Shown piece by piece: positions 1 through 64,000 of a stretch of 64,000 nt of DNA. Position 1 is the stretch's first letter; each line of letters opens with the position of its first letter. The position numbers and the translations under genes were made by a program. The notes under the pieces were generated by a model, which searched no databases, was not told the origin of the DNA, and was given only the letters and a program-made list of their open reading frames with translations. Origin of the DNA: Candidatus Nanopelagicales bacterium (GTDB lineage: Bacteria > Actinomycetota > Actinomycetes > S36-B12); the NCBI GenBank assembly GCA_044360385.1, contig JBIKKK010000001.1, positions 21,101-85,100 on the forward strand. The letters run 5' to 3'.

Positions 1-41
1 CGCCTGCCCGCGGAGCCGGCCGGATCTGAGGTTGCGGGCGC

Positions 42-848
42 ATGAGCGGCCTGCCCGTCATCGGATCCGATGCGCCCTGGCCCGGTGGGCCCTTCAGCGC
101 GACCGTCACCTGTGTCCTGGCACCTAACCCCAGCCCCATGACCCTCGACGGGACCAATACCTGGCTGATCGGCCAACCCGGAGGCGCCATTGTGGTTATC
201 GACCCGGGTCCCGATGACGACGCGCACCTCCAGGCGATCGTCGATGCAGCACAGGGCCGCGTCGTCCAGATCCTGCTCACGCACGGACATCCTGATCACG
301 CCGAGGGCGCGCGACACCTCCATGAGATGACGGGTGCTCCCGTGCGCGCCCTGGACCCCACTCACGTCCTCGGCGCAGAGGGTCTCGGTGCGGGTGACGT
401 GGTCGTGGCCAGCAGTGACGAGATCCACGTGATCGCGACACCGGGGCACACCTCCGATTGCCTGAGCTTCCACCTCCCGCGCGATAGCGCGCTGCTCACC
501 GGCGACACGGTGCTCGGGCGCGGCACCACGGTCGTTGCGTGGCCCGACGGCCATCTGGGCGACTACCTGGCGTCGCTTGCCGCGCTGCGCTCACGAGCCG
601 AGGCGAGTGAGGCCCGCGCGATCCTTCCCGGACACGGGCCCGTCCTCGCCGATCCCATCGCTGTCCTCGATGCCTATCTCGATCACCGCCGTGCCCGACT
701 CGAGCAGGTGCGTGCCGCGGTCGCTGCCGGTGCGCGCACCCCGGACGAGGTCGTCGATGCGGTCTACGACCACATCCCCGAATCCGTGCGCTGGGCCGCC
801 CTGCTGAGCACGCGTGCCCAGCTCGCCTACCTCGATGGCCTCGGCTAA
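42..848 (+). CDS. MBL-fold metallo-hydrolase (glyoxalase II-like)
   Basis: 268-aa ORF with the metallo-beta-lactamase metal motif LTHGHPDHAEG plus downstream TPGHT and LPGHG. It lies next to crp, as in other actinobacteria. Confidence 0.85.
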   Translation: MSGLPVIGSDAPWPGGPFSATVTCVLAPNPSPMTLDGTNTWLIGQPGGAIVVIDPGPDDDAHLQAIVDAAQGRVVQILLTHGHPDHAEGARHLHEMTGAPVRALDPTHVLGAEGLGAGDVVVASSDEIHVIATPGHTSDCLSFHLPRDSALLTGDTVLGRGTTVVAWPDGHLGDYLASLAALRSRAEASEARAILPGHGPVLADPIAVLDAYLDHRRARLEQVRAAVAAGARTPDEVVDAVYDHIPESVRWAALLSTRAQLAYLDGLG

Positions 849-857
849 AGCTGGACG

Positions 858-905
858 TCCCGGTAATCGAGGTTTCTCGGTTCCCGCAAACCTCGATTAC
901 CGGGA
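858..905. terminator. Bidirectional hairpin between convergent MBL hydrolase and crp
   Basis: Perfect 18-bp inverted repeat TCCCGGTAATCGAGGTTT / AAACCTCGATTACCGGGA with a 12-nt loop, centred between the stops at 848 and 949. Confidence 0.65.
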
Positions 906-948
906 ACTTGGAGCAGATGAGCTCGCCGCGCGAGCCGCTCAGCCCTGA

Positions 949-1623
949 TTAGCGCGCTCGCCGCGCGAGCCGCTCCATATCAAGCAGCAGAACCTGCCGC
1001 TGGTCCACCTCAATCCACCCGCGCTGCGTGAAGTCCGCCAGCGCCTTGTTGACCGTCTCTCGCGAAGCGCCCACCAACTGAGCAAGCTCCTCCTGGGTGA
1101 GGTCATGGTGGACGAGCACGCCGTCGGGTCCGGGCTGGCCGAACTTGTCGGCGAGCTCCAGCAACTGCTTGGCGACACGGCCGGGGACATCGGAGAAGAC
1201 CAGGTCCGCGAGGGCCTCGTTGGTACGGCGCAGACGCTGGGCCAGTGCCTGCAGCAGCGCCTCGGCGACCTCGGGCCGGCCGGTGAGCCACGGGCGCAGG
1301 TCGGTGTGGCCGAGGCCCACGACCACGGTGTCGGTGACAGCTGTGGCGGTGGCGGTGCGAGGCCCCGGATCGAAGAGCGACAACTCGCCGAAGACCTCGC
1401 CCGGTCCGAGGACAGCGAGGAGGGACTCGCGGCCATCGGGGGATGTCTGCCCGAGCTTGACCTTCCCGTCGAGGATGACGTACATCCGGTCGCCGGGCTC
1501 GCCCTCGGAGAAGATGATGCCCGCGCGGGGCACGCGCTTCTCGGTCATCGAGGCGCGAAGGGCAGCGGCAGCCTCGGCGTCGAGCGCCGAGAAGAGCGGT
1601 GCCTGCATCATTGCGTCGTCCAC
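949..1623 (-). CDS. crp: cAMP receptor protein, Crp/Fnr family transcriptional regulator
   Basis: 224 aa, near-colinear by eye with mycobacterial Crp / corynebacterial GlxR. Shared segments include GEPGDRMYVILDGKVKLG, FGELSLFDPGPRT and the C-terminal HTH TQEELAQLVGASRETVNKALADF...ERLARRAR. Confidence 0.95.
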   Translation of the reverse strand: MDDAMMQAPLFSALDAEAAAALRASMTEKRVPRAGIIFSEGEPGDRMYVILDGKVKLGQTSPDGRESLLAVLGPGEVFGELSLFDPGPRTATATAVTDTVVVGLGHTDLRPWLTGRPEVAEALLQALAQRLRRTNEALADLVFSDVPGRVAKQLLELADKFGQPGPDGVLVHHDLTQEELAQLVGASRETVNKALADFTQRGWIEVDQRQVLLLDMERLARRAR

Positions 1624-1733
1624 GGGACCTCCTCGTCACAGTCTGGCGCATGAGGGACGCCGGGGCCCGTGCAGGTGGGCGGCGCGGCCGATGAGTTCAC
1701 CCCACGGCCACGGGGGCGACGTACTCTGACCGG

Positions 1734-2411
1734 GTGCCCGATGCCGCCCGCTTGGCCCGCCGCATGGGCCGCGCCCTGGCCGAGGCCTACCCGGATGCAG
1801 ATACCGAGCTCGACTTCGCCAACCCACTCCAACTCCTCGTGGCCACCGTCCTGTCGGCCCAGAGCACCGACGAGCGGGTCAATGCCATCACCCCTGCGCT
1901 CTTCGCGCGCTACCCCGACGCCGAGGCCTACGCCGCCGCTGACCGTGCGGAGCTGGAGTCCCTGATCCAGACGGTCGGCCTCTATCGCTCGAAGGCCGCG
2001 AGCATCCAGGGACTCGCCCAGGCCCTCTGCGAGCGTCACGGTGGCGAAGTGCCCGACACGCTTGGTGCGTTGGTGGCGCTGCCGGGCGTGGGCCGCAAGA
2101 CGGCCAACGTCGTGCTGGGCAATACCTTCGGTATCCCCGGCATCACGGTCGACACCCATGTCGGCCGACTCGCCCGGCGCTTCGGCTGGACCGAGCAGAC
2201 GGCGCCCGACAAGGTCGAAGCCGATCTCATGGGACTCTTCCCGGCGTCGGAGTGGACCGACCTGTCCCACCGGATGATCCTCCACGGTCGGCGCGTCTGT
2301 CACGCCCGCAAGCCCGCGTGCGACGCGTGTCCGCTCGCGTCGATGTGCCCGTCGTCTGCGGTCATGCCTGCACCGAAAGCCCGGCAGGCCCCCACCCAGG
2401 CACCGTCATGA
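1734..2411 (+). CDS. nth: Endonuclease III (DNA-(apurinic or apyrimidinic site) lyase)
   Basis: HhH-GPD signature [14 protein letters not shown], catalytic VDTHV, and the C-terminal 4Fe-4S cluster loop [20 protein letters not shown] start. Confidence 0.9.
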
Positions 2412-3088
2412 CGCTGCGTGATCCCGCGACGGGCTATGCCCTACCCGGGGTGGATCTGCCGGAGTGGCTGCGACCCGTCGCTGATGCAGTCGCGGGTGTC
2501 AAGGGATCGGACCTCACGCGATTCCTGCCCCCGCCGATCGGCGGGCGCGCCTCGGCCGTGCTCATGCTGCTTGGCGAGGGGGACCGGGGCCCTGATCTGC
2601 TGCTCATCGAGCGTGCGCGCGCTATGCGCTCGCACGCGGGTCAGCCGGCCTTCCCCGGGGGCGCACTGGATCCGGGCGACGCGGGACCCATCGCTGCAGC
2701 TTTGCGGGAGGCGCAGGAAGAGACCGCGCTTGATCCGTCGGGCGTAGAACCCTTCGCGCTCCTGCCGGACCTCTGGGTGCCGGTGAGCGACTTCATCGTC
2801 ACGCCGGTGCTTGCCTGGTGGCGCGAGCCCTCGCCGGTCCGCGTGGCGGATCCATCCGAGGTGGCGAGTGTCCACCGCGTGCCCATCGAGGAGTTGGCCG
2901 ATCCAGCGCGACGCATGCGGGTGCGCCACCCGTCCGGCTACGTCGGCTCTGGGTTCGACGTAGCCGGACTGCTCGTGTGGGGTTTCACTGCCGGCCTCAT
3001 CAGCGGTCTCCTCGACCTCGCCGACTGGAGCAGGCCGTGGGATTCCGAGCGCATCGTGGATCTCGACCCGGGCGAGGATCTGGCGTGA
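2408..3088 (+). CDS. NUDIX hydrolase (CoA pyrophosphatase-like)
   Basis: Nudix box [26 protein letters not shown] trimmed the tracked ORF (2252) to ATG 2408, which overlaps the nth stop as ATGA. Confidence 0.8.
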
Positions 3089-4266
3089 ACGTCGTCGACG
3101 CCATTGTCCTCGCCGCGATCGTGGTCTTCGCCTGGACGGGATGGCGCCAGGGCTTCGTCGCGGGCCTGCTCTCCTTCGGTGGCTTTCTCATCGGAGCCCT
3201 TACGGCCGCGCTGTTGCTGCCTCGCGTACTCGAAGGCTTGGCGCTGCCGGGCTTCCTCGGTGCCGTCATCCTCGCGACGGCGATCCTCGTGGCGGCTCTC
3301 GCGGGCCAGACCCTCGCCTCGTTCCTGGGGCGCCGCCTGCGCTCTGGGATGACGTGGAAGGGAGTGCAGGTCGTGGATAGCGCGGCGGGGGCGGCACTCA
3401 ACGTCGTCGCCCTCGCGGTCGTCCTATGGATCATCGCGACCGCTGTCGGTCTGGTGCCGAGTCTCGCTGTCGCTCGTGAGATCCGCTCCTCGCTCGTCTT
3501 GCGGACCCTCGACTCCGCCGTGCCCGACCGTGCGCGCGACCTCTTCTCGGGACTGCGCAATGCCGTGGATGCCTCGGGACTGCCGCGGGTCTTCTCGGGA
3601 CTCGGCCAGTACGCCGGACCGCAGGTGCCCGCGCCCAATGATCGTCTCCTGAGGGACCCAGCCATCCGCGCGGCGTGGCCATCACTCGTCAAGGTCACCG
3701 CTGTCGCCTGCGATGCCGTCGTCACCGGGTCAGGCTTCGCCTACGCGTCGGGTCGGATTCTCACCAACGCGCATGTCATCGCGGGCTCGGAGCAGCCGAG
3801 CGTGCGTATCCCCGGAGACCCATTGAGCTACGCCGCGACAGTCGTGGCCACCGATCCGCGACTCGATCTTGCCGTGCTACGCGTCGACGGACTCCCCGCG
3901 CCGCCACTTGCCTTCGCCACGCGCGCGGCCGAGACGGGAGACAGCGCTGTCGTCGCGGGATTCCCCGGCGGTGGCGATCTCGAGGCTGAGGCGGCGCGCA
4001 TCCGCGCGCGTATCGATGCTCGCGGAGAAGACATCTACGGGCGCTCCGGTGTCGTGCGCGATGTCTACTCTTTCCGCGGTACCGTCGTACCGGGCAACTC
4101 GGGTGGTCCGCTTCTCGCTCCCAACGGACGCGTCTACGGGGTGGTCTTCGCTGCAGGCCTCGGCGAGGAGGAGACCGGCTACGCGATCACCGCAGAGCAG
4201 GCGGCCCCGCTGGCCGCGCAGGGTGTCACGGCCTCGGACGCCGTCGATACCGGCCGCTGCCGCTAG
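3085..4266 (+). CDS. marP: MarP-like membrane serine protease (CvpA-type TM domain plus trypsin-like S1 domain)
   Basis: The N-terminus has about 4 TM helices (VVDAIVLAAIVVFAWTGW...). The C-terminal catalytic triad contexts are TNAHVIAG, DLAVLRV and PGNSGGPLL. GTG 3085 overlaps the NUDIX stop (GTGA). Confidence 0.8.
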   Translation: MNVVDAIVLAAIVVFAWTGWRQGFVAGLLSFGGFLIGALTAALLLPRVLEGLALPGFLGAVILATAILVAALAGQTLASFLGRRLRSGMTWKGVQVVDSAAGAALNVVALAVVLWIIATAVGLVPSLAVAREIRSSLVLRTLDSAVPDRARDLFSGLRNAVDASGLPRVFSGLGQYAGPQVPAPNDRLLRDPAIRAAWPSLVKVTAVACDAVVTGSGFAYASGRILTNAHVIAGSEQPSVRIPGDPLSYAATVVATDPRLDLAVLRVDGLPAPPLAFATRAAETGDSAVVAGFPGGGDLEAEAARIRARIDARGEDIYGRSGVVRDVYSFRGTVVPGNSGGPLLAPNGRVYGVVFAAGLGEEETGYAITAEQAAPLAAQGVTASDAVDTGRCR

Positions 4267-4649
4267 ACGTCGTTCGCGCCGCAGGGGACGGTCAGGGAGT
4301 TGATGAGCGATTGGGTGGCGTCGTCCACGGGACCGGCGTACTCCTCGATGCTCACCTGACCCCGCGCAATGAGCCGTGAAGCGCCCACCGGGTTGCCGCG
4401 GGCCGCGTGCGTCACCCCCGCGGCTGCCTGGGCGAGGCCGCGCCACAGCATCCGCTCGTCAGCGGGGCAGCAGCGCCAGCGCATCTCGAGCACTTCGTGA
4501 GCGTGGAAGGGGAGACCCTGGTCCAGATACGCCGTGGCCTCGTCGATGGCCTCGCGAGATGTGATGTGCTCTCGCTGGTGAACGCCGGGATAGCCGACGG
4601 CATCCGGGGCCAGCGGGCGACCGAGCCGGTCGCGGGGCCTCTCAGTCAC
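4263..4649 (-). CDS. DUF309 domain protein
   Basis: Matches the DUF309 pattern as I recall it: FHAHEVLEMRW...WRGLAQAAAGVTHAARGNPVGA. The GTG start overlaps the upstream hydrolase stop by 8 nt. Confidence 0.7.
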   Translation of the reverse strand: MTERPRDRLGRPLAPDAVGYPGVHQREHITSREAIDEATAYLDQGLPFHAHEVLEMRWRCCPADERMLWRGLAQAAAGVTHAARGNPVGASRLIARGQVSIEEYAGPVDDATQSLINSLTVPCGANDV

Positions 4650-5562
4650 GGGGCAGGCCGGCCAGCCAACTCAACACGAGCGCGTCGAAGTGCTCCGGTG
4701 CCTCCTCGTGTGGGAAGTGGCCGACGGAGTCGATGACGCGGAATTCGTACGGCCCGTGCACCCACTCGCCGGAACCCTCGGCACTGCGCAGGAGCACGGA
4801 GGGATCCTCGGCGCCGTGAATGTGGAGCACCGGGACCTCGATGGGCGTCTCCATGCGATGGCCGTAGCGGACACCGTCGGTGCGCACGAGCGAGCGCAGC
4901 GCCCAGCGGTGGTACTCGACTGCGCAATGAGCAGTCGGCCACAGGGAAAAGGCGGAACGATAGGCGAGCGCGGTCTGGGCATCGGGCCACCCCGGTGTCG
5001 CCGACCACGACTGCAGGATCTCGGCGACGCGGGAGCAGTCGTCTGCCATGAGCGAGCGCTCGGGCAGGAAGGGCCATTGGAAGCCCACGGCGTAGAGAGC
5101 CTGTCGACGTTGGATGGCATCCCGCACGATGGCCGCCCGGAAGCGCCGCGGGTGCGGCATGGACACCGGGACGATGGCATCCACCACCTCGGGATCGAGT
5201 ACGGCCATGCTCCACGCGATCAGGCCGCCCCAGCCGTGGCCCATCACGGTCGCCGATGGCTCGCCGAGGCTGCGAATCACGCCCGCGACGTCGCGGGAGA
5301 GGGTCGTGGGGTCGTAGCCGTGCGGGGTGTGGTCTGAGCCGCCGTAGCCCCGCAGGTCCATGGCGACGACCCGGTAGCCGGCGTCGACGAACGTGCGGAG
5401 TTGATGTCGCCAGGACCACCAGAGGGTGGGGAAGCCATGAAGCAAGACCACGAGCGGACCTTCGCCGGCCTCGACGATGTGGAAGCGCGCTCCGTTAGCG
5501 GAAACCTCACGATGTGCCCAGGGACCGGGCGCGCGGATGATGACGTCTGGATCGAGGAGCAC
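4642..5562 (-). CDS. Alpha/beta hydrolase, epoxide-hydrolase-like (EphE-like)
   Basis: HGFPTLWWSWRHQL oxyanion region, nucleophile elbow MGHGWGG, and C-terminal GHFPHEE. Confidence 0.8.
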   Translation of the reverse strand: MLLDPDVIIRAPGPWAHREVSANGARFHIVEAGEGPLVVLLHGFPTLWWSWRHQLRTFVDAGYRVVAMDLRGYGGSDHTPHGYDPTTLSRDVAGVIRSLGEPSATVMGHGWGGLIAWSMAVLDPEVVDAIVPVSMPHPRRFRAAIVRDAIQRRQALYAVGFQWPFLPERSLMADDCSRVAEILQSWSATPGWPDAQTALAYRSAFSLWPTAHCAVEYHRWALRSLVRTDGVRYGHRMETPIEVPVLHIHGAEDPSVLLRSAEGSGEWVHGPYEFRVIDSVGHFPHEEAPEHFDALVLSWLAGLPRD

Positions 5563-5568
5563 GTGGCG

Positions 5569-6000
5569 TCAGCGCTCGGGCAGGGCGCGCGACTCCGTCA
5601 CCTGTTCGACAGCCCCCTGCAGGGTCGTCTTGGTCTGCTCGATCTGGGCGATCGTGCGGTCCGGGCCCTTGATCTTGCTCGCTTCCTTCTTGCCGAGGAG
5701 TCCGAGGATTGCCGCCACGACGAAGAGCAGCAGCGTCACGATGCCGAAGCCAGCCCACACAGGCAGGCCCAGTGCGACGAGGACATACGCGAGCGTGACG
5801 AGCAGGAAGATCCCGCCGAGCGCGGCCATTGACAGTGCGGTCACCAGGAAGATGCCGGTCTTGCCCGCAGCGCGCCCGGTCTGCTGGAGCTCGAGCTTGG
5901 CCAGCGCGATCTGCGCCTTGACCAGGCGCTGGAGGTCGGCGACGGCAGCGGCGACGAGGGCCTTGATCGAGGCCTCCCCCGGGGGAGTCGTGTCGGGCAT
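5569..6000 (-). CDS. Holin-X / DUF1469-like small membrane protein
   Basis: Amphipathic N-terminus (LQRLVKAQIALAKLELQQTG), then two TM helices and a charged tail. The start is taken at MPDTT (ATG 6000). No phage genes nearby. Confidence 0.6.
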   Translation of the reverse strand: MPDTTPPGEASIKALVAAAVADLQRLVKAQIALAKLELQQTGRAAGKTGIFLVTALSMAALGGIFLLVTLAYVLVALGLPVWAGFGIVTLLLFVVAAILGLLGKKEASKIKGPDRTIAQIEQTKTTLQGAVEQVTESRALPER

Positions 6001-6032
6001 GGTGGTCTCCTTCGCTGTCCGTCTCACGAAGG

Positions 6033-7382
6033 CTAGTGGGTCGCTTGGGGTGGTGTGCCCGCTTCCCCATCGGGGGCCCCTTGATAGACGTCAGGAATCC
6101 CATCGCGGTCCACGTCGGCCTCCTCGATGGCGGCTTCACGGCGGTAGTGCCTATTGCGGGCCAAGAGGAGAACCGAGGCAATGAGGGCGGCGATGACCGA
6201 CGCCGAGAAGACCGCCACCTTCGCGCTGTCGAGGAGCCCCTCATCGGTGGCGTACGCCAACTCCGTGATGAGCAGCGCGACGGTGAAGCCGATGCCCGCG
6301 AGCACGCCCACCGCGAGGACGTCTCGCCAGCCGATCGCGGGGTTGAGGCGTGCGCGCGTGAACCGGGCCATGAGCCAGGCGGTGGAGACGATGCCGAGGG
6401 GCTTGCCGAGGATGAGGCCGGCCATGATGCCGATCGCGACGGGGTTGCTCAGGGGCTCGATAAGCCCGGTACTACGCAGGTCGACACCGGCGGCGAAGAA
6501 GGCGAAGAGTGGCACGCACAGTCCGGCACTGAGTGGCAAGAGCATGCGCTGCAGGCGATCCACCGGCGACTCTGTCTCCCCAGGGTCTGTGCTCGAGCGC
6601 GTGAGCAGTGCCATCGCGACACCGGCGACGGTGGCGTGGACGCCGCTCTCGTGCATCGCCCACCAGATGACGAGCGCGAGTGGGATGTAGATGAAGGGAC
6701 TGCGCACTCGGCGCCGCTGCAGCAGCCAGTAGACGCCGAGCAGAGCCACCGCCAGGAGGAAGTAGGCGATGGAAAAGCCCTTGGAGTAGAAGATCGCGAT
6801 GATCGTGATCGCGCCCAGGTCGTCGACGACGGCGAGGGTCAGGAGGAAGGCGCGCAAGGCGACAGGGAGCATGCGCCCCACGACCGCGAGCACGGCGAGA
6901 GCGAAGGCAATGTCCGTGGCCATCGGCACGGCCCAGCCGCGCAACCCGCCGTCCTCTCCTGACGTCGCCACGATCGCCACGAAGATGAGCGCGGGGACCG
7001 CCATCCCGCCGAGGGCGGCGGCGATGGGGACGGCAGCCTGGGCGGGCTTGGACAGTGTGCCGTGGGTGAGTTCGTGCTTGAGCTCGAGTCCGGCGACGAA
7101 GAAGAAGACCGCGAGCATGCCATCGGCAGCCCACGTCGCGAGGCTGAGGTTGAGGCCCAGTGCCTCGGGGCCGACGGTGATGGCGCCCAACGCGAAGTAG
7201 GCATCACCCCACGGTGAATTGGCCCACGCGAGAGCAATGACCGCAGCGATGAGCAGCAGTACGCCGCCGATGGTTTCCCCGCGGAGTGCGCGCAGCAGCC
7301 AGATGCGCTCGCCGAGAGTGGGGCGGTCGAAGATCTGGTGCGTCATGCCATCAGGCAATGGACTCCCAGCAGGGGTGGTCAC
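6033..7382 (-). CDS. nhaA: Na+/H+ antiporter NhaA
   Basis: 449 aa, about 12 TM helices, with NhaA-type segments FFFVAGLELKHEL and the TLAVVDDLGAI DD pair. The start could instead be the internal MTHQIF. Confidence 0.9.
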   Translation of the reverse strand: MTTPAGSPLPDGMTHQIFDRPTLGERIWLLRALRGETIGGVLLLIAAVIALAWANSPWGDAYFALGAITVGPEALGLNLSLATWAADGMLAVFFFVAGLELKHELTHGTLSKPAQAAVPIAAALGGMAVPALIFVAIVATSGEDGGLRGWAVPMATDIAFALAVLAVVGRMLPVALRAFLLTLAVVDDLGAITIIAIFYSKGFSIAYFLLAVALLGVYWLLQRRRVRSPFIYIPLALVIWWAMHESGVHATVAGVAMALLTRSSTDPGETESPVDRLQRMLLPLSAGLCVPLFAFFAAGVDLRSTGLIEPLSNPVAIGIMAGLILGKPLGIVSTAWLMARFTRARLNPAIGWRDVLAVGVLAGIGFTVALLITELAYATDEGLLDSAKVAVFSASVIAALIASVLLLARNRHYRREAAIEEADVDRDGIPDVYQGAPDGEAGTPPQATH

Positions 7383-7497
7383 GCGGGGCCTCCAGGGTCG
7401 GTCGTATGACTGCCGACCAGGCTTCCCGGCTCACCGCGGGTCAATCTACCCGCAGCGCGGATCCATCCTCCTCGCGGGCTCAATCGTTAAGTGGCGC

Positions 7498-9462
<1,965 letters not shown>

Positions 9463-9672
9463 GTCTCCTCCTTGAGGTCCTCACCGCCGCTCGTGCTCTC
9501 GGCGTGTGACATGGGCCACGGTAGTCGCCCGCTGTGAGCGGCGAGGGGGCTCTGGGAGACAGGGCGGGTACGCCGACCCGCAGTCCCCGCGCGTCACGGG
9601 GAGCCTTGGGCGCCCGCCATGCGTCAGGATGGGGAGAGGTCGGTCCCCCCGATCACAACACTGGAGGTTCGG

Positions 9673-10923
9673 ATGCGCCCCCGCGTGCTCGTCCCGCTGC
9701 TGCTCGCCCTGGCGGCAGCCATGGGCCTGGTCGTGGGCGCGGTGCTGCCCGGCTCCCCCTCGACCCCGACCGCAGACTCCTCGGCGTCGGCCTCCGCCGA
9801 TCCCAGCGATGGCGGCACGCCCGAGTCGCCCACGGCGGAGCCGCTGCCCACCGACTCCTCTGCATCCCCGGTCATCGGCGAGGTCATGGGTGAGGGCGGC
9901 GGAGTGTCCGCGGTCAATCTCCCGCAGCCGGACTTCCCCGTAGAAAAGCTTGCTCCGGGCGAGAAGCCGCCGCAGTTCGTCACCATTTCCTTCGACGGCT
10001 CCTGCAGCCTCGACATCATGCGGCACTACCTGGACACCGCCGAGCAGGTGGATGCCTTCTTCACGTTCTTCATCTCCGGGCTGTGCCTGCTGCCCGAGGC
10101 CGACCGTTTCCTCTACCAGACTCCTGGCCGCGAGGCGGGCTCCAGCGCGATCGGCTTCGCCGACGATGCGCAGGAGGTCGTCGGGCGCATCGCCAATTAC
10201 AAGGAGGCCTACGAGCGCGGCCACGAGATGGGCACGCACTTCCTCGGTCACTGGTGCGAGCCCAATGACGGTGCGGTCAATTCATGGGGCCCCGCAGAGT
10301 GGCAGAGTGAATTCGCCCAGGACGCCGGTTTCATGGACAACTGGGCAGCCAACAACGGCATCACTGACCCGATTCCCCTGCCCTTCAATTACAGCGTGGT
10401 GCAGGGGGCGCGTACGCCGTGCCTCGAGGGGCAGCGCGACGTGATGTACCCGATCTTCGTCGAGAACGGCTTCACCTACGACGCGTCTAATCCCGGGATG
10501 CTTCAGTGGCCCGTGCAGAACGAGTACGGCCTGTGGGACTTCCCGCTGCAGACCATGAAGGTCATCGGCTACGACCGGTCGAATCTCTCCATGGACTACA
10601 ACTTCCTCTGCGCGCAAAACGACTGCCAGCAGCAGGCCGACCAGGCGACGTGCGACCGGATCGAGCAGTCGACGTACGACTCGCTCATGGCCGTGACCGA
10701 CGCGCTCTACAACGGCAATCGCGCGCCCTTCTTCTTCGGCAATCACTTCAACACCTGGGTGTGCGGTGCGTATCAGAACGCCATCACGCGCTATGTGCTT
10801 GATGCCTCCGCGAAGTACCCGGACCTGAAGTTCGTTTCCAACGCCCAGCTCGTGAAGTGGCTCGAGGCCCAGGACCCCGCGGTCCTGCAGCAGCTCGTGG
10901 CCCAGGGGGTGCAGTCGTACTGA
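9673..10923 (+). CDS. Secreted polysaccharide-deacetylase-like (NodB-fold) protein
   Basis: Signal/TM MRPRVLVPLLLALAAAMGLVVGAV, a Ser/Pro/Thr-rich linker, then NodB-like motifs TISFDGS and GHEMGTHFLGH. The function is family-level only. Confidence 0.55.
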   Translation: MRPRVLVPLLLALAAAMGLVVGAVLPGSPSTPTADSSASASADPSDGGTPESPTAEPLPTDSSASPVIGEVMGEGGGVSAVNLPQPDFPVEKLAPGEKPPQFVTISFDGSCSLDIMRHYLDTAEQVDAFFTFFISGLCLLPEADRFLYQTPGREAGSSAIGFADDAQEVVGRIANYKEAYERGHEMGTHFLGHWCEPNDGAVNSWGPAEWQSEFAQDAGFMDNWAANNGITDPIPLPFNYSVVQGARTPCLEGQRDVMYPIFVENGFTYDASNPGMLQWPVQNEYGLWDFPLQTMKVIGYDRSNLSMDYNFLCAQNDCQQQADQATCDRIEQSTYDSLMAVTDALYNGNRAPFFFGNHFNTWVCGAYQNAITRYVLDASAKYPDLKFVSNAQLVKWLEAQDPAVLQQLVAQGVQSY

Positions 10924-11699
10924 GCGATCCCCTCGCCACACTCGCCGGACTGCCGGGCGTCGGCGAGGCCTGCGATGCGGCCCGGGAGGAGATCGACCGC
11001 CTGCTCTGGGATCGCGGAGTCCGGGCGCGGGCATCCGAGATCGTCGCGGCCTCCGCCCTCACGGGCGCTCGTGATTCGGCGGCCCTCGAGGGTGCTGATC
11101 TCTCCCTCGACGTCGTGCGTGCGGGCCTCGATGATTCGCCACTCGGACGTGCAGTCGCCGCCTCGCTCGCCGTGACGAGCGCGGTGCCCGGTCAGGTAGA
11201 CGCCTGGCAGCGCGCACCGCTGCAGGTGCTCGCGCATCTGCATGCTCTCGCTGCGCGCGGCTTCGAGGTCGATGAAGCGCTGGGGCGCCCGCGTCAGCAG
11301 GACGAGGTCATCGATCCCTTGCATACGGGTACGCCTGCACCCTGGGCGGTCGTGCCCGATCGTCTTGTTGCGCTGGCCGACGTGCTCACGCAGCCCACTG
11401 CGGCACCAGCCCTGGTCGTGGCCGCGATTGCTCACGGGGAGCTCATGGCCCTGCAACCCTTCCGCTGGGGCTCCGGTCTCATCGCTCGGGCGAGCGTGCG
11501 TCTCGTGCTCGCGGGGCGAGGCGTCGATCCCGACCTGCTCAGCTGTCCGGAGGTGGGCATGCTCTCGCTCGGACGCAGCTCCTATGTGGCGGCCCTGCGG
11601 GGCTATCGCTCAGGTGAGCCTGCGGGTGTCGCCGAGTGGATCCGGTGGAATGCCTCCGCCGTGGGATTTGGGGCCTCCGCTGACGCACCCCACCGCTGA
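10857..11699 (+). CDS. Fido (Fic/Doc)-like protein with degenerate active-site motif
   Basis: QPFRWGSGLIAR aligns position-for-position with the Fic motif HPFx[DE]GNGRxxR (P, F, G, G and the final R kept; His, Asn and Arg lost). The start is uncertain: ATG 10857 overlaps the upstream gene by 67 nt, and CTG 10920 is an alternative. Confidence 0.5.
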   Translation: MARGPGPRGPAAARGPGGAVVLSDPLATLAGLPGVGEACDAAREEIDRLLWDRGVRARASEIVAASALTGARDSAALEGADLSLDVVRAGLDDSPLGRAVAASLAVTSAVPGQVDAWQRAPLQVLAHLHALAARGFEVDEALGRPRQQDEVIDPLHTGTPAPWAVVPDRLVALADVLTQPTAAPALVVAAIAHGELMALQPFRWGSGLIARASVRLVLAGRGVDPDLLSCPEVGMLSLGRSSYVAALRGYRSGEPAGVAEWIRWNASAVGFGASADAPHR

Positions 11700-11732
11700 C
11701 GTCGTCCCGTCATGTTGACGTCGTCCCGTCAT
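11697..11732. repeat. 17-nt direct duplication spanning two convergent stop codons
   Basis: TGACGTCGTCCCGTCAT occurs at 11697-11713 and again at 11716-11732. Copy 1 starts with the TGA stop of the Fic-like gene. Copy 2 contains the TCA (the TGA on the minus strand) of the convergent gene. Each copy is a small TGACG/CGTCA hairpin. Confidence 0.8.
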
Positions 11733-12658
11733 CCTGCGGGCCGAGGGGCGACCTCGGCGAGGTCGACCCCGTCATTGCGCGCAGGTGCGGACGGTGCCGT
11801 GGTGACCGTGTAGTCCCTGGGGACAGCCATCGTGAGGAGCCAGGGATAGGCCCGGCCTGCGACGATCGAGAAGGCGCGCACGCGCCCCACCAGCGAGGCC
11901 TGTGGCGTCATCTCGCCGGGGGATATGAGCCAGCGCAGCTGCACACTCGCGAGATCGTCGGCGGTCTCCACCTCTTGTGTTTGCAGTCCTCTCAGCGCGG
12001 TTCCGTCGCGCGGCTGCAGCACTGATCGGTCCGCAGCCGAGGTCAACAGCGCATTGACGACGAGGGTCCGATCGCGGAAGAACACGTCGATGCGAGCCTC
12101 TGCCGCCGTGAGCGCGGGCGCGGTGCCACCCGGTGCGCAGAGCGAGAGCAGCGCGTCGCCGAGTTGCCCTCTCGCCGTTGCACTCACGGGCACGGGTGCG
12201 CCCGAGGCATCGACGAGAGGGGACCGGCTCGGCGAGTCCAGTGCCCCGCAGTCCGACGGCGTCACGATGAAGTCGATGTCCGCGCTCTCGCCCGCGGGGA
12301 CGGTCACGCCCTCGGTGCCGCTGGCGACGTACGCATCCCCTTCGCCCGACGATGTGACGCGTAGGGTCCGCTGCGGGTCACCGGTGACCTCCGCGCGCAA
12401 TCGCAGCGCCCCCGCGACCAGGCCGCGCGGCCAGCCCTCGGGGAGGTCGGCCCCGCTGATGGCAAAGGGACCGACCGCCTCTAGGGCGACGATCTCGAGT
12501 CGATCGGGACGCGCTGACTGCTGCGCCCACCACTGGGTGGCGCCTACGGCGATAGCGACGGCGACGATCGCGCCACCCATTGACGCGGCAATGCGCAGGC
12601 TGCGACGGGTGCCGTGACGCTGAGGTGAATCCGGCGACCCGGCCTCGAGTACGTCCAT
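11729..12658 (-). CDS. Membrane-anchored extracytoplasmic protein, paralogue B (unknown function)
   Basis: N-terminal TM SMGGAIVAVAIAVGATQWW, then about 270 aa colinear with the upstream gene product (shared blocks listed in findings). The start is trimmed to ATG 12658, 5 nt after the upstream stop. Confidence 0.6.
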   Translation of the reverse strand: MDVLEAGSPDSPQRHGTRRSLRIAASMGGAIVAVAIAVGATQWWAQQSARPDRLEIVALEAVGPFAISGADLPEGWPRGLVAGALRLRAEVTGDPQRTLRVTSSGEGDAYVASGTEGVTVPAGESADIDFIVTPSDCGALDSPSRSPLVDASGAPVPVSATARGQLGDALLSLCAPGGTAPALTAAEARIDVFFRDRTLVVNALLTSAADRSVLQPRDGTALRGLQTQEVETADDLASVQLRWLISPGEMTPQASLVGRVRAFSIVAGRAYPWLLTMAVPRDYTVTTAPSAPARNDGVDLAEVAPRPAG

Positions 12659-12663
12659 CGCCG

Positions 12664-13602
12664 CTATCGAATCGACGTGGTGAGCGGGGTCATTGCAGGC
12701 AGATCCTCGGTGACCGGGATGCCCACGATCCACGGGTACGCCGTCTCACCTCGCACGACGAAGACCTGCGAGTAGGCGGTGGGGACGGCGTCGTTGTGCT
12801 CGGCCCTGGGGGCGACCAGCCAGAGCAGGGGAATGCCGTTGCCCTTATCTCGATCCGCCGAGCCGAGTCCGCGCAGGCCTGGTCCGTCGAGAGGCGTGAC
12901 CACCAGGCGATCGGCCGTCGCGTCGATATCGACCACGAGGCCGATGGTTTCGAGTGGGGGTTCGCCACCTCGCCGCGCGCCCGTGACGGTCATCTCCGGT
13001 GGGGGTCCAGCTCCGTCGCAGGCGCGCGCGAGTGCGTCACTGAACGACGCGCGGGCGGCGTCGGAAAGCGGCACGATTGCCCCCTCGGTCGTGGTGAGCA
13101 GCTCGACGCCGAAGGCGCGACGCCACCGGTAGCCGGCCTCGTCGAGGTCTGTTCCCTCTCGTGCGAGCGCACAATCCACAGGTGCCACCGTGATGTCGAC
13201 ATCCGCGTAGCCACCGCGCACGATGGTCACCGCCGACCCTTCCTCGACGTAGACGATCGCATCCGTGGGGGAGGGCACCACGTCGACATTGCCGTCGGGG
13301 TCTCCGCCGACGGTGAGGCGGAGCGTGACTCCGGGGAGCGCGGCACCGGCCGGAGTCGACAGCGCACCGATTGGTGGCTCGGCCACGATCGTGACGGGTT
13401 CAGTCGCGACCACGGAAATTCCGACGATGGAGAGGGCATCCGAGACGGGCGGCCGGGCCGCCCACCAGGTCAACCCCGCGGCGACCGCAGCGATGGCAAG
13501 TCCAATGGCGATCACGGAGGTGACGATGATGCCCGTCGCTCGGGAGGGTTCCGCGCCCTCGGAACCGGTGTCGAGTACCTCGTTGCCCTCGACCCCCTTC
13601 AT
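12664..13602 (-). CDS. Membrane-anchored extracytoplasmic protein, paralogue A (unknown function)
   Basis: N-terminal TM IIVTSVIAIGLAIAAVAAGLTWW. It shares with paralogue B the blocks L.IVg...LRL.V.GDP, VxPxDC, DAL...C..GG and G.AYPW, including two conserved Cys. Confidence 0.6.
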   Translation of the reverse strand: MKGVEGNEVLDTGSEGAEPSRATGIIVTSVIAIGLAIAAVAAGLTWWAARPPVSDALSIVGISVVATEPVTIVAEPPIGALSTPAGAALPGVTLRLTVGGDPDGNVDVVPSPTDAIVYVEEGSAVTIVRGGYADVDITVAPVDCALAREGTDLDEAGYRWRRAFGVELLTTTEGAIVPLSDAARASFSDALARACDGAGPPPEMTVTGARRGGEPPLETIGLVVDIDATADRLVVTPLDGPGLRGLGSADRDKGNGIPLLWLVAPRAEHNDAVPTAYSQVFVVRGETAYPWIVGIPVTEDLPAMTPLTTSIR

Positions 13603-13612
13603 GGGAAGCAGG

Positions 13613-14596
13613 TTAGGTGGTTTCCTCTGCCGGCGCCTTCTGGGTGATGAGCACTTTGAGGGCTAACGCGATCGTGACCCCCACGACGGTGGCAATGATC
13701 GTGAAGACGACGCGATCCTCGGCGACGCTGACGGCATCGAGCCCGGGCGTATTGAGGAGGATGGCCGCGGGAGTGAGTACGGTGACGTACTCCCAGTAGG
13801 GGCGCTTGAGCGCGTAGCGCACCGTCAAGGCGGCGAAGAGAATGACACCTCCGATGACCAGGGCAAGCGTCGACTGGACGCCGGCGAGGATGAGCACGAA
13901 GGCGAAGACTCCGCCAATGATCGTGCCACCCAAGCGCTGGAGTGATCGGGTGAGAGTGTCGTGCGCGCTTGGCTGGAGCACGATGATCAGGGTGAGCAGG
14001 AGCCAGGCGCCCTGGTGGAACTTCGCGTAAGTGAGCACGCCCCAGGCGGCGATGCCCAGGACGACGGCCATGGTGACGGCGTAGAGGACTGCGGCCCGCG
14101 TCGTGAGCCTCTTGCGCTCACCCTCGCCGTGCCTGTTGCCGAGGAGTAATCGTGCACTTCCCGTGGCCCACAGGCCGCCGAGGGTGAGGACCGCTCCGGT
14201 CATGAAGGCTGCCGGGACATCCGACACGCCAACCACTTCGGGCGGTGCGGCGAGCACGAAACTAATGAAGATCGGGACCATGAGTGCGGGGCTATGCAGC
14301 CCCTGCTTCGCCGAAAGCGCGCAGGCTCCGGTGAAGAGCCCGAAGAAGATTGCGCCCGCGACGGGGTGGGGATTGAGCAAGGCGGAGATGATCCCAGCGA
14401 CGCCCGCCACCACCGAGAGGATCACCGCGAGCCGCAGCCCGTAGAACGCGGCGACGATGGCGATCACGCCGCCGTAGACGAAGGCGGAGGCCAGTCCGCT
14501 CTGCCCGGCGATGCCCATGATGATGGGCGGCGTCATCAAGGAGATGGTGAGCAAGCCAATGATGAGAATGCGCTGACCGCGCGTGGCCTTGGCCAT
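13613..14596 (-). CDS. Multi-pass membrane protein (FUSC / aromatic-acid-exporter-like?)
   Basis: About 10 predicted TM helices. The start is trimmed to MAKATRG (ATG 14596), sharing TGATG with the HAD gene stop. The family assignment is tentative. Confidence 0.55.
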   Translation of the reverse strand: MAKATRGQRILIIGLLTISLMTPPIIMGIAGQSGLASAFVYGGVIAIVAAFYGLRLAVILSVVAGVAGIISALLNPHPVAGAIFFGLFTGACALSAKQGLHSPALMVPIFISFVLAAPPEVVGVSDVPAAFMTGAVLTLGGLWATGSARLLLGNRHGEGERKRLTTRAAVLYAVTMAVVLGIAAWGVLTYAKFHQGAWLLLTLIIVLQPSAHDTLTRSLQRLGGTIIGGVFAFVLILAGVQSTLALVIGGVILFAALTVRYALKRPYWEYVTVLTPAAILLNTPGLDAVSVAEDRVVFTIIATVVGVTIALALKVLITQKAPAEETT

Positions 14597-15393
14597 CAGA
14601 CCAGGCGCCTGTTGCGGGCTCGGGCATACCAAGCCAGTCCCAGGGCTGCAGCGCTCACGGCCGCTGCGGCCGCACCAGCTGCGACAGCCTGCTTCTTTTC
14701 GATCGCGAGACGACTGCGCATCGACACGGGCCGCTCGAAGTCGACGATCGGCCACTCGCGCTCACCAGCGATACGTCGCAACTCCGCGTCAGGGTTGACC
14801 ACGGTGGGATGACCCACCGCCTCGAGCATCGGCAGGTCCGTCACCGAGTCGGTGTAGGCGAAGGACTCCGCGAGGTCGTATCCCCGCTCGGCAGCGAGAT
14901 CGCGCATGGCCTGAGCCTTCCCTTCGCCGTAGGCGTAGAAGAGGATCTCGCCGGTGTAGAGACCATCCTCGACGACGAGTTGGGTGCCGATCGCGACGTC
15001 GGCACCGAGCCGCTCCCCGATCGGCTCGACGACCTCGGTGCCAGATGAGGAGATGATGACGATCTCGCGTCCGGCTGCGCGATGACTCTCGATGAGAGCG
15101 ACTGCTTCGTCGTAGACGGCCGGGTCGATGATCACGTCGATCGTCTCCGCCACGATCTCGCGCACCTTGGCGACATCCCAGCCGGTGACCAGATCTGACA
15201 TGTAGCGCCGCATCGTCTCCATCTGGTCGTGGTCAGCCCCCGAGGCAAGGAAGATGAATTGCGCATAGGCGCTGCGGATGACGTCGCTTCGGCCGATGAG
15301 GCCGCCGCGGTAGAAGGGTCGAGCGAAGGCCAAGGCGCTCGACGTCGCCAGGATGGTCTTGTCGAGGTCGAAGAACGCCGCGGAGCGCGTCAC
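14596..15393 (-). CDS. HAD-IB family hydrolase (SerB-like) with C-terminal TM anchor
   Basis: HAD motif I FFDLDKTI, motif IV YTDSVTDLPM, and a C-terminal hydrophobic tail AAGAAAAAVSAAALGLAWYA. Confidence 0.8.
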   Translation of the reverse strand: MTRSAAFFDLDKTILATSSALAFARPFYRGGLIGRSDVIRSAYAQFIFLASGADHDQMETMRRYMSDLVTGWDVAKVREIVAETIDVIIDPAVYDEAVALIESHRAAGREIVIISSSGTEVVEPIGERLGADVAIGTQLVVEDGLYTGEILFYAYGEGKAQAMRDLAAERGYDLAESFAYTDSVTDLPMLEAVGHPTVVNPDAELRRIAGEREWPIVDFERPVSMRSRLAIEKKQAVAAGAAAAAVSAAALGLAWYARARNRRLV

Positions 15394-15502
15394 AGGGGCA
15401 CGCTACCGCTGAGGTCCCAATCCACAGGGCAGATGTCGCTCCCTTATCCCCAGTTGCGTCGGCGATCGAGGTTTTGCGCGGTCCGACGCGCAGCCTGCCC
15501 CC

Positions 15503-16540
15503 ATGACAGATGAATCCCGCCCCCTGCTCATCACCGCGGATCCACTGCTCCTCGATGACGTGGTGCGGCTCGCTGCTGCCGCCGGCGTCGAGGTGACCGT
15601 CCGGGAGGATCCTCACGCATCCGCGTGGTCTCGTGCCCCCATCATCTTCGTGGGTGACGACGTGCTCGTCACTGCTGCCGCACGCGCACTGCCGCGCCGT
15701 GACTCTGTCGTCGTGGTGCGCCGGGGTAGCGGGCTCACCGACGACCACACTCCCGCCTCCACGTGGCAGGGCGCCGTCGCGCTGGGAGCCGAGCACGTCG
15801 TCGAGCTCCCCGAGGCGGGCCGATGGGTGGTGGATCGCCTTGCAGAGGTGAGTGATGCTGCGTCCCACGGCGGGCCGGTCATCTCCTGCGTCCCGGGCGT
15901 GGGAGGGGCGGGGGCCACCACCCTGGCCGCGCTCCTCGCGCGCGAGGCAAGCGGACTGCTCGTCGATATCGATCCCTATGGCCCGGCGATCCCTGTCGAT
16001 GGTGGCGTGCGATGGCCCGATCTCGCGGACACGCGCGGGCGCATTCCGCCGGCATCGCTGCGCACTGCGCTGCCGAGCGTCCATGGCACCCATGTGCTTA
16101 CGGGCACCCCCGAAGCCCGCTTCACCGTGCCATTCGATGCCCTCAGCGCCGTGCTCGAAGCGGGCGCGCGCGGGTTCCCGTGCACGATTGTCGATGCCCC
16201 GCGCTGCGACGGCGACGCGAGCCGCATTGCCTGGGCTCGCAGTGACGCGGTCATCATCGTGGTCGGTCCGCACCCGGCCACTGCCGCGCGCGTGCCCGCG
16301 CTCATCGATGGAATCCAGGAGGTGTGCACGCGGGTGGCGGTTGTCGCCCGCACATCGCCGCGGGATTCGGGCGTGTGGTGCGCGGCCGAGGGTGCGCAGT
16401 GGCAGGTGCCCGTGCTGCCAGCCTTCCGTCACGACCGCACACTCGCCCAAGGAGACCATCCCTTCCTCACCCCCCGGTCGACCGCGCGTCGCTTCGCTCG
16501 GGAAATCCTCGACGCACTCGTGCCGGGAGCATTGGCATGA
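15503..16540 (+). CDS. ssd: Ssd / TadZ(CpaE)-like protein of the actinobacterial Tad-type locus
   Basis: N-terminal receiver-like domain, then a MinD/ParA-like domain with a deviant P-loop GVGGAGATTLAALLA (no Walker-A lysine). It lies immediately upstream of tadA with an ATGA overlap. Confidence 0.7.
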   Translation: MTDESRPLLITADPLLLDDVVRLAAAAGVEVTVREDPHASAWSRAPIIFVGDDVLVTAAARALPRRDSVVVVRRGSGLTDDHTPASTWQGAVALGAEHVVELPEAGRWVVDRLAEVSDAASHGGPVISCVPGVGGAGATTLAALLAREASGLLVDIDPYGPAIPVDGGVRWPDLADTRGRIPPASLRTALPSVHGTHVLTGTPEARFTVPFDALSAVLEAGARGFPCTIVDAPRCDGDASRIAWARSDAVIIVVGPHPATAARVPALIDGIQEVCTRVAVVARTSPRDSGVWCAAEGAQWQVPVLPAFRHDRTLAQGDHPFLTPRSTARRFAREILDALVPGALA

Positions 16541-17700
16541 GTGCCGCGCTGGTCGACCGCGTGCGGCGCAGGCTCGTCGATGATGGGCTCACGCGTGCAC
16601 CTGATTCAGCGCGGGTCGCCGCCGCCTTGCGCGACGAAGGAGTGGTGCTCGGCGATGAGTCGCTGTTCGAGATTGTCGGCTCACTCAGGGATGAGCTTGG
16701 TGGGCTCGGTCCCCTCCAGGCCCTCCTCATCGATCCTCGCGTGACCGATGTCCTCGTCAATGGGCCGACCGATGTGTGGATCGACCGCGGGCAGGGGCTC
16801 GAGAGTGCGGGCGTGGGCTTCGGCGGGGTTGAGGCGATCCTGCGCCTCGCGCAGCGCCTTGCCTCCTTAGCCGGTCGGCGGCTCGATGAGGCCTCGCCGT
16901 ATGTCGATGCGCGGCTCTCCGATGGCACGCGTCTGCACGCGGTCATCCCGCCCATCGCCTCGGATGGTCCGCTCATCTCGCTGCGCATCCCGCACCGCGG
17001 TGGCTTCGATCTCGACGATCTCGTCCGCCTGGGCACGGTCGACGAGTGGGGCGCCCAGTGGCTGCGCGCGATCATCGATGCACGGCTGGCCTTCCTCGTC
17101 AGCGGCGGCACGGGATCGGGCAAGACGACCCTCCTCGCCACGATGCTCGAGGTGGTCGATCCGGCCCAGCGCATCCTCCTCGTCGAGGACTCCGCCGAGT
17201 TGAGACCGCGGCATCCCCACATCGTCCGTCTCGAGTCGCGGCCCGCCAATCTCGAAGGCGCCGGATTGGTGACCCTCCGCGATCTGGTGCGCCAGGCGCT
17301 GCGCATGCGTCCCGACCGCGTGGTGGTCGGCGAGGTGCGCGGCGCCGAGGTGGTGGATCTCCTCGCCGCTATGAATACCGGCCATGAGGGAGGCTGCGGG
17401 ACGGTCCATGCCAACTCACCCGCCGACGTCCCTGCCCGGCTCGAGGCGTTGGGACTCATGGCGGGATTGCCGCGCGACGCGGTCCATGCGCTCATCGCCG
17501 CCGGCATCCATGTGGTCATCCACCTGCAGCGCTCACCGCGCGCGATTAGTGAGGTGCACCTCATCTCCCGGTTGCAGGGGGTGGCGTCCACGGTGCCGGC
17601 ACTCGTGCGTCGAGACGATCGCCTCGTGCCCGGGGAGGCAGCGCCACTCCTCGCGGGACTCCTTCGTGCGGCCGGAGTGGAGCCGCCCGCGTGGCCGTGA
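16537..17700 (+). CDS. tadA: TadA/CpaF-family secretion ATPase
   Basis: Walker A SGGTGSGKTTLL, Walker B/Asp box ILLVEDSAEL, RPDRVVVGEVRGAE, and His box GHEGGCGTVHANS. The tracked ORF start (16324) is trimmed to ATG 16537. Confidence 0.9.
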   Translation: MSAALVDRVRRRLVDDGLTRAPDSARVAAALRDEGVVLGDESLFEIVGSLRDELGGLGPLQALLIDPRVTDVLVNGPTDVWIDRGQGLESAGVGFGGVEAILRLAQRLASLAGRRLDEASPYVDARLSDGTRLHAVIPPIASDGPLISLRIPHRGGFDLDDLVRLGTVDEWGAQWLRAIIDARLAFLVSGGTGSGKTTLLATMLEVVDPAQRILLVEDSAELRPRHPHIVRLESRPANLEGAGLVTLRDLVRQALRMRPDRVVVGEVRGAEVVDLLAAMNTGHEGGCGTVHANSPADVPARLEALGLMAGLPRDAVHALIAAGIHVVIHLQRSPRAISEVHLISRLQGVASTVPALVRRDDRLVPGEAAPLLAGLLRAAGVEPPAWP

Positions 17701-18371
17701 TCATTGCTGCCGCACTTGCCAGCTCGGCAGCGTGGCTCCTCGTCCGCCCCTCCCTGCGCACATCGTCGCCCGTGCCGATGGTCCGTCAGTGGATCGGCCG
17801 AGCGCGTCACCGGCTGCTGACCCGACGTCATCGCGCGCAACGGCGATCGGCGATGCGCGAGGCGCTGGCCGAGGTGGTGGCCGACATGCGGGCCGGGCAG
17901 CCACCCTCGCGCGCATTGGAGCGCGCGCTCAGCGACCGTGATGATGACCTGGCAACGCGCACCCTCGCGGCGTCGCGCTGGGGCGGTGACGTTGTAGAGG
18001 CCTTGCGCGAGGACTCCCGTGCGTCGTCGCTGCCCATCCTCGCTGCGGCAGCGGCGTGCTGGAGCGTGGCCGCGAACCAGGGCGCGGGGCTGGCCGATGC
18101 CCTCGATCGACTGGTGGCTCAGGACCGACGCGCGGAGGAAGTCCGGCGCCAACTCGATGCGCACCTCGCGGCTCCTCGGGCGACGGCTCGGATGCTTGCC
18201 CTGCTCCCTGCCCTCGGGATCGTGCTCGGGCTCGCCGTGGGAGGTGACCCCATCGGCTGGCTTGTGGGCACGCCCTTGGGCTGGGCATGCCTCGGGCTCG
18301 GACTTCTGCTCATCGCCGCAGGCCTGGCCTGGGCCTCGCGCATCGTCGCACGCACGGAGCGATTGCTGTGA
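17691..18371 (+). CDS. TadB-like type II secretion F-domain membrane protein
   Basis: N-terminal TM, a cytoplasmic helical domain, and C-terminal TM pairs (MLALLPALGIVLGLAV..., WACLGLGLLLIAAGLAW). The GTG start overlaps the tadA stop. Confidence 0.7.
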   Translation: MAVIIAAALASSAAWLLVRPSLRTSSPVPMVRQWIGRARHRLLTRRHRAQRRSAMREALAEVVADMRAGQPPSRALERALSDRDDDLATRTLAASRWGGDVVEALREDSRASSLPILAAAAACWSVAANQGAGLADALDRLVAQDRRAEEVRRQLDAHLAAPRATARMLALLPALGIVLGLAVGGDPIGWLVGTPLGWACLGLGLLLIAAGLAWASRIVARTERLL

Positions 18372-19057
18372 TCCTCCTCGCGGCGGTCAGTGCCGCCTTG
18401 GCCGCGTGGCTGTCCACGCGACCGGCTCCCCGGCGCAGGCGATCACGCGGGTCCTTCACGGAGAAGGGCGTGATCCGGATCGCCTGCATGTGTCTCGGCG
18501 TGATCACCGCCTTCGTTGTCGGTGGCTTCATCGGAGTGGGCGTCGGACTTGCCCTCGCGCTCCTCGGACCCCGCCTGCTCATGCGCATGGAATCCCGCAC
18601 CAAGCGTCAGCGCCGCGAGACCCTCGAGCGGCAGGCACCCGCGGCGGCCGACCTGCTCGCGGCGTGCCTCGCGGCGGGAGCGACTGCCGTGGATGCCGCG
18701 CGCGCTGTGACCCACGCGCTCGGCGATCCGATCGCGACACCTCTCGGACGGCTCACGGGTGCCCTTGATCTCGGTGCCGATCCTGCGAGTGCCTGGGCGG
18801 GGCTGGCAAGCGAGCCATCATTGCGCCCGATTGCCCGCGCGGCTGCGCGTTCCGCCGAGACGGGCGCACCGCTGGCCGCACTACTCGCCTCCGTCGCGGA
18901 CGATCAACGCGACGAGGCGCGAGCGCGGGCCGAGGCCACGGCGCGCGCTGCCGGTGTGCGCTCGGTGGCACCCCTCGCGGCGTGTTTCCTGCCCGCCTTC
19001 CTGCTCCTCGGCATCGTGCCGGTGGTGGCGAGCCTTGCCCTTCCCCTCCTGCAGTGA
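18368..19057 (+). CDS. TadC-like type II secretion F-domain membrane protein
   Basis: Same architecture as the preceding gene. GTG 18368 overlaps the tadB-like stop (GTGA). C-terminal TM VAPLAACFLPAFLLLGIVPVVASL. Confidence 0.7.
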   Translation: MILLAAVSAALAAWLSTRPAPRRRRSRGSFTEKGVIRIACMCLGVITAFVVGGFIGVGVGLALALLGPRLLMRMESRTKRQRRETLERQAPAAADLLAACLAAGATAVDAARAVTHALGDPIATPLGRLTGALDLGADPASAWAGLASEPSLRPIARAAARSAETGAPLAALLASVADDQRDEARARAEATARAAGVRSVAPLAACFLPAFLLLGIVPVVASLALPLLQ

Positions 19058-19084
19058 CATGTCTTCACTGATGCAGCAGTGCGC

Positions 19085-20155
19085 TCACTGTCGGGAGCGC
19101 AATCGCACGGCGATGGCCACCGCAGCGGCGGAGATGATGAAGACACCCGCGCCGATCGCGAGGGCAAGCACGGCGAGCGTCCCGACCCTGTCGACAGGCT
19201 CGAGGGCATCCTCCACCGCAGTCGGAGATGGCAGTGACGACTCCTGTGGTGTCGATCCGGGGGAGCCCGACTGAGATGGCTGAGCCGACTCGGTGGGCGC
19301 TACGGGCTCAGGTGACGTCGATGGGTCACCCTCCGGAGCCCCGACCGGCACGAGCAAGAGCCGATCGTCGCCCTCGCTCGCGATGATGAGGGAGGTGCCG
19401 TCGGGCGTCCACGTCATGGCCTCGCCTTGGACCTGCTCGGGCAGCGGCATGCGTGACTCGAGGGTGCCGGGCGGTGTCCCGGAGTAGATGCGCACCTCTG
19501 AGTAATCGCGGACGGCGTAGCCACCGCCCGGGCGCATCGCGGCATCGGTTACGAGGGCTTCCTCGGTGCCGACAGCGCGAGCCCGCACCTCTTTGCCAGG
19601 AGGCAGCGGCTGTGGCATTGCCCAGACCGTGCCGCCGAGTAGCCCCTTGCCGATGAGCCACAGCTGGTCGCCATCCGCAAGCAGGGCCTCGGAGTCCTGA
19701 CGCTCCTCGAGACGCACGCGGTAGGTGGTGGCATCCACCGTTGCGCTCCGCAGGTCCGGCGGCTCGGGGATCGCGTGAATCTCGATGAAGCGGCGCTGCG
19801 AGGTGTTGTCGCCCACGTCGCCCCACCACAGCACGGGCGCCCCCGTCGGACCAGTCCCCATCGCGATCGCCTCGGGATCCTGTGCCTCGATGCCGCGGAC
19901 GCGCAAGACCGCCCGGATCTCGCAGCTGTCGATGTCGAGGGCGTAGAGGCGCGCACCGCCGCCGGAGTCGTTGTGGGCCCAAACGATGCCATCGTGCTGG
20001 GTGGAGTACGCCAGTCCGCTGATCTCGGCCAGTCGGTCTCCGTCGAAGCGGCAGAGCTCGGTGACCTCGGCTCGAGCGATGGCAGCGGGCGCGATCAGGG
20101 CGACGGCGCTGACAGCGAGAGCGGCGCACATCCCCCCTGCCACCCGCATCACCAC
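19085..20155 (-). CDS. Secreted protein with C-terminal membrane anchor (beta-propeller / phytase-like fold suspected)
   Basis: Signal peptide ...LIAPAAIARA|EV. Repeated strand-like motifs EISGLAYS, WAHNDSGG, DPEAIAMG, WWGDVGDN and GEAMTWTPDG. Pro/Ser/Thr-rich linker, then TM LAVLALAIGAGVFIISAAAVAIAV-RLRSRQ. It is on the opposite strand to the tad genes on both sides. Confidence 0.6.
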   Translation of the reverse strand: MVMRVAGGMCAALAVSAVALIAPAAIARAEVTELCRFDGDRLAEISGLAYSTQHDGIVWAHNDSGGGARLYALDIDSCEIRAVLRVRGIEAQDPEAIAMGTGPTGAPVLWWGDVGDNTSQRRFIEIHAIPEPPDLRSATVDATTYRVRLEERQDSEALLADGDQLWLIGKGLLGGTVWAMPQPLPPGKEVRARAVGTEEALVTDAAMRPGGGYAVRDYSEVRIYSGTPPGTLESRMPLPEQVQGEAMTWTPDGTSLIIASEGDDRLLLVPVGAPEGDPSTSPEPVAPTESAQPSQSGSPGSTPQESSLPSPTAVEDALEPVDRVGTLAVLALAIGAGVFIISAAAVAIAVRLRSRQ

Positions 20156-20315
20156 ATCAGCCTACGTGCGTTGTCATCCCCAGTGACGCACCACATCAAC
20201 TCTCCACAGTCATTCCTGCGGCCCTGGTGACGTGGCGGAGCGCGGCGCACGGTGGCGGCGCGGACCACCGGTTCGCACGCACCGGCCGTCTCGCCGGCAT
20301 GTCTGGAGGCAGACC

Positions 20316-20528
20316 ATGACCACATCTGCACTGAATCGCCTGGCACACACCCGGGTCATTGCCCGCATCCGCCGTGAGGACGCGGGGATGACCACCGTCG
20401 AGTACGCCGTAGGCACCGTGGCGGCGGCTGGCTTCGGCGGCTTGCTCATCAAGCTGCTCATGTCCGACGAGGCACGCAACCTCATCTGGGGCCTCATCAC
20501 GAACGCCCTCTCGGCACTCTTCGGATAG
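20316..20528 (+). CDS. Flp-like pilin-type small protein (DUF4244 family)
   Basis: 70 aa with GGAGG 6 nt upstream of ATG 20316. Flp-type processing motif G|MTTVEYAVGTVAAAGFGGLLI. Confidence 0.75.
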   Translation: MTTSALNRLAHTRVIARIRREDAGMTTVEYAVGTVAAAGFGGLLIKLLMSDEARNLIWGLITNALSALFG

Positions 20529-20533
20529 TCGCC

Positions 20534-20941
20534 ATGCACCTGGGTGCCCATCACGCCCCGGGACGGCGCGGTGATCGCGGCAGTGTCGTCGTGGAGGCAG
20601 CGCTGGTGATCCCGGTGCTCCTGGCCGTCACGGTGCTGCTCGTCTGGGTGACGTCGCTGGGGGCGACCTATGTCCGCCTCCTCGACGTCGCCCAGACGGC
20701 GGCTCGCCAGGCCGCCCGCGGCGTCGTCGACACGACCCCTGACCCCAGAGTCGACGTAGACCTGGCCGAAGTCGACGGCCTCATCCGCGTGGAAGCCAGC
20801 CAGCAGGTGTCCCCTCCGTTCGCTGGCTTCGCCGGATGGTCGGTGACGGTGCGTGCCGAAGCGCATGCCGCGCCCGAGTGGTCCATGGACCATTTCGAGC
20901 CATCCGCGGGAGCTGACCTGCCGACAGGGGACACGCGATGA
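20534..20941 (+). CDS. TadE-family pseudopilin-like protein
   Basis: TadE N-terminal motif GSVVVEAALVIPVLLAVTVLLVWV. Confidence 0.7.
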   Translation: MHLGAHHAPGRRGDRGSVVVEAALVIPVLLAVTVLLVWVTSLGATYVRLLDVAQTAARQAARGVVDTTPDPRVDVDLAEVDGLIRVEASQQVSPPFAGFAGWSVTVRAEAHAAPEWSMDHFEPSAGADLPTGDTR

Positions 20942-21300
20942 TGACGGCGCGCTGGCGGGAGGACCGCGGAGTCGCCACCGTGCTCGGCATCGCGCTCGCC
21001 TTCGTCGTCATGGCGTCCGGGCTGGTCATCCTCGCGATCGTCGCGCTGACGGTCGGTCACCAGCGCGCCGCCGTCGCCGCCGACCTCGCAGCCCTCGCCG
21101 CCGCCGCTCATGGCTGCGACGTCGCCGAGCAGGTCGCGCGAGCGCAGGGGGCCATCTCCGTGGCGTGCTCTCTCCAGGGGAGTGACGCCGTCGTCACAGT
21201 GGCGCTGCCTGCCCCGGAGATGCTGGGGCGCCTCGCACAGTGGACCGGGCGCGAAGCCCCCGTGATCCCGAGTGCGTCGCGCGCCGGGATTGCTGAATGA
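20938..21300 (+). CDS. TadE-like protein of the helicase/secretion-neighbourhood type (Rv3654c-like)
   Basis: RGVATVLGIALAFVVMASGLVILAIV followed by AADLAALAAA and two Cys. ATGA overlap with tadE. Confidence 0.7.
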   Translation: MMTARWREDRGVATVLGIALAFVVMASGLVILAIVALTVGHQRAAVAADLAALAAAAHGCDVAEQVARAQGAISVACSLQGSDAVVTVALPAPEMLGRLAQWTGREAPVIPSASRAGIAE

Positions 21301-21309
21301 GGCGCGTTC

Positions 21310-23631
21310 CTACGCGCCCGGGGCAGGTGCGCCCAGGAGCAGTGCATCGAGGAGAAGGACCGCCCCGCGCTTGTCCAGGGGTTCGTTGCCATTGCCGCAC
21401 TTGGGCGACTGTACGCACGACGGGCAACCCGCGTCGCACTCGCAGGTCGCGATGTGGTCGCGCGTCGCGCGCCACCAACGCTGGGCTGCATCGAAGCCAC
21501 GATCAGCGAAGCCTGCCCCGCCGGGATGGCCGTCGTAGACCACGACCGTGCAGCGCCCGGTGTCCGGATGGAGCTCGGTGGAGACTCCGCCGATATCCCA
21601 GCGGTCGCACGTCGCGATGAGCGGCATGAGACCGATCGCCGCGTGCTCCGCGGCATGTGCCGCACCCCCGAGGTCGATCCCTGCCGACGCAAGCACGGCG
21701 ACCTGATCCGCGCTCACCGTCCACCACGTGCCACGCGTGCGCAGGGTGCGCTCCGGCATCTCCAGGGACTCGCGGCCCAGGATCTCCCCGCTGCCCGCGC
21801 GGCGTCGGACGTAGCCCACGACCTGAGATGTCACCTCGACCTCGCCCACGACGACGTCGGCGTCCCCCCAGGCGACCTGTCGGTCGACCCCGAGGATGCG
21901 GTAGTCGGCCACTTCTTCGGCGGTCGTCGTGTGATCGGTCTCCTCCACGCGAACGAGAGCGACCGACTCGTCAAGATCGAGTGCCGTGACCAGGTGCGTG
22001 ACCCCCTGGTGGAGGTAGACCGCGCCGGGGTGCACCGTCGCGGGGGCCCGCGCGGCCTCCACGGTGCCGAGCAGCCGACCCGTGCCCTCCTCGACGAGGC
22101 GCACGGGAGGTGCGGCGTCACCGCGCAGGTCGATGCGCTCGGCAGCGGAGCCACGCTGCGTCCAGTAGTAGCCGGTGCGGCGGTGGCGCAGCGTGCCCTG
22201 CGCAGCCAGGTCGATCAGGCGCGCGGGCGCACTGGGGCCGAACCAGGTGATCGCATCGTCGTCGGTGAGCGGGTGTTCGGCCGCGGCCGCCGCCAGATGG
22301 GGGGCAAGCACATAGGGATTCGCGGGATCCAAGACCACCGACTCCACAGGCTGGTCGAAGACGACACCCGGGTGCTCGAGCACGTAGCGGTCGAGCGGAT
22401 CCTCGCGCGCGATGAGCACAGCCAGCGCCTCGTCATCGCCGCGCCCGGCGCGACCCCACTGCTGCCACAGTGACGCGCGCGTGCCCGGCCAGCCGGCGAC
22501 GACGACCGCGTCGAGTCCGCTGATGTCGATGCCCAACTCGAGCGCATTGGTCGTGGCGACAGCACGCAGACGGCCATCGCGCAGATCCGCCTCGAGTGCG
22601 CGCCGCTCCTCGGCCAGGTATCCGCCGCGATACGCCGCGACTGCATCGGCGAGCTCGGGATCCACCTCGGCGAGCTCATCACGTGCCCGCTGCGCCACGA
22701 CCTCGGCTCCGCGCCGCGAGCGCACGAAGGCGAGGGTGCGCCTGCCCTCGCTCGCCAGGTCGGCGAGGACGTCGGCGGTCTCGGCGAGTGCCGACCTGCG
22801 AGGGGTGGGCTTGGCCGGGTCGTGATGGGAGATCCCCACGGCCTCGGGAGGCTCCCACAGCACCGCGGTGACCGCAGCATGGCGGGAACCGTCGATCTCG
22901 ACGGGCGTGACGGGTGCTCCGATGAGTCGCGCTGCAGCCTCCCCGGGAGACGCCATCGTGGCGGAGGCGCAGATCACCACGGGATCGCTGCCGTGCAGGG
23001 CTGCCAGCCGCCGCAGGCGCCGGATCACCATGGCGACATGCGAGCCGAACATCCCGCGGTAGTGGTGCGCCTCGTCGACGAGGATGAAGCTCAGGTGTCG
23101 CAGGACCCGAGACCATGCCGATGCGCGCGGCAGCAGCGAACGATGCACGAGGTCGGGATTCGTGAGGATGAAGTTGGCGTGCGCCCGCACCCATGCGCGC
23201 TCGTCGGCGGGTGTGTCACCGTCGTAGGTCGCGGCGCGCACGCCGGGGACATCGAGCTCGACCAGTGCCGCGAGCTGATCATGCGCGAGCGCCTTGGTGG
23301 GTGAGAGGTAGAGGACACAGGCGCGATCGTCGGCGAGCAGCGTGGACAGACTCGGCAGCCACATGGCCAGGGTCTTGCCCGAGGAGGTGCCGGTCGACAC
23401 CACGACGTGCTCACCACGCAGGGCCGCTGCGGCCGCCTCGGCCTGATGCGACCACGGCGCCGTGATGCCACGGTCAGACAGCCGGTCGAGGAGCACCGGG
23501 GGTGTGCCCTCCGGCCACGCCCCCGGGGTGCCCGGACGCGCGGGCAGGTGGCGGACCACCTTCCGCCCGGAGGGGCGTGCCGCCAGGGCGCCCAGGGCGG
23601 CGGTGCCGAGATCGTCCGTGTCTGCGTCCAT
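21310..23631 (-). CDS. DEAD/DEAH-box helicase with C-terminal DUF1998 zinc module (MrfA/YprA-like)
   Basis: Motif I TGTSSGKT, motif II LVDEAHHY, motif III ASAT, and a C-terminal Cys cluster CECDAGCPSCVQSPKCGNGNEPLDK. Confidence 0.9.
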   Translation of the reverse strand: MDADTDDLGTAALGALAARPSGRKVVRHLPARPGTPGAWPEGTPPVLLDRLSDRGITAPWSHQAEAAAAALRGEHVVVSTGTSSGKTLAMWLPSLSTLLADDRACVLYLSPTKALAHDQLAALVELDVPGVRAATYDGDTPADERAWVRAHANFILTNPDLVHRSLLPRASAWSRVLRHLSFILVDEAHHYRGMFGSHVAMVIRRLRRLAALHGSDPVVICASATMASPGEAAARLIGAPVTPVEIDGSRHAAVTAVLWEPPEAVGISHHDPAKPTPRRSALAETADVLADLASEGRRTLAFVRSRRGAEVVAQRARDELAEVDPELADAVAAYRGGYLAEERRALEADLRDGRLRAVATTNALELGIDISGLDAVVVAGWPGTRASLWQQWGRAGRGDDEALAVLIAREDPLDRYVLEHPGVVFDQPVESVVLDPANPYVLAPHLAAAAAEHPLTDDDAITWFGPSAPARLIDLAAQGTLRHRRTGYYWTQRGSAAERIDLRGDAAPPVRLVEEGTGRLLGTVEAARAPATVHPGAVYLHQGVTHLVTALDLDESVALVRVEETDHTTTAEEVADYRILGVDRQVAWGDADVVVGEVEVTSQVVGYVRRRAGSGEILGRESLEMPERTLRTRGTWWTVSADQVAVLASAGIDLGGAAHAAEHAAIGLMPLIATCDRWDIGGVSTELHPDTGRCTVVVYDGHPGGAGFADRGFDAAQRWWRATRDHIATCECDAGCPSCVQSPKCGNGNEPLDKRGAVLLLDALLLGAPAPGA

Positions 23632-23778
23632 CCGGGGGCCATCATGACTCCCCCGACCGACCCCCCGGACCGCAGCCGGCGGGCCTGCGTAAGATCCCGG
23701 GGAGTTTCGGCCCGTTACACGGGCCGTTCCTGATACCGGGGGGCCACACCCGCCCGGACGCGTCCACCAGGGAGTCCC

Positions 23779-26115
23779 ATGACCACCGCTGCCGCCGCGA
23801 TCGACCTGACCGGCACCAACTTCATCACGGTCGTCGTCGTCGCCGTCATCGCCGTACTCGCCCTGCTCGTCGCCTTCGTGCTCGTCCGCGAAGTGCTGTC
23901 GGCCAGTGAGGGCACCTCGCGCATGCAGGAGATCGCTGCGGCGGTCCAGGAGGGAGCGGCCGCCTATCTCAATCGCCAGTTCAAGACGCTGGCGATCTTC
24001 GCGGTCATCGTCTTCTTCGTCCTCTTCCTCCTCCCTGCGGAGACGACGAGCGAGCGGATCGGCCGCTCGATCTTCTTCCTCGTCGGAGCGGTCTTCTCCG
24101 CCATCACCGGATACATGGGCATGTGGCTCGCCGTGCGCGGCAACGTGCGCGTGGCCGCCGCGGCCAATGACTCCGGTGAGCAGAAGGCCATGAAGATCGC
24201 CTTCCGCACCGGTGGCGTGGCGGGCATGTTCACCGTCGGCCTCGGCCTGCTCGGTGCGGCGATCGTCGTCCTCGTCTACAAGGGTGAGGCGCCCAAGGTC
24301 CTCGAGGGCTTCGGCTTCGGTGCGGCACTCCTCGCGATGTTCATGCGCGTCGGCGGCGGCATCTTCACCAAGGCGGCCGACGTCGGCGCTGACCTCGTGG
24401 GCAAGGTCGAGCAGGGCATCCCCGAGGATGACCCTCGAAATGCGGCCACTATCGCCGACAACGTCGGCGACAACGTCGGCGACTGCGCGGGCATGGCAGC
24501 CGACCTCTTCGAGTCCTACGCCGTCACGCTCGTCGCGGCGCTCATCCTCGGCAAGGCAGCCTTCGGCGAGCTCGGCCTCGTCCTGCCGCTGGTGATCCCC
24601 GCAATCGGCGTCGTCACCGCTGTCATCGGCATCTTCGCGGTCTCCCCGCGTGCGAGCGATCGCTCCGGCATGAGTGCGATCAACCGAGGCTTCTTCATCT
24701 CGGCGGTGATCTCGGCGGTCCTGGTGATTGCGGCGATCTTCGTCTTTGTCCCCGCATCGTGGAGTGAGATCACCTCGATCGGCGGCCTCGCAGCCGAGAC
24801 GCTCGGCGAGGGTGATCCCATCGATCCGCGCTTCTACGTCATCGGCTCGGTCTTCATCGGCATCATCCTGGCCGCGGTGATCCAGCAGCTCACGGCGTAC
24901 TTCACCGAGACCAACCGCCGTCCGGTCGACGATGTCGCCAAGAGCTCGCTCACCGGCCCGGCCACCGTCATCCTGTCCGGCATCTCGCTCGGCCTGGAGT
25001 CGGCGGTCTACTCCGCGCTCATCATCGGCGCGGCGGTCTACGGCGCCTACCTGCTCGGTGGCGGCGTCGTGATCCTCGGCCTCTTCGCCATCGCGCTGGC
25101 CGGCACCGGCCTGCTCACCACGGTCGGCGTCATCGTCTCGATGGACACCTTCGGGCCGGTCTCTGACAACGCCCAGGGCATCGCGGAGATGTCCGGGGAT
25201 GTCGAGGGCGAGGGCGCCGCGGTCCTCACCCGCCTCGACGCGGTCGGCAACTCCACCAAGGCCATCACGAAGGGCATCGCCATCGCGACAGCCGTGCTCG
25301 CCGCGACCGCACTCTTCGGTGCCTTCCGCGACGCCGTCGTCGGTGCGACCGCCAGTGCGGGAGCATCCGCGGGTGAGTCAATCCGCAGCATCTCCGACCT
25401 TCTTCAGTACTCCGGCGTCCTAGACGTGGCCAACCCGTCCAACCTGGTCGGCCTCATCATCGGTGCGTCGGTTGTCTTCCTCTTCTCCGGCCTCGCGATC
25501 AACGCCGTGTCGCGTGCGGCGGGCGCGGTCATCTTCGAGGTGCGCCGCCAGTTCCGCGAGCATCCCGGCATCATGGAGGGCACGGAGAAGCCGGAGTACG
25601 GCAAGGTCGTCGACATCGTCACGCGCGACTCGCTGCGCGAGCTCATCACGCCCGGACTCCTCGCCGTCCTTGCGCCGATCGCGGTCGGCTTCGGCCTGGG
25701 CGTGGGTGCTCTCGGTGCCTACCTCGCGGGCACGATCGCCACGGGTGTGCTGATGGCAGTCTTCCTCTCCAACTCCGGTGGTGCCTGGGACAACGCCAAG
25801 AAGTACGTCGAGGACGGCCACTTCGGCGGCAAGGGTTCCGAGGCTCACTCGGCGACGGTCATCGGCGACACCGTCGGCGATCCCTTCAAGGACACCGCTG
25901 GCCCGGCTATCAACCCGCTCATCAAGGTGATGAACCTCGTCGCGCTGCTCATCGCGCCCGCGGTCGTGGCCCTGAGCATCGGCGAGGGTGCCAACACCGC
26001 GCTGCGCTGGGCCATCGCCATCGGGGCCACCCTCATCATCGTGGGCTCGGTGATCTTCTCGAAGCGCCGCCCCATCGCGGTCGGCGAGGAGCAGATCAAC
26101 GCCCCCGCCGCCTAG
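23779..26115 (+). CDS. hppA: Membrane-bound H+-translocating pyrophosphatase, K+-independent type
   Basis: 778 aa, about 16 TM helices, with GDNVGDCAGMAADLFESY, DNAKKYVE and GDTVGDPFKDTAGP. DAVGNSTKAITKG has Lys at the position known to mark K+-independent enzymes. Confidence 0.95.
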   Translation: MTTAAAAIDLTGTNFITVVVVAVIAVLALLVAFVLVREVLSASEGTSRMQEIAAAVQEGAAAYLNRQFKTLAIFAVIVFFVLFLLPAETTSERIGRSIFFLVGAVFSAITGYMGMWLAVRGNVRVAAAANDSGEQKAMKIAFRTGGVAGMFTVGLGLLGAAIVVLVYKGEAPKVLEGFGFGAALLAMFMRVGGGIFTKAADVGADLVGKVEQGIPEDDPRNAATIADNVGDNVGDCAGMAADLFESYAVTLVAALILGKAAFGELGLVLPLVIPAIGVVTAVIGIFAVSPRASDRSGMSAINRGFFISAVISAVLVIAAIFVFVPASWSEITSIGGLAAETLGEGDPIDPRFYVIGSVFIGIILAAVIQQLTAYFTETNRRPVDDVAKSSLTGPATVILSGISLGLESAVYSALIIGAAVYGAYLLGGGVVILGLFAIALAGTGLLTTVGVIVSMDTFGPVSDNAQGIAEMSGDVEGEGAAVLTRLDAVGNSTKAITKGIAIATAVLAATALFGAFRDAVVGATASAGASAGESIRSISDLLQYSGVLDVANPSNLVGLIIGASVVFLFSGLAINAVSRAAGAVIFEVRRQFREHPGIMEGTEKPEYGKVVDIVTRDSLRELITPGLLAVLAPIAVGFGLGVGALGAYLAGTIATGVLMAVFLSNSGGAWDNAKKYVEDGHFGGKGSEAHSATVIGDTVGDPFKDTAGPAINPLIKVMNLVALLIAPAVVALSIGEGANTALRWAIAIGATLIIVGSVIFSKRRPIAVGEEQINAPAA

Positions 26116-26140
26116 GCGTCCCGTATAGCGGAACGACCGT

Positions 26141-26174
26141 CCCGGTGCTCACCCCCGTAGGGGGTGGGACCGGG
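26141..26174 (+). terminator. Hairpin after hppA
   Basis: CACCCCC-GTA-GGGGGTG (26150-26166), extended by CCCGGT/ACCGGG outer pairing, 26 nt after the hppA stop. No clear U-tract. Confidence 0.5.
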
Positions 26175-26266
26175 CGGCAGGGGTCGGCATTTGACAGCGG
26201 CACCCCCGGGCTGCGCAGACTCCCAACGGTCCCGCCAGTCCCACGGCGGAGAAGACAGGAGCGGAA

Positions 26267-29026
26267 GTGGCTGCGGAGCGCGTGCTCGTCATCGTCGAGT
26301 CGCCGGCGAAGGCCAAGACGATCGAGGGCTACCTCAACGGTCGGGGATCCCGGGATTTCCGGGTCAAGGCATCGGTCGGCCACGTGCGCGATCTCGCCAG
26401 CCGGGCGTCGGAGCTCCCCGAGGGTCTGCGCAAGGAGCCCTGGTCGAAGTACGCCGTCAACACCGACGACGGATTCACCCCCTTCTACGTCGTACATGCC
26501 AATAAGAAGGCGACGATCGCGGAGCTGAAGCAGGAGCTCAAGAACGCCTCCGAGTTGCTCCTCGCCACAGACGAGGACCGCGAGGGCGAGGCCATCGCCT
26601 GGCACCTGCTCGAGGTGCTCAAGCCGAAGGTCCCCGTGCGCCGCATGGTCTTCCACGAGATCACCGAGCATGCCATTTCCGATGCCCTCGAGCAGACGCG
26701 CGAACTCGACATGAAGCTTGTCGATGCGCAAGAGACGCGACGCATCGTCGATCGGCTCTACGGCTACCCCGTCTCCGAGGTGCTCTGGAAGAAGATCGGT
26801 CGCGATGCTCGCTCGGCAGGCCGTGTGCAGTCGGTCGCCGTTCGACTTGTCGTGGACCGCGAGCGTGAGCGCATCGCCTTCGTCTCCGCGTCGTACTGGG
26901 ACCTGACGGCGACCTTCGATCCCGGAGCCTTCTCTGCCCGACTCAACCTCGTCGAGGGCAAGCGCCTGGCCACCGGGCGTGACTTCGACGACCGCGGCCA
27001 GCTCACCGGCCGCGACTGCGTGGTGCTCGACGAGTCGGGGGCTCAATCCCTTGCCACCGCGCTCGAAGGGGTGGACTACACCGTCCGCTCCGTCGTCGAG
27101 AAGCCGGGTAAGCGCAGTCCCAAGGCCCCCTTCATGACGTCGACGCTCCAGCAGGAGGCCTCGCGGCGATTCCGCTGGAATGCGCAGCGCACGATGCGCG
27201 TCGCCCAGGGCCTCTACGAGCGTGGCTACATCACCTACATGCGCACGGACTCCACGACGCTCTCTGAGACCGCGGTGACCGCGGCTCGTGCCCAGGCCGC
27301 GGAGCTCTACGGCCACGACCACGTCGCCGAGGCGCCGCGCCGCTACGACCGCAAGGTGAAGAACGCGCAGGAGGCGCACGAAGCCATCCGTCCCGCAGGC
27401 GAAGCCTTCCGCACCCCGGGTGAGGTGCAGCGCGAGTTGAGTGCCGATGAGTTCGCTCTCTATGACCTCATCTGGAAGCGCACCCTCGCCTCGCAGATGG
27501 CCGACGCCCGAGTCGCGACCACGACCGTCACGATCGGCGCGGTCGCATCGGATGGCCGCGACGTCGAATTCACCGCATCGGGCACCGTCACGCTCTTCGC
27601 CGGCTTCAAGGCCGCCTACGAAGACACGCGTGAAGAGGACTCCGAGGATGAGTCCGAGCGCGTGCTGCCCGTGTTGCGCGAGGGCCAGACCGTGGCGGCC
27701 GCGGACATGGCGGCCGATGGCCACTCCACCAACCCGCCTGCGCGATTCACTGAGGCATCCCTCACGGCCAAGCTCGAGGAGCTCGGCATCGGTCGTCCCT
27801 CGACCTACGCCGCGATCATGGGCACCATCGTCGACCGCGGATACGTCTGGAAGAAGGGTTCGGCGCTCATCCCGTCGTTCCTTGCCTTCGCCGTCATCCG
27901 CCTGCTCGAGGAGCACTTCAGCGAGCTGGTCGACTACCGCTTCACCGCGCGCATGGAGGAGTACCTCGATGCGATCGCCAACGGCGAGGCCGGTCGCGAT
28001 GCGCAGTTGGAGACCTTCTGGCGCGGTGGTGACACCGACACGGGTCCCTTCCGCGGCGTACTCGATCTCACCACCGATCTCGGCGCCATCGACGCGCGCA
28101 TGCTGTCGACCTTCCCCATCGAAGGCACGGATGCTGTCGTCCGCGTGGGTCGCTACGGCGCCTTCGTGGAGCGCGGCGACGAGCGGGCGTCCATCCCCGA
28201 TGACCTCGCTCCCGACGAGCTCACCGCGGAGAAGGCCGAGGAGTTGCTCTCCCAGCCATCGGGTGAGCGCGAACTGGGCGTCGACCCCGAGACGGGCCTG
28301 GCGATCGTGGCCAGGTCCGGACGCTACGGCCCCTACGTGACCGAGGTGCTCGCCGAGGACGCGCCGAAGTCCGCGAAACCCCGCACGGGCTCGCTGCTCA
28401 AGTCGATGTCGCTCGACACCGTCACCCTCGACGATGCCCTCCGCCTCATCTCACTTCCGCGCGTCGTCGGCGTCGACCCTGCGGACGCGGTCGAGATCAC
28501 CGCGCAGAACGGCCGCTATGGCCCCTATCTGCTCAAGGGCAAGGACTCCCGCTCCCTTACGACGGAGGAGTCGATCTTCACCGTCACCCTCGAGGAGGCG
28601 CTCGCCCTGTACGCCCAGCCCAAGCAGAGGCGCGGCGCTGCATCCGCGCCGCCGCTGAAGGAGCTCGGCGACGATCCCGTGTCGGGCCGTCCGGTCGTGC
28701 TCAAGGAGGGTCGCTTCGGTCCCTACGTCACCGACGGCGAGACCAATGCCTCGCTGCGCCGCGACGACGATCCGGAGACGATTGATCCGGGCCGTGCCTT
28801 CGAATTGCTCGCAGACCGCCGCGCTCGGGGGCCGGTGAAGCGGACGGCCAAGAAGGCTGCCAAGAAGGCCCCGGCCAAGAAGGCTGCGGCCAAGAAGGCT
28901 CCCGCCAAGAAGGCAGCCAACAAGGCAGCCAAGAAGGCTCCCGCCAAGAAGGCAGCCAAGAAGGCGGCCGGCCCCAGCCTCACGACCGCAGCCCTCATGG
29001 CTCAGCCGCAGCCTGCGGATGCCTAG
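26267..29026 (+). CDS. topA: DNA topoisomerase I with Lys/Ala-rich C-terminal tail
   Basis: Toprim [16 protein letters not shown] and [11 protein letters not shown]; active-site Tyr context [10 protein letters not shown]. No Zn-finger Cys in the C-terminal domain. The tail is [43 protein letters not shown] start with AGGAG upstream. Confidence 0.95.
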
Positions 29027-29046
29027 GCACGCGTAGGCTCGCTCGC

Positions 29047-29667
29047 GTGACCGACGCCCGCTTCATCGTCTTCGAGGGTGGAGAGGGCGCGGGCAAGTCC
29101 ACTCAGTCCAACGCCCTGGCCGACTACCTCCGCGCGCGCGGTCACAACGTCCTGTGCACGCGGGAGCCTGGGGGCACTCCGGCGGCCGAGGCGATCCGCG
29201 CGGTGCTCCTCGATCCTGCCAATGCCGGGCTCGATGATCGCGCCGAGGCGCTGCTCTTTGCGGCAGCGCGAGGCGACCACGCGGCGAGGGTCATCAAGCC
29301 TGGCCTGGAGCGCGGTGACATCGTCATCTCCGATCGCTACCTCGACTCGTCCGTGGCATATCAAGGGGTGGCGCGTGGTCTCGGCGCCGAGCGCGTCGCG
29401 GAATTGAGCCTGTGGGCGACGGGCGGACTCGTGCCTGACCTCACCATCGTGCTCGATGTCGATCCGGCCCTCGGGCTCGCGCGTGTCGTGGGCCCTGATC
29501 GGCTCGAGTCCGAGCCGATCGAGTGGCATGCGCGCGTGCGGCAGGCCTTCCTCGACATCGCGACCGAGCATCCAGACCGCTACTTCGTGCTCGACGGATC
29601 GCGGCCCGCGGAGGACCTTGCCGTGGAGATCGCCGTGGCCGTGAGCGCCCTCGTGGGCGATGCCTGA
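29047..29667 (+). CDS. tmk: dTMP (thymidylate) kinase
   Basis: P-loop FEGGEGAGKST, DRY motif SDRYLDSSVAYQG, and a lid region. GTG start. Confidence 0.9.
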   Translation: MTDARFIVFEGGEGAGKSTQSNALADYLRARGHNVLCTREPGGTPAAEAIRAVLLDPANAGLDDRAEALLFAAARGDHAARVIKPGLERGDIVISDRYLDSSVAYQGVARGLGAERVAELSLWATGGLVPDLTIVLDVDPALGLARVVGPDRLESEPIEWHARVRQAFLDIATEHPDRYFVLDGSRPAEDLAVEIAVAVSALVGDA

Positions 29668-30833
29668 TGACCACCTCGGTCTGGGACTCCCTCATCGGCC
29701 AAGACGCGGTCGTCGAGGAACTCGCCCATGCCGCTGCGGATCCCGCGGCCATGACCCATGCATGGCTTATCACCGGTCCGCCGGGGTCGGGGCGCTCGAC
29801 GGCCGCGGTCGCCTTCGCGGCGGCGTTGCAGTGCCCGGATCATGGGTGCGGCACCTGCTCTATCTGTACCTCGGCCATCGCGGGCACCCATCCTGATGTC
29901 GATCTCGTCCGCTCCGAGACTCTCAGCTACGGCGTTGACGATGCCCGCGAGTTGGTCCTGAGAGCAGCGGTCGTCCCCGCCGATGCACCGTGGCACATCG
30001 TCGTGATCGAGGACGCGGACCGCCTGACGGAGTCGGCCGTCAATGTCTTGCTCAAGGTTCTGGAGGAGCCCCCTCCCCATCTGGTGTGGCTGCTGTGCGC
30101 GCCGAGCCCCGAGGATGTCCTCGCGACGATCCGGTCACGCACGCGTTCCCTGCACCTGCGGACTCCCTCGACGCCCGAGGTGGCCGAGGCGCTGCGCGAT
30201 CGCTACGCGGTCGATCCCGCCATGGCCGCCTTCGCAGCTCGCGCCTCGCAGGGTCACATCGGCCGGGCGCGGGCTCTCGCGACCGACGAAGAGGCGCGCC
30301 GTCGACGTCAGGATGTCCTGCGCATCCCCTCGGGCCTGCGCGATCTCAGCTCCTGCTTCATCGCGGCCGAGGAGCTCCTCGCCATGGCCACGGAGGATGC
30401 CGCAAGCATCACGGACTCACTCGATGTCGCGGAAGAGGAGTCCCTGATGCGGGCCTACGGCGCGGGTGCCGAGGGAATCACTAAGACGCGGCTCGACAAG
30501 CTTGCCGACCGTGCACTCAAGGATCTTCGCAAGGTCCAGGCGAGTCGACGCAAGCGTGCGGTTCGCGACCAACTGGATCGAGCCCTCGTCGACCTGATCA
30601 CCTACTACCGCGATGTCCTCGTGCTCCAGCTCGACGCGGGTGTGCCGCTCGTCAACGACGAGATGCGCACGCAGCTCACCCAGGAGGCAGCGACGAGCAC
30701 GGCGACGGACACCGGTCGACGCCTGGACGCGATCGAGCGTGGTCGTCTCGCGGTGCAGGCCAACGGCGCGCTGCCGTTGGTGCTGGAGGGCATGTTTGTG
30801 GAGGTCAAGGACCCGCTCGTGCGGGTCCGCTAG
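29667..30833 (+). CDS. holB: DNA polymerase III subunit delta-prime
   Basis: ITGPPGSGRSTAA, Zn module CPDHGCGTCSICTS, VVIEDADRLT, and SRTR sensor (IRSRTRSL). The tracked ORF is trimmed to ATG 29667, which overlaps the tmk stop (TGATG). Confidence 0.85.
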   Translation: MTTSVWDSLIGQDAVVEELAHAAADPAAMTHAWLITGPPGSGRSTAAVAFAAALQCPDHGCGTCSICTSAIAGTHPDVDLVRSETLSYGVDDARELVLRAAVVPADAPWHIVVIEDADRLTESAVNVLLKVLEEPPPHLVWLLCAPSPEDVLATIRSRTRSLHLRTPSTPEVAEALRDRYAVDPAMAAFAARASQGHIGRARALATDEEARRRRQDVLRIPSGLRDLSSCFIAAEELLAMATEDAASITDSLDVAEEESLMRAYGAGAEGITKTRLDKLADRALKDLRKVQASRRKRAVRDQLDRALVDLITYYRDVLVLQLDAGVPLVNDEMRTQLTQEAATSTATDTGRRLDAIERGRLAVQANGALPLVLEGMFVEVKDPLVRVR

Positions 30834-30893
30834 CGGGGTGACCCGCTCGTGCGGGTCCGCTAGCGGGGTGACCCGCTCGTGCGGGTCCGCTAG
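30810..30893. repeat. 30-bp tandem repeat x2.8, each unit a hairpin plus TAG
   Basis: The unit GACCCGCTCGTGCGGGTCCGCTAGCGGGGT occurs at 30810, 30840 and 30870 (the last copy is 24 nt). Each unit has a GACCCGC-TCGT-GCGGGTC stem-loop. The TAG of copy 1 is the holB stop. The CTA of copy 3 is the stop of the convergent gene. Confidence 0.9.
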
Positions 30894-31732
30894 GAGTTGG
30901 CGGCGCGCTGGAGCCCGTGCGTATAGGCAGTAAGCCCCTCGAGTGCGGGGGCCAGCACCTCATCGGTGCCTCGCGTGACGTCGGGGGCGGCGAGCATCGT
31001 CGCCGAGGCTGCGATGAGGCGTTCGTACGTCGCGCACCCGGTGGCCAGTCGTTCGCGGACTTCGACGGCGGCGGAGGTTGCGGCTGCTTCAGCCTCGGTG
31101 CCTGCCATCTCGACGCGGATCCCGTGCAGCACGACCAGTCGGTCCACCAGGGCATGCAACTGCGGGGCAGCCTCGAGATCGGCGCGACGCAGGTCGGATG
31201 CGGCACCGGGGTGGAGTCGCTCGATAGCGGGGATCACCTGGGCGAGTTGGAGTCGTAGTGACGTGAGTCGCTGCGACTGCTCGGCGCCGATCGCATCGGG
31301 GGGCACGACCACGGGGGAGAGCGGCACGGCATCGACGCGGGGTGCGGGCGGGAGCTGCGCGCGCTTGCGCCTCGCCACCGCTGCGGTGATGCCCCCACCT
31401 GCGGCGAGTGCGATCCAGATCCATGCCGGTCCGTAGACCCCCGCTGCTGCCGTAGTGCTCTCGATGACGATGTCGAGCACGCCGAGCGTGCCTGCCACTC
31501 CCGCGACAGCCACGCCGCCGGTGATCTCGTTGTTGAGAGTCCTCTCGCGGCGCTGATGGCGCCGCAGGGCGCGCTGCTGCTCAGCGAGCTGCCGATCATG
31601 CTCGGCCCGCAGGGCCCGGGCCTGTGCACTGGGGCGCTGGGCCCTCGCCTGCTTCCACGCATCGACGACGTCCATGCCCCGGGCAATGCCCGCCTGCACG
31701 ACGCGGGCGAATTGGTCGCGGTCGCTGGCCAT
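30890..31732 (-). CDS. Hypothetical membrane protein (coiled-coil N-terminus, two central TM helices)
   Basis: 280 aa with a charged helical N-terminus (AEHDRQLAEQQRALRRHQRRER), TM helices GGVAVAGVAGTLGVLDIVI and WIWIALAAGGGITAAVA, and a helical C-terminal domain. High GC3. No family recognised. Confidence 0.55.
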   Translation of the reverse strand: MASDRDQFARVVQAGIARGMDVVDAWKQARAQRPSAQARALRAEHDRQLAEQQRALRRHQRRERTLNNEITGGVAVAGVAGTLGVLDIVIESTTAAAGVYGPAWIWIALAAGGGITAAVARRKRAQLPPAPRVDAVPLSPVVVPPDAIGAEQSQRLTSLRLQLAQVIPAIERLHPGAASDLRRADLEAAPQLHALVDRLVVLHGIRVEMAGTEAEAAATSAAVEVRERLATGCATYERLIAASATMLAAPDVTRGTDEVLAPALEGLTAYTHGLQRAANS

Positions 31733-31798
31733 GTACCCACGTTACGCCGCCCCCGCCCCGCATGGCATCCGCGCCCGGAGCGCACGTAGCCTCCCAGG

Positions 31799-33277
31799 GT
31801 GGGTGCGCTGGTGCGGGCGATGGGAGCGGTGTTGCTCACCGGGGCCCTCGCGGCCTGCAGCGCTCCGGCAGCATCTCCTTCCACCCCAGCCCCGACTCCG
31901 ACCCCGCCGACCCCGGACCTCGCGCGCTACTACGACCAGCAGTTGGTCTGGACCGACTGCGATGGCTTCGAGTGCGCGTCGCTCGAGGTCCCCGTCAACT
32001 ACGCCGACCCCGACGGGGGCACGCTCGCGATCGCGGTCCTGCGCAGTCCGTCGACGGGCGAGGCGCGCGGCGCGCTGGTGGTCAACCCGGGTGGTCCTGG
32101 CTCGAGCGGAGTCGACTATGCGCGCGCGGCAAGCGCCGTGGTCACCGACGAGGTGCGGGACGCTTTTGATGTCGTCGGATTCGACCCGCGAGGCGTCGGT
32201 GCGTCAGCGCCGGTCGACTGCGCGAGCGATGCCGAGTTCGACCGGCTGATCTCCGTCGATGGCACGCCCGACACTCCCGCCGAGGTGACCGAGTTGGAGC
32301 GTGCGAGCGCCATCCTCGAGTGCACTTCCCCGGTCGAGGGACTCCTCGAGCACATGTCGACCGCCGATGCGGCACGCGATCTCGATGTGCTGCGCACCGC
32401 GCTCGGCCAGGACCGCCTGGACTACCTGGGGGTGTCCTATGGCACGCATCTCGGCGCGACTTATGCCGCGCTCTTCCCCGATCGGGTCGGCCGGTTCGTC
32501 CTCGACGGGCCGCTGCCCGCGGATCTCGACGCGGAGGAACTCACCCTCGGCCAGGCCCTGGGATTCGAGGACGCGCTTGCCCGCTTCGTGGAGTACTGCG
32601 CGGACGCGGGCGGATGCCCGCTCGGTGATGACCCGGCGGCGGGACTGCTCCGATTGCGCGCACTGCTCGAAGATCTCGACGCTGCGCCGGCGCCCACGAG
32701 CGACCCCGAGCGGCCGCTCACGGAGGCGGCGGCGACCTACGCCATCCTCATGTCGCTCTATCGCGTCGACGACCGCCCGCGCCTGCTGGACGCACTCGCG
32801 TCGCTGGCTTCGGGAGACGGCACCCCGCTGCAGCTCATGCTCGACGAGCGCGTCGGCCGCCAGCCCGATGGCAGCTATCGCGACAACGCCTTCGACGCCT
32901 TCTACGCGATCTCATGCCGCGATCGCGAAGCCCCCACCGACTTCCCTGCCTCCGTCGAGCGACTGTCGGCGGCTGCGCCCGTGCTGGGCGAGTACCTCGC
33001 GTGGGGCAACCTGCCCTGCGCTGGTTCGGAGGTGGAGGAGCCACCGGTGCTGGCGAGCGCGGCTCCCGCGATGCTCGTCGTCGCCACGACGCATGATCCG
33101 GCGACGCCCTTCGCTTGGGCGGAGGTCCTCGTCGCGCAGCTCGGCGACGCGGTGCTTCTCGTGCGCGAGGGGGATGGCCACACCGCCTATCGCGAGGGAT
33201 CGGCGTGCATCGACGAGGCGGTCGATGCCTTCTTCCTCGACGGCACTCTGCCCGAGCCCGGCACCGTCTGCGACTAG
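31799..33277 (+). CDS. Secreted alpha/beta hydrolase lipoprotein (TAP-like, S33 tripeptidyl-aminopeptidase family)
   Basis: Lipobox LTGALAAC|S, NPGGPGSSG, nucleophile elbow GVSYGTHLG, and a C-terminal TAP-like region HDPATP...GDGHTAY. Confidence 0.8.
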   Translation: MGALVRAMGAVLLTGALAACSAPAASPSTPAPTPTPPTPDLARYYDQQLVWTDCDGFECASLEVPVNYADPDGGTLAIAVLRSPSTGEARGALVVNPGGPGSSGVDYARAASAVVTDEVRDAFDVVGFDPRGVGASAPVDCASDAEFDRLISVDGTPDTPAEVTELERASAILECTSPVEGLLEHMSTADAARDLDVLRTALGQDRLDYLGVSYGTHLGATYAALFPDRVGRFVLDGPLPADLDAEELTLGQALGFEDALARFVEYCADAGGCPLGDDPAAGLLRLRALLEDLDAAPAPTSDPERPLTEAAATYAILMSLYRVDDRPRLLDALASLASGDGTPLQLMLDERVGRQPDGSYRDNAFDAFYAISCRDREAPTDFPASVERLSAAAPVLGEYLAWGNLPCAGSEVEEPPVLASAAPAMLVVATTHDPATPFAWAEVLVAQLGDAVLLVREGDGHTAYREGSACIDEAVDAFFLDGTLPEPGTVCD

Positions 33278-33286
33278 GGTCTGCCC

Positions 33287-34411
33287 ATGTCGTACGCCGC
33301 TCCCCAGGGCCCGCAGGCGCCCGCGATCGATGTGCGCTCCGATACGGTCACCCATCCGACGGTCGCAATGCGCACCGCGATGGCGGAGGCCCCGGTCGGC
33401 GACGATGTCTTCGGCGATGACCCCGCGATCCTGGCCCTCGAAGCGCGCGCGGCTGATCTGCTCGGCAAGGAGGCCGCGCTCTTTGTGCCCTCCGGGACCA
33501 TGGGCAATCTCGTCAGCCTCATGGCGCACGTGCCCCGTGGTGGCGAGATCATCGCCCCGGCGGAGTCACACGTCTTCAACGACGAGGCGGCCAACTACGC
33601 GGTTGTCGCGGGAGCCGGCATGCGGCCGATTGCCGAGACGTCCGACGGTGAGATGCCCATCGAAGCCGTCTTCGGCGCGATCCAGGACGCGGGTGACCCG
33701 CACTGCCCCATCACGAGCCTCGTCGTGGTGGAGAACTGCCACGCACACACGATGAGCCGCCCGATCGCACCGGATTACGTCGCGCGGCTGCGGGCGGCAC
33801 TTCCCTCGAGCCTGCCCATTCACATTGATGGCGCGCGGCTCTTCAACGCTGCCGTGGCACTGGATCTGCCCGTCGCCGAACTCGTGCGCGATGCGGACTC
33901 GGTGACCTTCTGCCTGAGCAAGGGCCTATCCGCACCCGTGGGCAGCGTGGTCGTCGGCTCGACCGACTTCATTTGGCGCGCACGTCGTGCGCGCAAGCTG
34001 CTCGGTGGCGGACTCCGCCAGGCGGGCATCCTGGCTGCTGCCGGCCTGGTCGCGCTTCAGGATGGCCCGGAGGGGACGGTGCAGCGTCTCGCGGAGGATC
34101 ACCGTCGCGCGAGGGTGCTTGCCGAGGGCCTCCGAGAGCAGGAGGGCATCGTCTCGCCCGGGCACCTCGCACAGCCCGATGGCACCCTTCTCGATCCCGA
34201 GCGCGTCACGACCAATTTCGTGCTCTTCGCGGTCACGGGAGGCGCGCAGCGGCGCACGGCGTACCTCACCGCTCTGCGCGAGCGGGGTGTCGGCATGGTC
34301 GCCTACCCCCACGGACAGGTGCGCGCGGTGACGCATCGCGGGATCGACGACACGGACATTGCATCGATCCTCGAGGCGAGTGCGCAGGCTCTGGCGGCGA
34401 CTAGACAGTGA
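33287..34411 (+). CDS. ltaE: Low-specificity L-threonine aldolase (PLP-dependent)
   Basis: RSDTVTHPT, VGDDVFGDDP, SGTMGNL, and PLP-lysine context FCLSKGLSAPVGS. Confidence 0.85.
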   Translation: MSYAAPQGPQAPAIDVRSDTVTHPTVAMRTAMAEAPVGDDVFGDDPAILALEARAADLLGKEAALFVPSGTMGNLVSLMAHVPRGGEIIAPAESHVFNDEAANYAVVAGAGMRPIAETSDGEMPIEAVFGAIQDAGDPHCPITSLVVVENCHAHTMSRPIAPDYVARLRAALPSSLPIHIDGARLFNAAVALDLPVAELVRDADSVTFCLSKGLSAPVGSVVVGSTDFIWRARRARKLLGGGLRQAGILAAAGLVALQDGPEGTVQRLAEDHRRARVLAEGLREQEGIVSPGHLAQPDGTLLDPERVTTNFVLFAVTGGAQRRTAYLTALRERGVGMVAYPHGQVRAVTHRGIDDTDIASILEASAQALAATRQ

Positions 34412-35240
34412 GGGCGACGACGGCGCCGAGAGCGAGCGCGACGCCGGCCCACTGCACGGGAGATAGCCGCTCGTTGAGCAACCAGCGGGCTAGGAGGAGC
34501 GTGGCCGCGGGATAGAGCGAGCTAATGACGGCGACGATGACCAGTTCCGTGCGCTGCGCAGCCACCTGGAAGAGTCCGTTGGCCACTCCGTCGAGAGCAC
34601 CTGCGGCCAAGGCGAGTGCAAGGGGATATGGGGTCCACGATTGTCGGCCGTGGCGCACAAGGAGAACGACGGCCATCAGGAGTATCAGTCCACTCGCGAT
34701 CCAACGTCCGAGGGCCGACACCCAGATACCCGAGGTAGCAGGTGCGAGCCCGAGCCCGGTGAGGCAGAGCCCTAGGAACAGGCCCGCTGCCGCGGAGAGC
34801 AGCAGTGCACGCGACGTCACCTGGCGGTGAGGCCCAGGCTCGCGGCTGACGAAGATCACGGCCATGGCGGCGAGGACCATGCCCGCCACGATGAGCAGGG
34901 TCAGCGCCTCTCCACGAATGATTCCGGCAACGACGGGTACGGCCGCACTTCCCAACGCTGTAAGGGGGGACACGATGCCCATGGGTCCTAGAGCAAGCGC
35001 CGCGTAGAGGAGGAAGATTGCGGCGCCCCCTGTGACTCCGACGAAGACTGACCAGCCGATGACCGCGGGTTCCAACTGTCCCGGTACGACGGTGAGGGCC
35101 AATAGCGTGAGGAGGATCGCGCCTGCTGGGTAGGACAGCACCATCACTCGAAGAGGGCCGACCCGCCGGGCGGCTAGGCCCCCGATGAAGTCGGCGCACC
35201 CCCAGGCCAGCCCCGATCCGAGCGCCAGGAGCGCTCCCAT
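34401..35240 (-). CDS. EamA/DMT-family transporter
   Basis: 10 TM helices in two EamA halves (GSGLAWGCADFIGG..., GVANGLFQVAAQ...). The tracked ORF (to 35507) is trimmed to MGALLAL at ATG 35240. Confidence 0.85.
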   Translation of the reverse strand: MGALLALGSGLAWGCADFIGGLAARRVGPLRVMVLSYPAGAILLTLLALTVVPGQLEPAVIGWSVFVGVTGGAAIFLLYAALALGPMGIVSPLTALGSAAVPVVAGIIRGEALTLLIVAGMVLAAMAVIFVSREPGPHRQVTSRALLLSAAAGLFLGLCLTGLGLAPATSGIWVSALGRWIASGLILLMAVVLLVRHGRQSWTPYPLALALAAGALDGVANGLFQVAAQRTELVIVAVISSLYPAATLLLARWLLNERLSPVQWAGVALALGAVVALTV

Positions 35241-35472
35241 GCCTGACCTCCGATCGGGCGATTTTTGCCGAGGACTTGCGCGGCGCTCACTGTGCCAGAC
35301 ATGCGGGCCCGAGGGGCCTGGGCTGTATTGGTAACTGCTCGCACTTCTGGTCGCCAGTGGTTCGATTTTCGTCTTTTTTTGAGATGTTTGGTCGAAATCC
35401 GGAAATTTCGAGATCCATGGCTCTAGATTTCGTCTCCAATCGACCGACCTTGGACGAATTGGAGCAGCACGC
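35241..35472. promoter_or_regulatory. AT-rich divergent control region upstream of the GS-like operon
   Basis: 232 bp, visibly the most AT-rich stretch in the window, with a T7 run at 35374-35380. It holds the inverted repeat TCGAAAT-N6-ATTTCGA (35392-35411), the imperfect palindrome AGATCCATGGCTCT (35411-35424), and two copies of GATTT(T)CGTCT (35364-35374 and 35426-35435). GGAG lies 8 nt before ATG 35473. Confidence 0.45.
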
Positions 35473-36810
35473 ATGACACCGGAGGAATTGCGGGACGACC
35501 TCATCACACGGGGCGTGAAGTACGTCTTCGGCTTTTACGTGGACGTCCTCGGGGTCCCGAAGAGCAAGTGCGTCCCTGTCGAGTTCCTGCCTTCTATGGC
35601 GAAAGGCTCGGAGCTCTACACGGTGGGGGCGCTTGAGGGGATGGGCGACCTCGGCCCCCACGAGGACGAGTGTGCGGGCTTCCCCGAACTCGATCGCGTG
35701 GTCGTGCTTCCGTGGCAGCCAGAGTTCGCCGTGATCCCAACCCTCCTCCACCTGAACGGCGTGCCGTACCCCATGGAAGGTCGCAACTTCCTCACTGCTC
35801 AGGTGGCGAAGGCGCGGGAGATGGGATTCATTGCCAACGTTGGCATCGAGCCGGAGTTCTACGTCATTCGCGAGCAAGAAGGCCGCTGGGTTCCACTGGT
35901 TTCGGATGATGTGCTCAACACACCGACCCGCGGATACGACCTAGAGGCAACCGTCCAGGCCTCGGCGTTCCTGACGCCGATGGCCGAGCACATGAAGGAG
36001 CTGGGTTGGGGTCTCTACTCCTTCGACCATGAAGGTGGTGATGGCCAGTACGAATTCAACTTCCATTACGCCGACGCGATCACCATGGCTGATCGGATGG
36101 TGCTCTTTCGCCTCATGGCGAAGCATTGCGCGCGGGAAGTGGGCTGCATCGCCACGTTCATGCCCAAGCCATTCCAGGATGACTTTGGCTCCGCATCCCA
36201 CATCAATATCAGCATCGCGGATGCGGAAACCGGAGAGAATCTTTTTGAGGCGCCTGATGGAACCTACAGCGAGCTCTCGCGCCACTTCGTAGCCGGCGTA
36301 CTTGAGCACGCAGGCGCCATCATGGCCCTGACTTCCCCTCTCGTGAACTCATACAAGCGATTCACCAGCAAGGGCTATATGGACGAGATTTCTTGGGCTC
36401 CTGTCTACCGGGCCTGGGGTGAGAACAATCGCACGCTGATGTGCCGGATGCCGGTAAACCGGCACTGCCTCGAGGTGCGCACTGCAGATGCAGCAGTGAA
36501 CTACCACCTCGGCATCGGCATCGTCCTTGCGGCGGGTCTCGATGGGATCCAGCGAAAGCTGGACCCGGGAGCCCCCCTCAACTACGACATGTACAAGGCC
36601 ACGAAGGAGCAGCTCGCCGCAGCGGGAGACATCTCGTTGCCCACCACCCTGGGCGATGCCCTGAATGAGCTCGAGGCGGATGACCTGGCCCGAGAGGTGA
36701 TGGGAGACGCCTTCCACAGCGCCTATCTCGACTACAAGCGCAGGGAAGTCGCGGAGTTCAACTCGGTCGTCACCAACTGGGAGATCGACAGGTATCTGCA
36801 GCAGAACTAG
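35473..36810 (+). CDS. Glutamine-synthetase-family enzyme (gamma-glutamyl-amine ligase type)
   Basis: GS catalytic motifs are present: NVGIEPEFYVI, FDHEGGDGQYEFNF, FMPKPF, GSASHINISI, NRTLMCRMP and LEVRTADAAVNYHLG. At 445 aa with no adenylylation loop, it looks like the GlnA3/GlnA4/PuuA-like group. Confidence 0.85.
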   Translation: MTPEELRDDLITRGVKYVFGFYVDVLGVPKSKCVPVEFLPSMAKGSELYTVGALEGMGDLGPHEDECAGFPELDRVVVLPWQPEFAVIPTLLHLNGVPYPMEGRNFLTAQVAKAREMGFIANVGIEPEFYVIREQEGRWVPLVSDDVLNTPTRGYDLEATVQASAFLTPMAEHMKELGWGLYSFDHEGGDGQYEFNFHYADAITMADRMVLFRLMAKHCAREVGCIATFMPKPFQDDFGSASHINISIADAETGENLFEAPDGTYSELSRHFVAGVLEHAGAIMALTSPLVNSYKRFTSKGYMDEISWAPVYRAWGENNRTLMCRMPVNRHCLEVRTADAAVNYHLGIGIVLAAGLDGIQRKLDPGAPLNYDMYKATKEQLAAAGDISLPTTLGDALNELEADDLAREVMGDAFHSAYLDYKRREVAEFNSVVTNWEIDRYLQQN

Positions 36811-36863
36811 CGGACCGTAGCCGCTGCGCGAGCACGGCAGCAAGAAGGATAGGAGCAGGTCAC

Positions 36864-38156
36864 GTGAATGAATTGGCTCTCTCCTCTGATGCCGACGCGC
36901 GTCGTGCACTCGCCAATGCGCTGACGGTGAGCCGCATGCTGGAGGCACGGCCGATGCTCGTGGATGTCGCGCGAGCAGAGGATGTGGTGCCCGGCGTGAC
37001 GGCGAGCACCATCCTGACGTCGGGGGCTCCACTCGGCTGGGAGAGCTACCAGGGTGGCCAGCGGCGCTCGGTCCTCAACGCTGCCCTCTTCGAGGGTCTC
37101 GCCCAGGATCATGAAGAGGCCGATCGCCTCATCCTCGAGGGCGCGATCACTGTTGGCACGACCCAGGCGCACGGATGCATCGGCTCTGTGGCCGGCATCT
37201 ACACGGCGTCAATGCCCGTCCTCGTCGTGGAGGATGCCACGTTCGGGGGCCGCGCCTACTGCAATCTGTATGAAGGCAAGAGCCCCATGCGGCTCAACTA
37301 CGGGGCCTACGGAGAGACGGTCATCGAGTCCCTGCGCTGGCTCGAGTCCGTCATGGGCCCGGTTCTCGCCGAGGTGCTTCGGCGTACTGGACCGATCGAC
37401 TTGAAGTCGATCATGGCGCGCGCCCTTCGAATGGGTGACGAGCTCCATAGCCGGAACACGGCGGCAACGATGCTCTTCGATCGCACGATTCGCGACGTGC
37501 TCACCGAGATGGTGTTCGACGGTTCGATGCCTCAGGCGCGCCACGTCATCGAATTCCTGGAGGAGAATGACTACACCTTCCTGCGCATGGGAATGGCGGC
37601 TGCGAAGTGCACCGCAGACGCCGCTCATGGGATTGAGCGCAGCAGCGTGGTCACCGGCATCGTCATCGATTGTCTTGGCCTGTCTATTCGTGTGAGTGGT
37701 CTGGGAGACCAATGGTTCACGGGGGCTCATCCCACTCTGGAGGGCCGGTTCTTCGACGGCTTCGGGCCTGACGATGCGGAGTGGATCGGCGGAGAGAGTT
37801 GTTTCACCGAGGTTGTGGGCCTAGGCGGATTCGCGCAGGCCTGCGCGCCGACGCTTCAGGCCTACCAAGGGGGCGACTACGCCGCGATGCTCCGCGCAAA
37901 CGAGGAGATGTATCGCATCACCGTGGCAGAGCATGACGAGTTCCTGCTCCCTCCCTTCTCCTTCCGGGGATCGCCGGTGGGCATTGATGTCGAGCTCGTC
38001 ATCCGCGAGGGACTCACTCCCGCTATCGATGGCGGTCTCGCGGGCAAGACCGGGGGGCAAATCGGGGCAGGGGTGCTTCGCCCGCACCTGGACTGCTTCG
38101 AGCTAGCACGAGGGGCGTACGTGGCCGCGTATGACCCGCAGCACGGTGGCCAGTGA
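36864..38156 (+). CDS. DUF1116 family protein (YlbE/AllG-like)
   Basis: 430 aa. I recognise the YlbE-type pattern (GAPLGWESYQGG..., HGCIGSVAGIYTASMPVLVVED, RLNYGAY, MGDELHSRNTAAT, GGESCFTEVVGLGGFA) from memory only. GTG start with AGGAG 8 nt upstream. Confidence 0.7.
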   Translation: MNELALSSDADARRALANALTVSRMLEARPMLVDVARAEDVVPGVTASTILTSGAPLGWESYQGGQRRSVLNAALFEGLAQDHEEADRLILEGAITVGTTQAHGCIGSVAGIYTASMPVLVVEDATFGGRAYCNLYEGKSPMRLNYGAYGETVIESLRWLESVMGPVLAEVLRRTGPIDLKSIMARALRMGDELHSRNTAATMLFDRTIRDVLTEMVFDGSMPQARHVIEFLEENDYTFLRMGMAAAKCTADAAHGIERSSVVTGIVIDCLGLSIRVSGLGDQWFTGAHPTLEGRFFDGFGPDDAEWIGGESCFTEVVGLGGFAQACAPTLQAYQGGDYAAMLRANEEMYRITVAEHDEFLLPPFSFRGSPVGIDVELVIREGLTPAIDGGLAGKTGGQIGAGVLRPHLDCFELARGAYVAAYDPQHGGQ

Positions 38157-38198
38157 GACTCGATCTCACGGGCCCTGAAGCCTCAGATAGGAGGTGCC

Positions 38199-39659
38199 AT
38201 GTCCGATAGTCAGTCAGGAACGAGTACGCCGGAGGCGTCCGGCAGCGCACGCATCACGGGCAACATGGGCCCACTCGAGATCGCCTTCTTCACCATCGCG
38301 GCCGCAGGCCCGCTTCTCGTGGTGGCGGGCTTCCTGCCGGTCGCGTTCATGATCGGAGGTCCCGGTGCGGTCGGGGCTCAAGTCATTGCTGGACTTGTGC
38401 TTGTCCTCTTCTCCGTGGGCCTCACGCGCATGGCGCTGCGCATCACCAATTCGGGCGCCTTTTACGCCTACATCGGCCGCGGACTCGGGCGTCCCATGGG
38501 AGGCGGCGCGGCTTTCCTTGCCATGGTCGCTTACGCCGTCATCGTTATTGGGCAGTTTGGCGCGATCGGAGCCTTCACCCAGGTCCTATTTGCGAGCCTT
38601 TGGGGAGTCGACATCCCCTGGATCGTCTTTTCCCTCATCGCGCTGGCCATCGTCGCTTTCTTGGGCTACCGCCAGATCTCCCTGAGCGCGAAGGTCTTGG
38701 GCGTAGCTCTCCTCACCGAGGCCGGTGTGCTCCTCGTCCTCGCCGTCCCCGTCCTGCTCCAGGGCGGTGCTGAAGGCTATGACTTCAGCGGCTTCTCGCC
38801 CACGACAGTTTTTGCGGGTGCGGGTGCGGGTGCGATGTTCGCCATCGCGTTCGGCGCCTTCATTGGCTTTGAGTCCACAGCCATCTACTCCGAAGAGGCA
38901 AAGAACCCCAAGCGCACCCTGCCTCGCGCGATCTACCTTGCCGTGGGGTTCCTCACCGTCTTCTACGGCTTCATGGCCTGGGTTCTGGTGACCGCCTACG
39001 GCAGTTCGGCCATCCAGGAAGCAGCCCTGGCCGATCCTGTGGGCCTCGTCTTCGCGGCCATGGAACAGTACGTGGGCTACCCGGCCGTCGTGGTCACCGA
39101 GGTTCTCCTGGTGACCAGCTCCTTCGCGTCCGTGCTGGCGTTTCACAACACAGCGAGCCGCTACATGTTTGCGCTGGGCCGGGAGCGACTGCTTCCGGCC
39201 GGGCTGGCCAAGGTCAACCCGAAGTACGGATCGCCCTATGTTGCGAGCCAGGTGATGGTTGCCATCGCACTTGTGCTCACGGTGGTCTTCTATTTCATCG
39301 GCGCCGACCCTTACCTTCAGGTTTTCCTGCTCGGCGTCGCCCCCGGTGTGATCGCGATTGTGGTCCTGCAAGCGCTGTGCTCGGTGGCGATCGTCGCCTA
39401 CTTCGCGCGCAACCGCGACAGCAACCTGACCGTGTGGAGCACGATCGTCGCGCCCGCGGTCAGCGCCGTGCTGCTCACCATCGCGTGCTACCTCATCATG
39501 ACGAACTTCGACTACTTCACAGGCAGGACGGACTGGGTCAACTGGGCGCTGCTCGCCATCCTTCCCGTGGTCTTCGTCATCGGTGTCGTGCGCACTTTGA
39601 TCATGCGTGCGTCTCACCCGGCGGAGTACGCCGTGCTCACCGAAACCAAGGTCTACTGA
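38199..39659 (+). CDS. APC-superfamily amino acid/amine permease
   Basis: 486 aa, 12 TM helices, with the APC-type N-terminus GPLEIAFFTIAAAGPLLVVAGF and FIGFESTAIYSEEAKNPKRTLPRA. GGAGG precedes the ATG. Confidence 0.85.
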   Translation: MSDSQSGTSTPEASGSARITGNMGPLEIAFFTIAAAGPLLVVAGFLPVAFMIGGPGAVGAQVIAGLVLVLFSVGLTRMALRITNSGAFYAYIGRGLGRPMGGGAAFLAMVAYAVIVIGQFGAIGAFTQVLFASLWGVDIPWIVFSLIALAIVAFLGYRQISLSAKVLGVALLTEAGVLLVLAVPVLLQGGAEGYDFSGFSPTTVFAGAGAGAMFAIAFGAFIGFESTAIYSEEAKNPKRTLPRAIYLAVGFLTVFYGFMAWVLVTAYGSSAIQEAALADPVGLVFAAMEQYVGYPAVVVTEVLLVTSSFASVLAFHNTASRYMFALGRERLLPAGLAKVNPKYGSPYVASQVMVAIALVLTVVFYFIGADPYLQVFLLGVAPGVIAIVVLQALCSVAIVAYFARNRDSNLTVWSTIVAPAVSAVLLTIACYLIMTNFDYFTGRTDWVNWALLAILPVVFVIGVVRTLIMRASHPAEYAVLTETKVY

Positions 39660-39665
39660 GGTGAC

Positions 39666-39718
39666 CCCAGGTCCTGCCGATCCGGCCCCCCCGCCTGATC
39701 GGATCGGCAGGACCTGGG
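39666..39718 (+). terminator. Strong hairpin after the permease gene
   Basis: 19-bp perfect stem CCCAGGTCCTGCCGATCCG / CGGATCGGCAGGACCTGGG with a 15-nt C-rich loop, starting 7 nt after the stop. No U-tract. Confidence 0.7.
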
Positions 39719-39795
39719 CGCACGGACCTGACGACGTGACTGACTACGATGACTCCGTGCTGTCCAGGAGACGCGCGCCCCAGGAGGGTCAGCGC

Positions 39796-40278
39796 ATGGG
39801 TACGACGGATGAGCAGCGCTCCTACGACATTGATGAACTCGACAAGGGGATCATCGGCATCCTCAAGTCCGACGGTCGAGCGAGCAATGTCGAGGTGGGA
39901 CGTCTTCTAGGGGTAACCGAGGCCACCATACGCAAGCGCATCGCCAACCTCCTCTCACAGGGCTTGATCGAGATCGTCGCGGTGCCGACGCCCAAGCTCG
40001 CCGGCTACACCCTGTCGGCCATCATGGGGCTCAACGTCAGCCTTGAGCGGCTGCGCGATGTTTCGAAGACGCTCATCACCCTCCCCGAGGTCCGCTACTG
40101 CGGACTCTCCACGGGCAGATTCGACATCATGATCGAGGCATTCTTCTCCTCGCATGAGCACCTGCTCGAGTTCTCGACAGACAAGGTCGGCAGCATCCAC
40201 GGCGTGGTGAAGGTCGAGACATTTCTCATCCTCGATATCAGCAAGTTCTCCTACGAGTGGGAGATCGACCTCCCGTGA
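39796..40278 (+). CDS. Lrp/AsnC-family transcriptional regulator
   Basis: HTH LDKGIIGILKSDGRASNVEVGRLLGVTEATIRKRIANL plus a C-terminal RAM/ACT-like domain. The tracked ORF is trimmed to ATG 39796, preceded by AGGAGGG. Confidence 0.85.
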   Translation: MGTTDEQRSYDIDELDKGIIGILKSDGRASNVEVGRLLGVTEATIRKRIANLLSQGLIEIVAVPTPKLAGYTLSAIMGLNVSLERLRDVSKTLITLPEVRYCGLSTGRFDIMIEAFFSSHEHLLEFSTDKVGSIHGVVKVETFLILDISKFSYEWEIDLP

Positions 40279-41192
40279 GCGCGCTCGGGCCGGACCTGTC
40301 GGCCGAGACCTTCCGCGACGCCCAGAGGCGCACCGTCCTCGAAGGAATCTCGCGGGTACCGCTCGAAGTGGCCTACGTCGATCGGGGCCCGGCGGATGCC
40401 GCGGAGGTCATCGTCCTCCTGCACGGTATCCCCACCTGGTCCTATCTCTACGGGGCTGTGCTTCCTCTGCTCGAAGACCACGCAAGGATTATTGCCCCGG
40501 ACTTCATCGGTCACGGCTGGTCTGACCGGCGCGACGTCAGCGATCGCTCTCTCGAGGCACAGGCCCGCATGGTGATCGCGCTCCTTGACAGCCTGAGCTT
40601 GGATCGTGTGCACCTTGTGGGACACGACACTGGCGGCGGCGTCGGACTGAACTTGGCCCTTGATGCGCCCGAGCGCCTCGCGACGCTCACATTGTCGAAC
40701 GCAGTCGCGTACGACTCGTGGCCCATCGATGACATGATCGCGCTGGGAGATCCGCAGTGGGTCCGCAAGGACCCGGCGGAGATCGCGGAGTTCGTGCGCG
40801 GAGGTCTGCCCGATGGGATCTCGCGTCCCGAGCGCCTCACGAAGGAGTGGATCGAGGGAATCGCGGCACCGTATGCAGACGCGGAGGGTGCGCTGAGTCT
40901 CATCCGCAATGCATCGGCCTTGAATACCAGCCATACGTCTGCCCTCACACCTCTGCTCGGGCGCATTGGCACGCCAACGCTGCTGCTGTGGGGGGTCGAC
41001 GATCCCTGGCAGCGATTCTCCGACGCCGAGCGCCTCGAGCGTGACATCCCGGGGGCTGAACTTGTGGCGGTGGAGAATGCGAGCCACTGGATCCCTCAGG
41101 ATGCTCCCGAGGAGTTCGCCAGAGCCCTCATGGAATTCGTGAGCCGTCACCCGGCCGCGACGGAGCCGGGGAAGCCCCACGATGTGGCGTGA
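40275..41192 (+). CDS. Alpha/beta hydrolase (haloalkane-dehalogenase/epoxide-hydrolase-like)
   Basis: HGIPTWSYLY oxyanion region, nucleophile elbow VGHDTGGG (Asp nucleophile, as in dehalogenase/epoxide-hydrolase types), and C-terminal ASHWIPQD. GTG 40275 overlaps the Lrp stop (GTGA). Confidence 0.8.
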   Translation: MSALGPDLSAETFRDAQRRTVLEGISRVPLEVAYVDRGPADAAEVIVLLHGIPTWSYLYGAVLPLLEDHARIIAPDFIGHGWSDRRDVSDRSLEAQARMVIALLDSLSLDRVHLVGHDTGGGVGLNLALDAPERLATLTLSNAVAYDSWPIDDMIALGDPQWVRKDPAEIAEFVRGGLPDGISRPERLTKEWIEGIAAPYADAEGALSLIRNASALNTSHTSALTPLLGRIGTPTLLLWGVDDPWQRFSDAERLERDIPGAELVAVENASHWIPQDAPEEFARALMEFVSRHPAATEPGKPHDVA

Positions 41193-41241
41193 TTCATCGA
41201 CCGCGGAGTCAAGCGGAGTCAATCTGTGATACCCACAGGGC

Positions 41242-43035
41242 ATGACTGAGACCCCGCCCCTGCGTCGACGTACCTTCCTCGGCCTTGCCGCTGGTGCGAC
41301 GGCGGGTGCCGCAGCCGCGGCCGCCATGCCCGCAACGAGTGCGACTGCCGCCCCCGCTGAGCCCGCGGCGCGTGCCGCGTGGCCGGGCAAGCAGGCCTGG
41401 GAGCAGTTGCGCCGCCAGGTCGGTGGTCGCCTCATTCGCCCGAATCAGCCATGGGCCAACCTCAAGCCCGGGGTCGACGTACCCGCGAAGTTTAAGAACC
41501 CGTGGTACCTCGAGGAGCAGGCAGGCGCGACTCAGTCGACCGGTATGTACAAAGCATGGCAGTCCACGCCCAGCGGGTACGCCGTCGCCGCGGAGAGCGG
41601 CAAGGACATCCAGGCAGCAGTCAACTTCGCGCGTAGGAATGGCGTGCGCCTCGTGGTCAAGGGCACGGGCCACGACTACTACGGTCGCTCCTGTGGCCCT
41701 CGCAATTCCCTGCTCATTTGGACGCACAACATGCGCCAGGTCAGCGTGCACGACTCCTTCGTGCCCAAGGGTGCACCTCCGGGCATGCCCGGCGTCCCCG
41801 CGGTGACGACGACGGCGGGCAATCGTTGGCTCGAGGCCTACAAGATCGCCTCGGCCAACGGTCTCTACATCCAAGGCGGCGGATGCACGAGCGTCGGCGC
41901 GTGCGGTGGCTTCGCTCTCGGTGGCGGCTTCGGCTCCTTCAGCAAGCGCTTCGGCAGTGGTGCCGGGGGCGTCCTCGAGTTGACCGTAGTCCTCGCCAGC
42001 GGCAAGATCGTTACGGCGAACACCTACCAAAACGACGACCTCTACTGGGCCCTGCGCGGAGGCGGCGGTGGCACCTTCGGTGTTGTCACGCGCATGACCT
42101 ACCTCGCGCATCCCGAGCCCACCATCTCGGGCTGGATCGGCGGGCCCATCACTGCCAAGTCGGATACGGCGTACTTCGAGCTCCTCCAGCGTTACGTCGA
42201 GTTCGCAGGATCGACGCTGACCGATCCCAAGTGGGGCGAGGGCGTGATCCTCAATGAGGCTTATGCGATGGCCGAGGAGTTCGATACCGGGCTCAACGTC
42301 ATGCAGGTCGGCACGACGTTCCTCGACATCACGACTGAGGCGGCCCAGACTGCCTGGGAGCCCTTCCTCGCACCCTTGCGAGCGCGCCCGGAGGACTTCA
42401 CCGTCGACGTGAAGTTCAGCTCCCAGCCCTTCCGCAACCGGTGGAATCCGACCACCCGCGAGGCGATCTTTGACACCCGGCGGAATGCGCCCGCGGGCTA
42501 CTTCTGGTGGACCGGCAATGCGGCTGAGGTGGGCGCCTACTGGGGTGCCTATGACGGGCGTGGCGTGCCGTGGTCCATGACGCAGGGCGCCAAGGCGCGC
42601 GAGCTGGCCCAGGGGCTCTTCGATGCCTCGCGCACGTCGCTCATTCTTTGGCAGACCAACAAAGCGCTCTATGGCGAAGACCCCGAGGCTAAGGAGCGCG
42701 ATCTCACGACGTCGATCAACCCCGCGGTCTTCGACAACGTCGCCTTCATCACGGTCGGCGCGTGGAAGCAGTCGAAGTACCCGGGTGTCGAGGGGCACGA
42801 GCCGGATCGCACCGTCTCGCAGTCGCAGTACGACGGCGTGATGGCAGCGTCAGCGGCCATCCACAAGGCCACGCCGGGCGGCGGGTCCTACTCAAATGAG
42901 GGCAACTACTTCCAGAAGGGCTGGCAACGGGAGTTCTGGGGAAGCAACTACCGCCGTCTGCTCTCGATCAAGAAGAAGTACGACCCCACGAACCTCTTCA
43001 CGGTGCACAAGGGCGTAGGGAGCGAGGGCTACTAG
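41242..43035 (+). CDS. TAT-exported FAD-linked oxidase, berberine-bridge-enzyme-like (VAO/PCMH family)
   Basis: Twin-arginine signal RRRTFLGLAAGATAGAAAAAAMPATSATA. KGTGHDYYGRS (His of 8-alpha-histidyl-FAD types), GGCTSVGACGGFALGGGFG (Cys of 6-S-cysteinyl types), and a C-terminal BBE motif YDPTNLFTVHKGVGSEG. Confidence 0.85.
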   Translation: MTETPPLRRRTFLGLAAGATAGAAAAAAMPATSATAAPAEPAARAAWPGKQAWEQLRRQVGGRLIRPNQPWANLKPGVDVPAKFKNPWYLEEQAGATQSTGMYKAWQSTPSGYAVAAESGKDIQAAVNFARRNGVRLVVKGTGHDYYGRSCGPRNSLLIWTHNMRQVSVHDSFVPKGAPPGMPGVPAVTTTAGNRWLEAYKIASANGLYIQGGGCTSVGACGGFALGGGFGSFSKRFGSGAGGVLELTVVLASGKIVTANTYQNDDLYWALRGGGGGTFGVVTRMTYLAHPEPTISGWIGGPITAKSDTAYFELLQRYVEFAGSTLTDPKWGEGVILNEAYAMAEEFDTGLNVMQVGTTFLDITTEAAQTAWEPFLAPLRARPEDFTVDVKFSSQPFRNRWNPTTREAIFDTRRNAPAGYFWWTGNAAEVGAYWGAYDGRGVPWSMTQGAKARELAQGLFDASRTSLILWQTNKALYGEDPEAKERDLTTSINPAVFDNVAFITVGAWKQSKYPGVEGHEPDRTVSQSQYDGVMAASAAIHKATPGGGSYSNEGNYFQKGWQREFWGSNYRRLLSIKKKYDPTNLFTVHKGVGSEGY

Positions 43036-43220
43036 CCGCTCTTGCGCCGGAACTCCCGCTTGCCGCCCGCCTTCGCCGACGACCCCTTGGCTGACCCACC
43101 GGATGAGGCCTGACCTTGGCCCTGGTGTCCGCCCTGGGCCTTCTTGCGCTCCAGCGCCTGGCGGTAGCGCTCCTTCGGATCGTCGGAGCCCGTCTCGGGG
43201 GTGTCCTTCTCGTCGGCCAT
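43032..43220 (-). CDS. DUF5302-like small basic protein
   Basis: 62 aa: MADEKDTPETGSDDPKERYRQALERKK...GGKREFRRKSG, typical of this actinobacterial family. The tracked ORF is trimmed to ATG 43220. Confidence 0.7.
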   Translation of the reverse strand: MADEKDTPETGSDDPKERYRQALERKKAQGGHQGQGQASSGGSAKGSSAKAGGKREFRRKSG

Positions 43221-43236
43221 GGTTCCAGTCTGCCAT

Positions 43237-43725
43237 TCAGGGCAGGGGGCGACCGAGGATGCGTCGGAATCCCTCACGCAGGGTCCAGCTCTGCGCTGGA
43301 GGGTCTTCACGGGTGCGGGTCGCGACGGCGGCGATCACGGAGTCGTACGTCGCCCGTGGGAGCACCGCCCCCTCGCGGCGTACCGCGTCGGCCGGCACGG
43401 CGAGGAGCCTGTCGCGGCGCAGCCAACTGCGCCGCCCCTCGTGATCCCACGGGCCGGTTCCGATGGCCAGCCAGTCGGCTTCCCCGCTGTGGTCGCGACT
43501 GGACAGTTGCAGGGCTACGAGTCGGTGATCCTCGGCGCGGCCGACGATGGCCACGGGCCGGTCCTTGCCGACGCGCGCATCCTCCTCGTAGGCGACCCAG
43601 GTCCACACGACCTCACCGGGATCCGGATCCCCGTCGATCTCGGGGGAGTACTCCCAATGCACGGACCCGCGGTAGGTGTGCGCGCCGCCGCGCTCCGGCT
43701 CGGGCTCGCCCGTGGGTGCCGTCAA
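43237..43725 (-). CDS. PemK/MazF-like (SH3-fold) protein, orphan
   Basis: PDPGEVVWTWVAYEEDARVGKDRPVAIVGR matches the N-terminal strand pattern of PemK-like proteins. The start is uncertain: TTG 43725 overlaps the upstream stop, and GTG 43662 is an alternative. Confidence 0.5.
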   Translation of the reverse strand: MTAPTGEPEPERGGAHTYRGSVHWEYSPEIDGDPDPGEVVWTWVAYEEDARVGKDRPVAIVGRAEDHRLVALQLSSRDHSGEADWLAIGTGPWDHEGRRSWLRRDRLLAVPADAVRREGAVLPRATYDSVIAAVATRTREDPPAQSWTLREGFRRILGRPLP

Positions 43726-44198
43726 GATCCTGCTACCCCGGCGAGTGCGATGGCAAAGGAGACGGGCAGACCGAAGTCGTAGATCAGGATGAGGGTGTTG
43801 CCCGCCTTGACATTGCGATCCTTGACCATGAGGCGCACGTGGTTGAGGCCCGCGAGCACGAGGAAGATCGATCCAGCGACAGCCACGGGCAACCATGCTG
43901 CCGGCACCGTGGCTCCGGCGATGATGCCCGCGATTCCGAGCCCGAGGGAGGCAAAGCCGAGCTCGTACTGGAACCCATTGGTCTGCCATCCGATATTCGC
44001 TGCCGTCTTCTTGGCGAAGACGGTGTGCATGACAGAGCTCGCGATGTACATGCACCCCGCCGGCAGGAAGAGCAGCCAGCGCATGACGGAGTCCCAGGTG
44101 GTGTCGTCAGGCACCGCACCTGGGGCGGTGATGCCGATGAGCGCGAAGATCCACGCGAGCAGGAGCGTGAACGACGGAATGAGTGTGCCGAAAGACAT
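43722..44198 (-). CDS. Small 4-5 TM membrane protein (DUF6790-like)
   Basis: 158 aa and hydrophobic throughout (LIPSFTLLLAWIFALIG, WLLFLPAGCMYIASSVMH, LGFASLGLGIAGIIAG, ...). The family name is from memory. Confidence 0.55.
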   Translation of the reverse strand: MSFGTLIPSFTLLLAWIFALIGITAPGAVPDDTTWDSVMRWLLFLPAGCMYIASSVMHTVFAKKTAANIGWQTNGFQYELGFASLGLGIAGIIAGATVPAAWLPVAVAGSIFLVLAGLNHVRLMVKDRNVKAGNTLILIYDFGLPVSFAIALAGVAGS

Positions 44199-44234
44199 GG
44201 CGCGAAGGTAGCAGCGCGGCAGCCTATTCGGACG

Positions 44235-45080
44235 TCACGAGGACAGGCTCTCCTCCAGGGCCCGGCGCATGACCTCGGCGTCCAGGTCGTGCCCGGTCCA
44301 CAGCCGCGCGTTGGTGAGCGCCTGATTGACCAGCATGCCGAGCCCCTGGAGTGTCGTGGCCCCGCGCGCGGCCGCGCGCTGCAGGAAGACCGTGTCGGGC
44401 GGGTTGGCGACGACGTCCGCGACCACCATGCCAGCGCGAATGCTCGTCTCCGCAACGTCCGGAGTGTCCGTGCTGGGAAAGAAGCCGATGGACGTCGCGT
44501 TGACGAGGATGTCGACCCCTTCGGGGACGGCGTAGGTGCCCGACCATGCCACAAAGGCACTGTCGGCAGGTGTGCGATCGCTCACCAGCGCGGCAAGTTC
44601 CTCGCCCCGGTCGCGGGTGCGGTTGACGATCGTGATGGAGCGGGCTCCGGCGAGTGCGGACTCCACCGCGATCGCGCGTGCGGCGCCACCGGCTCCCAGC
44701 ACGACCATGTCGCGTCCGGAAGGATCGATCACCGTGCGCAGCGAGCGGACGAAGCCCTGGCCGTCGGTGTTCTCACCGGTGAGGTGGCCATCGCGATTGA
44801 TGACGCAGTTGACCGCGCCGATGATCCCGGCAGAGGGAGCCATGGCATCGAGGTAATCGAGGATCGCCACCTTGTGGGGTATCGAGCAATTGAAGCCGAG
44901 CCAGCCCATGCCGATCGCACCGCGCACCGCATCCTCGAGGCGCTCGGGCGGCACCTCGCAGTTGATGTAGCGGACATCGAGTCCGGCATGGGCATACGCC
45001 GCCTCCATGACGGCGACGGTCGGGTTCTGTGCCGCCGACGTGGCGAAGGACCCGGTTAGGTCAGCGAGGAATCCGGTCAC
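44235..45080 (-). CDS. Shikimate/quinate dehydrogenase family protein
   Basis: NCSIPHK, NTDGQGF and a GAGGAARA NAD(P) site. GTG start preceded by GAGGAGGG. Confidence 0.8.
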   Translation of the reverse strand: MTGFLADLTGSFATSAAQNPTVAVMEAAYAHAGLDVRYINCEVPPERLEDAVRGAIGMGWLGFNCSIPHKVAILDYLDAMAPSAGIIGAVNCVINRDGHLTGENTDGQGFVRSLRTVIDPSGRDMVVLGAGGAARAIAVESALAGARSITIVNRTRDRGEELAALVSDRTPADSAFVAWSGTYAVPEGVDILVNATSIGFFPSTDTPDVAETSIRAGMVVADVVANPPDTVFLQRAAARGATTLQGLGMLVNQALTNARLWTGHDLDAEVMRRALEESLSS

Positions 45081-45110
45081 GCTGCCCTCCTCTCGATCGA
45101 GGGGAGCCTA

Positions 45111-45902
45111 GTGGTCCATGATGCGCGCATGGCGAGCATTGGATTCCTGGGCGTGGGCACGATCTCGGAGGCGATGGTGCGGGCGATGGCCGCGCGCGAC
45201 CACTCCGCCGACTCGCTCCTGCTCTCACCGAGGTCCGCGGAGCGATCGGAGCGACTCGCTGCCGAGTTCGCGCAGTGCGAGCGGCTCGACTCCAATCAGG
45301 AGGTCATCGATGCGAGCGACATCGTCGTGCTCGGTATGCGTCCGCAGCAGGTTGATGAGGCGCTGGCCGGGTTGACCTTCCGGGGTGACCAGGTGATCGC
45401 GAGTCTCATCGCGGGCACCCCGCCCAGCGGCATCGCACCGCTCGTGTCGCCTGCGACCCGCGTGTGTCAGCTCATCCCGCTTCCCGCAATCGCGCTGCGT
45501 CGAGGTCCGCTCGTGATCAGTCCGCCGCTGCCCGAGGTGGTGTCGGCGATGCGCGGCCTGGGCGAGATCGTCACCCTTGAAGACGAGTCCCTCATCCGGA
45601 CCTTGAGCTGCGCCTCGGCCTTCATGTCGACCTATTACGAGATGCAGAATTCACTCATCGACTGGATCGCCGCCCAGGGCATCGACGAGGCGACCGCATC
45701 GCGCTATGTCCGGGCCGAGCTCGATGGCTTGGCTGCCGTCGGATGGGTGACTCCCGATGCCGAGCGGCCCGAGCTCCCCGGCGAGCACCAGACCAAGGGG
45801 GGACTCAACGAGCGCGTGCGTGCTCGCCTCCTCGAGATCGGGTGGTTCGACAATCTCGTCGGTGCCATCGACGACGTCTATCGCACGGTCTCACTGCGCT
45901 AG
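45111..45902 (+). CDS. Pyrroline-5-carboxylate-reductase-like NAD(P)-binding oxidoreductase
   Basis: Rossmann N-terminus IGFLGVGTISEAMV and a ProC-like C-terminal dimerisation region. The start is GTG 45111 (GGGGAG 4 nt upstream) or ATG 45129. Confidence 0.65.
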   Translation: MVHDARMASIGFLGVGTISEAMVRAMAARDHSADSLLLSPRSAERSERLAAEFAQCERLDSNQEVIDASDIVVLGMRPQQVDEALAGLTFRGDQVIASLIAGTPPSGIAPLVSPATRVCQLIPLPAIALRRGPLVISPPLPEVVSAMRGLGEIVTLEDESLIRTLSCASAFMSTYYEMQNSLIDWIAAQGIDEATASRYVRAELDGLAAVGWVTPDAERPELPGEHQTKGGLNERVRARLLEIGWFDNLVGAIDDVYRTVSLR

Positions 45903-45986
45903 AGGAGCGGAGAAGTCGAGCCGGACCCGTTGGCCTTGACCGGCGCTAGGGATGCCCTTGCTGGGGCCGACACCTATAGTCGAGTG

Positions 45987-48458
45987 ATGCGCGTCATTCT
46001 CGGGGGCACTATGGCTGCCCTCGTCGCGCTCGCTTCGCTCTCGGCGCCGCAGGCCGCGCTCGCGCAGGTGGAGCCCGTCGCGATGATGCTCGCAGGCGGC
46101 CCCACCTCAGCGATGGATCCCACTCCGGTGCAACTCGATGCGGATGTGTATGTCCCCGAGGTCACGCCTGCGCCTGCTGTCCTGCTCGCCCATGGCTTCG
46201 GCGGGAGCAAGGAGGGCACCGCGGAGGAAGCCCAACTCCTCGCCGAGGTAGGTTTCGTCGTGCTCGCCTACACCGCGCGCGGCTTCGGCGAGTCCACCGG
46301 ACTCATCTCGATGAACGCACCCGACTTCGAGGTGGCCGACGCCTCCGCGCTGATCGACTACCTCGCGAGCCTGGCCAGCGTGACCTCAGAGTCACCGGGC
46401 GATCCCGTGGTGGGTGTCGGCGGTGGTTCCTACGGCGGTGCGCTCGCACTCCTGCTCGCCGGCTACGACGAGCGGGTGGACGCCGTGGCCGCCGACATCA
46501 CCTGGAACGACCTCGAGACGTCGCTCTTCGCCCAGTCCGCGGTGGAAGGAGCGCAGCCGGGAGTGCTCAAGAGCCTGTGGACCTCGCTCTTCTTCTCCTC
46601 CGGGCTCGGTCTCGAGCCCGGCCAGCCGGTCTCGGAGTGCGGGCGCTTCACTCCGGAGTGGTGCGCGGCGTACGTCGAGGCGGTCACTCGGGGCGTCGTG
46701 TCGCCCGAGGCCTCTGCCCTCATGGCGCAGTCGTCGCCCCGGAGCATCGCGGACCGCATCACGGCGCCGGTGCTGCTGGGTGCGGGGCAGGCCGACTCGC
46801 TCTTCCCGCTCATGCAGGCCAATGCCAACGCCGAGCAGATCGTCAACGCCCCGGTCAAGGTGGTGTGGCACGCGGGCGGCCACGACGGGGGCATCGCCGA
46901 AACCGACCGCCTGCGCTCACTGAGCAGCGCGTGGTTTGACCAGCACCTGCGCGGTGGGCCCGCGGTGAGTGACGCATTCGAGGTGTCGCTCGTCGAGGCC
47001 TCCGCGCTTAGTGACCGCGATCCGGGCACCGTGGAGGTGCTCTCCTCTCCGGCATACCCGGGGATCTTCGGCGACGGCACGGTCGAGATGCCCGTGCTCG
47101 CGCCAGCGCAGCAGGTGCTTGCTCCGGCGGGGGGTGCGCCGGCGGCGATTACGTCGCTGCCGGGGGCTGGGGGTCTCGCGAGCCTTGCCGGCGACTTCCT
47201 CTCCGTGCCCCTGCCGGGACAGACAGCCGGGTTCTTCACCGAAGCGCTTCCCGAGTCGATGCGGATCGTCGGCGCTACGCGCGCGCGATTGTCGGTGAGC
47301 AGCGATCGTCCCGTCGACGAAGCGGTCCTCTTCGCCTCGTTGCGCATCGTGGGCGCCAATGGCCGTCAGACCCTGCCGCAGGGGCTGGTGGCGCCGATCC
47401 GCATTCCCGATCTCGGACCTGAGCCTGTCACCGTCGATGTCGTGTTGCCCGGCGTAGTCACCCAGGTCGCGGCGGGCGACCGCCTTGCGCTGGTCGTCGC
47501 GACCACCGACCAGGGCTACCGCATGCCACCGGGTCCCGCGGTCTACACCGTCGCTGCTGACGGCCCGATCTTCTTGCCCACCCTGCAGGGAAGCACGTCT
47601 GCCGTGGGCACTCCGCCGTGGGTCTGGCCGCTGGGTGCGCTCATCATCACGGCCCTGATCTGGCTGGGCGTCGCGCTCCTGCGCCCGCGCGATCGCGAAG
47701 GAGAGGCCCGGCCCGATCTTGCCGGGGTCCCGCTCGCGACGCGCGACCTCGCCAAGGAGTTCAAGGGCGGGCTCCGTGCCGTCGACGGCGTGACCTTCGA
47801 TGTGCCGCCGGGCGTCGTGCTGGGGCTCCTCGGCCCCAATGGCGCGGGTAAGACGACGACCATGCGCATGGCGATGGGTCTTATTCGTCCGACGAGCGGT
47901 GACACGTGGATCTTCGGCGAGCATGTGCGCCCCGGCGCACCGGTGCTCGCGCGGGTGGGCAGCTTCATCGAAGGCCCCGGCTTCCTCCCGCACCTCACGG
48001 GGCGGCAGAACCTGGATCTCTTCTGGCGGGCGAGCGGGCGCGAGGGCGGTGATCCGCATCTCGAGGAGGTGCTTGAGATCGCCGGGCTCGGCACCGCGGT
48101 GGACAGGAAGGTGCGCACCTATAGCCAGGGCATGCGCCAGCGTCTTGGCATCGCGCAGGCGATGCTCGGGCTGCCTGACCTGCTGGTGCTCGATGAGCCC
48201 ACAAATGGCCTCGATCCACCGCAGATCCGCGAGATGCGCCAGGTCATGCACGACTACGCCGCTTCGGGCAAGACAGTGATCGTGTCATCGCACCTCCTGG
48301 GAGAGGTGGAGCAGACCTGCTCGCACGTCGTGGTGATGGACCACGGCAACCTGATCTACTCCGGGACCGTCGACGAGCTTCTCGCCGGCCGTAGCGGCCT
48401 GCGTCTCGAGGATGTCTTCCTCGAACTCGTGGGGGAAGGGCACCGGGTGGATCAGTGA
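45987..48458 (+). CDS. Fusion protein: exported CocE/NonD (S15 X-Pro dipeptidyl-peptidase-like) hydrolase, one TM helix, ABC ATPase
   Basis: Signal peptide ...APQAALA|QV. Hydrolase motifs LLAHGFGGSKE and nucleophile GGGSYGG, with a PepX_C-like beta domain. TM WVWPLGALIITALIWLGVALL followed by RPRDREGE. ABC motifs: Walker A GPNGAGKTTT, signature YSQGMRQRL, Walker B LLVLDEPTNGLD. Confidence 0.8.
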   Translation: MRVILGGTMAALVALASLSAPQAALAQVEPVAMMLAGGPTSAMDPTPVQLDADVYVPEVTPAPAVLLAHGFGGSKEGTAEEAQLLAEVGFVVLAYTARGFGESTGLISMNAPDFEVADASALIDYLASLASVTSESPGDPVVGVGGGSYGGALALLLAGYDERVDAVAADITWNDLETSLFAQSAVEGAQPGVLKSLWTSLFFSSGLGLEPGQPVSECGRFTPEWCAAYVEAVTRGVVSPEASALMAQSSPRSIADRITAPVLLGAGQADSLFPLMQANANAEQIVNAPVKVVWHAGGHDGGIAETDRLRSLSSAWFDQHLRGGPAVSDAFEVSLVEASALSDRDPGTVEVLSSPAYPGIFGDGTVEMPVLAPAQQVLAPAGGAPAAITSLPGAGGLASLAGDFLSVPLPGQTAGFFTEALPESMRIVGATRARLSVSSDRPVDEAVLFASLRIVGANGRQTLPQGLVAPIRIPDLGPEPVTVDVVLPGVVTQVAAGDRLALVVATTDQGYRMPPGPAVYTVAADGPIFLPTLQGSTSAVGTPPWVWPLGALIITALIWLGVALLRPRDREGEARPDLAGVPLATRDLAKEFKGGLRAVDGVTFDVPPGVVLGLLGPNGAGKTTTMRMAMGLIRPTSGDTWIFGEHVRPGAPVLARVGSFIEGPGFLPHLTGRQNLDLFWRASGREGGDPHLEEVLEIAGLGTAVDRKVRTYSQGMRQRLGIAQAMLGLPDLLVLDEPTNGLDPPQIREMRQVMHDYAASGKTVIVSSHLLGEVEQTCSHVVVMDHGNLIYSGTVDELLAGRSGLRLEDVFLELVGEGHRVDQ

Positions 48459-49342
48459 GCACCGTCATGGAGACGCCGAATCCGGGCGGGACGGCAGAGC
48501 CGTCCACGTCGAGTTACGCCGCGCGCAAGACCCTCACTGTCCGCGTCGAGCTCGTCCGCCAACTGCGTCGTCGGCGCACCCTCGTCGCCTTCGGCCTGGC
48601 TGTTGCCCTGCCGCTCATCGTGGTCGCGGCCGTCAAGCTGGGCCCGGAGTCTCGTGGCTTCGGCGACGGAGATCTTGATCTTGTCGGACTTGCGACAGCT
48701 GGACCGTGGAACTTCACCCTCACGATGCTGCTCTTCGCGTCGGGATTCCTCCTCACGATCATCGCGGCGATGTTCCTCGGCGACACGGTGGCGAGCGAGG
48801 CATCGTGGTCGACGATGCGCTATCTGCTGGCAGCGCCGGTGCCACGGCGCAGGTTCCTGCGCGCCAAGATGATCGTCGGCCTCATCCTTACCGTTGCCAC
48901 CCTGGTCATCCTCATCGCCGTGTCCTTCGGCATCGCCCTCGTTGTCTTCGGGTCGGCACCGCTCACGAGCCCCCTGGGCGGGTCCTTCGACGTCGCGACC
49001 TCGTGGCAGCGCTTGGGCATCGTGACTATCTACATCGCGATCCAATTGCTCATCCCCGCGGGGATCGCGTTCCTCATGAGCGTGTTGACCGATGTGCCCC
49101 TGGGAGCGGTTGGTGCCGCGGTCGTCATCGTGATCGTCCTCAACATCATTGATGCCATCGACGCCCTCGGTGACTTGAGGAGGCTCCTCCCCACCGACTA
49201 CGGCGGTTCCTGGGCGGATGCGCTCGGCCAGCAGATCGCCTGGGACGACATGGCGATAGGCGCGTCCTACGCCGTCGTGACCTTCGCCGTGCTCGCAGCC
49301 ATCGCCTTCCTGCGCTTCGATCGCAAGGACATTCTCTCCTAG
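48455..49342 (+). CDS. ABC-2-type transporter permease
   Basis: 295 aa, 6 TM helices with a large first loop. GTG 48455 overlaps the stop of the fusion gene (GTGA). Confidence 0.75.
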   Translation: MSTVMETPNPGGTAEPSTSSYAARKTLTVRVELVRQLRRRRTLVAFGLAVALPLIVVAAVKLGPESRGFGDGDLDLVGLATAGPWNFTLTMLLFASGFLLTIIAAMFLGDTVASEASWSTMRYLLAAPVPRRRFLRAKMIVGLILTVATLVILIAVSFGIALVVFGSAPLTSPLGGSFDVATSWQRLGIVTIYIAIQLLIPAGIAFLMSVLTDVPLGAVGAAVVIVIVLNIIDAIDALGDLRRLLPTDYGGSWADALGQQIAWDDMAIGASYAVVTFAVLAAIAFLRFDRKDILS

Positions 49343-49354
49343 TCTGAGTAGTCA

Positions 49355-49383
49355 CCTGGTCTGGCAGGATGAACCAGACCAGG
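49355..49383 (+). terminator. Hairpin between ABC-2 permease and MFS gene
   Basis: 10-bp stem CCTGGTCTGG / CCAGACCAGG with a 9-nt loop. The 3' arm abuts the MFS ribosome-binding site AGGGAGGG. Confidence 0.45.
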
Positions 49384-49391
49384 GAGGGAAC

Positions 49392-50996
49392 ATGGCAACC
49401 GATGCCGCCGCCGGCACCACTCAAGCGCCGGCTCGGGCCGGGATCGTCCTCACCGCGCTGATCCTCGCCGCCATCGTGGCCAACCTCAACCTCAGCGTCG
49501 CCAACGTCGCGCTGCCGGACATCGGCAGGGCGCTCGAGGCCGGGCAGACCGAGATCAACCTCATCGCCATCGGATGCACGCTCGGCCTCGCGATGTCCGT
49601 GCTCTACCTCGGCGCCCTGGGCGATCGCTACGGCCGCAAGCTCATGCTCATGCTCGGCATGATGCTCACCCTGCCCGCCAGCGCTATTTCTGCCTGGGCG
49701 CCCAACGACATCATCCTCATCGGAGGGCGCATCTTCACAGGCGTCGCGGCTGGCCTGGCCTATCCGACGACGCTCGCACTGATCACGGCCCTGTGGGGCC
49801 CGACCCGGGCCAGGGTCAAGGCAATCGCCCTGTGGTCAGGCATCGGGAGCGGGGGCGCGGTGCTCGGTCCTGTCATCGCCGGAGCACTCCTGGAGTGGTT
49901 CTGGTGGGGGTCGGTCTTCCTCATCGCCGTCCCACCCGCGGTGATTGCCCTCGTGCTGGTGTGGAAGTTCGTGCCCGCCCACGTCAATGAGTCCACCGAT
50001 CCGGTCGACAACCTCGGCGGCATCCTCTCGGTCGTCATGATTGCCGCCCTCGTCCTCGGCCTGAGCACCGTCGCCGCTCCCGGGCAGTTCGCGTCCTCCC
50101 TCGCCCTGATGGGGCTCGCCCTCGTCGTGGGCGTGCTCTTCATCATCCGGCAGCGCCGAGCGCGCAATCCGCTCTACGACCTCAACTATGCGGCTCGTCG
50201 GCTCTTCTGGGTTGCTGCCATCAGCGGCATGATCGTCTTCGGATCGCTCATGGGCTCGCTCTTCATCGGGCAGCAGTTCCTCCAGGACGTCCTCGCGTAT
50301 TCGACACTTTCTGCAGGCCTTGCCGTCCTGCCGGCGGCGTTCATGATGATGGCCGTCTCACCCCTGTCCGCACGCATGATCAATGCCCTCGGGTCTCGTG
50401 ACACTCTCCTGATCGGCACCGGCCTGGTGGTCGTCGGTTTCGTCGTCATGCTGGTGGTTTGGGGAGAGGGCACGCCGTACTGGGAGGTGGGCATCGCCTA
50501 CGCGCTGGTCGGAGCGGGCGTCGGCATCGCACTTGCACCTGCCTCGAGGGCGTTGACCAGTTCCGTGCCAGTCGACCGCGTGGGCATGGCTTCGGCCACC
50601 TCGGACCTGCAGCGTGACCTGGGCGGTTCGATCATGCAGGCCCTCTTGGGGTCACTGCTCACCGCCGGCTACGCCACCGCCATGGCCAAGCAGATTGGTG
50701 AGAGTTCCGAGGCCTCGCAGATCACGTCCGAGACGCAGGCTTCCCTGCAGAAGTCCTTCACCACAGCACAGTCCCTGAGCGAGCAGTACCCGCAGTACGC
50801 GAGTCAGATCGTCGAGGCTGCGCGGCAGTCGTTCCTCACGGGAGCCAACTGGGCCTACGCCGCAGCGATTGCAGCGGGCCTCATTGCCATGGTGATCGTG
50901 CGCATGGCGTATCCCGGCAAGGCCGGGGAGACCGCCCTCCTCGCGGAGTACGCCAAGGAGGACTCCGCCGCGCCGGCGGCCAAGACGGGCGGCTAG
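49392..50996 (+). CDS. MFS transporter, DHA2 (EmrB/QacA, 14-TMS) type
   Basis: 534 aa, 14 predicted TM helices, with motif-A-like GALGDRYGRK and an N-terminal LNLSVANVALPDI typical of DHA2. Confidence 0.85.
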   Translation: MATDAAAGTTQAPARAGIVLTALILAAIVANLNLSVANVALPDIGRALEAGQTEINLIAIGCTLGLAMSVLYLGALGDRYGRKLMLMLGMMLTLPASAISAWAPNDIILIGGRIFTGVAAGLAYPTTLALITALWGPTRARVKAIALWSGIGSGGAVLGPVIAGALLEWFWWGSVFLIAVPPAVIALVLVWKFVPAHVNESTDPVDNLGGILSVVMIAALVLGLSTVAAPGQFASSLALMGLALVVGVLFIIRQRRARNPLYDLNYAARRLFWVAAISGMIVFGSLMGSLFIGQQFLQDVLAYSTLSAGLAVLPAAFMMMAVSPLSARMINALGSRDTLLIGTGLVVVGFVVMLVVWGEGTPYWEVGIAYALVGAGVGIALAPASRALTSSVPVDRVGMASATSDLQRDLGGSIMQALLGSLLTAGYATAMAKQIGESSEASQITSETQASLQKSFTTAQSLSEQYPQYASQIVEAARQSFLTGANWAYAAAIAAGLIAMVIVRMAYPGKAGETALLAEYAKEDSAAPAAKTGG

Positions 50997-52138
50997 TAGC
51001 TGAAGGGCCAGGCCTTGAAGTAGTTACGCAATCGCAGCCATAGTCCGTAGAGCCCACGTGGCTCGAGGATGAGGAAGAGGATGATCAGCAGGCCGAAGAT
51101 GATGGTCTGAAGCTCGAAGACATTGAGCAGGCCACCTTCGCCGATGCCACCGAATCCGGGGATGAAGCCGGTGAGGGTGTTGACCAGCTTGGGCAGCATG
51201 ACGACGAAGATCGCACCCATGATCGAGCCGGTGATGGTCGCGAGGCCGCCAATGAAGACGACGGCGAGGAAGTCAATAGAGAGGAAGATATTCCACGTCT
51301 CCGGCGAGATGCGGCCGATGACGATCGAGAGCAGTGCTCCGGAGATGCCCGCGTAGAAGGACGAGACGGTGAAGGCGAGCGACTTGGTGCGCAAGAGTGA
51401 TACACCCATCACCTCGGCGGCCACGTCGCGGTCGCGAACCGCAGCGAAGTTGCGGCCGTAGCGGGAGCGCACGAAGTTGCGTGCGCCGAAGGCCATGACG
51501 AGGAAGATCACCAGGCACGCGACGTAGAAGACGGTGAAGCGATCAATGCGATAGCCGAGGATCGTCTGGTTGGAGAAGAGGTCGAAGCCGAGGAAGACCG
51601 GCTCCGCTGGCGCACGACCCACGCCGGCTCCGCCGGTGATCGGCTTGGCCTCCTTGAAGATGTGCTCGCCGATGAAGACCAGGCCGAGGGTGAGGATCGC
51701 GAGGTAGAGACCACGCACTCTTGCCGCCAGGGGGGCGAGCACGAAGGCCACGAGTGCGGGCACGAGTCCGGCAAGGGGCAGCCAAATGACCATGTCGAGC
51801 CCAAGACCGATGACGTCACCTTGAGCCTCGCCGCCCAGGACAGCAGCGGTGTAGGCGCCCACGCCCATGAAGAACGCCTGGCCCAGGGAGACCTGCCCGG
51901 CGTACCCCGTGAGGACATTGAGACCGATGCCTCCGATAGCGAAGATGAGGACTGTCGTGAGCAGTGCGACCCAGTCGCGCGTGAGGAAGAACGGGATGAT
52001 CGCCATGGCGATGATCCCGACGATGACCCAATTGCGCTTGACGCGAGTGTTGAAGATCGCCATCTCGCGCGAGTAGCTGGTGAAGAGCTGCGGGCGTCCC
52101 TTGACCGTGCGAAGTGACTCCTTGGTCGCGGTGGTCAT
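50993..52138 (-). CDS. Branched-chain-amino-acid-type ABC permease (LivM-like)
   Basis: LivM-type TM pattern with GQVSLGQAFFMGVGAYT. The tracked ORF is trimmed to MTTATKE (ATG 52138), which overlaps the livH-like stop (ATGA). Confidence 0.85.
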   Translation of the reverse strand: MTTATKESLRTVKGRPQLFTSYSREMAIFNTRVKRNWVIVGIIAMAIIPFFLTRDWVALLTTVLIFAIGGIGLNVLTGYAGQVSLGQAFFMGVGAYTAAVLGGEAQGDVIGLGLDMVIWLPLAGLVPALVAFVLAPLAARVRGLYLAILTLGLVFIGEHIFKEAKPITGGAGVGRAPAEPVFLGFDLFSNQTILGYRIDRFTVFYVACLVIFLVMAFGARNFVRSRYGRNFAAVRDRDVAAEVMGVSLLRTKSLAFTVSSFYAGISGALLSIVIGRISPETWNIFLSIDFLAVVFIGGLATITGSIMGAIFVVMLPKLVNTLTGFIPGFGGIGEGGLLNVFELQTIIFGLLIILFLILEPRGLYGLWLRLRNYFKAWPFSY

Positions 52139-53031
52139 ACCCGCACCACCTCCTTCGTGCCGAAGAGACCGTAGGGCCTGACCATCAAGACGATGATCAT
52201 GATCAGGTAGGGCACGATGACGTCGAAGTTGGCGCCGAGCCACGGGGCGTAAATGGGCTGGTAGGTCCGGGTCAGCGACTCGGCGATGCCGATGATGAGA
52301 CCGGCGATGACGGAACCCTTGATGGAGTCCAGGCCGCCGAGGATGATCACGGGCAGGGCCTTGAGGGCCACCAGGGCGACCGTCGTTTCGATTCCCGAGC
52401 TGCCGGCCGTGAGCAGTGCACCCGCGAGGGCTGCCATGGCCGCGGCGATCCCCCAGGAGAGCCCGAACATTCGGCCGACATTGATGCCCTGGGCCAGGCT
52501 TGTCTCCTGGTCGAAGGCCGTGGCCCGCATGGCGAGGCCCGTCCGCGACCGCGTGAGGAAGAGACCCACGATCGCGATGGCGACGAGGGCGATGACCAGG
52601 CGCGCGATGTCCACGGTGAAGAGCCGCGCACCGAAGACGTCCACCGTGTTGAGGCCGAAGGGGTCGTTGACCGTGAGGAGCTCGGATCCGATGAGGCGAC
52701 CGCCAATGATGAGCAAGATGATGAAGACGCCGACCGTCACGGTCGCCGCCGAGAAGGCCGGTCTGCCGACCATGGGTCGCAGGGCGATGCGCTCGATCAC
52801 CATTCCGATGATGGCCATGACGGCCATGCCAAGGAGCACCGAGAGCCAGAAGGGAAGTCCGATGGCATTGCCGAAGGAACCCGTGAAGAATGCGCCGAGG
52901 ATCATGAGCGCGGGGGTCGCGAAGTTGATGACGCCCGTGGCCCGGTAGACGATCACGAAGGACACGCCCAGGACGGCGTAGAGCCCGCCCAGGCCCAGTC
53001 CCCGGACGAGGGATTCGATCAGGTCCGTCAT
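52135..53031 (-). CDS. Branched-chain-amino-acid-type ABC permease (LivH-like)
   Basis: 298 aa with GLGGLYAVLGVSFVIVYRATGVINFA and a C-terminal GLFGTKE. Confidence 0.9.
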   Translation of the reverse strand: MTDLIESLVRGLGLGGLYAVLGVSFVIVYRATGVINFATPALMILGAFFTGSFGNAIGLPFWLSVLLGMAVMAIIGMVIERIALRPMVGRPAFSAATVTVGVFIILLIIGGRLIGSELLTVNDPFGLNTVDVFGARLFTVDIARLVIALVAIAIVGLFLTRSRTGLAMRATAFDQETSLAQGINVGRMFGLSWGIAAAMAALAGALLTAGSSGIETTVALVALKALPVIILGGLDSIKGSVIAGLIIGIAESLTRTYQPIYAPWLGANFDVIVPYLIMIIVLMVRPYGLFGTKEVVRV

Positions 53032-53034
53032 GTC

Positions 53035-54960
53035 CTAGACCTCCGCTTTTTCGGACACGGTGGTGTCGACGACGATGACATCGCTCTGGTCGCCGCCCGG
53101 AAGTCGATCGGCGCCCGAGTACATGTCGTCGATGAGGGGTGCGAAGGTCGCCGTGAGCGCGGAGCGCTTGACCTTCTGGGTAGCGGTGAGCTCACCGTCC
53201 TCGTGGTCGAGGGCCTTGGTGAGCATGCGGAACTTGCGAATGTTCTCCACGCGCGCGGTCGCCTCATTGACCTTGGCGATGATCCCCTGCACGAGCCGAA
53301 GCACCTCTTCCTTCTCGGAGAGATCCCGGTAGGTGGTGTAGGGGATGCGCTTCGCGCGTGCCCACTGCCCGACGGTGTCCTCCTCGACACCGATAAGCGC
53401 GGTGAGGTAGGGCCGCTGATCACCGATGACGACGGCTTCGCGGATGAAAGGGGACGCCTTGAGGGCGTTCTCGAGCTCGGAGGGCGAGATGTTCTTGCCA
53501 CCGGCCGTGATGATGATGTCCTTGATGCGGTCGATGATCTTCAGGTGCGTGCCGTCGACCCACTCTCCGACATCGCCCGTGTGCAGCCATCCCTCGGCAT
53601 CGACGGTCTCGGCCGTGGCCTCGGGCCTGCCCCAGTAGCCCGCGAACGTGCCGGGGTGTCGAGTGAGGATCTCGCCCGTGCCCTCCGCCAGGATCACGTC
53701 GACGCCCGGGTGGGGCTCCCCGACGGTGCCGAGCTTGATGCGGCCAGCGCGGTTGCTGGTCGCCACCGCGCTGTTCTCCGTCATGCCGTAGAGCTCGTTG
53801 ATCACGACGCCCATGGTGAAGAAGAAGAAGAGGACATCGGGTGAGATGGGTGCCGCGGCCGACGCCGCGGCCCTCACTCGGCGCAGGCCGAGGCGCTCGC
53901 GCAGTGCGCGGTAGAGGAAGACATAGCCGACGGAGTAGCGCAGTCGGCTCCACAGCGTGTGCTTGCCGCCGTTGGCCAGCATCGACTTGGCGATCCCCTG
54001 CCCGACCTTCATCCAAATGCCGTAGTTGAGCTTCTTGATGCGAGAAGCCGCTGCCATGCGGACCTCGACCGCAGCCTTGAGCTTCTCCCAGATGCGCGGG
54101 ACGGCGAAGAAGAGCGTCGGCTGCACCTCGCGGATGTTGACGGTCACGGTGTCGATGGACTCCGCGAAGTGCACGACCGCACCGGAGACGGCGTTGGTCC
54201 ACGTCGTCACGGCTCGCTCGGCGACGTGGCACAGCGGGAGGTAGGACAGGATGACATCGCTGGGGTTGGGCGGCGGGTCGTATAGGCCGCCGCCGTCGAC
54301 GATCACGCCGCTGGCGAATTCGACGTTGGCGTTGGAGAGCATCGCCCCCTTGGGCGGTCCGGTCGTGCCGGACGTGTAGACGAGGGTCACGATGTCGCCG
54401 GGCTCTGCCTGGCCGGCGACGCGCTCGAGTGCACGGGGATCGGCCTCGCGGTGGGCATGGCCGCGTGCGAGGAATTCCTCCCAGCTCATGAGCTTGGGGT
54501 GATCGATCGTGGCGACGCCGCGGGGATCGAGGTAGACGATGCGCTCGAGCGTGGGGCACTCAGCCTCGATGAGAAGCGCCTTGTCCACCTGCTCCTGGTC
54601 CTCGGCGATGAGGATCCGGGCGCCCGAGTCGGCGAGCAGGTAGGCCACCTCGGGTGCGGGGTTGGTGGGGTAGAGGCCGACGGTGATCCCGCGTACGGCA
54701 TTGGTGCCCAGGTCGCCGAAGAGCCACTCGGGGCGGTTCTCGGAGTGGATGGCGACTCGGTCTCCCGGCTCGATGCCGAGTGAGAGAAGTGCGTGCCCGA
54801 CCAGGCTCACCTGGTCGGCGTACTCCGCCCAGGTGATGTCGCGCCAGATGCCGAGGCGCTTGGCGCGCATCGCGACGCCGTCGGGTGCCGACTGGGCTCG
54901 GGACTGCACTGCCCCCACCAGGGTCCAGGTGCCTGTGATGGGCTCGGCTACCGCGGTCAT
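53035..54960 (-). CDS. AMP-dependent acyl-CoA synthetase/ligase embedded in the ABC operon
   Basis: AMP-binding motif LVYTSGTTGPPKGAML, YGMTEN, HTGDVGE, and IKDIIITAGGKNISP. 641 aa. Confidence 0.85.
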   Translation of the reverse strand: MTAVAEPITGTWTLVGAVQSRAQSAPDGVAMRAKRLGIWRDITWAEYADQVSLVGHALLSLGIEPGDRVAIHSENRPEWLFGDLGTNAVRGITVGLYPTNPAPEVAYLLADSGARILIAEDQEQVDKALLIEAECPTLERIVYLDPRGVATIDHPKLMSWEEFLARGHAHREADPRALERVAGQAEPGDIVTLVYTSGTTGPPKGAMLSNANVEFASGVIVDGGGLYDPPPNPSDVILSYLPLCHVAERAVTTWTNAVSGAVVHFAESIDTVTVNIREVQPTLFFAVPRIWEKLKAAVEVRMAAASRIKKLNYGIWMKVGQGIAKSMLANGGKHTLWSRLRYSVGYVFLYRALRERLGLRRVRAAASAAAPISPDVLFFFFTMGVVINELYGMTENSAVATSNRAGRIKLGTVGEPHPGVDVILAEGTGEILTRHPGTFAGYWGRPEATAETVDAEGWLHTGDVGEWVDGTHLKIIDRIKDIIITAGGKNISPSELENALKASPFIREAVVIGDQRPYLTALIGVEEDTVGQWARAKRIPYTTYRDLSEKEEVLRLVQGIIAKVNEATARVENIRKFRMLTKALDHEDGELTATQKVKRSALTATFAPLIDDMYSGADRLPGGDQSDVIVVDTTVSEKAEV

Positions 54961-55750
54961 CGGGTCTCCGTTCCTGCTTCGCTGAGTTCCTCGCCGAGAT
55001 AGGCGCGGATGACGTTGGGGTCTGACTGCACCACCGCCGGTGTGCCGAGGGCGATGCGCTCTCCGAAGTCGAGGACGAGCACGCGGTCCGCGAGGTCCAT
55101 GACCAGTCCCATGTCGTGCTCGACCAGGATCATGGTCACGCCCATCTCAGCGCGGACGTCGAGGATGAAGCGGGCCATGTCCTCGGTCTCCTCGACGTTC
55201 ATGCCGGCCACCGGCTCGTCGAGAAGAAGGAGGGTCGGGTCCATGGCGAGAGCCCGTCCGAGCTCCACGCGCTTCTTGACGCCGTAGGGAAGCATCCCCA
55301 CGGGGAAGCTGCGCTTGCCCTCGATATCCAGGAAGTCGATGATGCGCTCGACTACTTCGCGATTGGCAACCTCTTGGCGCTTGGCCTTCCGGCTGAAGAG
55401 GAAAGCTGATGCGACGGAGTAGTTCATGTGCAGTGCCCGACCCAGCATGAGGTTGTCCAGCACGGTGAGGTTGTCGAAGAGCTCGATGTTCTGGAACATG
55501 CGCGCCACACCGAGTCGGGCGATGTCTTCGGGTGGCTTGCCGACGAGGTTCTCGTCGCGGAAGAGGATCGACCCCTGCTGCGGGTGGTAGACCCCGGAGA
55601 TGCAGTTGAAGATCGACGTCTTGCCGGCGCCGTTGGGGCCGATGATGGCGAAGAGCTCGCCCTTGCGTACGTCGAAGCTGACATCGCGGATGGCCTGGGT
55701 GCCGCCGAAGGACAGGGAGATGCCCTCGGCGCTCAGGAGGACGTCCGTGC

Positions 55751-55763
<13 letters not shown>
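54957..55763 (-). CDS. ABC ATP-binding protein (LivG-like)
   Basis: Walker A GPNGAGKTS, signature LPYGVKKRVEL, Walker B LLLLDEPVAGM, and a LivG-type insertion. Confidence 0.9.
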
Positions 55764-56536
<773 letters not shown>

Positions 56537-56550
56537 CGGGTGCCTCTCCT

Positions 56551-56589
56551 CCCTTGGCGGTCAAGCCCGACCCTTGGCGGTAGAGCCCG
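56551..56589. promoter_or_regulatory. Tandem 20-nt direct repeat in the divergent ABC control region
   Basis: CCCTTGGCGGTCAAGCCCG (56551-56569) and CCCTTGGCGGTAGAGCCCG (56571-56589), immediately upstream of the livF-like RBS. A TTGACA hexamer lies at 56698-56703, facing the binding-protein gene. Confidence 0.4.
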
Positions 56590-56785
56590 GCAGGGCGATC
56601 TAGCCGGCCCCCCGGGCCGCACCGCCCTGATGCCCCGCCATCTTGCCAAGGATTGGGCCCCCTGCGAGGCGAAGTTCCTAGCGGAGGTCCCTTTTCTTTG
56701 ACAGAGTGGGCGCGTAGGGCCATGGATCCCGCCAGGAGTGCTGGCCTGGGGACTGGCATCGAGCCGATGGCATGAGGAGGAAGTC

Positions 56786-58138
56786 GTGGTGTCCAAGCGC
56801 ATGGCGAAGGTCCTCGCGGGCGCAGGGGCGGCTGCCCTGGTGCTCGTGGGGTGTAGCAGTGGGGGCGGCGACGCGACCCCGACCCAGGCGGCATCGTCCG
56901 AGGGGGGCACCTCACCCCGCGAAGGCATCGTCTTCGACGTCGGTGTCACCGAAGAGCCGTGCCCCGAGGCCATCAATCCTGGCAACGGGTGCATCTACCT
57001 CGGCGTCCTCTCCGATCTGACCGAGGGTCCGTTCGCACCGCTCGCGACCCAGGTTGTCACCGGGCAGCAGGACTTCTGGACCTATGTGAACCAGCAGGGC
57101 GGCATCTCCGGCTTCGACGTCAACATGGCCGCCAATACGCGCGACAACAAGTACGACCCGGCGGTGCATAGCCAGGAGTACCGCGCGATCGAGCCCAATA
57201 TTCTTGCGCTCGCCCAGACCCTCGGCACGCCGCAGACCCAGGCGATCCTCGGCGATATGGAGGCCGACAACGTTATCGGTGTACCCGCCTCGTGGTGGTC
57301 GGGCTGGCAGTTCCCGGAGACTGACGGCGGCGTCATCTTGGAGTCGGGTTCGTCCTACTGCATCGCCGCCATGGGCGGCCTGGACTGGTGGGTGGAGAAC
57401 AAGACCCCCATCACCAAGCTCGTCGCAGTCGGCTATCCCGGTGACTACGGCGGCGACTACGCCGCGGGTGCTGAGAAGTGGGCTGCCGCCAACGGAGTCG
57501 AGTTCGCGGGCATCGTCGAGACAGCTCCCAACGCCACCGCGGGCAACCAGGACGCGGCAGTGTCGGCTGTCGTCGAGTCGGGCGCTGATGTCGTCGCGAT
57601 CGGCGTCGGCCCGGCAGAGGCCGCTGAGATCATCGGCAAGGCCGTAGCCGGCGGCTTCGAGGGGCAGTTCCTCGGTGCAGCGCCGACATGGAACCCGCTC
57701 CTCCTGCAGACTGCGGCTGCGCCCGCGCTGCTCGCGACCTACACCAATGTCGGCACCACGGGTTCCTTCGGCACTCCGTCGGCGGCGATGGACGCGATGC
57801 AGGCCCAGTTGGGTGAGGGCGTCCTGCCCTCCAATGACGGCTACACCTACGGGTGGGTGTGGCAGTACCCCCTCAAGGCAGCTCTCGAGAAGGCCGCAGC
57901 GAATGGTGACCTGACCCGTGAGGGCCTGGTCGCCGCGGTGCAGGGTGGCGTCGAGGTCGACTACGAGGGCGCTCTGCCCAACTCGCTCGTCGGCGGCCCG
58001 CCCGCGGACGTCGACCGCTCGGTGTCGATCAACATCCCGTCCGAGGAGGGTGCTCTCGGTATCGAGACCCTGCTCATGGGTTACGTCGGGCCGACCGCCC
58101 AGGCGTACGACTACAGCGCCCCCTGTTCTGGCGCCTGA
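56786..58138 (+). CDS. ABC substrate-binding lipoprotein (LivK/type-I PBP family)
   Basis: Lipobox LVLVGC|SSGG and a type-I periplasmic-binding-protein fold pattern. GTG 56786 lies 5 nt after GAGGAGG; ATG 56801 is an alternative start. Confidence 0.85.
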   Translation: MVSKRMAKVLAGAGAAALVLVGCSSGGGDATPTQAASSEGGTSPREGIVFDVGVTEEPCPEAINPGNGCIYLGVLSDLTEGPFAPLATQVVTGQQDFWTYVNQQGGISGFDVNMAANTRDNKYDPAVHSQEYRAIEPNILALAQTLGTPQTQAILGDMEADNVIGVPASWWSGWQFPETDGGVILESGSSYCIAAMGGLDWWVENKTPITKLVAVGYPGDYGGDYAAGAEKWAAANGVEFAGIVETAPNATAGNQDAAVSAVVESGADVVAIGVGPAEAAEIIGKAVAGGFEGQFLGAAPTWNPLLLQTAAAPALLATYTNVGTTGSFGTPSAAMDAMQAQLGEGVLPSNDGYTYGWVWQYPLKAALEKAAANGDLTREGLVAAVQGGVEVDYEGALPNSLVGGPPADVDRSVSINIPSEEGALGIETLLMGYVGPTAQAYDYSAPCSGA

Positions 58139-58148
58139 TCACACTTCG

Positions 58149-58192
58149 AACATTGAGGGGCTGGATCCGCAAGGATCCAGCCCCTCAATGTT
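58149..58192. terminator. Bidirectional terminator hairpin
   Basis: 20-bp perfect stem AACATTGAGGGGCTGGATCC / GGATCCAGCCCCTCAATGTT with a GCAA tetraloop, between the convergent stops at 58138 and 58203. Confidence 0.8.
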
Positions 58193-58202
58193 GTGAGGAC
58201 TA

Positions 58203-59192
58203 TCAGGTGAGTGAGGCGACGAGTGCGATGATGACGGCGCTGATCGCGAGGAAGATGATGATCCCGGTGAGGAATCCGAAGCGGATCTTCTTGTTGAGGG
58301 CCTCGCCAGCCTCACCCTCCATCTTGTGCTCGTGGAAGAGGTGGGAGCCGATGATCCCGGCCAGGAGCACCAGACCCAGGGCGATAAAGCCGACGATGAC
58401 GGACACGTCCCACACGGTGAGGTATCCGACGGAGCCCACGCCGCCTGCGGTGAAGACGTAGAAGACAGTCAGGCCGACGATTGCGGTCCCAGCAGTCCTG
58501 ACCTGGTAGTCGTTGCGCCCGAGGAAGAGCGTCGCCAGGCCGAGAAGGATGAAGGTCAGGAGCGGTATGTAGTACTTGGTGATGCTGGCCACGGCGCTGC
58601 GGCCGATCGGGACGTCGAACTCCACCTGAGAGTAGGTCTGGTCGAAGGCTGGGAAGTAGTGCTCGGATGAGGTGAAGGTGAAGGGCTCAAGGCTCCAGCC
58701 GGGCACGCCGATTTCCGAACTGACCTCGCTGCCGGGCACATTGGGCACGAGGATGAGCTGCTCCACGGTGAGGTTTTGGTGCTCGATGATGATGGGGAGA
58801 TTCTGTGTGTCGAAGGGGAAGAGCCTCACGTCAGGCTGGAGGACGAAGGTCCCGGATATCTGCCACCACGTCGCCCCCGCTTCCTCCAGGGTGACGTCGG
58901 ACGTGTAGCTGTTGGCGTTGACTAGTTCCCACTCGTCTGCGCGGCAGGGTTCGCTGCAAGCCACGCCGAGGTAGAAGTTGGCGTGGAAGGTGCCCTCTTG
59001 CAGGCTGACGTTCGACAAACTCGTGATCGCAATGGAGATCTGGGCCTCGGCGCCTGTGGGATCGGCGCCCGGCGCGGTCGTGGCCGCGGGGGCCGCATGG
59101 GCGGACTGGTTCACCGCGAAGATTCCCGCGGCGGCCGTGAGCGCGAGCGCCAGTGCGACCCAGATCAGCGGCAGGCGGGTCAGGTGAGGCAT
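58203..59192 (-). CDS. Pentameric ligand-gated ion channel (pLGIC, GLIC/ELIC-type) homologue
   Basis: Signal peptide; a beta-rich ectodomain with the loop-7 signature RLFPFDTQNL; YYIPLLTFILLGLATLFL (M1), then M2, M3, a short M3-M4 linker and M4 at the C-terminus. The start is taken at ATG 59192 (GGAGA upstream); ATG 59228 is also possible. Confidence 0.75.
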   Translation of the reverse strand: MPHLTRLPLIWVALALALTAAAGIFAVNQSAHAAPAATTAPGADPTGAEAQISIAITSLSNVSLQEGTFHANFYLGVACSEPCRADEWELVNANSYTSDVTLEEAGATWWQISGTFVLQPDVRLFPFDTQNLPIIIEHQNLTVEQLILVPNVPGSEVSSEIGVPGWSLEPFTFTSSEHYFPAFDQTYSQVEFDVPIGRSAVASITKYYIPLLTFILLGLATLFLGRNDYQVRTAGTAIVGLTVFYVFTAGGVGSVGYLTVWDVSVIVGFIALGLVLLAGIIGSHLFHEHKMEGEAGEALNKKIRFGFLTGIIIFLAISAVIIALVASLT

Positions 59193-59249
59193 CGGTCTCC
59201 ATGGCGTCGTATTCGAGGCCATCAGCATAGGGGGCCCTAGGCTCAGAGT

Positions 59250-59579
59250 GTGTCGACGAACCAGATCCCCACGCCCGAGGCGACGGAGCCTGCGCATGGG
59301 GGCATAAAGCGCCTTCGCCGCCAGGTGGGTGTCCTGCGAGCGCTGACCGTCGTGAGCCTGGTGCTCGTGCTTGTCCTTGCTGTCTGGTCCGTCGTGGGCA
59401 TCGTCTCGTTGTCATCACAGGTGTCGTCGCTCGAAGCGAAGATCGATTCCCTGTCGGCCCTAGCGAGCGAGGGGCGCACAGCCGCAGGCGGCTCAGCGGG
59501 TGATGCGACGACGCCGAGCGCTCAGGCCGCTCCCGCCCCGGACCTACGCAAGGCGAGCGCGGGGAGTACTCGTTCGTAG
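59250..59579 (+). CDS. Small single-pass membrane protein with coiled-coil segment (hypothetical)
   Basis: 109 aa with a GTG start. TM LTVVSLVLVLVLAVWSVVGIV, then the heptad-like QVSSLEAKIDSLSALAS and an Ala/Gly/Pro-rich tail. High GC3 supports coding. It lies divergent to the channel gene. Confidence 0.45.
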   Translation: MSTNQIPTPEATEPAHGGIKRLRRQVGVLRALTVVSLVLVLVLAVWSVVGIVSLSSQVSSLEAKIDSLSALASEGRTAAGGSAGDATTPSAQAAPAPDLRKASAGSTRS

Positions 59580-59611
59580 TACGAGGTCGTGGAGCTAGTG
59601 GTGGGCTGCTC

Positions 59612-60922
59612 TCAACGTCGGGCGAGACTCAGGCGCAGGTTCGGGTCTGCGAAGAGCAGCGGGTCGTGAGCCACAGCAACAGTGTCGACATCCGAGGACA
59701 CCGACCAGCGACGTGCAATGAGAGCCAGCGCCAGCGCTCCCTCGAATGATGCGAGATGGACGCCGAGGCACACCTTCGGCCCGGTACTGAACGGCAAGTA
59801 GGCCCCTCGCTGGTCCGGAGACATGACTCCGGGTCGATTGCGGCCCGGACGGAACTCAGTCGGCGCGTCATAGATCGACTGGGCACGATGCGGGATCCAG
59901 GTGCTGAAGATGATCGGCATCCCTACCGGGAGGTCAACCCCGGCAAGACTGAAGTCACCGACGACGGCGCGGTCGATGAGATCGCCGACCGGGTAAAGCC
60001 GGAGCGTCTCGGTGATCACTTCCGCGCTCAGGGGAGCGCGTTCCTCGAAAACAGCGTGGAACTCGTCATTCAGCGGGATGGCAGTGGCCTCGCCCGCGAG
60101 AGCTTGCTGGATGTCGCTATGGGTCGCCAGGAGCCAAAGGGCGAAGATCAGCGTGTTTGCCGTGGTCTTGTGGCCGGCGTAGATCAGACCCACGAGCTCA
60201 TCGCGCAGTTCGCGATCGCTGAGGCTCTCACCGTCGGAAGTTGAGGCGGCCACGATGTGGCTGAGCAGGTCATCGCGTGGCTCTTGCCGCCGATCTGCGA
60301 TGACGCCGACGATGAACGAGTCGAGGGCAGCGAGCGCGTCCGCAAACTCCTTGCGGCTCCGTGGGTCGTATGAGGCATCCTGGCTGATTGCGACGAAGGC
60401 CGCGTTGCGCTCGTCATCGAAGGCGTGGATCACCTCGCGGAACTCCCGGTGGTCGCCGGAGAACAACGTGACACCGATGACATCGAGGATGAGGTTCGTC
60501 ACGGCCTCCGCGACGCGAAACTCCGAGGTCGGCTCCCACGCAGCGATTCCCTCGTCCAGCGATCGCTGGATGAGGAGGCCCAGCTGACGCACTCCTTTGT
60601 GGGTCAGCGGACGCTGGACGACTCGACGGCGTCCGCGCCACGATTCACCGAAGTTCACGGTGAGGGCATGGCCCAGGCCTCCTGCCTTCTCGAATCCGCG
60701 AATGAGCGGTCCGAGCCCGACCTGAGAGAACGGCGCCATGAGGGTCGTCCGCATGAGGTCGGGATCGTTGAGCCAGAGGGCCTCCTCACCGTTGAGTGAG
60801 AACCGGAACATCGCCTCGCGGCCCTGTGCCATATCGATGAACTCCTGCCACTGGCCAACAGGATGCGGCATGTCGGCGTACTGCGGAACGGCGTCGATGC
60901 TTGGCACGTGCTCGCCTCTCAT
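59612..60922 (-). CDS. Cytochrome P450
   Basis: I-helix AGHKTTANT, ExxR ETLRLYP, and heme loop FSTGPKVCLGVHLA. The tracked ORF (to 61309) is trimmed to MRGEHV at ATG 60922 (436 aa). Confidence 0.85.
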   Translation of the reverse strand: MRGEHVPSIDAVPQYADMPHPVGQWQEFIDMAQGREAMFRFSLNGEEALWLNDPDLMRTTLMAPFSQVGLGPLIRGFEKAGGLGHALTVNFGESWRGRRRVVQRPLTHKGVRQLGLLIQRSLDEGIAAWEPTSEFRVAEAVTNLILDVIGVTLFSGDHREFREVIHAFDDERNAAFVAISQDASYDPRSRKEFADALAALDSFIVGVIADRRQEPRDDLLSHIVAASTSDGESLSDRELRDELVGLIYAGHKTTANTLIFALWLLATHSDIQQALAGEATAIPLNDEFHAVFEERAPLSAEVITETLRLYPVGDLIDRAVVGDFSLAGVDLPVGMPIIFSTWIPHRAQSIYDAPTEFRPGRNRPGVMSPDQRGAYLPFSTGPKVCLGVHLASFEGALALALIARRWSVSSDVDTVAVAHDPLLFADPNLRLSLARR

Positions 60923-61085
60923 TGGGGTGGGCCGGGTGCGGACACCAAGTCTGCGTCCTGCTCGCGCACCGGTCGACAAGTTCTGATGAAAGGTCGTGCG
61001 GCGCTGATGCCCGACCGGAATGAGGGCCCATCCGACAACCTCCTCGTGCCACCCGGACTCGTCGTAGCGTGCTCTCAGAGAAGGC

Positions 61086-61850
61086 ATGGCAAGGGAGTGC
61101 GGCATGAGCGAGCACAGCGTCAGCCCGCACTCGGCCGCCATCATCATCGTCGGCAGCGAGATCGTCGAGGGGACGGTGCGCGACGAGAACGGGCAGTGGT
61201 TGACCCAGCGCCTGCAGGACCGGGGTATCTGGCCCCGCATGGTGGTGTCGATTTCGGACGACATCGCCCTGATCGCACAGGCCGTCAGGTCAGCCTGCGC
61301 GAGCGTCAACTACGTCGTAGTCAGCGGCGGCCTCGGCTGCACTCCCGACGATGTGACGAGGGTTGCGGTGGCGTCCGCCTTCGGAGTGCCCCTGCACGTG
61401 GACGCGGAGCAGGCCGACATTCTTGAAGGCAGGTCCACCTGGGCACGCGGGGAGCTTGCGCGCGCAGCCGCGACCTTGCCGCATGGCGGCCAAGTCATCG
61501 TCGGTCATCACGATGGTGTTCGCGGGTTCCTCATCGAGAACGTCCTCGTGCTGCCGGGAAACCCTCCGGAGATGCAAGCGATGTTCGAGGCATTCATCCG
61601 CGACTACCCTCCGCCAGCGGCGCCGATCTGCCGTGCCACCCTGTCGTTCGCAGCCACCGAGGACGCCCTGCGGACAACCCTCGGCGAATTTGAAGCGGCC
61701 TTCCCCGATGTAGAGCTGGGGTCTTACGCAGACCCGATGCGTGCGCCGGCCCGCGTTACCCTGGTGCTCCGCTCACGCGATCAAGGCATGCTCCACGATG
61801 CGTGCGCATGGTTCGATCGCGTCGGTCTTCGCTCCAGGGAGCATGCATGA
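61086..61850 (+). CDS. CinA-N-terminal-like molybdopterin-binding (MoCF) domain protein
   Basis: AAIIIVGSEIVEGTVRDENGQWL...VVVSGGLGCTPDDVT matches the MoaB/MogA/CinA fold signature. The start may be ATG 61104. Confidence 0.7.
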   Translation: MARECGMSEHSVSPHSAAIIIVGSEIVEGTVRDENGQWLTQRLQDRGIWPRMVVSISDDIALIAQAVRSACASVNYVVVSGGLGCTPDDVTRVAVASAFGVPLHVDAEQADILEGRSTWARGELARAAATLPHGGQVIVGHHDGVRGFLIENVLVLPGNPPEMQAMFEAFIRDYPPPAAPICRATLSFAATEDALRTTLGEFEAAFPDVELGSYADPMRAPARVTLVLRSRDQGMLHDACAWFDRVGLRSREHA

Positions 61851-62632
61851 ACAGCAGGGTTGCGGTGATCACCGGGGGCGCGAGTGGTCTTGGACTGGCC
61901 ATCGCCCGAGCACTGGGGGCAGATGGATGGTCGGTGGCCCTGCTGGATTTCGACAGGGAGTCCTTAGGCGCATCGGTCGAGGACTTGCGCACGGAAGGTG
62001 TCGAAGCGGAGGGGTTCCACGCCAACGCCGCTGATGGCACTGAGGTCAATGACGCGGTTGCCCGCATCGTTCAGCGATGGGGCCGTATCGATGCCCTCTT
62101 TGCCAATGCGGGTATCTCAGCCGGCCCGGGGCCAGCGGCCGGCGGTCGCGGGATCGCCGAGGTCGATGATGCCAACTGGGACCACGTGCTGGCGGTGAAC
62201 CTCTCCGGAGTCATGCGGTCCATCCGGGCGTGCGTGCCCCACCTGACGGCGGCCGGTGGGGGCAGCATCGTGATTACATCTTCCTCGGCTGCGGTACGCC
62301 CCACCCTGTGGGTAGGGCACGCGTACACCGCAGCAAAGGCCGCCCTCATCCCGCTCGGCAAGGTCCTGGCCATTGAGCTTGCCGGTGTTGGAATCCGGGT
62401 GAACATCATTGCCCCCGGGGCCTTCGTCACCGACATCGGCGGCGGGCGCCTGCGCGACCCTCAGGTGGCACAGAGCATGGCGCGCACCATCCCCATGCAA
62501 CGGCTTGGCGATCCAGTCGAGGTGGGCGACCTGGCGCGATTCCTTGCGGGCGACGATTCGCGCTACATCTCCGGTGCGGTGATCAGCATCGATGGCGCCC
62601 TCGTTGCCGGTGAGTACGAACCTCCGGCCTGA
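61847..62632 (+). CDS. SDR-family oxidoreductase
   Basis: TGGASGLGLAIA cofactor site, NAG, and catalytic YTAAKAAL. ATG 61847 overlaps the preceding stop (ATGA). Confidence 0.9.
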   Translation: MNSRVAVITGGASGLGLAIARALGADGWSVALLDFDRESLGASVEDLRTEGVEAEGFHANAADGTEVNDAVARIVQRWGRIDALFANAGISAGPGPAAGGRGIAEVDDANWDHVLAVNLSGVMRSIRACVPHLTAAGGGSIVITSSSAAVRPTLWVGHAYTAAKAALIPLGKVLAIELAGVGIRVNIIAPGAFVTDIGGGRLRDPQVAQSMARTIPMQRLGDPVEVGDLARFLAGDDSRYISGAVISIDGALVAGEYEPPA

Positions 62633-62635
62633 CGT

Positions 62636-63538
62636 TCAACCGACAGGTACAGCATCCAGGGCGATGTCCAGGCTCTCGAGGAGGTTCCGGAGCAGGGGTG
62701 CTGGCCGTCCGCGTCGAATGAGCACCTGTGTCTGAATCGTCGGCTCCGGCCCCGTGATGGGTCGCGTCACCAGGCCGGGAGGCAGCATGGTGGCCGCGAA
62801 TGCCGGCACGAACGTGACTCCAAGGCCGGCTGCGGCGAGGGCGAGGGCGATGTGCAGCTGATCGACCTCATGCGCGATCGTGAGGGTGATGCCAGCCTCC
62901 GCGGCCATTGCGAGATAGTGACCGACGTTCTCTGAGTCGGTCTGGCTTGAGATCATCAAGATGGGGACGCCGTTCAGGGCCGTGAATGGGATCGTCGTCA
63001 TTCGGGCGAGTTCGTGGTCCTCTGGGAGCGCAAGGACCACGGCGTCCTCACTCGAAGAGTGCACCTGAAGGTTCGTCGGGACCTCGTGGGATCCCCGGCA
63101 GAAAGCGATGTCGATCTGCTGCTGCTGGAGCTTCGTAACGAGTTGTGCCGTTCCGGCTTCCACTAGTCGGATGCCGACGGCCGGGTACCGCTCGCGATGA
63201 ACCCGTAGGACGGCCGGGACCTGGTAGAGGCAGGCAGGGGCGATGAATCCGACCCCCAGTGATCCCACGGCTCCCGCGCCGGCCTGCCGGGCCAGTTCGG
63301 CGGCCGCGCGGGCATCGGCGAGTACCTGCTGGGCTCTCGGCAGGAAGATAGTGCCGGCGGGAGTGAGTTCCACCACGCGACGATTGCGATCGAAGAGCTT
63401 CACACCGAGCTCGCGCTCGAGCAAGGCGATCTGCTTGCTCAGGGCCGGCTGAACAATGTGCTGCCGCTCCGCGGCGCGGCCGAAGTGCAATTCCTCGGCG
63501 AGCACGACGAATGACTGCAGGTGCCGGAGCTCCATCAC
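62636..63538 (-). CDS. LysR-family transcriptional regulator
   Basis: N-terminal wHTH MELRHLQSFVVLAEELHFGRAAERQHIVQPALSKQIALLERELG plus a LysR substrate-binding domain. Confidence 0.9.
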   Translation of the reverse strand: MMELRHLQSFVVLAEELHFGRAAERQHIVQPALSKQIALLERELGVKLFDRNRRVVELTPAGTIFLPRAQQVLADARAAAELARQAGAGAVGSLGVGFIAPACLYQVPAVLRVHRERYPAVGIRLVEAGTAQLVTKLQQQQIDIAFCRGSHEVPTNLQVHSSSEDAVVLALPEDHELARMTTIPFTALNGVPILMISSQTDSENVGHYLAMAAEAGITLTIAHEVDQLHIALALAAAGLGVTFVPAFAATMLPPGLVTRPITGPEPTIQTQVLIRRGRPAPLLRNLLESLDIALDAVPVG

Positions 63539-63581
63539 CCGGACCTCCTCGGTGGCGACCTCAACCTCGTGTGGGCGAGTG

Positions 63582-63635
63582 TGTCATTGCTCAAATGACA
63601 TCCTAAAGGGTTGGTGATTCCCATGAAGAATCACC
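63582..63635. promoter_or_regulatory. Candidate LysR operator palindromes in the divergent intergenic region
   Basis: TGTCATT-GCTCA-AATGACA (63582-63600) and GGTGATTC-N7-GAATCACC (63613-63635). A third TGACAT half-site lies near 63647. Confidence 0.45.
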
Positions 63636-63688
63636 CGGCACTCGAGTGACATTGGCGGCTGCCTTCCCAGGGAGGCGACCATGTCCGG

Positions 63689-64000
63689 ATGACCGCAAAT
63701 CCGATTCTCGGCGCGATCGCGCATGAGGGTGGCCGCTACGCCATCGAGTCCCTGGGGCTCGGCGAGCTTCAGCCTGGCGAGGCTCGGATCCGCGTGCTCG
63801 CGAGCGGGATGTGCCGCACCGACGCCGAGGCCTTCGGCATGGTGCCGCTGCCCGCGGTGCTCGGGCACGAGGCCGTGGGTGTTGTCCTCGAGGTCTGCGG
63901 TCCCCTCGGCGACGTCAACGTCGGCGATCGTGTGGCTGTCTCATATCCCAGTTGCGGGCAATGCAGCCCATGCCTCAGCGACCGGCTGTGGCTGTGTGAG
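63689..64000 (+). CDS. Zinc-dependent alcohol dehydrogenase (MDR family), 5' part truncated by the window end
   Basis: It is absent from the ORF track because it has no stop in the window. My translation from ATG 63689 gives MTANPILGAIAHEGGRYAIESLGLGELQPGEARIRVLASGMCRTDAEAFGMVPLPAVLGHEAVGVVLEV...CGQCSPCLSDRLWLCE. This carries the catalytic Cys, the GHE motif and the structural-Zn Cys cluster. Confidence 0.8.
   Translation, partial: MTANPILGAIAHEGGRYAIESLGLGELQPGEARIRVLASGMCRTDAEAFGMVPLPAVLGHEAVGVVLEVCGPLGDVNVGDRVAVSYPSCGQCSPCLSDRLWLCE

What the first reader, a model, noticed from the sequence alone, without database searches (positions are those of the whole stretch)
45987..49342. Exported CocE/NonD-type serine hydrolase fused through one TM helix to an ABC ATPase, with an ABC-2 permease
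One 823-aa polypeptide contains the following parts in order:
- a Sec signal peptide;
- about 560 aa of an S15/CocE/NonD hydrolase (LLAHGFGGSKE, GGGSYGG, a PepX_C-like beta-sandwich);
- a single TM helix followed by RPRDREGE, consistent with the positive-inside rule;
- a complete ABC nucleotide-binding domain.
The next gene, overlapping as GTGA, is an ABC-2 permease. The predicted topology puts the hydrolase outside and the ATPase inside. ABC-2 ATPases are normally soluble stand-alone proteins. The CocE/NonD family includes ester and peptide hydrolases and beta-lactam acylases. A physical link between extracellular hydrolysis and an exporter-type ABC module could therefore be a 'degrade outside and pump out' resistance device, or a processing-coupled exporter. 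I know of no characterised example.
Basis: partly seen in the sequence, partly recalled or inferred. Interest (0 to 1): 0.6.

Follow-up and report, generated by a model that had tools for sequence, protein, structure and literature searches.

The report
Surface hydrolase fused to ABC ATPase
One gene encodes an outward-facing serine hydrolase joined through a single membrane helix to the inward-facing ATPase of an ABC-2 transporter; the fusion is real, found across Actinomycetota, and I found no paper that studies it.

Summary
ORF 45987-48458 (823 aa) reads: signal peptide, CocE/PaL-like alpha/beta hydrolase with a beta-sandwich, one TM helix, then a complete ABC ATPase. An ABC-2 permease follows with a GTGA overlap.

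It is not a frameshift. The same fused ORF occurs in more than 240 protein clusters and in 80 of 80 retrieved species genomes. These include Streptomyces, Rhodococcus, Tsukamurella, Actinomadura, Amycolatopsis and Acidimicrobiia. The permease lies directly downstream in every locus that extends that far.

Several results place the hydrolase outside the cell:
- a conserved AxA signal-peptide cleavage motif;
- basic residues directly after the TM helix (positive-inside rule);
- a near-invariant Cys pair in the ectodomain;
- non-fused relatives that end in LPXTG sortase signals or in C-terminal TM anchors.

The Ser148/Asp270/His299 triad and the ATPase motifs are 100% conserved. The lengths of both junctions around the helix are tightly fixed.

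My best reading is a type-V ABC module that expels or extracts an amphiphilic ester or amide from the membrane, with the tethered hydrolase cleaving it at the outer face. The substrate is unknown. The main rival is ATP-driven mechanical control of the hydrolase, as in NosDFY.

Characterised hydrolase-ABC fusions exist (ZmaM type), but they use different folds and a different fusion partner. I rate this a new variant of a known kind.

The parts
45987..46064 (+). Signal peptide, or signal anchor in some orthologues (aa 1-26, MRVILGGTMAALVALASLSAPQAALA|Q)
   Evidence: Hydrophobic stretch at residues 1-21. An AxA-type motif sits at the same alignment column in almost all of the 24 orthologues. Most orthologues have an N-terminal hydrophobic segment. 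Cleavage has not been tested.
46065..47609 (+). Ectodomain: alpha/beta hydrolase core with a helical cap (aa ~48-330) and a PepX_C-like beta-sandwich (aa ~412-541)
   Evidence: Pfam Peptidase_S15 and PepX_C. Foldseek best matches are PaL lipase 8yzo (E 7.8e-27, TM-score 0.71 relative to the target) and cocaine esterase 1ju3 (E 8.3e-21). phmmer against PaL gives E 2.3e-14 over residues 81-528.
46428..46430 (+). Ser148, catalytic nucleophile (G-G-S-Y-G elbow)
   Evidence: Conserved in 100% of 69 orthologues. It follows strand 142-146 and precedes helix 148-160 in the model. It aligns with the GxSxG motif of PaL.
46638..46664 (+). Cys218 and Cys226 (CGRFxPxWC), a probable disulfide in the cap
   Evidence: Conserved at 98.5% and 100% in 69 orthologues. 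A Cys pair at this place is also present in the five non-fused or short relatives whose sequences I read. That it forms a disulfide is an inference.
46794..46796 (+). Asp270, catalytic acid (DSLFP)
   Evidence: 100% conserved. It sits after strand 262-264 and aligns with the DSLFP motif of PaL.
46881..46883 (+). His299, catalytic base (GGHDGG)
   Evidence: 100% conserved, whereas His295 is His in at most 35% of orthologues. It sits after strand 290-294 and aligns with the GDH motif of PaL.
47103..47222 (+). Conserved Gly/Ala/Pro-rich loop (aa 373-412, QQVLAPAGGxPAAITSLPGAGG...)
   Evidence: Many invariant residues, yet pLDDT is below 50 for residues 383-411. Its role is unknown; it could be a lid or a contact surface.
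47619..47681 (+). Single transmembrane helix (aa 545-565)
   Evidence: Hydropathy and a helix at 546-565 in the model. Its sequence is poorly conserved (0.39), but its position is fixed: 35-44 residues after Asp508 and 46-57 residues before Walker A in 67 of 69 orthologues.
47682..47732 (+). Basic cytoplasmic linker (aa 566-582, RPRDREGEARPDLAGVP)
   Evidence: Arg566 is 97% conserved, which fits the positive-inside rule. The linker length is constrained.
47733..48458 (+). ABC nucleotide-binding domain (aa 583-823) plus the stop codon. Walker A is at 47832-47855, the signature at 48120-48143, Walker B with Glu737 at 48180-48200 and His769 at 48291-48293.
   Evidence: Pfam ABC_tran E 9.1e-26. 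Lys622, Asp736, Glu737 and His769 are 100% conserved. The closest solved NBDs are ABCA4 (2.4e-50), TM0544, NosF (6.4e-38) and Rv1218c.
48455..49342 (+). ABC-2 permease (295 aa, six TM helices), start overlapping the stop of the fusion gene
   Evidence: Pfam ABC2_membrane_4 and ABC2_membrane_2. A homologue lies directly downstream in 78 of 81 loci, and the other three end at a contig edge. In the AF2 model (pLDDT 68) I read six of the long helices as membrane-spanning. The best fold matches are NosY and PmtCD, and they are weak: E 0.08-0.25, probability 0.96-0.99.
49392..50996 (+). DHA2-type MFS efflux protein; a possible associate, not a core part
   Evidence: Best NCBIfam match is TIGR00711 at 208 bits, below the cut-off of 230. 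A DHA2 homologue is adjacent in 13 loci from two clades, in different arrangements.

Best explanation
The two genes encode one machine, most likely (fusion protein)2(permease)2.

- Inside the cell, the two ATPase domains bind and hydrolyse ATP on a type-V (ABC-2) permease dimer.
- Each ATPase is tied by a short linker of fixed length, and by one helix, to a serine hydrolase. The hydrolase sits directly on the outer face of the membrane.
- I propose that the ABC-2 module expels or extracts an amphiphilic compound containing an ester or amide bond from the membrane or cytoplasm.
- The tethered hydrolase, or acyl-transferase, then cleaves that compound at the point of exit. Export and hydrolysis are thereby coupled in space and in stoichiometry.
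- The substrate may be a common envelope lipid or peptide, or a membrane-active foreign compound. A housekeeping or defensive clearing role fits the distribution better than maturation of a specialised natural product.

Shown here: the domain content, the conservation of the fusion and of the gene pair, intact catalytic residues in both enzymes, and the fixed junction lengths.

Inferred: the topology (from strong but indirect evidence), the 2:2 assembly, the direction of transport, the coupling, and the substrate class.
For: Fusion and operon:
- All 120 closest clusters (62-100% identity) carry the ABC domain together with the hydrolase domains; the one that lacks PF02129 is a partial record that keeps PepX_C and ABC_tran.
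- All 120 Streptomyces clusters carry them as well.
- All 80 retrieved genomes match across both halves of the protein.
- A PGAP-annotated replicon of the Tsukamurella tyrosinosolvens NCTC13231 assembly has the same pair, with a 4-nt overlap.
- The permease is downstream in 78 of 81 loci. No other neighbour is conserved across clades.

Outside location of the hydrolase:
- A conserved AxA motif in the signal peptide.
- Basic residues directly after the TM helix.
- A conserved Cys pair.
- Related ectodomains end in LPXTG sortase signals or in C-terminal TM anchors.

Both enzymes look active:
- Ser148, Asp270, His299, Lys622, Glu737 and His769 are each 100% conserved in 69 orthologues.

Fixed geometry:
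- The spacing from the beta-sandwich to the helix is 35-44 residues. The spacing from the helix to Walker A is 46-57 residues in 67 of 69 orthologues.

Esterase-like fold:
- PaL lipase and CocE are the best structural matches.

Exporter-type module:
- The NBD is closest to ABCA, NosF and Rv1218c. The permease is closest to NosY and to PmtCD, an exporter of amphipathic peptides.

Weak context hint:
- A DHA2 efflux gene is adjacent in two clades. In the seven Actinomadura/Spirillospora-type loci a TetR gene lies directly upstream.
Against: - No substrate, phenotype or expression data exist.
- The TM helix sequence is as variable as the signal peptide (0.39), which would also fit a simple anchor.
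- The closest solved ABC-2 system, NosDFY, is thought to energise a periplasmic partner rather than to export a solute.
- The permease fold match is weak (E about 0.1) and its model is only moderately confident (pLDDT 68).
- The catalytic loops 266-272 and 298-301 are modelled with low confidence.
- The neighbourhood gives no consistent pathway clue.
- Serine hydrolases need no energy, so it is unclear why the fusion is to the ATPase in particular.
Confidence: 0.45

Rival explanations
1. Mechanotransmission without transport. Binding and hydrolysis of ATP inside the cell move the permease and the tethering helix. That motion opens, closes or repositions the hydrolase outside. The module would then be an ATP-gated surface enzyme, analogous to NosDFY or FtsEX.
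For: NosF and NosY are among the closest solved relatives of both the ATPase and the permease. Both junction lengths around the helix are tightly constrained, as expected if force or position must be transmitted. The fusion is to the ATPase, not to the permease.
Against: The helix core is poorly conserved. The extracellular loops of the permease are short, with no large ectodomain like that of FtsX or MacB. Relatives of the ectodomain work with plain anchors, so the enzyme does not need energy in itself.
Confidence: 0.2
2. Co-localisation only. A C-terminally anchored surface hydrolase gene fused to the next gene. The ATPase now serves mainly as part of an anchor, or ensures co-expression, and the two activities are not coupled mechanistically.
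For: Relatives with a C-terminal TM anchor and no ATPase exist, which suggests such a precursor. The helix sequence is variable.
Against: The fusion is kept across distant Actinomycetota at 46-65% identity. I found no convincing split version: the short 'stand-alone' hits I traced were either cut at a contig end or apparently frameshifted. The junction lengths are fixed. The permease always follows, often with a 4-nt overlap.
Confidence: 0.15
3. ZmaM-like maturation of a secreted natural product. An inactive ester- or amide-capped precursor is exported and is activated by the tethered hydrolase.
For: A characterised precedent exists for a peptidase-ABC fusion that activates prodrugs (PMC9889268).
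Against: The module is not in biosynthetic clusters. Its neighbours include uvrB, TerC, a helicase and an S9 peptidase, and they differ by clade. It also occurs in aquatic MAG lineages, including a locus with 43% GC. Every domain fold differs from ZmaM.
Confidence: 0.07
4. Assembly or sequencing artefact that joins two genes.
For: None found in this window. One low-GC relative (L083) does show an apparent frameshift at the junction.
Against: The ORF is continuous with uniform GC3. The alignment with orthologues is colinear through the helix and linker. The fused ORF is present in complete chromosome records among the retrieved genomes and is annotated by PGAP in a complete Tsukamurella replicon.
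Confidence: 0.01

Closest known systems
CocE cocaine esterase and PaL lipase (S15/CocE-NonD-type alpha/beta hydrolases with a C-terminal beta-sandwich)
   Same: Same three-part ectodomain fold: alpha/beta core, helical cap and jelly-roll. Same Ser-Asp-His order. Best structural and sequence matches.
   Different: In CocE and PaL no TM helix or ATPase takes part in the match; the targets are 506 and 570 residues long. Identity to this protein is only 16-21%. This protein scores below NCBIfam's CocE_NonD cut-off (53 against 66.3 bits). It carries a conserved Cys pair and a conserved G/A/P loop.
ZmaM/EdeA/PamJ-type prodrug-activating peptidase fused to an ABC half-transporter (PMC9889268)
   Same: An extracytoplasmic serine hydrolase is covalently joined to an ABC exporter, so that cleavage follows export.
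   Different: The peptidase is a ClbP-like member of the beta-lactamase superfamily (PF00144), not an alpha/beta hydrolase. It is fused to a complete ABC half-transporter domain, not to an ATPase alone. It is encoded in biosynthetic clusters and is found mostly in Firmicutes.
TCDB 3.A.1.145, ABC-2 permease fused to an M1 aminopeptidase (for example Q1D520; PMC3924187)
   Same: A hydrolase fused to a component of an ABC-2 system; also functionally uncharacterised.
   Different: The fusion is to the permease (13 TMS) and the hydrolase is C-terminal. It is a zinc M1 peptidase, not a serine hydrolase.
NosDFY (ABC-2 module that energises the periplasmic protein NosD)
   Same: NosF and NosY are among the closest solved relatives of the ATPase and the permease. 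An extracytoplasmic protein sits on the permease.
   Different: From my own knowledge, not tested here: NosD is a separate beta-helix protein with no TM tether and no hydrolase activity, and the system serves copper-centre assembly.
PmtCD and LanFEG-type ABC-2 exporters of membrane-active peptides; the NSR protease with NsrFP
   Same: ABC-2 modules that expel amphipathic peptides from the membrane. PmtCD is a top fold match for the permease. From my own knowledge: NSR with NsrFP pairs an extracellular serine protease with an ABC transporter for nisin resistance.
   Different: From my own knowledge: in those systems the hydrolase, where present, is a separate protein, and NsrFP is a different ABC type (BceAB). 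The NCBIfam lantibiotic-protection ATPase model is not met (179 against 309.75 bits).
ABCA transporters
   Same: Highest-scoring ATPase similarity (E 2.4e-50). From my own knowledge: they share the type-V fold and carry large extracellular domains that handle lipids.
   Different: From my own knowledge: the ABCA ectodomain lies between TM1 and TM2 of the transporter domain, is not an enzyme, and the whole transporter is one polypeptide.

Membership tests
Peptidase_S15 / CocE-NonD alpha/beta hydrolases | Pfam Peptidase_S15 and PepX_C domains above the gathering score | tested here: met
   66.6 bits against a cut-off of 23, and 45.6 bits against 22.5.
Peptidase_S15 / CocE-NonD alpha/beta hydrolases | Ser-Asp-His triad in canonical order, with the nucleophile elbow GxSxG | tested here: met
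   Ser148, Asp270 and His299 are 100% conserved. They sit after strands 142-146, 262-264 and 290-294.
Peptidase_S15 / CocE-NonD alpha/beta hydrolases | NCBIfam TIGR00976 (CocE_NonD subfamily) curated cut-off | tested here: not met
   53 bits against a cut-off of 66.3. The protein is a distant branch of the superfamily.
Peptidase_S15 / CocE-NonD alpha/beta hydrolases | Hydrolytic activity on an ester or peptide | not testable with these tools
   This needs an enzyme assay or an activity-based probe.
ABC ATPase | Walker A, signature, Walker B with catalytic Glu, and H-loop | tested here: met
   GPNGAGKT, YSQGMRQR, LLVLDEP and SSH are all present. The key residues are 100% conserved. ABC_tran E 9.1e-26.
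ABC-2 / type-V ABC exporter | Permease with six TM helices that matches the ABC-2 membrane families | tested here: met
   PF12730 and PF12679 are above cut-off here and are matched at E <= 0.01 by all 15 orthologues tested. I read six membrane-spanning helices in the AF2 model.
ABC-2 / type-V ABC exporter | Permease fold superimposes on solved type-V permeases | tested here: inconclusive
   The top matches are NosY, PmtCD, ABCG, ABCA and Wzm, but E is 0.08-1 and TM-score about 0.45, from a model with pLDDT 68.
ABC-2 / type-V ABC exporter | ATPase is a separate soluble subunit, or is fused to its own permease | tested here: not met
   The ATPase carries an N-terminal TM helix and a 515-residue ectodomain. 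This is the point of difference.
Lantibiotic-protection (TIGR03740) and DrrA (TIGR01188) ATPase subfamilies | Curated NCBIfam cut-off | tested here: not met
   179 bits against 309.75, and 178.6 bits against 312.45.
ZmaM-type prodrug-activating peptidase-ABC fusion | ClbP-like peptidase of the beta-lactamase superfamily (PF00144), a fused ABC half-transporter domain, and a biosynthetic-cluster context | tested here: not met
   No beta-lactamase/S12 domain was found. The permease is a separate ABC-2 protein. The neighbours are not biosynthetic.
TCDB 3.A.1.145 (peptidase-fused ABC2) | M1 zinc peptidase fused C-terminally to the ABC-2 permease | tested here: not met
   The hydrolase here is a serine alpha/beta hydrolase fused N-terminally to the ATPase. 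The family is described in PMC3924187.
FtsEX / MacB type-VII mechanotransmission ABC systems | Four-TM FtsX/MacB permease with a large extracytoplasmic domain between TM1 and TM2 (definition from my own knowledge) | tested here: not met
   The permease has six TM helices, belongs to the ABC-2 families and has only short outer loops.

The most novel reading that the evidence does not exclude
The module is an ATP-powered surface enzyme. ATP hydrolysis in the cytoplasm is transmitted through the ABC-2 permease and the fixed-length single-helix tether, and it gates or drives a serine hydrolase outside the cell. This would be a way, widespread in Actinomycetota, to spend cytoplasmic energy on extracellular catalysis, for example by pulling a lipid-embedded substrate into the active site.
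Probability: 0.2. Interest if true: 0.85.

Novelty: new variant of a known kind. Interest (0 to 1): 0.6.

Why it matters
ABC ATPases are treated as cytoplasmic subunits, or as domains fused to their own transporter domain. Here the ATPase is instead joined through a single helix to a catalytic ectodomain. The arrangement is conserved across Actinomycetota, including tractable genera such as Streptomyces and Rhodococcus.

If export or extraction is coupled to hydrolysis, this is a new layout for handling amphiphilic molecules at the Gram-positive membrane. That bears on envelope lipid turnover and on intrinsic resistance to membrane-active esters and peptides. If instead ATP gates the hydrolase, it extends the mechanotransmission idea (FtsEX, NosDFY) to a covalently tethered enzyme.

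Public annotation calls these proteins only 'alpha/beta fold hydrolase' or 'ABC transporter ATP-binding protein'. Either name hides half of the protein.

Tried and rejected
Literature. Seven searches found no paper on an S15/alpha-beta-hydrolase-ATPase fusion. I found no publication for the PaL structure 8yzo.

Stand-alone versions. The short hits among the representatives were:
- cut at a contig end (P0122);
- apparently frameshifted (P0138/L083);
- distant paralogues at about 35% identity with other anchors.
The contexts of P0219, P0246 and P0248 were too short to show whether ABC genes follow.

Permease. Searches of solved-structure sequences found nothing, either with the single sequence or with a profile.

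Other negatives. The promoter and terminator scan found nothing between 44900 and 51300. Rfam found nothing in the window.

Rejected after testing:
- Frameshift artefact.
- Membership of the lantibiotic-protection or DrrA ATPase subfamilies (below cut-off).
- ZmaM-type membership.

Corrected. I first thought the TM-to-ATPase linker varied in length. Measurement showed it is constrained.


Full report
OBSERVATION

A continuous ORF runs from the ATG at 45987 to the TGA at 48456-48458 and encodes 823 aa. An in-frame TTG at 45930 would add 19 residues, but orthologues begin at the ATG.

Pfam finds three domains, all above the gathering scores:
- Peptidase_S15, residues 48-299, E 3.7e-18.
- PepX_C, residues 412-517, E 1e-11.
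- ABC_tran, residues 600-740, E 9.1e-26.

Only two segments are strongly hydrophobic, residues 1-21 and 544-568. The next ORF (48455-49342) starts at a GTG that overlaps the stop codon (GTGA). It matches two ABC-2 permease families above cut-off.

NOT AN ARTEFACT

- All 120 closest protein clusters (62-100% identity) pair the ABC domain with the hydrolase domains in proteins of about 790-870 aa; the one that lacks PF02129 is a partial record that keeps PepX_C and ABC_tran.
- A scan of one genome per species returned 80 loci. In every one the match spans both halves of the protein, at 46-87% identity. They come from MAGs labelled Nanopelagicales or Ilumatobacteraceae, and from cultured Rhodococcus, Williamsia, Streptomyces, Kitasatospora, Actinomadura, Amycolatopsis, Saccharothrix, Lentzea, Nonomuraea, Microbispora and Geodermatophilus.
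- A second search, seeded with a Streptomyces orthologue, found another 120 clusters, nearly all from named Streptomyces records. All are fused. RefSeq usually names them 'alpha/beta fold hydrolase'.
- A PGAP-annotated replicon of the Tsukamurella tyrosinosolvens NCTC13231 assembly shows the same pair with a 4-nt overlap.
- Among representatives clustered at 50% identity, 342 match the ectodomain at E <= 1e-30. Of the 48 representatives of 780 aa or more, 42 show both a TM helix and a Walker A motif, usually about 70-90 residues after the start of the helix.
- The short 'stand-alone' hits I traced were cut at a contig end or showed an apparent one-base frameshift at the junction.

THE CONSERVED UNIT IS TWO GENES

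A homologue of the permease lies immediately downstream in 78 of 81 loci. The other three end at a contig edge. The two genes often overlap by 4 nt. No other neighbour is shared across clades. The clade-specific neighbours are uvrB, TerC, an S9 peptidase, a helicase and RES-domain genes.

A DHA2-type MFS efflux gene is adjacent in 13 loci from two clades, in different arrangements. In the window's clade it lies downstream on the same strand. In the Actinomadura/Spirillospora-type loci it is divergent, and in seven of them a TetR gene lies directly upstream of the fusion gene. This is a weak hint, because DHA2 genes are abundant in these genomes.

TOPOLOGY

Four independent lines place the hydrolase outside the cell and the ATPase inside:
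1. An N-terminal hydrophobic segment with a conserved AxA motif.
2. Basic residues directly after the helix, with Arg566 97% conserved.
3. A Cys pair (218 and 226) that is 98.5-100% conserved in the ectodomain.
4. Non-fused relatives of the ectodomain (about 35% identity). Some end in LPXTG sortase signals (P0246, P0203, P0209, P0240). Others end in a C-terminal TM helix with a basic tail (P0219, P0248, P0151, P0227).

So this ectodomain family is displayed on the cell surface by three kinds of anchor. All of this is inference from sequence; none of it has been tested experimentally.

BOTH ENZYMES LOOK ACTIVE, AND THE GEOMETRY IS FIXED

In 69 orthologues, Ser148, Asp270, His299, Lys622, Asp736, Glu737 and His769 are each 100% conserved. 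His295 is not conserved. The triad follows the canonical strands in the AF2 model (pLDDT 75.9) and aligns with that of PaL lipase.

The helix itself is as variable as the signal peptide (mean column conservation 0.39, against 0.79 for the ATPase). Its position, however, is fixed. It lies 35-44 residues after Asp508 in all 69 orthologues, and 46-57 residues before Walker A in 67 of 69.

A Gly/Ala/Pro-rich loop (residues 373-412) is highly conserved but modelled with low confidence.

STRUCTURAL RELATIVES

The best matches for the ectodomain are PaL lipase (8yzo; E 7.8e-27) and cocaine esterase (E 8.3e-21). It scores below NCBIfam's CocE_NonD cut-off, so it is a distant branch of the superfamily.

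The ATPase is closest to ABCA4/3/7/1, TM0544, NosF and Rv1218c.

In the permease model (pLDDT 68) I read six membrane-spanning helices. Its best, though weak, fold matches are NosY and PmtCD, followed by ABCG, ABCA and Wzm. All of these are type-V transporters.

MECHANISM

I think the most likely reading (about 0.45) is this. A type-V ABC module extracts or expels an amphiphilic ester- or amide-containing compound. Two membrane-proximal hydrolase domains cleave it at the outer face.

The wide, vertically inherited distribution and the absence of a biosynthetic context favour a housekeeping or defensive role over product maturation.

Rivals:
- ATP-driven gating of the hydrolase, as in NosDFY (0.2). 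This is supported by NosFY being among the nearest solved systems and by the fixed junction lengths. The variable helix and the short permease loops weaken it.
- Mere co-localisation (0.15).
- ZmaM-like prodrug activation (0.07).
- Artefact (0.01).

COMPARISON WITH WHAT IS KNOWN

Exo-hydrolase-ABC fusions are not unprecedented. ZmaM/EdeA/PamJ fuse a ClbP-like peptidase to an ABC half-transporter domain and activate prodrugs (PMC9889268). TCDB 3.A.1.145 fuses an M1 peptidase to an ABC-2 permease (PMC3924187).

This family differs in every component and in the fusion partner. I found no paper on it. I therefore rate it a new variant of a known kind, with moderate to high interest. Papers in subscription journals were not searchable, so a prior description cannot be excluded.

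Noticed in passing
window 49355-49383: A perfect 10-bp inverted repeat, CCTGGTCTGG-N9-CCAGACCAGG, lies in the 49-nt gap between the permease stop and the start of the MFS gene, just before a GGGAGGG ribosome-binding site. It occurs once in the window and in none of 100 shuffles. It is not conserved in the closest relative, L001. It could be an operator or an RNA hairpin.
   Followed up: partly
window 49392-50996; loci L001-L003, L019, L022, L026-L028, L031, L036, L052, L067: A DHA2-type MFS efflux gene sits next to the hydrolase-ABC pair in two separate clades, in different arrangements. In seven of the Actinomadura/Spirillospora-type loci a TetR gene lies directly upstream of the fusion gene. 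This may indicate co-regulation with efflux.
   Followed up: partly
L083 3800-4700 (Logan assembly, 43% GC): In a low-GC relative the hydrolase-TM ORF stops right after the helix. The ATPase continues in another frame that is open upstream, so this looks like a one-base frameshift at the junction. It could be an assembly error, a pseudogene or a genuine split.
   Followed up: partly
P0246, P0203, P0209, P0240; P0219, P0248, P0151, P0227: Paralogues of the ectodomain (about 35% identity) end either in LPXTG sortase signals or in a plain C-terminal TM anchor. The same enzyme family is therefore surface-displayed in three different ways.
   Followed up: partly
L025, L062, L080 and about 40 other loci: The ATPase comes in two forms. 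The window type ends about 50-65 residues after the H-loop. In Streptomyces, Rhodococcus and many others it has about 60 extra residues before the final LEDxFL motif. This is probably a C-terminal regulatory domain.
   Followed up: no
window 47103-47222 (aa 373-412): A Gly/Ala/Pro-rich stretch (QQVLAPAGGxPAAITSLPGAGG...) is among the most conserved parts of the ectodomain, yet AlphaFold models it with pLDDT below 50. It may be a lid or a contact surface for the permease or the membrane.
   Followed up: no
window 41242-43035: A 597-aa ORF begins with a twin-arginine-like signal (RRRTFLGLAAGATAG...). I did not analyse it further.
   Followed up: no
window 45930-45986: The public cluster representative P0001 is called from the upstream TTG (842 aa), whereas orthologues support the ATG at 45987 (823 aa). 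The longer call would bury the signal peptide.
   Followed up: partly

What the first reader, a model, noticed from the sequence alone, without database searches (positions are those of the whole stretch)
58203..59192. Complete pentameric ligand-gated ion channel (Cys-loop-family) homologue in a high-GC actinobacterium
The 329-aa product has every element of a GLIC/ELIC-type channel.
- A cleavable signal peptide (MPHLTRLPLIWVALALALTAAAGIFAVNQSAHA).
- A beta-rich ectodomain whose strands line up by eye with GLIC as I remember it. ISIAITSLSNVSLQEGTFHANFYLGV resembles beta1-beta2. ISGTFVLQPDVRLFPFDTQNLPIIIEH carries the family-defining [FY]PFDxQ loop-7 ('Cys-loop') signature, without flanking cysteines as in other prokaryotic members. 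GWSLEPFTF resembles beta9.
- YYIPLLTFILLGLATLFL (pre-M1/M1 with the conserved Pro) and a small-residue and Thr-rich M2 (RTAGTAIVGLTVFYVFTAGG).
- M3, a 19-aa M3-M4 linker, and M4 ending the protein.
The ectodomain is compact, about 155 aa against roughly 190 in GLIC, and contains a CSEPC pair where the beta2-beta6 region is shortened. Prokaryotic pLGICs are sporadic and known mainly from cyanobacteria and proteobacteria. One sitting between an organic-acid ABC operon and a P450/SDR cluster has no assigned ligand or role. Codon usage looks less GC3-biased than the core genes by eye, which hints at horizontal acquisition.
Basis: partly seen in the sequence, partly recalled or inferred. Interest (0 to 1): 0.8.

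Follow-up and report, generated by a model that had tools for sequence, protein, structure and literature searches.

The report
Compact actinobacterial pentameric ion-channel homologue
This gene encodes a real bacterial relative of the nicotinic/GABA receptor channel family, from an uncultured actinobacterium, with a shortened outer domain typical of a large group that standard annotation misses; its signal and role are unknown.

Summary
The ORF exists at 58203..59192, on the minus strand, and encodes 329 aa. It is a genuine pentameric ligand-gated ion channel (pLGIC, Pro-loop receptor) homologue. A family profile hits GLIC and ELIC at E 1e-12 to 2e-14. An AlphaFold model (pLDDT 77.9) shows ten beta-strands plus four helices and matches GLIC at TM 0.72-0.78. 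FPFDxQ, the M1 proline and M2 are invariant or nearly so in 51 homologues.

Pfam and NCBIfam cut-offs are not reached, so relatives are labelled hypothetical.

The ectodomain is truly compact, with 30 residues between beta2 and beta6 against 56 in GLIC. The beta2-beta3 segment is lost, loop A is reduced to one Trp, and a CxxxC follows beta2. Nearly all closest relatives share this design, so it marks a subfamily.

New observations: the protein changes about ten times faster than its neighbours (dN/dS 0.24-0.39 against 0.015-0.10). Its usual divergent partner, a membrane-anchored DsbA-like oxidoreductase, is cut to 79 homologous residues here.

Ligand, ion selectivity and pentamer formation are inferred, not shown.

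Verdict: a new variant of a known kind, of moderate interest.

The parts
58203..59192 (-). Coding sequence of the pLGIC (Pro-loop receptor) homologue, 329 aa plus stop codon
   Evidence: ORF listing. PDB phmmer against GLIC E about 1e-7 and the family profile 2e-14. AF2 model pLDDT 77.9. Foldseek against GLIC TM 0.72-0.78, E about 1e-19. dN/dS 0.24-0.39 shows it is translated and under selection.
59094..59192 (-). Residues 1-33: predicted signal peptide (MPHLTRL, a hydrophobic core, then AHA before the cut). Residues 34-47 (59052..59093) form a low-complexity Pro/Ala/Thr linker.
   Evidence: Read from the sequence. A33 is nearly invariant in 51 homologues. The AF2 model has a helix at 8-25 and pLDDT below 50 at 25-45. 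No dedicated signal-peptide predictor was available.
58599..59051 (-). Residues 48-198: compact beta-sandwich ectodomain (beta1 48-63, beta2 68-79, strands 88-90, 93-104 and 107-117, Pro-loop, then beta7-beta10)
   Evidence: AF2 secondary structure. hhalign against GLIC. Segment lengths against GLIC and 77 relatives.
58944..58958 (-). Residues 79-83: the CSEPC (CxxxC) motif directly after beta2, at the site where about 16 residues of GLIC's beta2-beta3 region are missing
   Evidence: C79 and C83 are nearly invariant. CxxxC is present in most of the distant relatives listed. Deletion mapped.
58803..58820 (-). Residues 125-130: FPFDTQ, the Pro-loop (loop 7) signature
   Evidence: P126, F127, D128 and Q130 are invariant in 51 sequences. 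The motif aligns to GLIC YPFDSQ.
58521..58598 (-). Residues 199-224: pre-M1 and M1 helix with the conserved proline P210
   Evidence: AF2 helix 200-223. P210 is invariant and aligns to the GLIC M1 proline.
58446..58520 (-). Residues 225-249: M2, the predicted pore-lining helix. In GLIC numbering: D228 (-2'), R232 (2'), T236 (6'), V239 (9'), V243 (13'), V246 (16'), G250 (20').
   Evidence: Alignment to GLIC M2. Column composition across the family. AF2 helix 227-248.
58332..58415 (-). Residues 260-287: M3 helix. It is preceded by the M2-M3 loop GGVGSVGYLTVWD (G256 and D262 invariant).
58209..58316 (-). Residues 293-328: M4 helix with a short cytoplasmic extension. The protein ends one residue later.
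   Evidence: aligned to GLIC M4
59250..59579 (+). Divergently transcribed 109-aa ORF. It is a truncated remnant (membrane anchor plus coiled segment) of a 281-297-aa DsbA/thioredoxin-like protein with a CPYC site. That protein is intact next to the channel gene in seven related loci.
   Evidence: tblastn matches only residues 1-79 of the L021 protein, at window 59304..59540. DNA homology to related loci stops at 59539. Pfam Thioredoxin_4 and DSBA on the intact L021 protein. The seventh intact copy is in L025.
56738..58138 (+). Context only: convergent neighbour, a Peripla_BP_6 solute-binding protein of the adjacent Liv-type ABC transporter and AMP-binding enzyme cluster
   Evidence: Pfam. Synteny is conserved in L001-L003, L008, L009, L021 and L025.

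Best explanation
The gene encodes one subunit of a homopentameric, signal-gated ion channel of the pLGIC (Pro-loop receptor) superfamily. The channel would sit in the cytoplasmic membrane of an uncultured high-GC actinobacterium.

After signal-peptide cleavage, a flexible Pro/Ala/Thr linker and a compact beta-sandwich ectodomain face the cell-wall space. M1-M4 span the membrane and M2 lines the pore.

By analogy with GLIC and ELIC, an extracellular cue acts at or near the subunit interfaces of the ectodomain. The cue could be a small molecule, protons or a cation. The conformational change passes through the beta1-beta2 loop, the invariant FPFDTQ Pro-loop and the conserved M2-M3 loop (GGVGxVGYLTVWD). 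It opens a hydrophobic gate at V239 (9'), V243 (13') and V/L246 (16'), and ions then flow down their gradient.

The protein belongs to a distinct subfamily with a minimal ectodomain. The beta2-beta3 segment is deleted, loop A is reduced to one Trp, and a CxxxC, probably a disulfide staple, closes the shortened connection at the membrane-distal tip.

Shown here: homology, fold, motif conservation, purifying selection and subfamily membership. Inferred: pentamer formation, gating, the nature of the cue, ion selectivity and the disulfide.
For: - Sequence homology: phmmer against PDB hits GLIC at E about 1e-7 over residues 114-316, and a GLIC-GABAA chimera at 3.9e-11. The 51-sequence profile hits GLIC and ELIC at 2e-14 to 1e-11. 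hhalign against GLIC gives 94.5% probability from beta1 to M2.
- Fold: the AF2 model (pLDDT 77.9, pTM 0.68) has ten strands followed by four helices. The Foldseek top hits are all pLGICs, with GLIC at TM 0.72-0.78.
- Conservation: the invariant residues fall on the coupling elements P126/F127/D128/Q130, P210, G240/T242/F244/Y245 and G256/D262.
- Constraint: dN/dS is below 1 in every comparison, and lowest in the Pro-loop and M1-M3 (0.04-0.28).
- Pore pattern: the M2 periodicity 228/232/236/239/243/246/250 matches the canonical -2', 2', 6', 9', 13', 16', 20' positions, with hydrophobic 9'/13'/16' and a hydroxyl at 6'.
- Subfamily: the compact design with CxxxC recurs in most of the distant relatives aligned.
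Against: - Pfam Neur_chan_LBD is below its gathering score and Neur_chan_memb gives no hit. NCBIfam LGIC_1 scores 31.6 bits against a cut-off of 500.
- Part of the canonical agonist site is missing. The Pro and acid of loop A are absent. Loop C is the least conserved ectodomain segment, at 39% identity between sub-clades. An autonomous orthosteric site is therefore not assured.
- The charge filter is atypical. It combines an acidic -2' residue (D/E in 50 of 51) with Arg at 2' (39 of 51), so selectivity cannot be called.
- dN/dS is several-fold higher than in neighbouring genes, which may mean weak constraint.
- No pentamer model, ligand or current data exist.
- No conserved operon partner points to a cue.
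Confidence: 0.75

Rival explanations
1. Partner-dependent gating. The minimal ectodomain no longer binds the cue itself. It is gated by docking of a ligand-loaded periplasmic-binding protein, either free (such as the adjacent Peripla_BP_6 protein) or fused as in some relatives.
For: Hydrogenedentota relatives are proteins of about 720 aa with an N-terminal Peripla_BP_6 domain (E 5e-48) fused to a compact pLGIC. In the window and seven syntenic loci a Peripla_BP_6 gene lies directly next to the channel gene. PBP-I fusions and PBP-linked operons of bacterial pLGICs are documented (PMC549065). Loop A is degenerate.
Against: The two genes are convergent, so they are not co-transcribed. The SBP evidently serves the adjacent ABC transporter. 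The fused PBP domain and the window SBP show no direct similarity (blastp E 0.33). The SBP is extremely conserved (dN/dS 0.015-0.05) while the channel ectodomain drifts (0.2-0.4), which argues against a co-evolving interface. Other sub-clades have no PBP neighbour.
Confidence: 0.08
2. Redox- or metal-sensing channel. The conserved CxxxC at the tip of the ectodomain is a switch and not a fixed structural disulfide. It would be set by the neighbouring DsbA-like oxidoreductase or by metal binding, and would control gating or assembly.
For: CxxxC is nearly invariant in the family and common across the subfamily. A membrane-anchored DsbA-like protein with a CPYC site is the divergent neighbour in seven related loci.
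Against: The DsbA-like gene is truncated in this very window while the channel gene stays intact and conserved. The pairing is absent in other sub-clades. Some subfamily members lack the cysteines (for example P0065, P0073, P0089 and the Hydrogenedentota fusions). A simple structural staple replacing the deleted segment explains the data more economically.
Confidence: 0.07
3. Weakly constrained or decaying surface protein. The gene is a fast-evolving accessory gene, perhaps targeted by phages or replaced by recombination. Channel function would be dispensable or lost.
For: dN/dS is 5-10 times that of neighbouring genes. The gene is 63-66% identical where the flanks are 94-96% identical. Synonymous sites are saturated between sub-clades that occupy the same slot. 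Many contigs break beside the gene. Gene content upstream differs between close relatives.
Against: All 14 full-length coding sequences examined are intact. dN/dS stays well below 1 overall. The Pro-loop, M1-M3 and the M2-M3 loop stay highly conserved, with invariant gating residues, across members down to 31% identity. That is the pattern of a working channel with a variable sensing surface.
Confidence: 0.07
4. Mis-called gene: the true start lies downstream, or the ORF is a non-coding artefact of high GC content.
For: High-GC DNA gives many long spurious ORFs, as seen on both strands.
Against: The GC1/GC2/GC3 pattern is 0.60/0.46/0.85, as for real genes of the window. Fifty homologues align along the full length. 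The ectodomain has dN/dS of 0.2-0.4. The model is confident from residue 48 onward.
Confidence: 0.01

Closest known systems
GLIC (Gloeobacter violaceus proton-gated pLGIC; PDB 3EAM and many others)
   Same: It is the best sequence and structure match. The two share the domain order, a Pro-loop [FY]PFDxQ without cysteines, the M1 proline, an acidic -2' residue at the start of M2, F14', a short M3-M4 linker and M4 ending the protein. The segments from beta6 to the C-terminus have nearly identical lengths (22, 68, and about 125-131 residues).
   Different: Identity is only about 16% (Foldseek structural alignments). There are 30 residues between beta2 and beta6 instead of 56. GLIC's beta2-beta3 loop and strand are missing and loop A 'WIPE' is reduced to W88. 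A CxxxC is added after beta2. Position 2' is Arg where GLIC has Thr. The host is a monoderm actinobacterium. The activating cue is unknown.
ELIC (Dickeya/Erwinia amine- and GABA-gated pLGIC; PDB 2VL0, 2YN6)
   Same: The profile match is of similar strength (E about 1e-12). The overall architecture is the same.
   Different: The ectodomain deletion and CxxxC are the same differences as for GLIC. There is no evidence for amine gating. Two PLP-dependent decarboxylase genes lie within 4-7 kb in two relatives, but they are only about 25% identical to each other, so that link is weak.
PBP-I-fused bacterial pLGICs (Tasneem, Iyer, Jakobsson and Aravind 2004, PMC549065) and multidomain DeCLIC
   Same: Relatives of this compact subfamily in Hydrogenedentota carry an N-terminal Peripla_BP_6 domain. 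The window gene lies beside a Peripla_BP_6 gene.
   Different: The window protein has no extra domain. Its N-terminal extension is only a disordered linker of about 14 residues.
Pfam Neur_chan_LBD / Neur_chan_memb and NCBIfam LGIC_1 (NF033918)
   Same: Weak sub-threshold matches fall on the correct regions.
   Different: Scores are far below the curated cut-offs for this protein and for the nine relatives tested that are not PBP fusions. The PBP-fused relative L017 is also sub-threshold, though only just for Neur_chan_memb (27.4 against 28.1 bits). A full-size bacterial pLGIC (L020, Vicingaceae MAG) passes both Pfam models in the same scan. The subfamily is therefore effectively unannotated.

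Membership tests
pLGIC / Pro-loop receptor superfamily | Statistically significant sequence homology to established members across the ectodomain and pore domain | tested here: met
   phmmer against GLIC E about 1e-7 and a GLIC chimera 3.9e-11. The family profile hits GLIC and ELIC at 2e-14 to 1e-11. hhalign probability 94.5% from beta1 to M2.
pLGIC / Pro-loop receptor superfamily | Curated family-model thresholds (Pfam PF02931 and PF02932; NCBIfam NF033918 and TIGR00860) | tested here: not met
   PF02931 scores 16.5 bits against 26, and PF02932 gives no hit. NF033918 scores 31.6 against 500 and TIGR00860 scores 29.2 against 280. This reflects model coverage: a full-size bacterial member passes in the same library.
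pLGIC / Pro-loop receptor superfamily | Extracellular beta-sandwich followed by a four-helix transmembrane bundle in one chain | tested here: met
   The AF2 model has strands at 48-197 and helices at 200-223, 227-248, 260-287 and 293-328. Foldseek gives TM 0.72-0.78 to GLIC over about 310 aligned columns. The sandwich is shortened by about 26 residues.
pLGIC / Pro-loop receptor superfamily | Loop 7 'Pro-loop' motif [FY]-P-x-D | tested here: met
   FPFDTQ at residues 125-130. P126, F127, D128 and Q130 are invariant in 51 sequences.
pLGIC / Pro-loop receptor superfamily | Conserved proline in M1 and a pore-lining M2 with a 6' hydroxyl and hydrophobic 9'/13'/16' residues | tested here: met
   P210 is invariant. 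T236, V239, V243 and V/L246 are conserved.
pLGIC / Pro-loop receptor superfamily | Loop A W-x-P-[DE] motif of the canonical agonist site | tested here: not met
   Only W88 is kept. GLIC 'WIPE' aligns to 'W----E'. This feature is conserved in the superfamily but does not define it.
pLGIC / Pro-loop receptor superfamily | Assembly as a pentamer around a central pore | not testable with these tools
   Only single-chain prediction was available.
pLGIC / Pro-loop receptor superfamily | Ion conduction gated by an extracellular ligand, pH or ion | not testable with these tools
   This needs electrophysiology or flux assays.
Compact 'CxxxC' pLGIC subfamily (defined here) | About 30 residues between beta2 and beta6 (GLIC has 56), with C-x3-C directly after beta2 followed by [FW]-[ED]-[FILV]-[MVLI]-N | tested here: met
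   The query has 30 residues here, and 61 of 69 distant relatives fall in the 30-34-residue class. CxxxC is present in most of the relatives listed.
Eukaryotic Cys-loop receptors | Disulfide-bonded cysteines 13 residues apart flanking loop 7 | tested here: not met
   There is no cysteine in residues 105-140, as in other prokaryotic members (sequence).

The most novel reading that the evidence does not exclude
The compact CxxxC proteins form a widespread clade of minimal pLGICs that Pfam does not detect. Their ectodomain has given up part of the classical agonist pocket (loop A and beta3). They would sense something other than a classical agonist: the redox or metal state at the CxxxC tip (set by DsbA-like partners), or a docking binding protein (free here, fused in Hydrogenedentota). 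If so, this would be the smallest known ectodomain still able to gate a pentameric channel, working through a non-canonical gating input.
Probability: 0.12. Interest if true: 0.75.

Novelty: new variant of a known kind. Interest (0 to 1): 0.45.

Why it matters
Prokaryotic pLGICs (GLIC, ELIC, sTeLIC, DeCLIC) are the main structural models for human neurotransmitter receptors, yet their natural roles in bacteria remain unknown.

This gene extends the family into uncultured Actinomycetota. That phylum is absent from the two published inventories I could read (PMC549065, PMC4795631). The gene also exposes a large subfamily that falls below the Pfam and NCBIfam thresholds and is therefore annotated as hypothetical.

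Its ectodomain is about 26 residues shorter than GLIC's, yet it keeps every coupling element. That makes it a natural 'minimal' construct for asking which parts of the ectodomain are needed to gate the pore.

The practical value is in better family models and new targets for structural work. It is not a new principle.

Tried and rejected
- GC3 and codon bias as evidence of horizontal transfer: rejected. GC3 is 0.85, typical for the window.
- Alternative upstream start (364 aa): rejected on homologue gene calls, the overlap with the divergent gene and the RBS.
- PLP-dependent decarboxylase genes near two relatives as a hint to an amine ligand: they are only about 25% identical, sit in different arrangements, and none lies near the window gene. 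Not pursued.
- 'Rosetta stone' link between the adjacent SBP and the PBP fused to Hydrogenedentota relatives: both are Peripla_BP_6 but show no direct similarity (E 0.33). Kept only as a low-probability rival.
- Positive selection: overall dN/dS is below 1. Single-segment values above 1 (beta1-beta2 against L002, signal peptide against L001) rest on 32-47 codons and are not significant.
- Ancient-allele swap at the locus: 4-fold-site divergence is 0.556 against 0.421 in the flanks (p = 0.006) for L008, but this is not significant for L009 or L006. Suggestive only.
- Searches that gave nothing useful:
  - a profile search with distant relatives and a single-sequence search with P0113, both limited by the word index;
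  - cluster look-ups for names (none named);
  - the AlphaFold-database fold search (library unavailable);
  - literature searches for actinobacterial or compact pLGICs, which found no description. That means only that none was found in the held library.
- The promoter and terminator scan around the gene was uninformative.
Full report
**1. The observation**

The coordinates hold a real ORF, but it is on the minus strand. The plus-strand translation is full of stops, while 58203..59297(-) is open.

That start is supported in several ways. Gene calls for four homologues of 89-97% identity begin at the same Met. A GGAG lies four bases upstream. The longer 364-aa form would overlap the divergent neighbouring gene.

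The codon-position GC pattern is 0.60/0.46/0.85, as for the other real genes of this 67.6% GC window.

**2. What it is**

Curated family models do not recognise the protein.
- Pfam Neur_chan_LBD scores 16.5 bits against a cut-off of 26, and Neur_chan_memb gives no hit.
- NCBIfam LGIC_1 scores 31.6 bits against a cut-off of 500.

Comparison with solved structures is unambiguous.
- phmmer hits dozens of GLIC entries at E about 1e-7 over residues 114-316, and a GLIC-GABAA chimera at 3.9e-11.
- A profile of the protein with 50 homologues (alignment A1) hits GLIC and ELIC at 2e-14 to 1e-11, and also aligns beta1-beta2 weakly.
- hhalign against GLIC gives 94.5% probability from beta1 to M2.

The predicted fold agrees. 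An AlphaFold2 model built on A1 (pLDDT 77.9, pTM 0.68) has ten strands between residues 48 and 197 and four helices at 200-223, 227-248, 260-287 and 293-328. All top Foldseek matches in the PDB are pLGICs (E about 1e-19), with GLIC at TM 0.72-0.78.

The residues that never vary in the 51 sequences fall on the elements that couple ectodomain to pore in known channels:
- P126, F127, D128 and Q130 of the Pro-loop;
- the M1 proline P210;
- G240, T242, F244 and Y245 in M2;
- G256 and D262 in the M2-M3 loop.

**3. The compact ectodomain marks a subfamily**

hhalign places a gap of about 16 residues directly after beta2, covering GLIC's beta2-beta3 loop and strand. Two further small gaps reduce GLIC's loop A 'WIPE' to a single Trp, W88.

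I aligned the protein with GLIC and 77 relatives, most of them taken from an exhaustive profile search. That search gave 3209 representative clusters at E <= 1e-3, 1111 at <= 1e-10 and 83 at <= 1e-30. In the alignment every segment has the same length as in GLIC except the one between beta2 and beta6, which is 30 residues against 56.

Of the 69 distant relatives, 61 have 30-34 residues there.

None of the nine non-fused relatives tested reaches a Pfam cut-off. The PBP-fused relative L017 also stays below, though only just for Neur_chan_memb (27.4 against 28.1 bits). A full-size bacterial pLGIC from a Vicingaceae MAG passes both models in the same scan. The only source names found for family members are 'hypothetical protein'.

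I found no description of shortened prokaryotic pLGICs, and no actinobacterial members, in the two inventories I could read or in full-text searches. That means only that none was found in the held library.

**4. Who carries it**

All hits are metagenomic. In GTDB genomes the family (42-95% identity) occurs in MAGs labelled Actinomycetota, Actinomycetales, Micrococcales or 'uncultured Actinomyces', and in two Rhodothermales MAGs.

A more distant member, P0057, lies on a contig with WhiB and DUF3499 genes. From my own knowledge those are typical of Actinobacteria.

One MAG (mxb001) has two paralogues. The window has only one copy.

**5. Context**

In the window the channel gene is convergent with a Peripla_BP_6 solute-binding protein gene. 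That gene belongs to a Liv-type ABC transporter and AMP-binding enzyme cluster.

On the other side is a divergent 109-aa ORF. This ORF corresponds to the first 79 residues of a 281-297-aa membrane-anchored DsbA/thioredoxin-like protein with a CPYC site. The full protein is intact in seven related loci. Homology ends at window 59540, where the P450, MoCF-like, SDR and LysR segment begins. The oxidoreductase gene is thus truncated in this strain, unless the junction is an assembly artefact.

Other sub-clades have different neighbours.
- One has a secreted 183-aa protein with no Pfam hit upstream on the same strand. In most of those loci a gene of 57-60 aa lies just downstream.
- Another has FUSC_2, MIP and phosphoesterase genes.

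Three distant members show nothing recurrent. No partner is universal, so context does not reveal the cue.

**6. Evolutionary behaviour (new)**

In syntenic loci the flanking proteins are 94-96% identical to the window's, while the channel is 63-66% identical.

Nei-Gojobori estimates give dN/dS of 0.24-0.39 for the channel against 0.015-0.10 for six neighbouring genes. The constraint is uneven.
- The Pro-loop and M1-M3 are lowest (0.04-0.28).
- The signal peptide and linker, loop C and M4 are highest (up to about 0.6-1).

Synonymous differences between sub-clades are saturated. pS is 0.48-0.61, which overlaps the values against members only 41-47% identical (0.53-0.65). At 4-fold sites the channel differs more than the flanks in L008 (0.556 against 0.421, Fisher p = 0.006). 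The same comparison is not significant for L009 or L006.

Among close strains the pattern reverses (SBP 0.20, channel 0.05), which indicates mosaic recombination. Gene content beyond the DsbA-like gene differs between close relatives, and several contigs end beside the channel gene.

The gene thus sits at the edge of a variable region and behaves as an accessory gene with a conserved pore and a drifting sensing surface. It is functional and is not decaying.

**7. Mechanism**

The best-supported reading is a homopentameric gated channel of the GLIC/ELIC type. The cue acts on the ectodomain. The beta1-beta2 loop, the Pro-loop and the M2-M3 loop transmit the change. A hydrophobic gate at 9'/13'/16' (V239, V243, V/L246) opens.

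The pore-facing pattern is D228 (-2'; D or E in 50 of 51 sequences), R232 (2'; Arg in 39 of 51), T236 (6'), V239, V243, V/L246 and G250.
- An acidic -2' residue, as in GLIC, suggests cation permeation.
- An Arg one turn above it is unusual. It may pair with D228 or change the selectivity, so I do not call it.

The CxxxC most simply acts as a disulfide staple for the shortened connection. This is an inference; I could not read coordinates from the model.

Pentamer formation, gating and the ligand are inferred from family membership. None was tested.

**8. Rivals**

I kept three rivals at low probability: gating through a binding protein, redox or metal sensing through the CxxxC, and a weakly constrained surface protein. 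Their evidence is listed in the rival section. A mis-called gene is excluded.

**9. Verdict**

It is not a new kind of system. It is a structurally distinct, unannotated variant of a well-known channel family in a phylum not listed in the two published inventories I could read. Its cue and role are unknown and the organisms are uncultured, so the open question about bacterial pLGIC physiology does not become directly testable. Interest is moderate.

Noticed in passing
window 59250..59579 (+), junction at about 59540: The ORF divergent from the channel gene is the N-terminal 79 residues of a 281-297-aa membrane-anchored DsbA-like oxidoreductase (CPYC site). That protein is intact in seven related loci. 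Homology stops at 59540, where a P450, MoCF-like, SDR and LysR segment begins that none of the related loci has. This is either a real rearrangement that truncates the gene or an assembly chimera.
   Followed up: partly
window 50993..59579 compared with L003, L002, L001 and L008: Synonymous divergence along the syntenic block is mosaic. Against L003 the 4-fold-site difference is 0.05 in the AMP-binding gene, 0.14 in one ATPase gene, 0.20 in the SBP gene and 0.05 in the channel gene. Against L008 the channel gene is the most diverged gene. This suggests frequent homologous recombination among related strains.
   Followed up: partly
L017:6528-8687, L018:6516-8690, L019:6531-8687 (Candidatus Hydrogenedentota MAGs): These are fusion proteins of about 720 aa with an N-terminal Peripla_BP_6/ANF_receptor domain (E 5e-48) followed by a compact pLGIC without the CxxxC.
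   Followed up: partly
L032:1873-9386 (contig carrying P0113): A distant compact-subfamily member lies 15 bp downstream of a GH108 muramidase gene with a peptidoglycan-binding domain. It is next to a gene for a TcA-like ABC-toxin subunit of more than 3300 aa. This is the position where Tc-toxin loci often carry lysis or release cassettes.
   Followed up: no
P0138 (704 aa, from the representative search): An N-terminal AAA_35 ATPase-like domain (E 1e-33) is joined to a C-terminal compact pLGIC-like region at residues 410-670. This is either an odd fusion or a gene-calling artefact.
   Followed up: no
L029:337-888, L026:6393-6944, and also L005, L015, L027 and L030: In one sub-clade a secreted, beta-rich 183-aa protein with no Pfam match lies 53-56 bp upstream of the channel gene on the same strand, probably in an operon. 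A gene for a 57-60-aa acidic, Gly-rich protein recurs near the channel gene in ten loci.
   Followed up: partly
L006 and L007 (MAG Actinomycetales bacterium mxb001): The same MAG carries two paralogues of the channel from different sub-clades, about 67% identical to each other.
   Followed up: no
L025:1927-3366 and L022:17936-19345: PLP-dependent decarboxylase genes (Pyridoxal_deC) lie 4-7 kb from the channel gene in two different contexts. They are only about 25% identical to each other. This is possibly a coincidence, but amines are classical pLGIC agonists.
   Followed up: partly
L013 and L014 (MAGs labelled Rubrivirga / Rubricoccaceae): Family members 42-45% identical to the window protein occur in two Rhodothermales MAGs. 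This could be transfer between phyla or contamination during binning.
   Followed up: no
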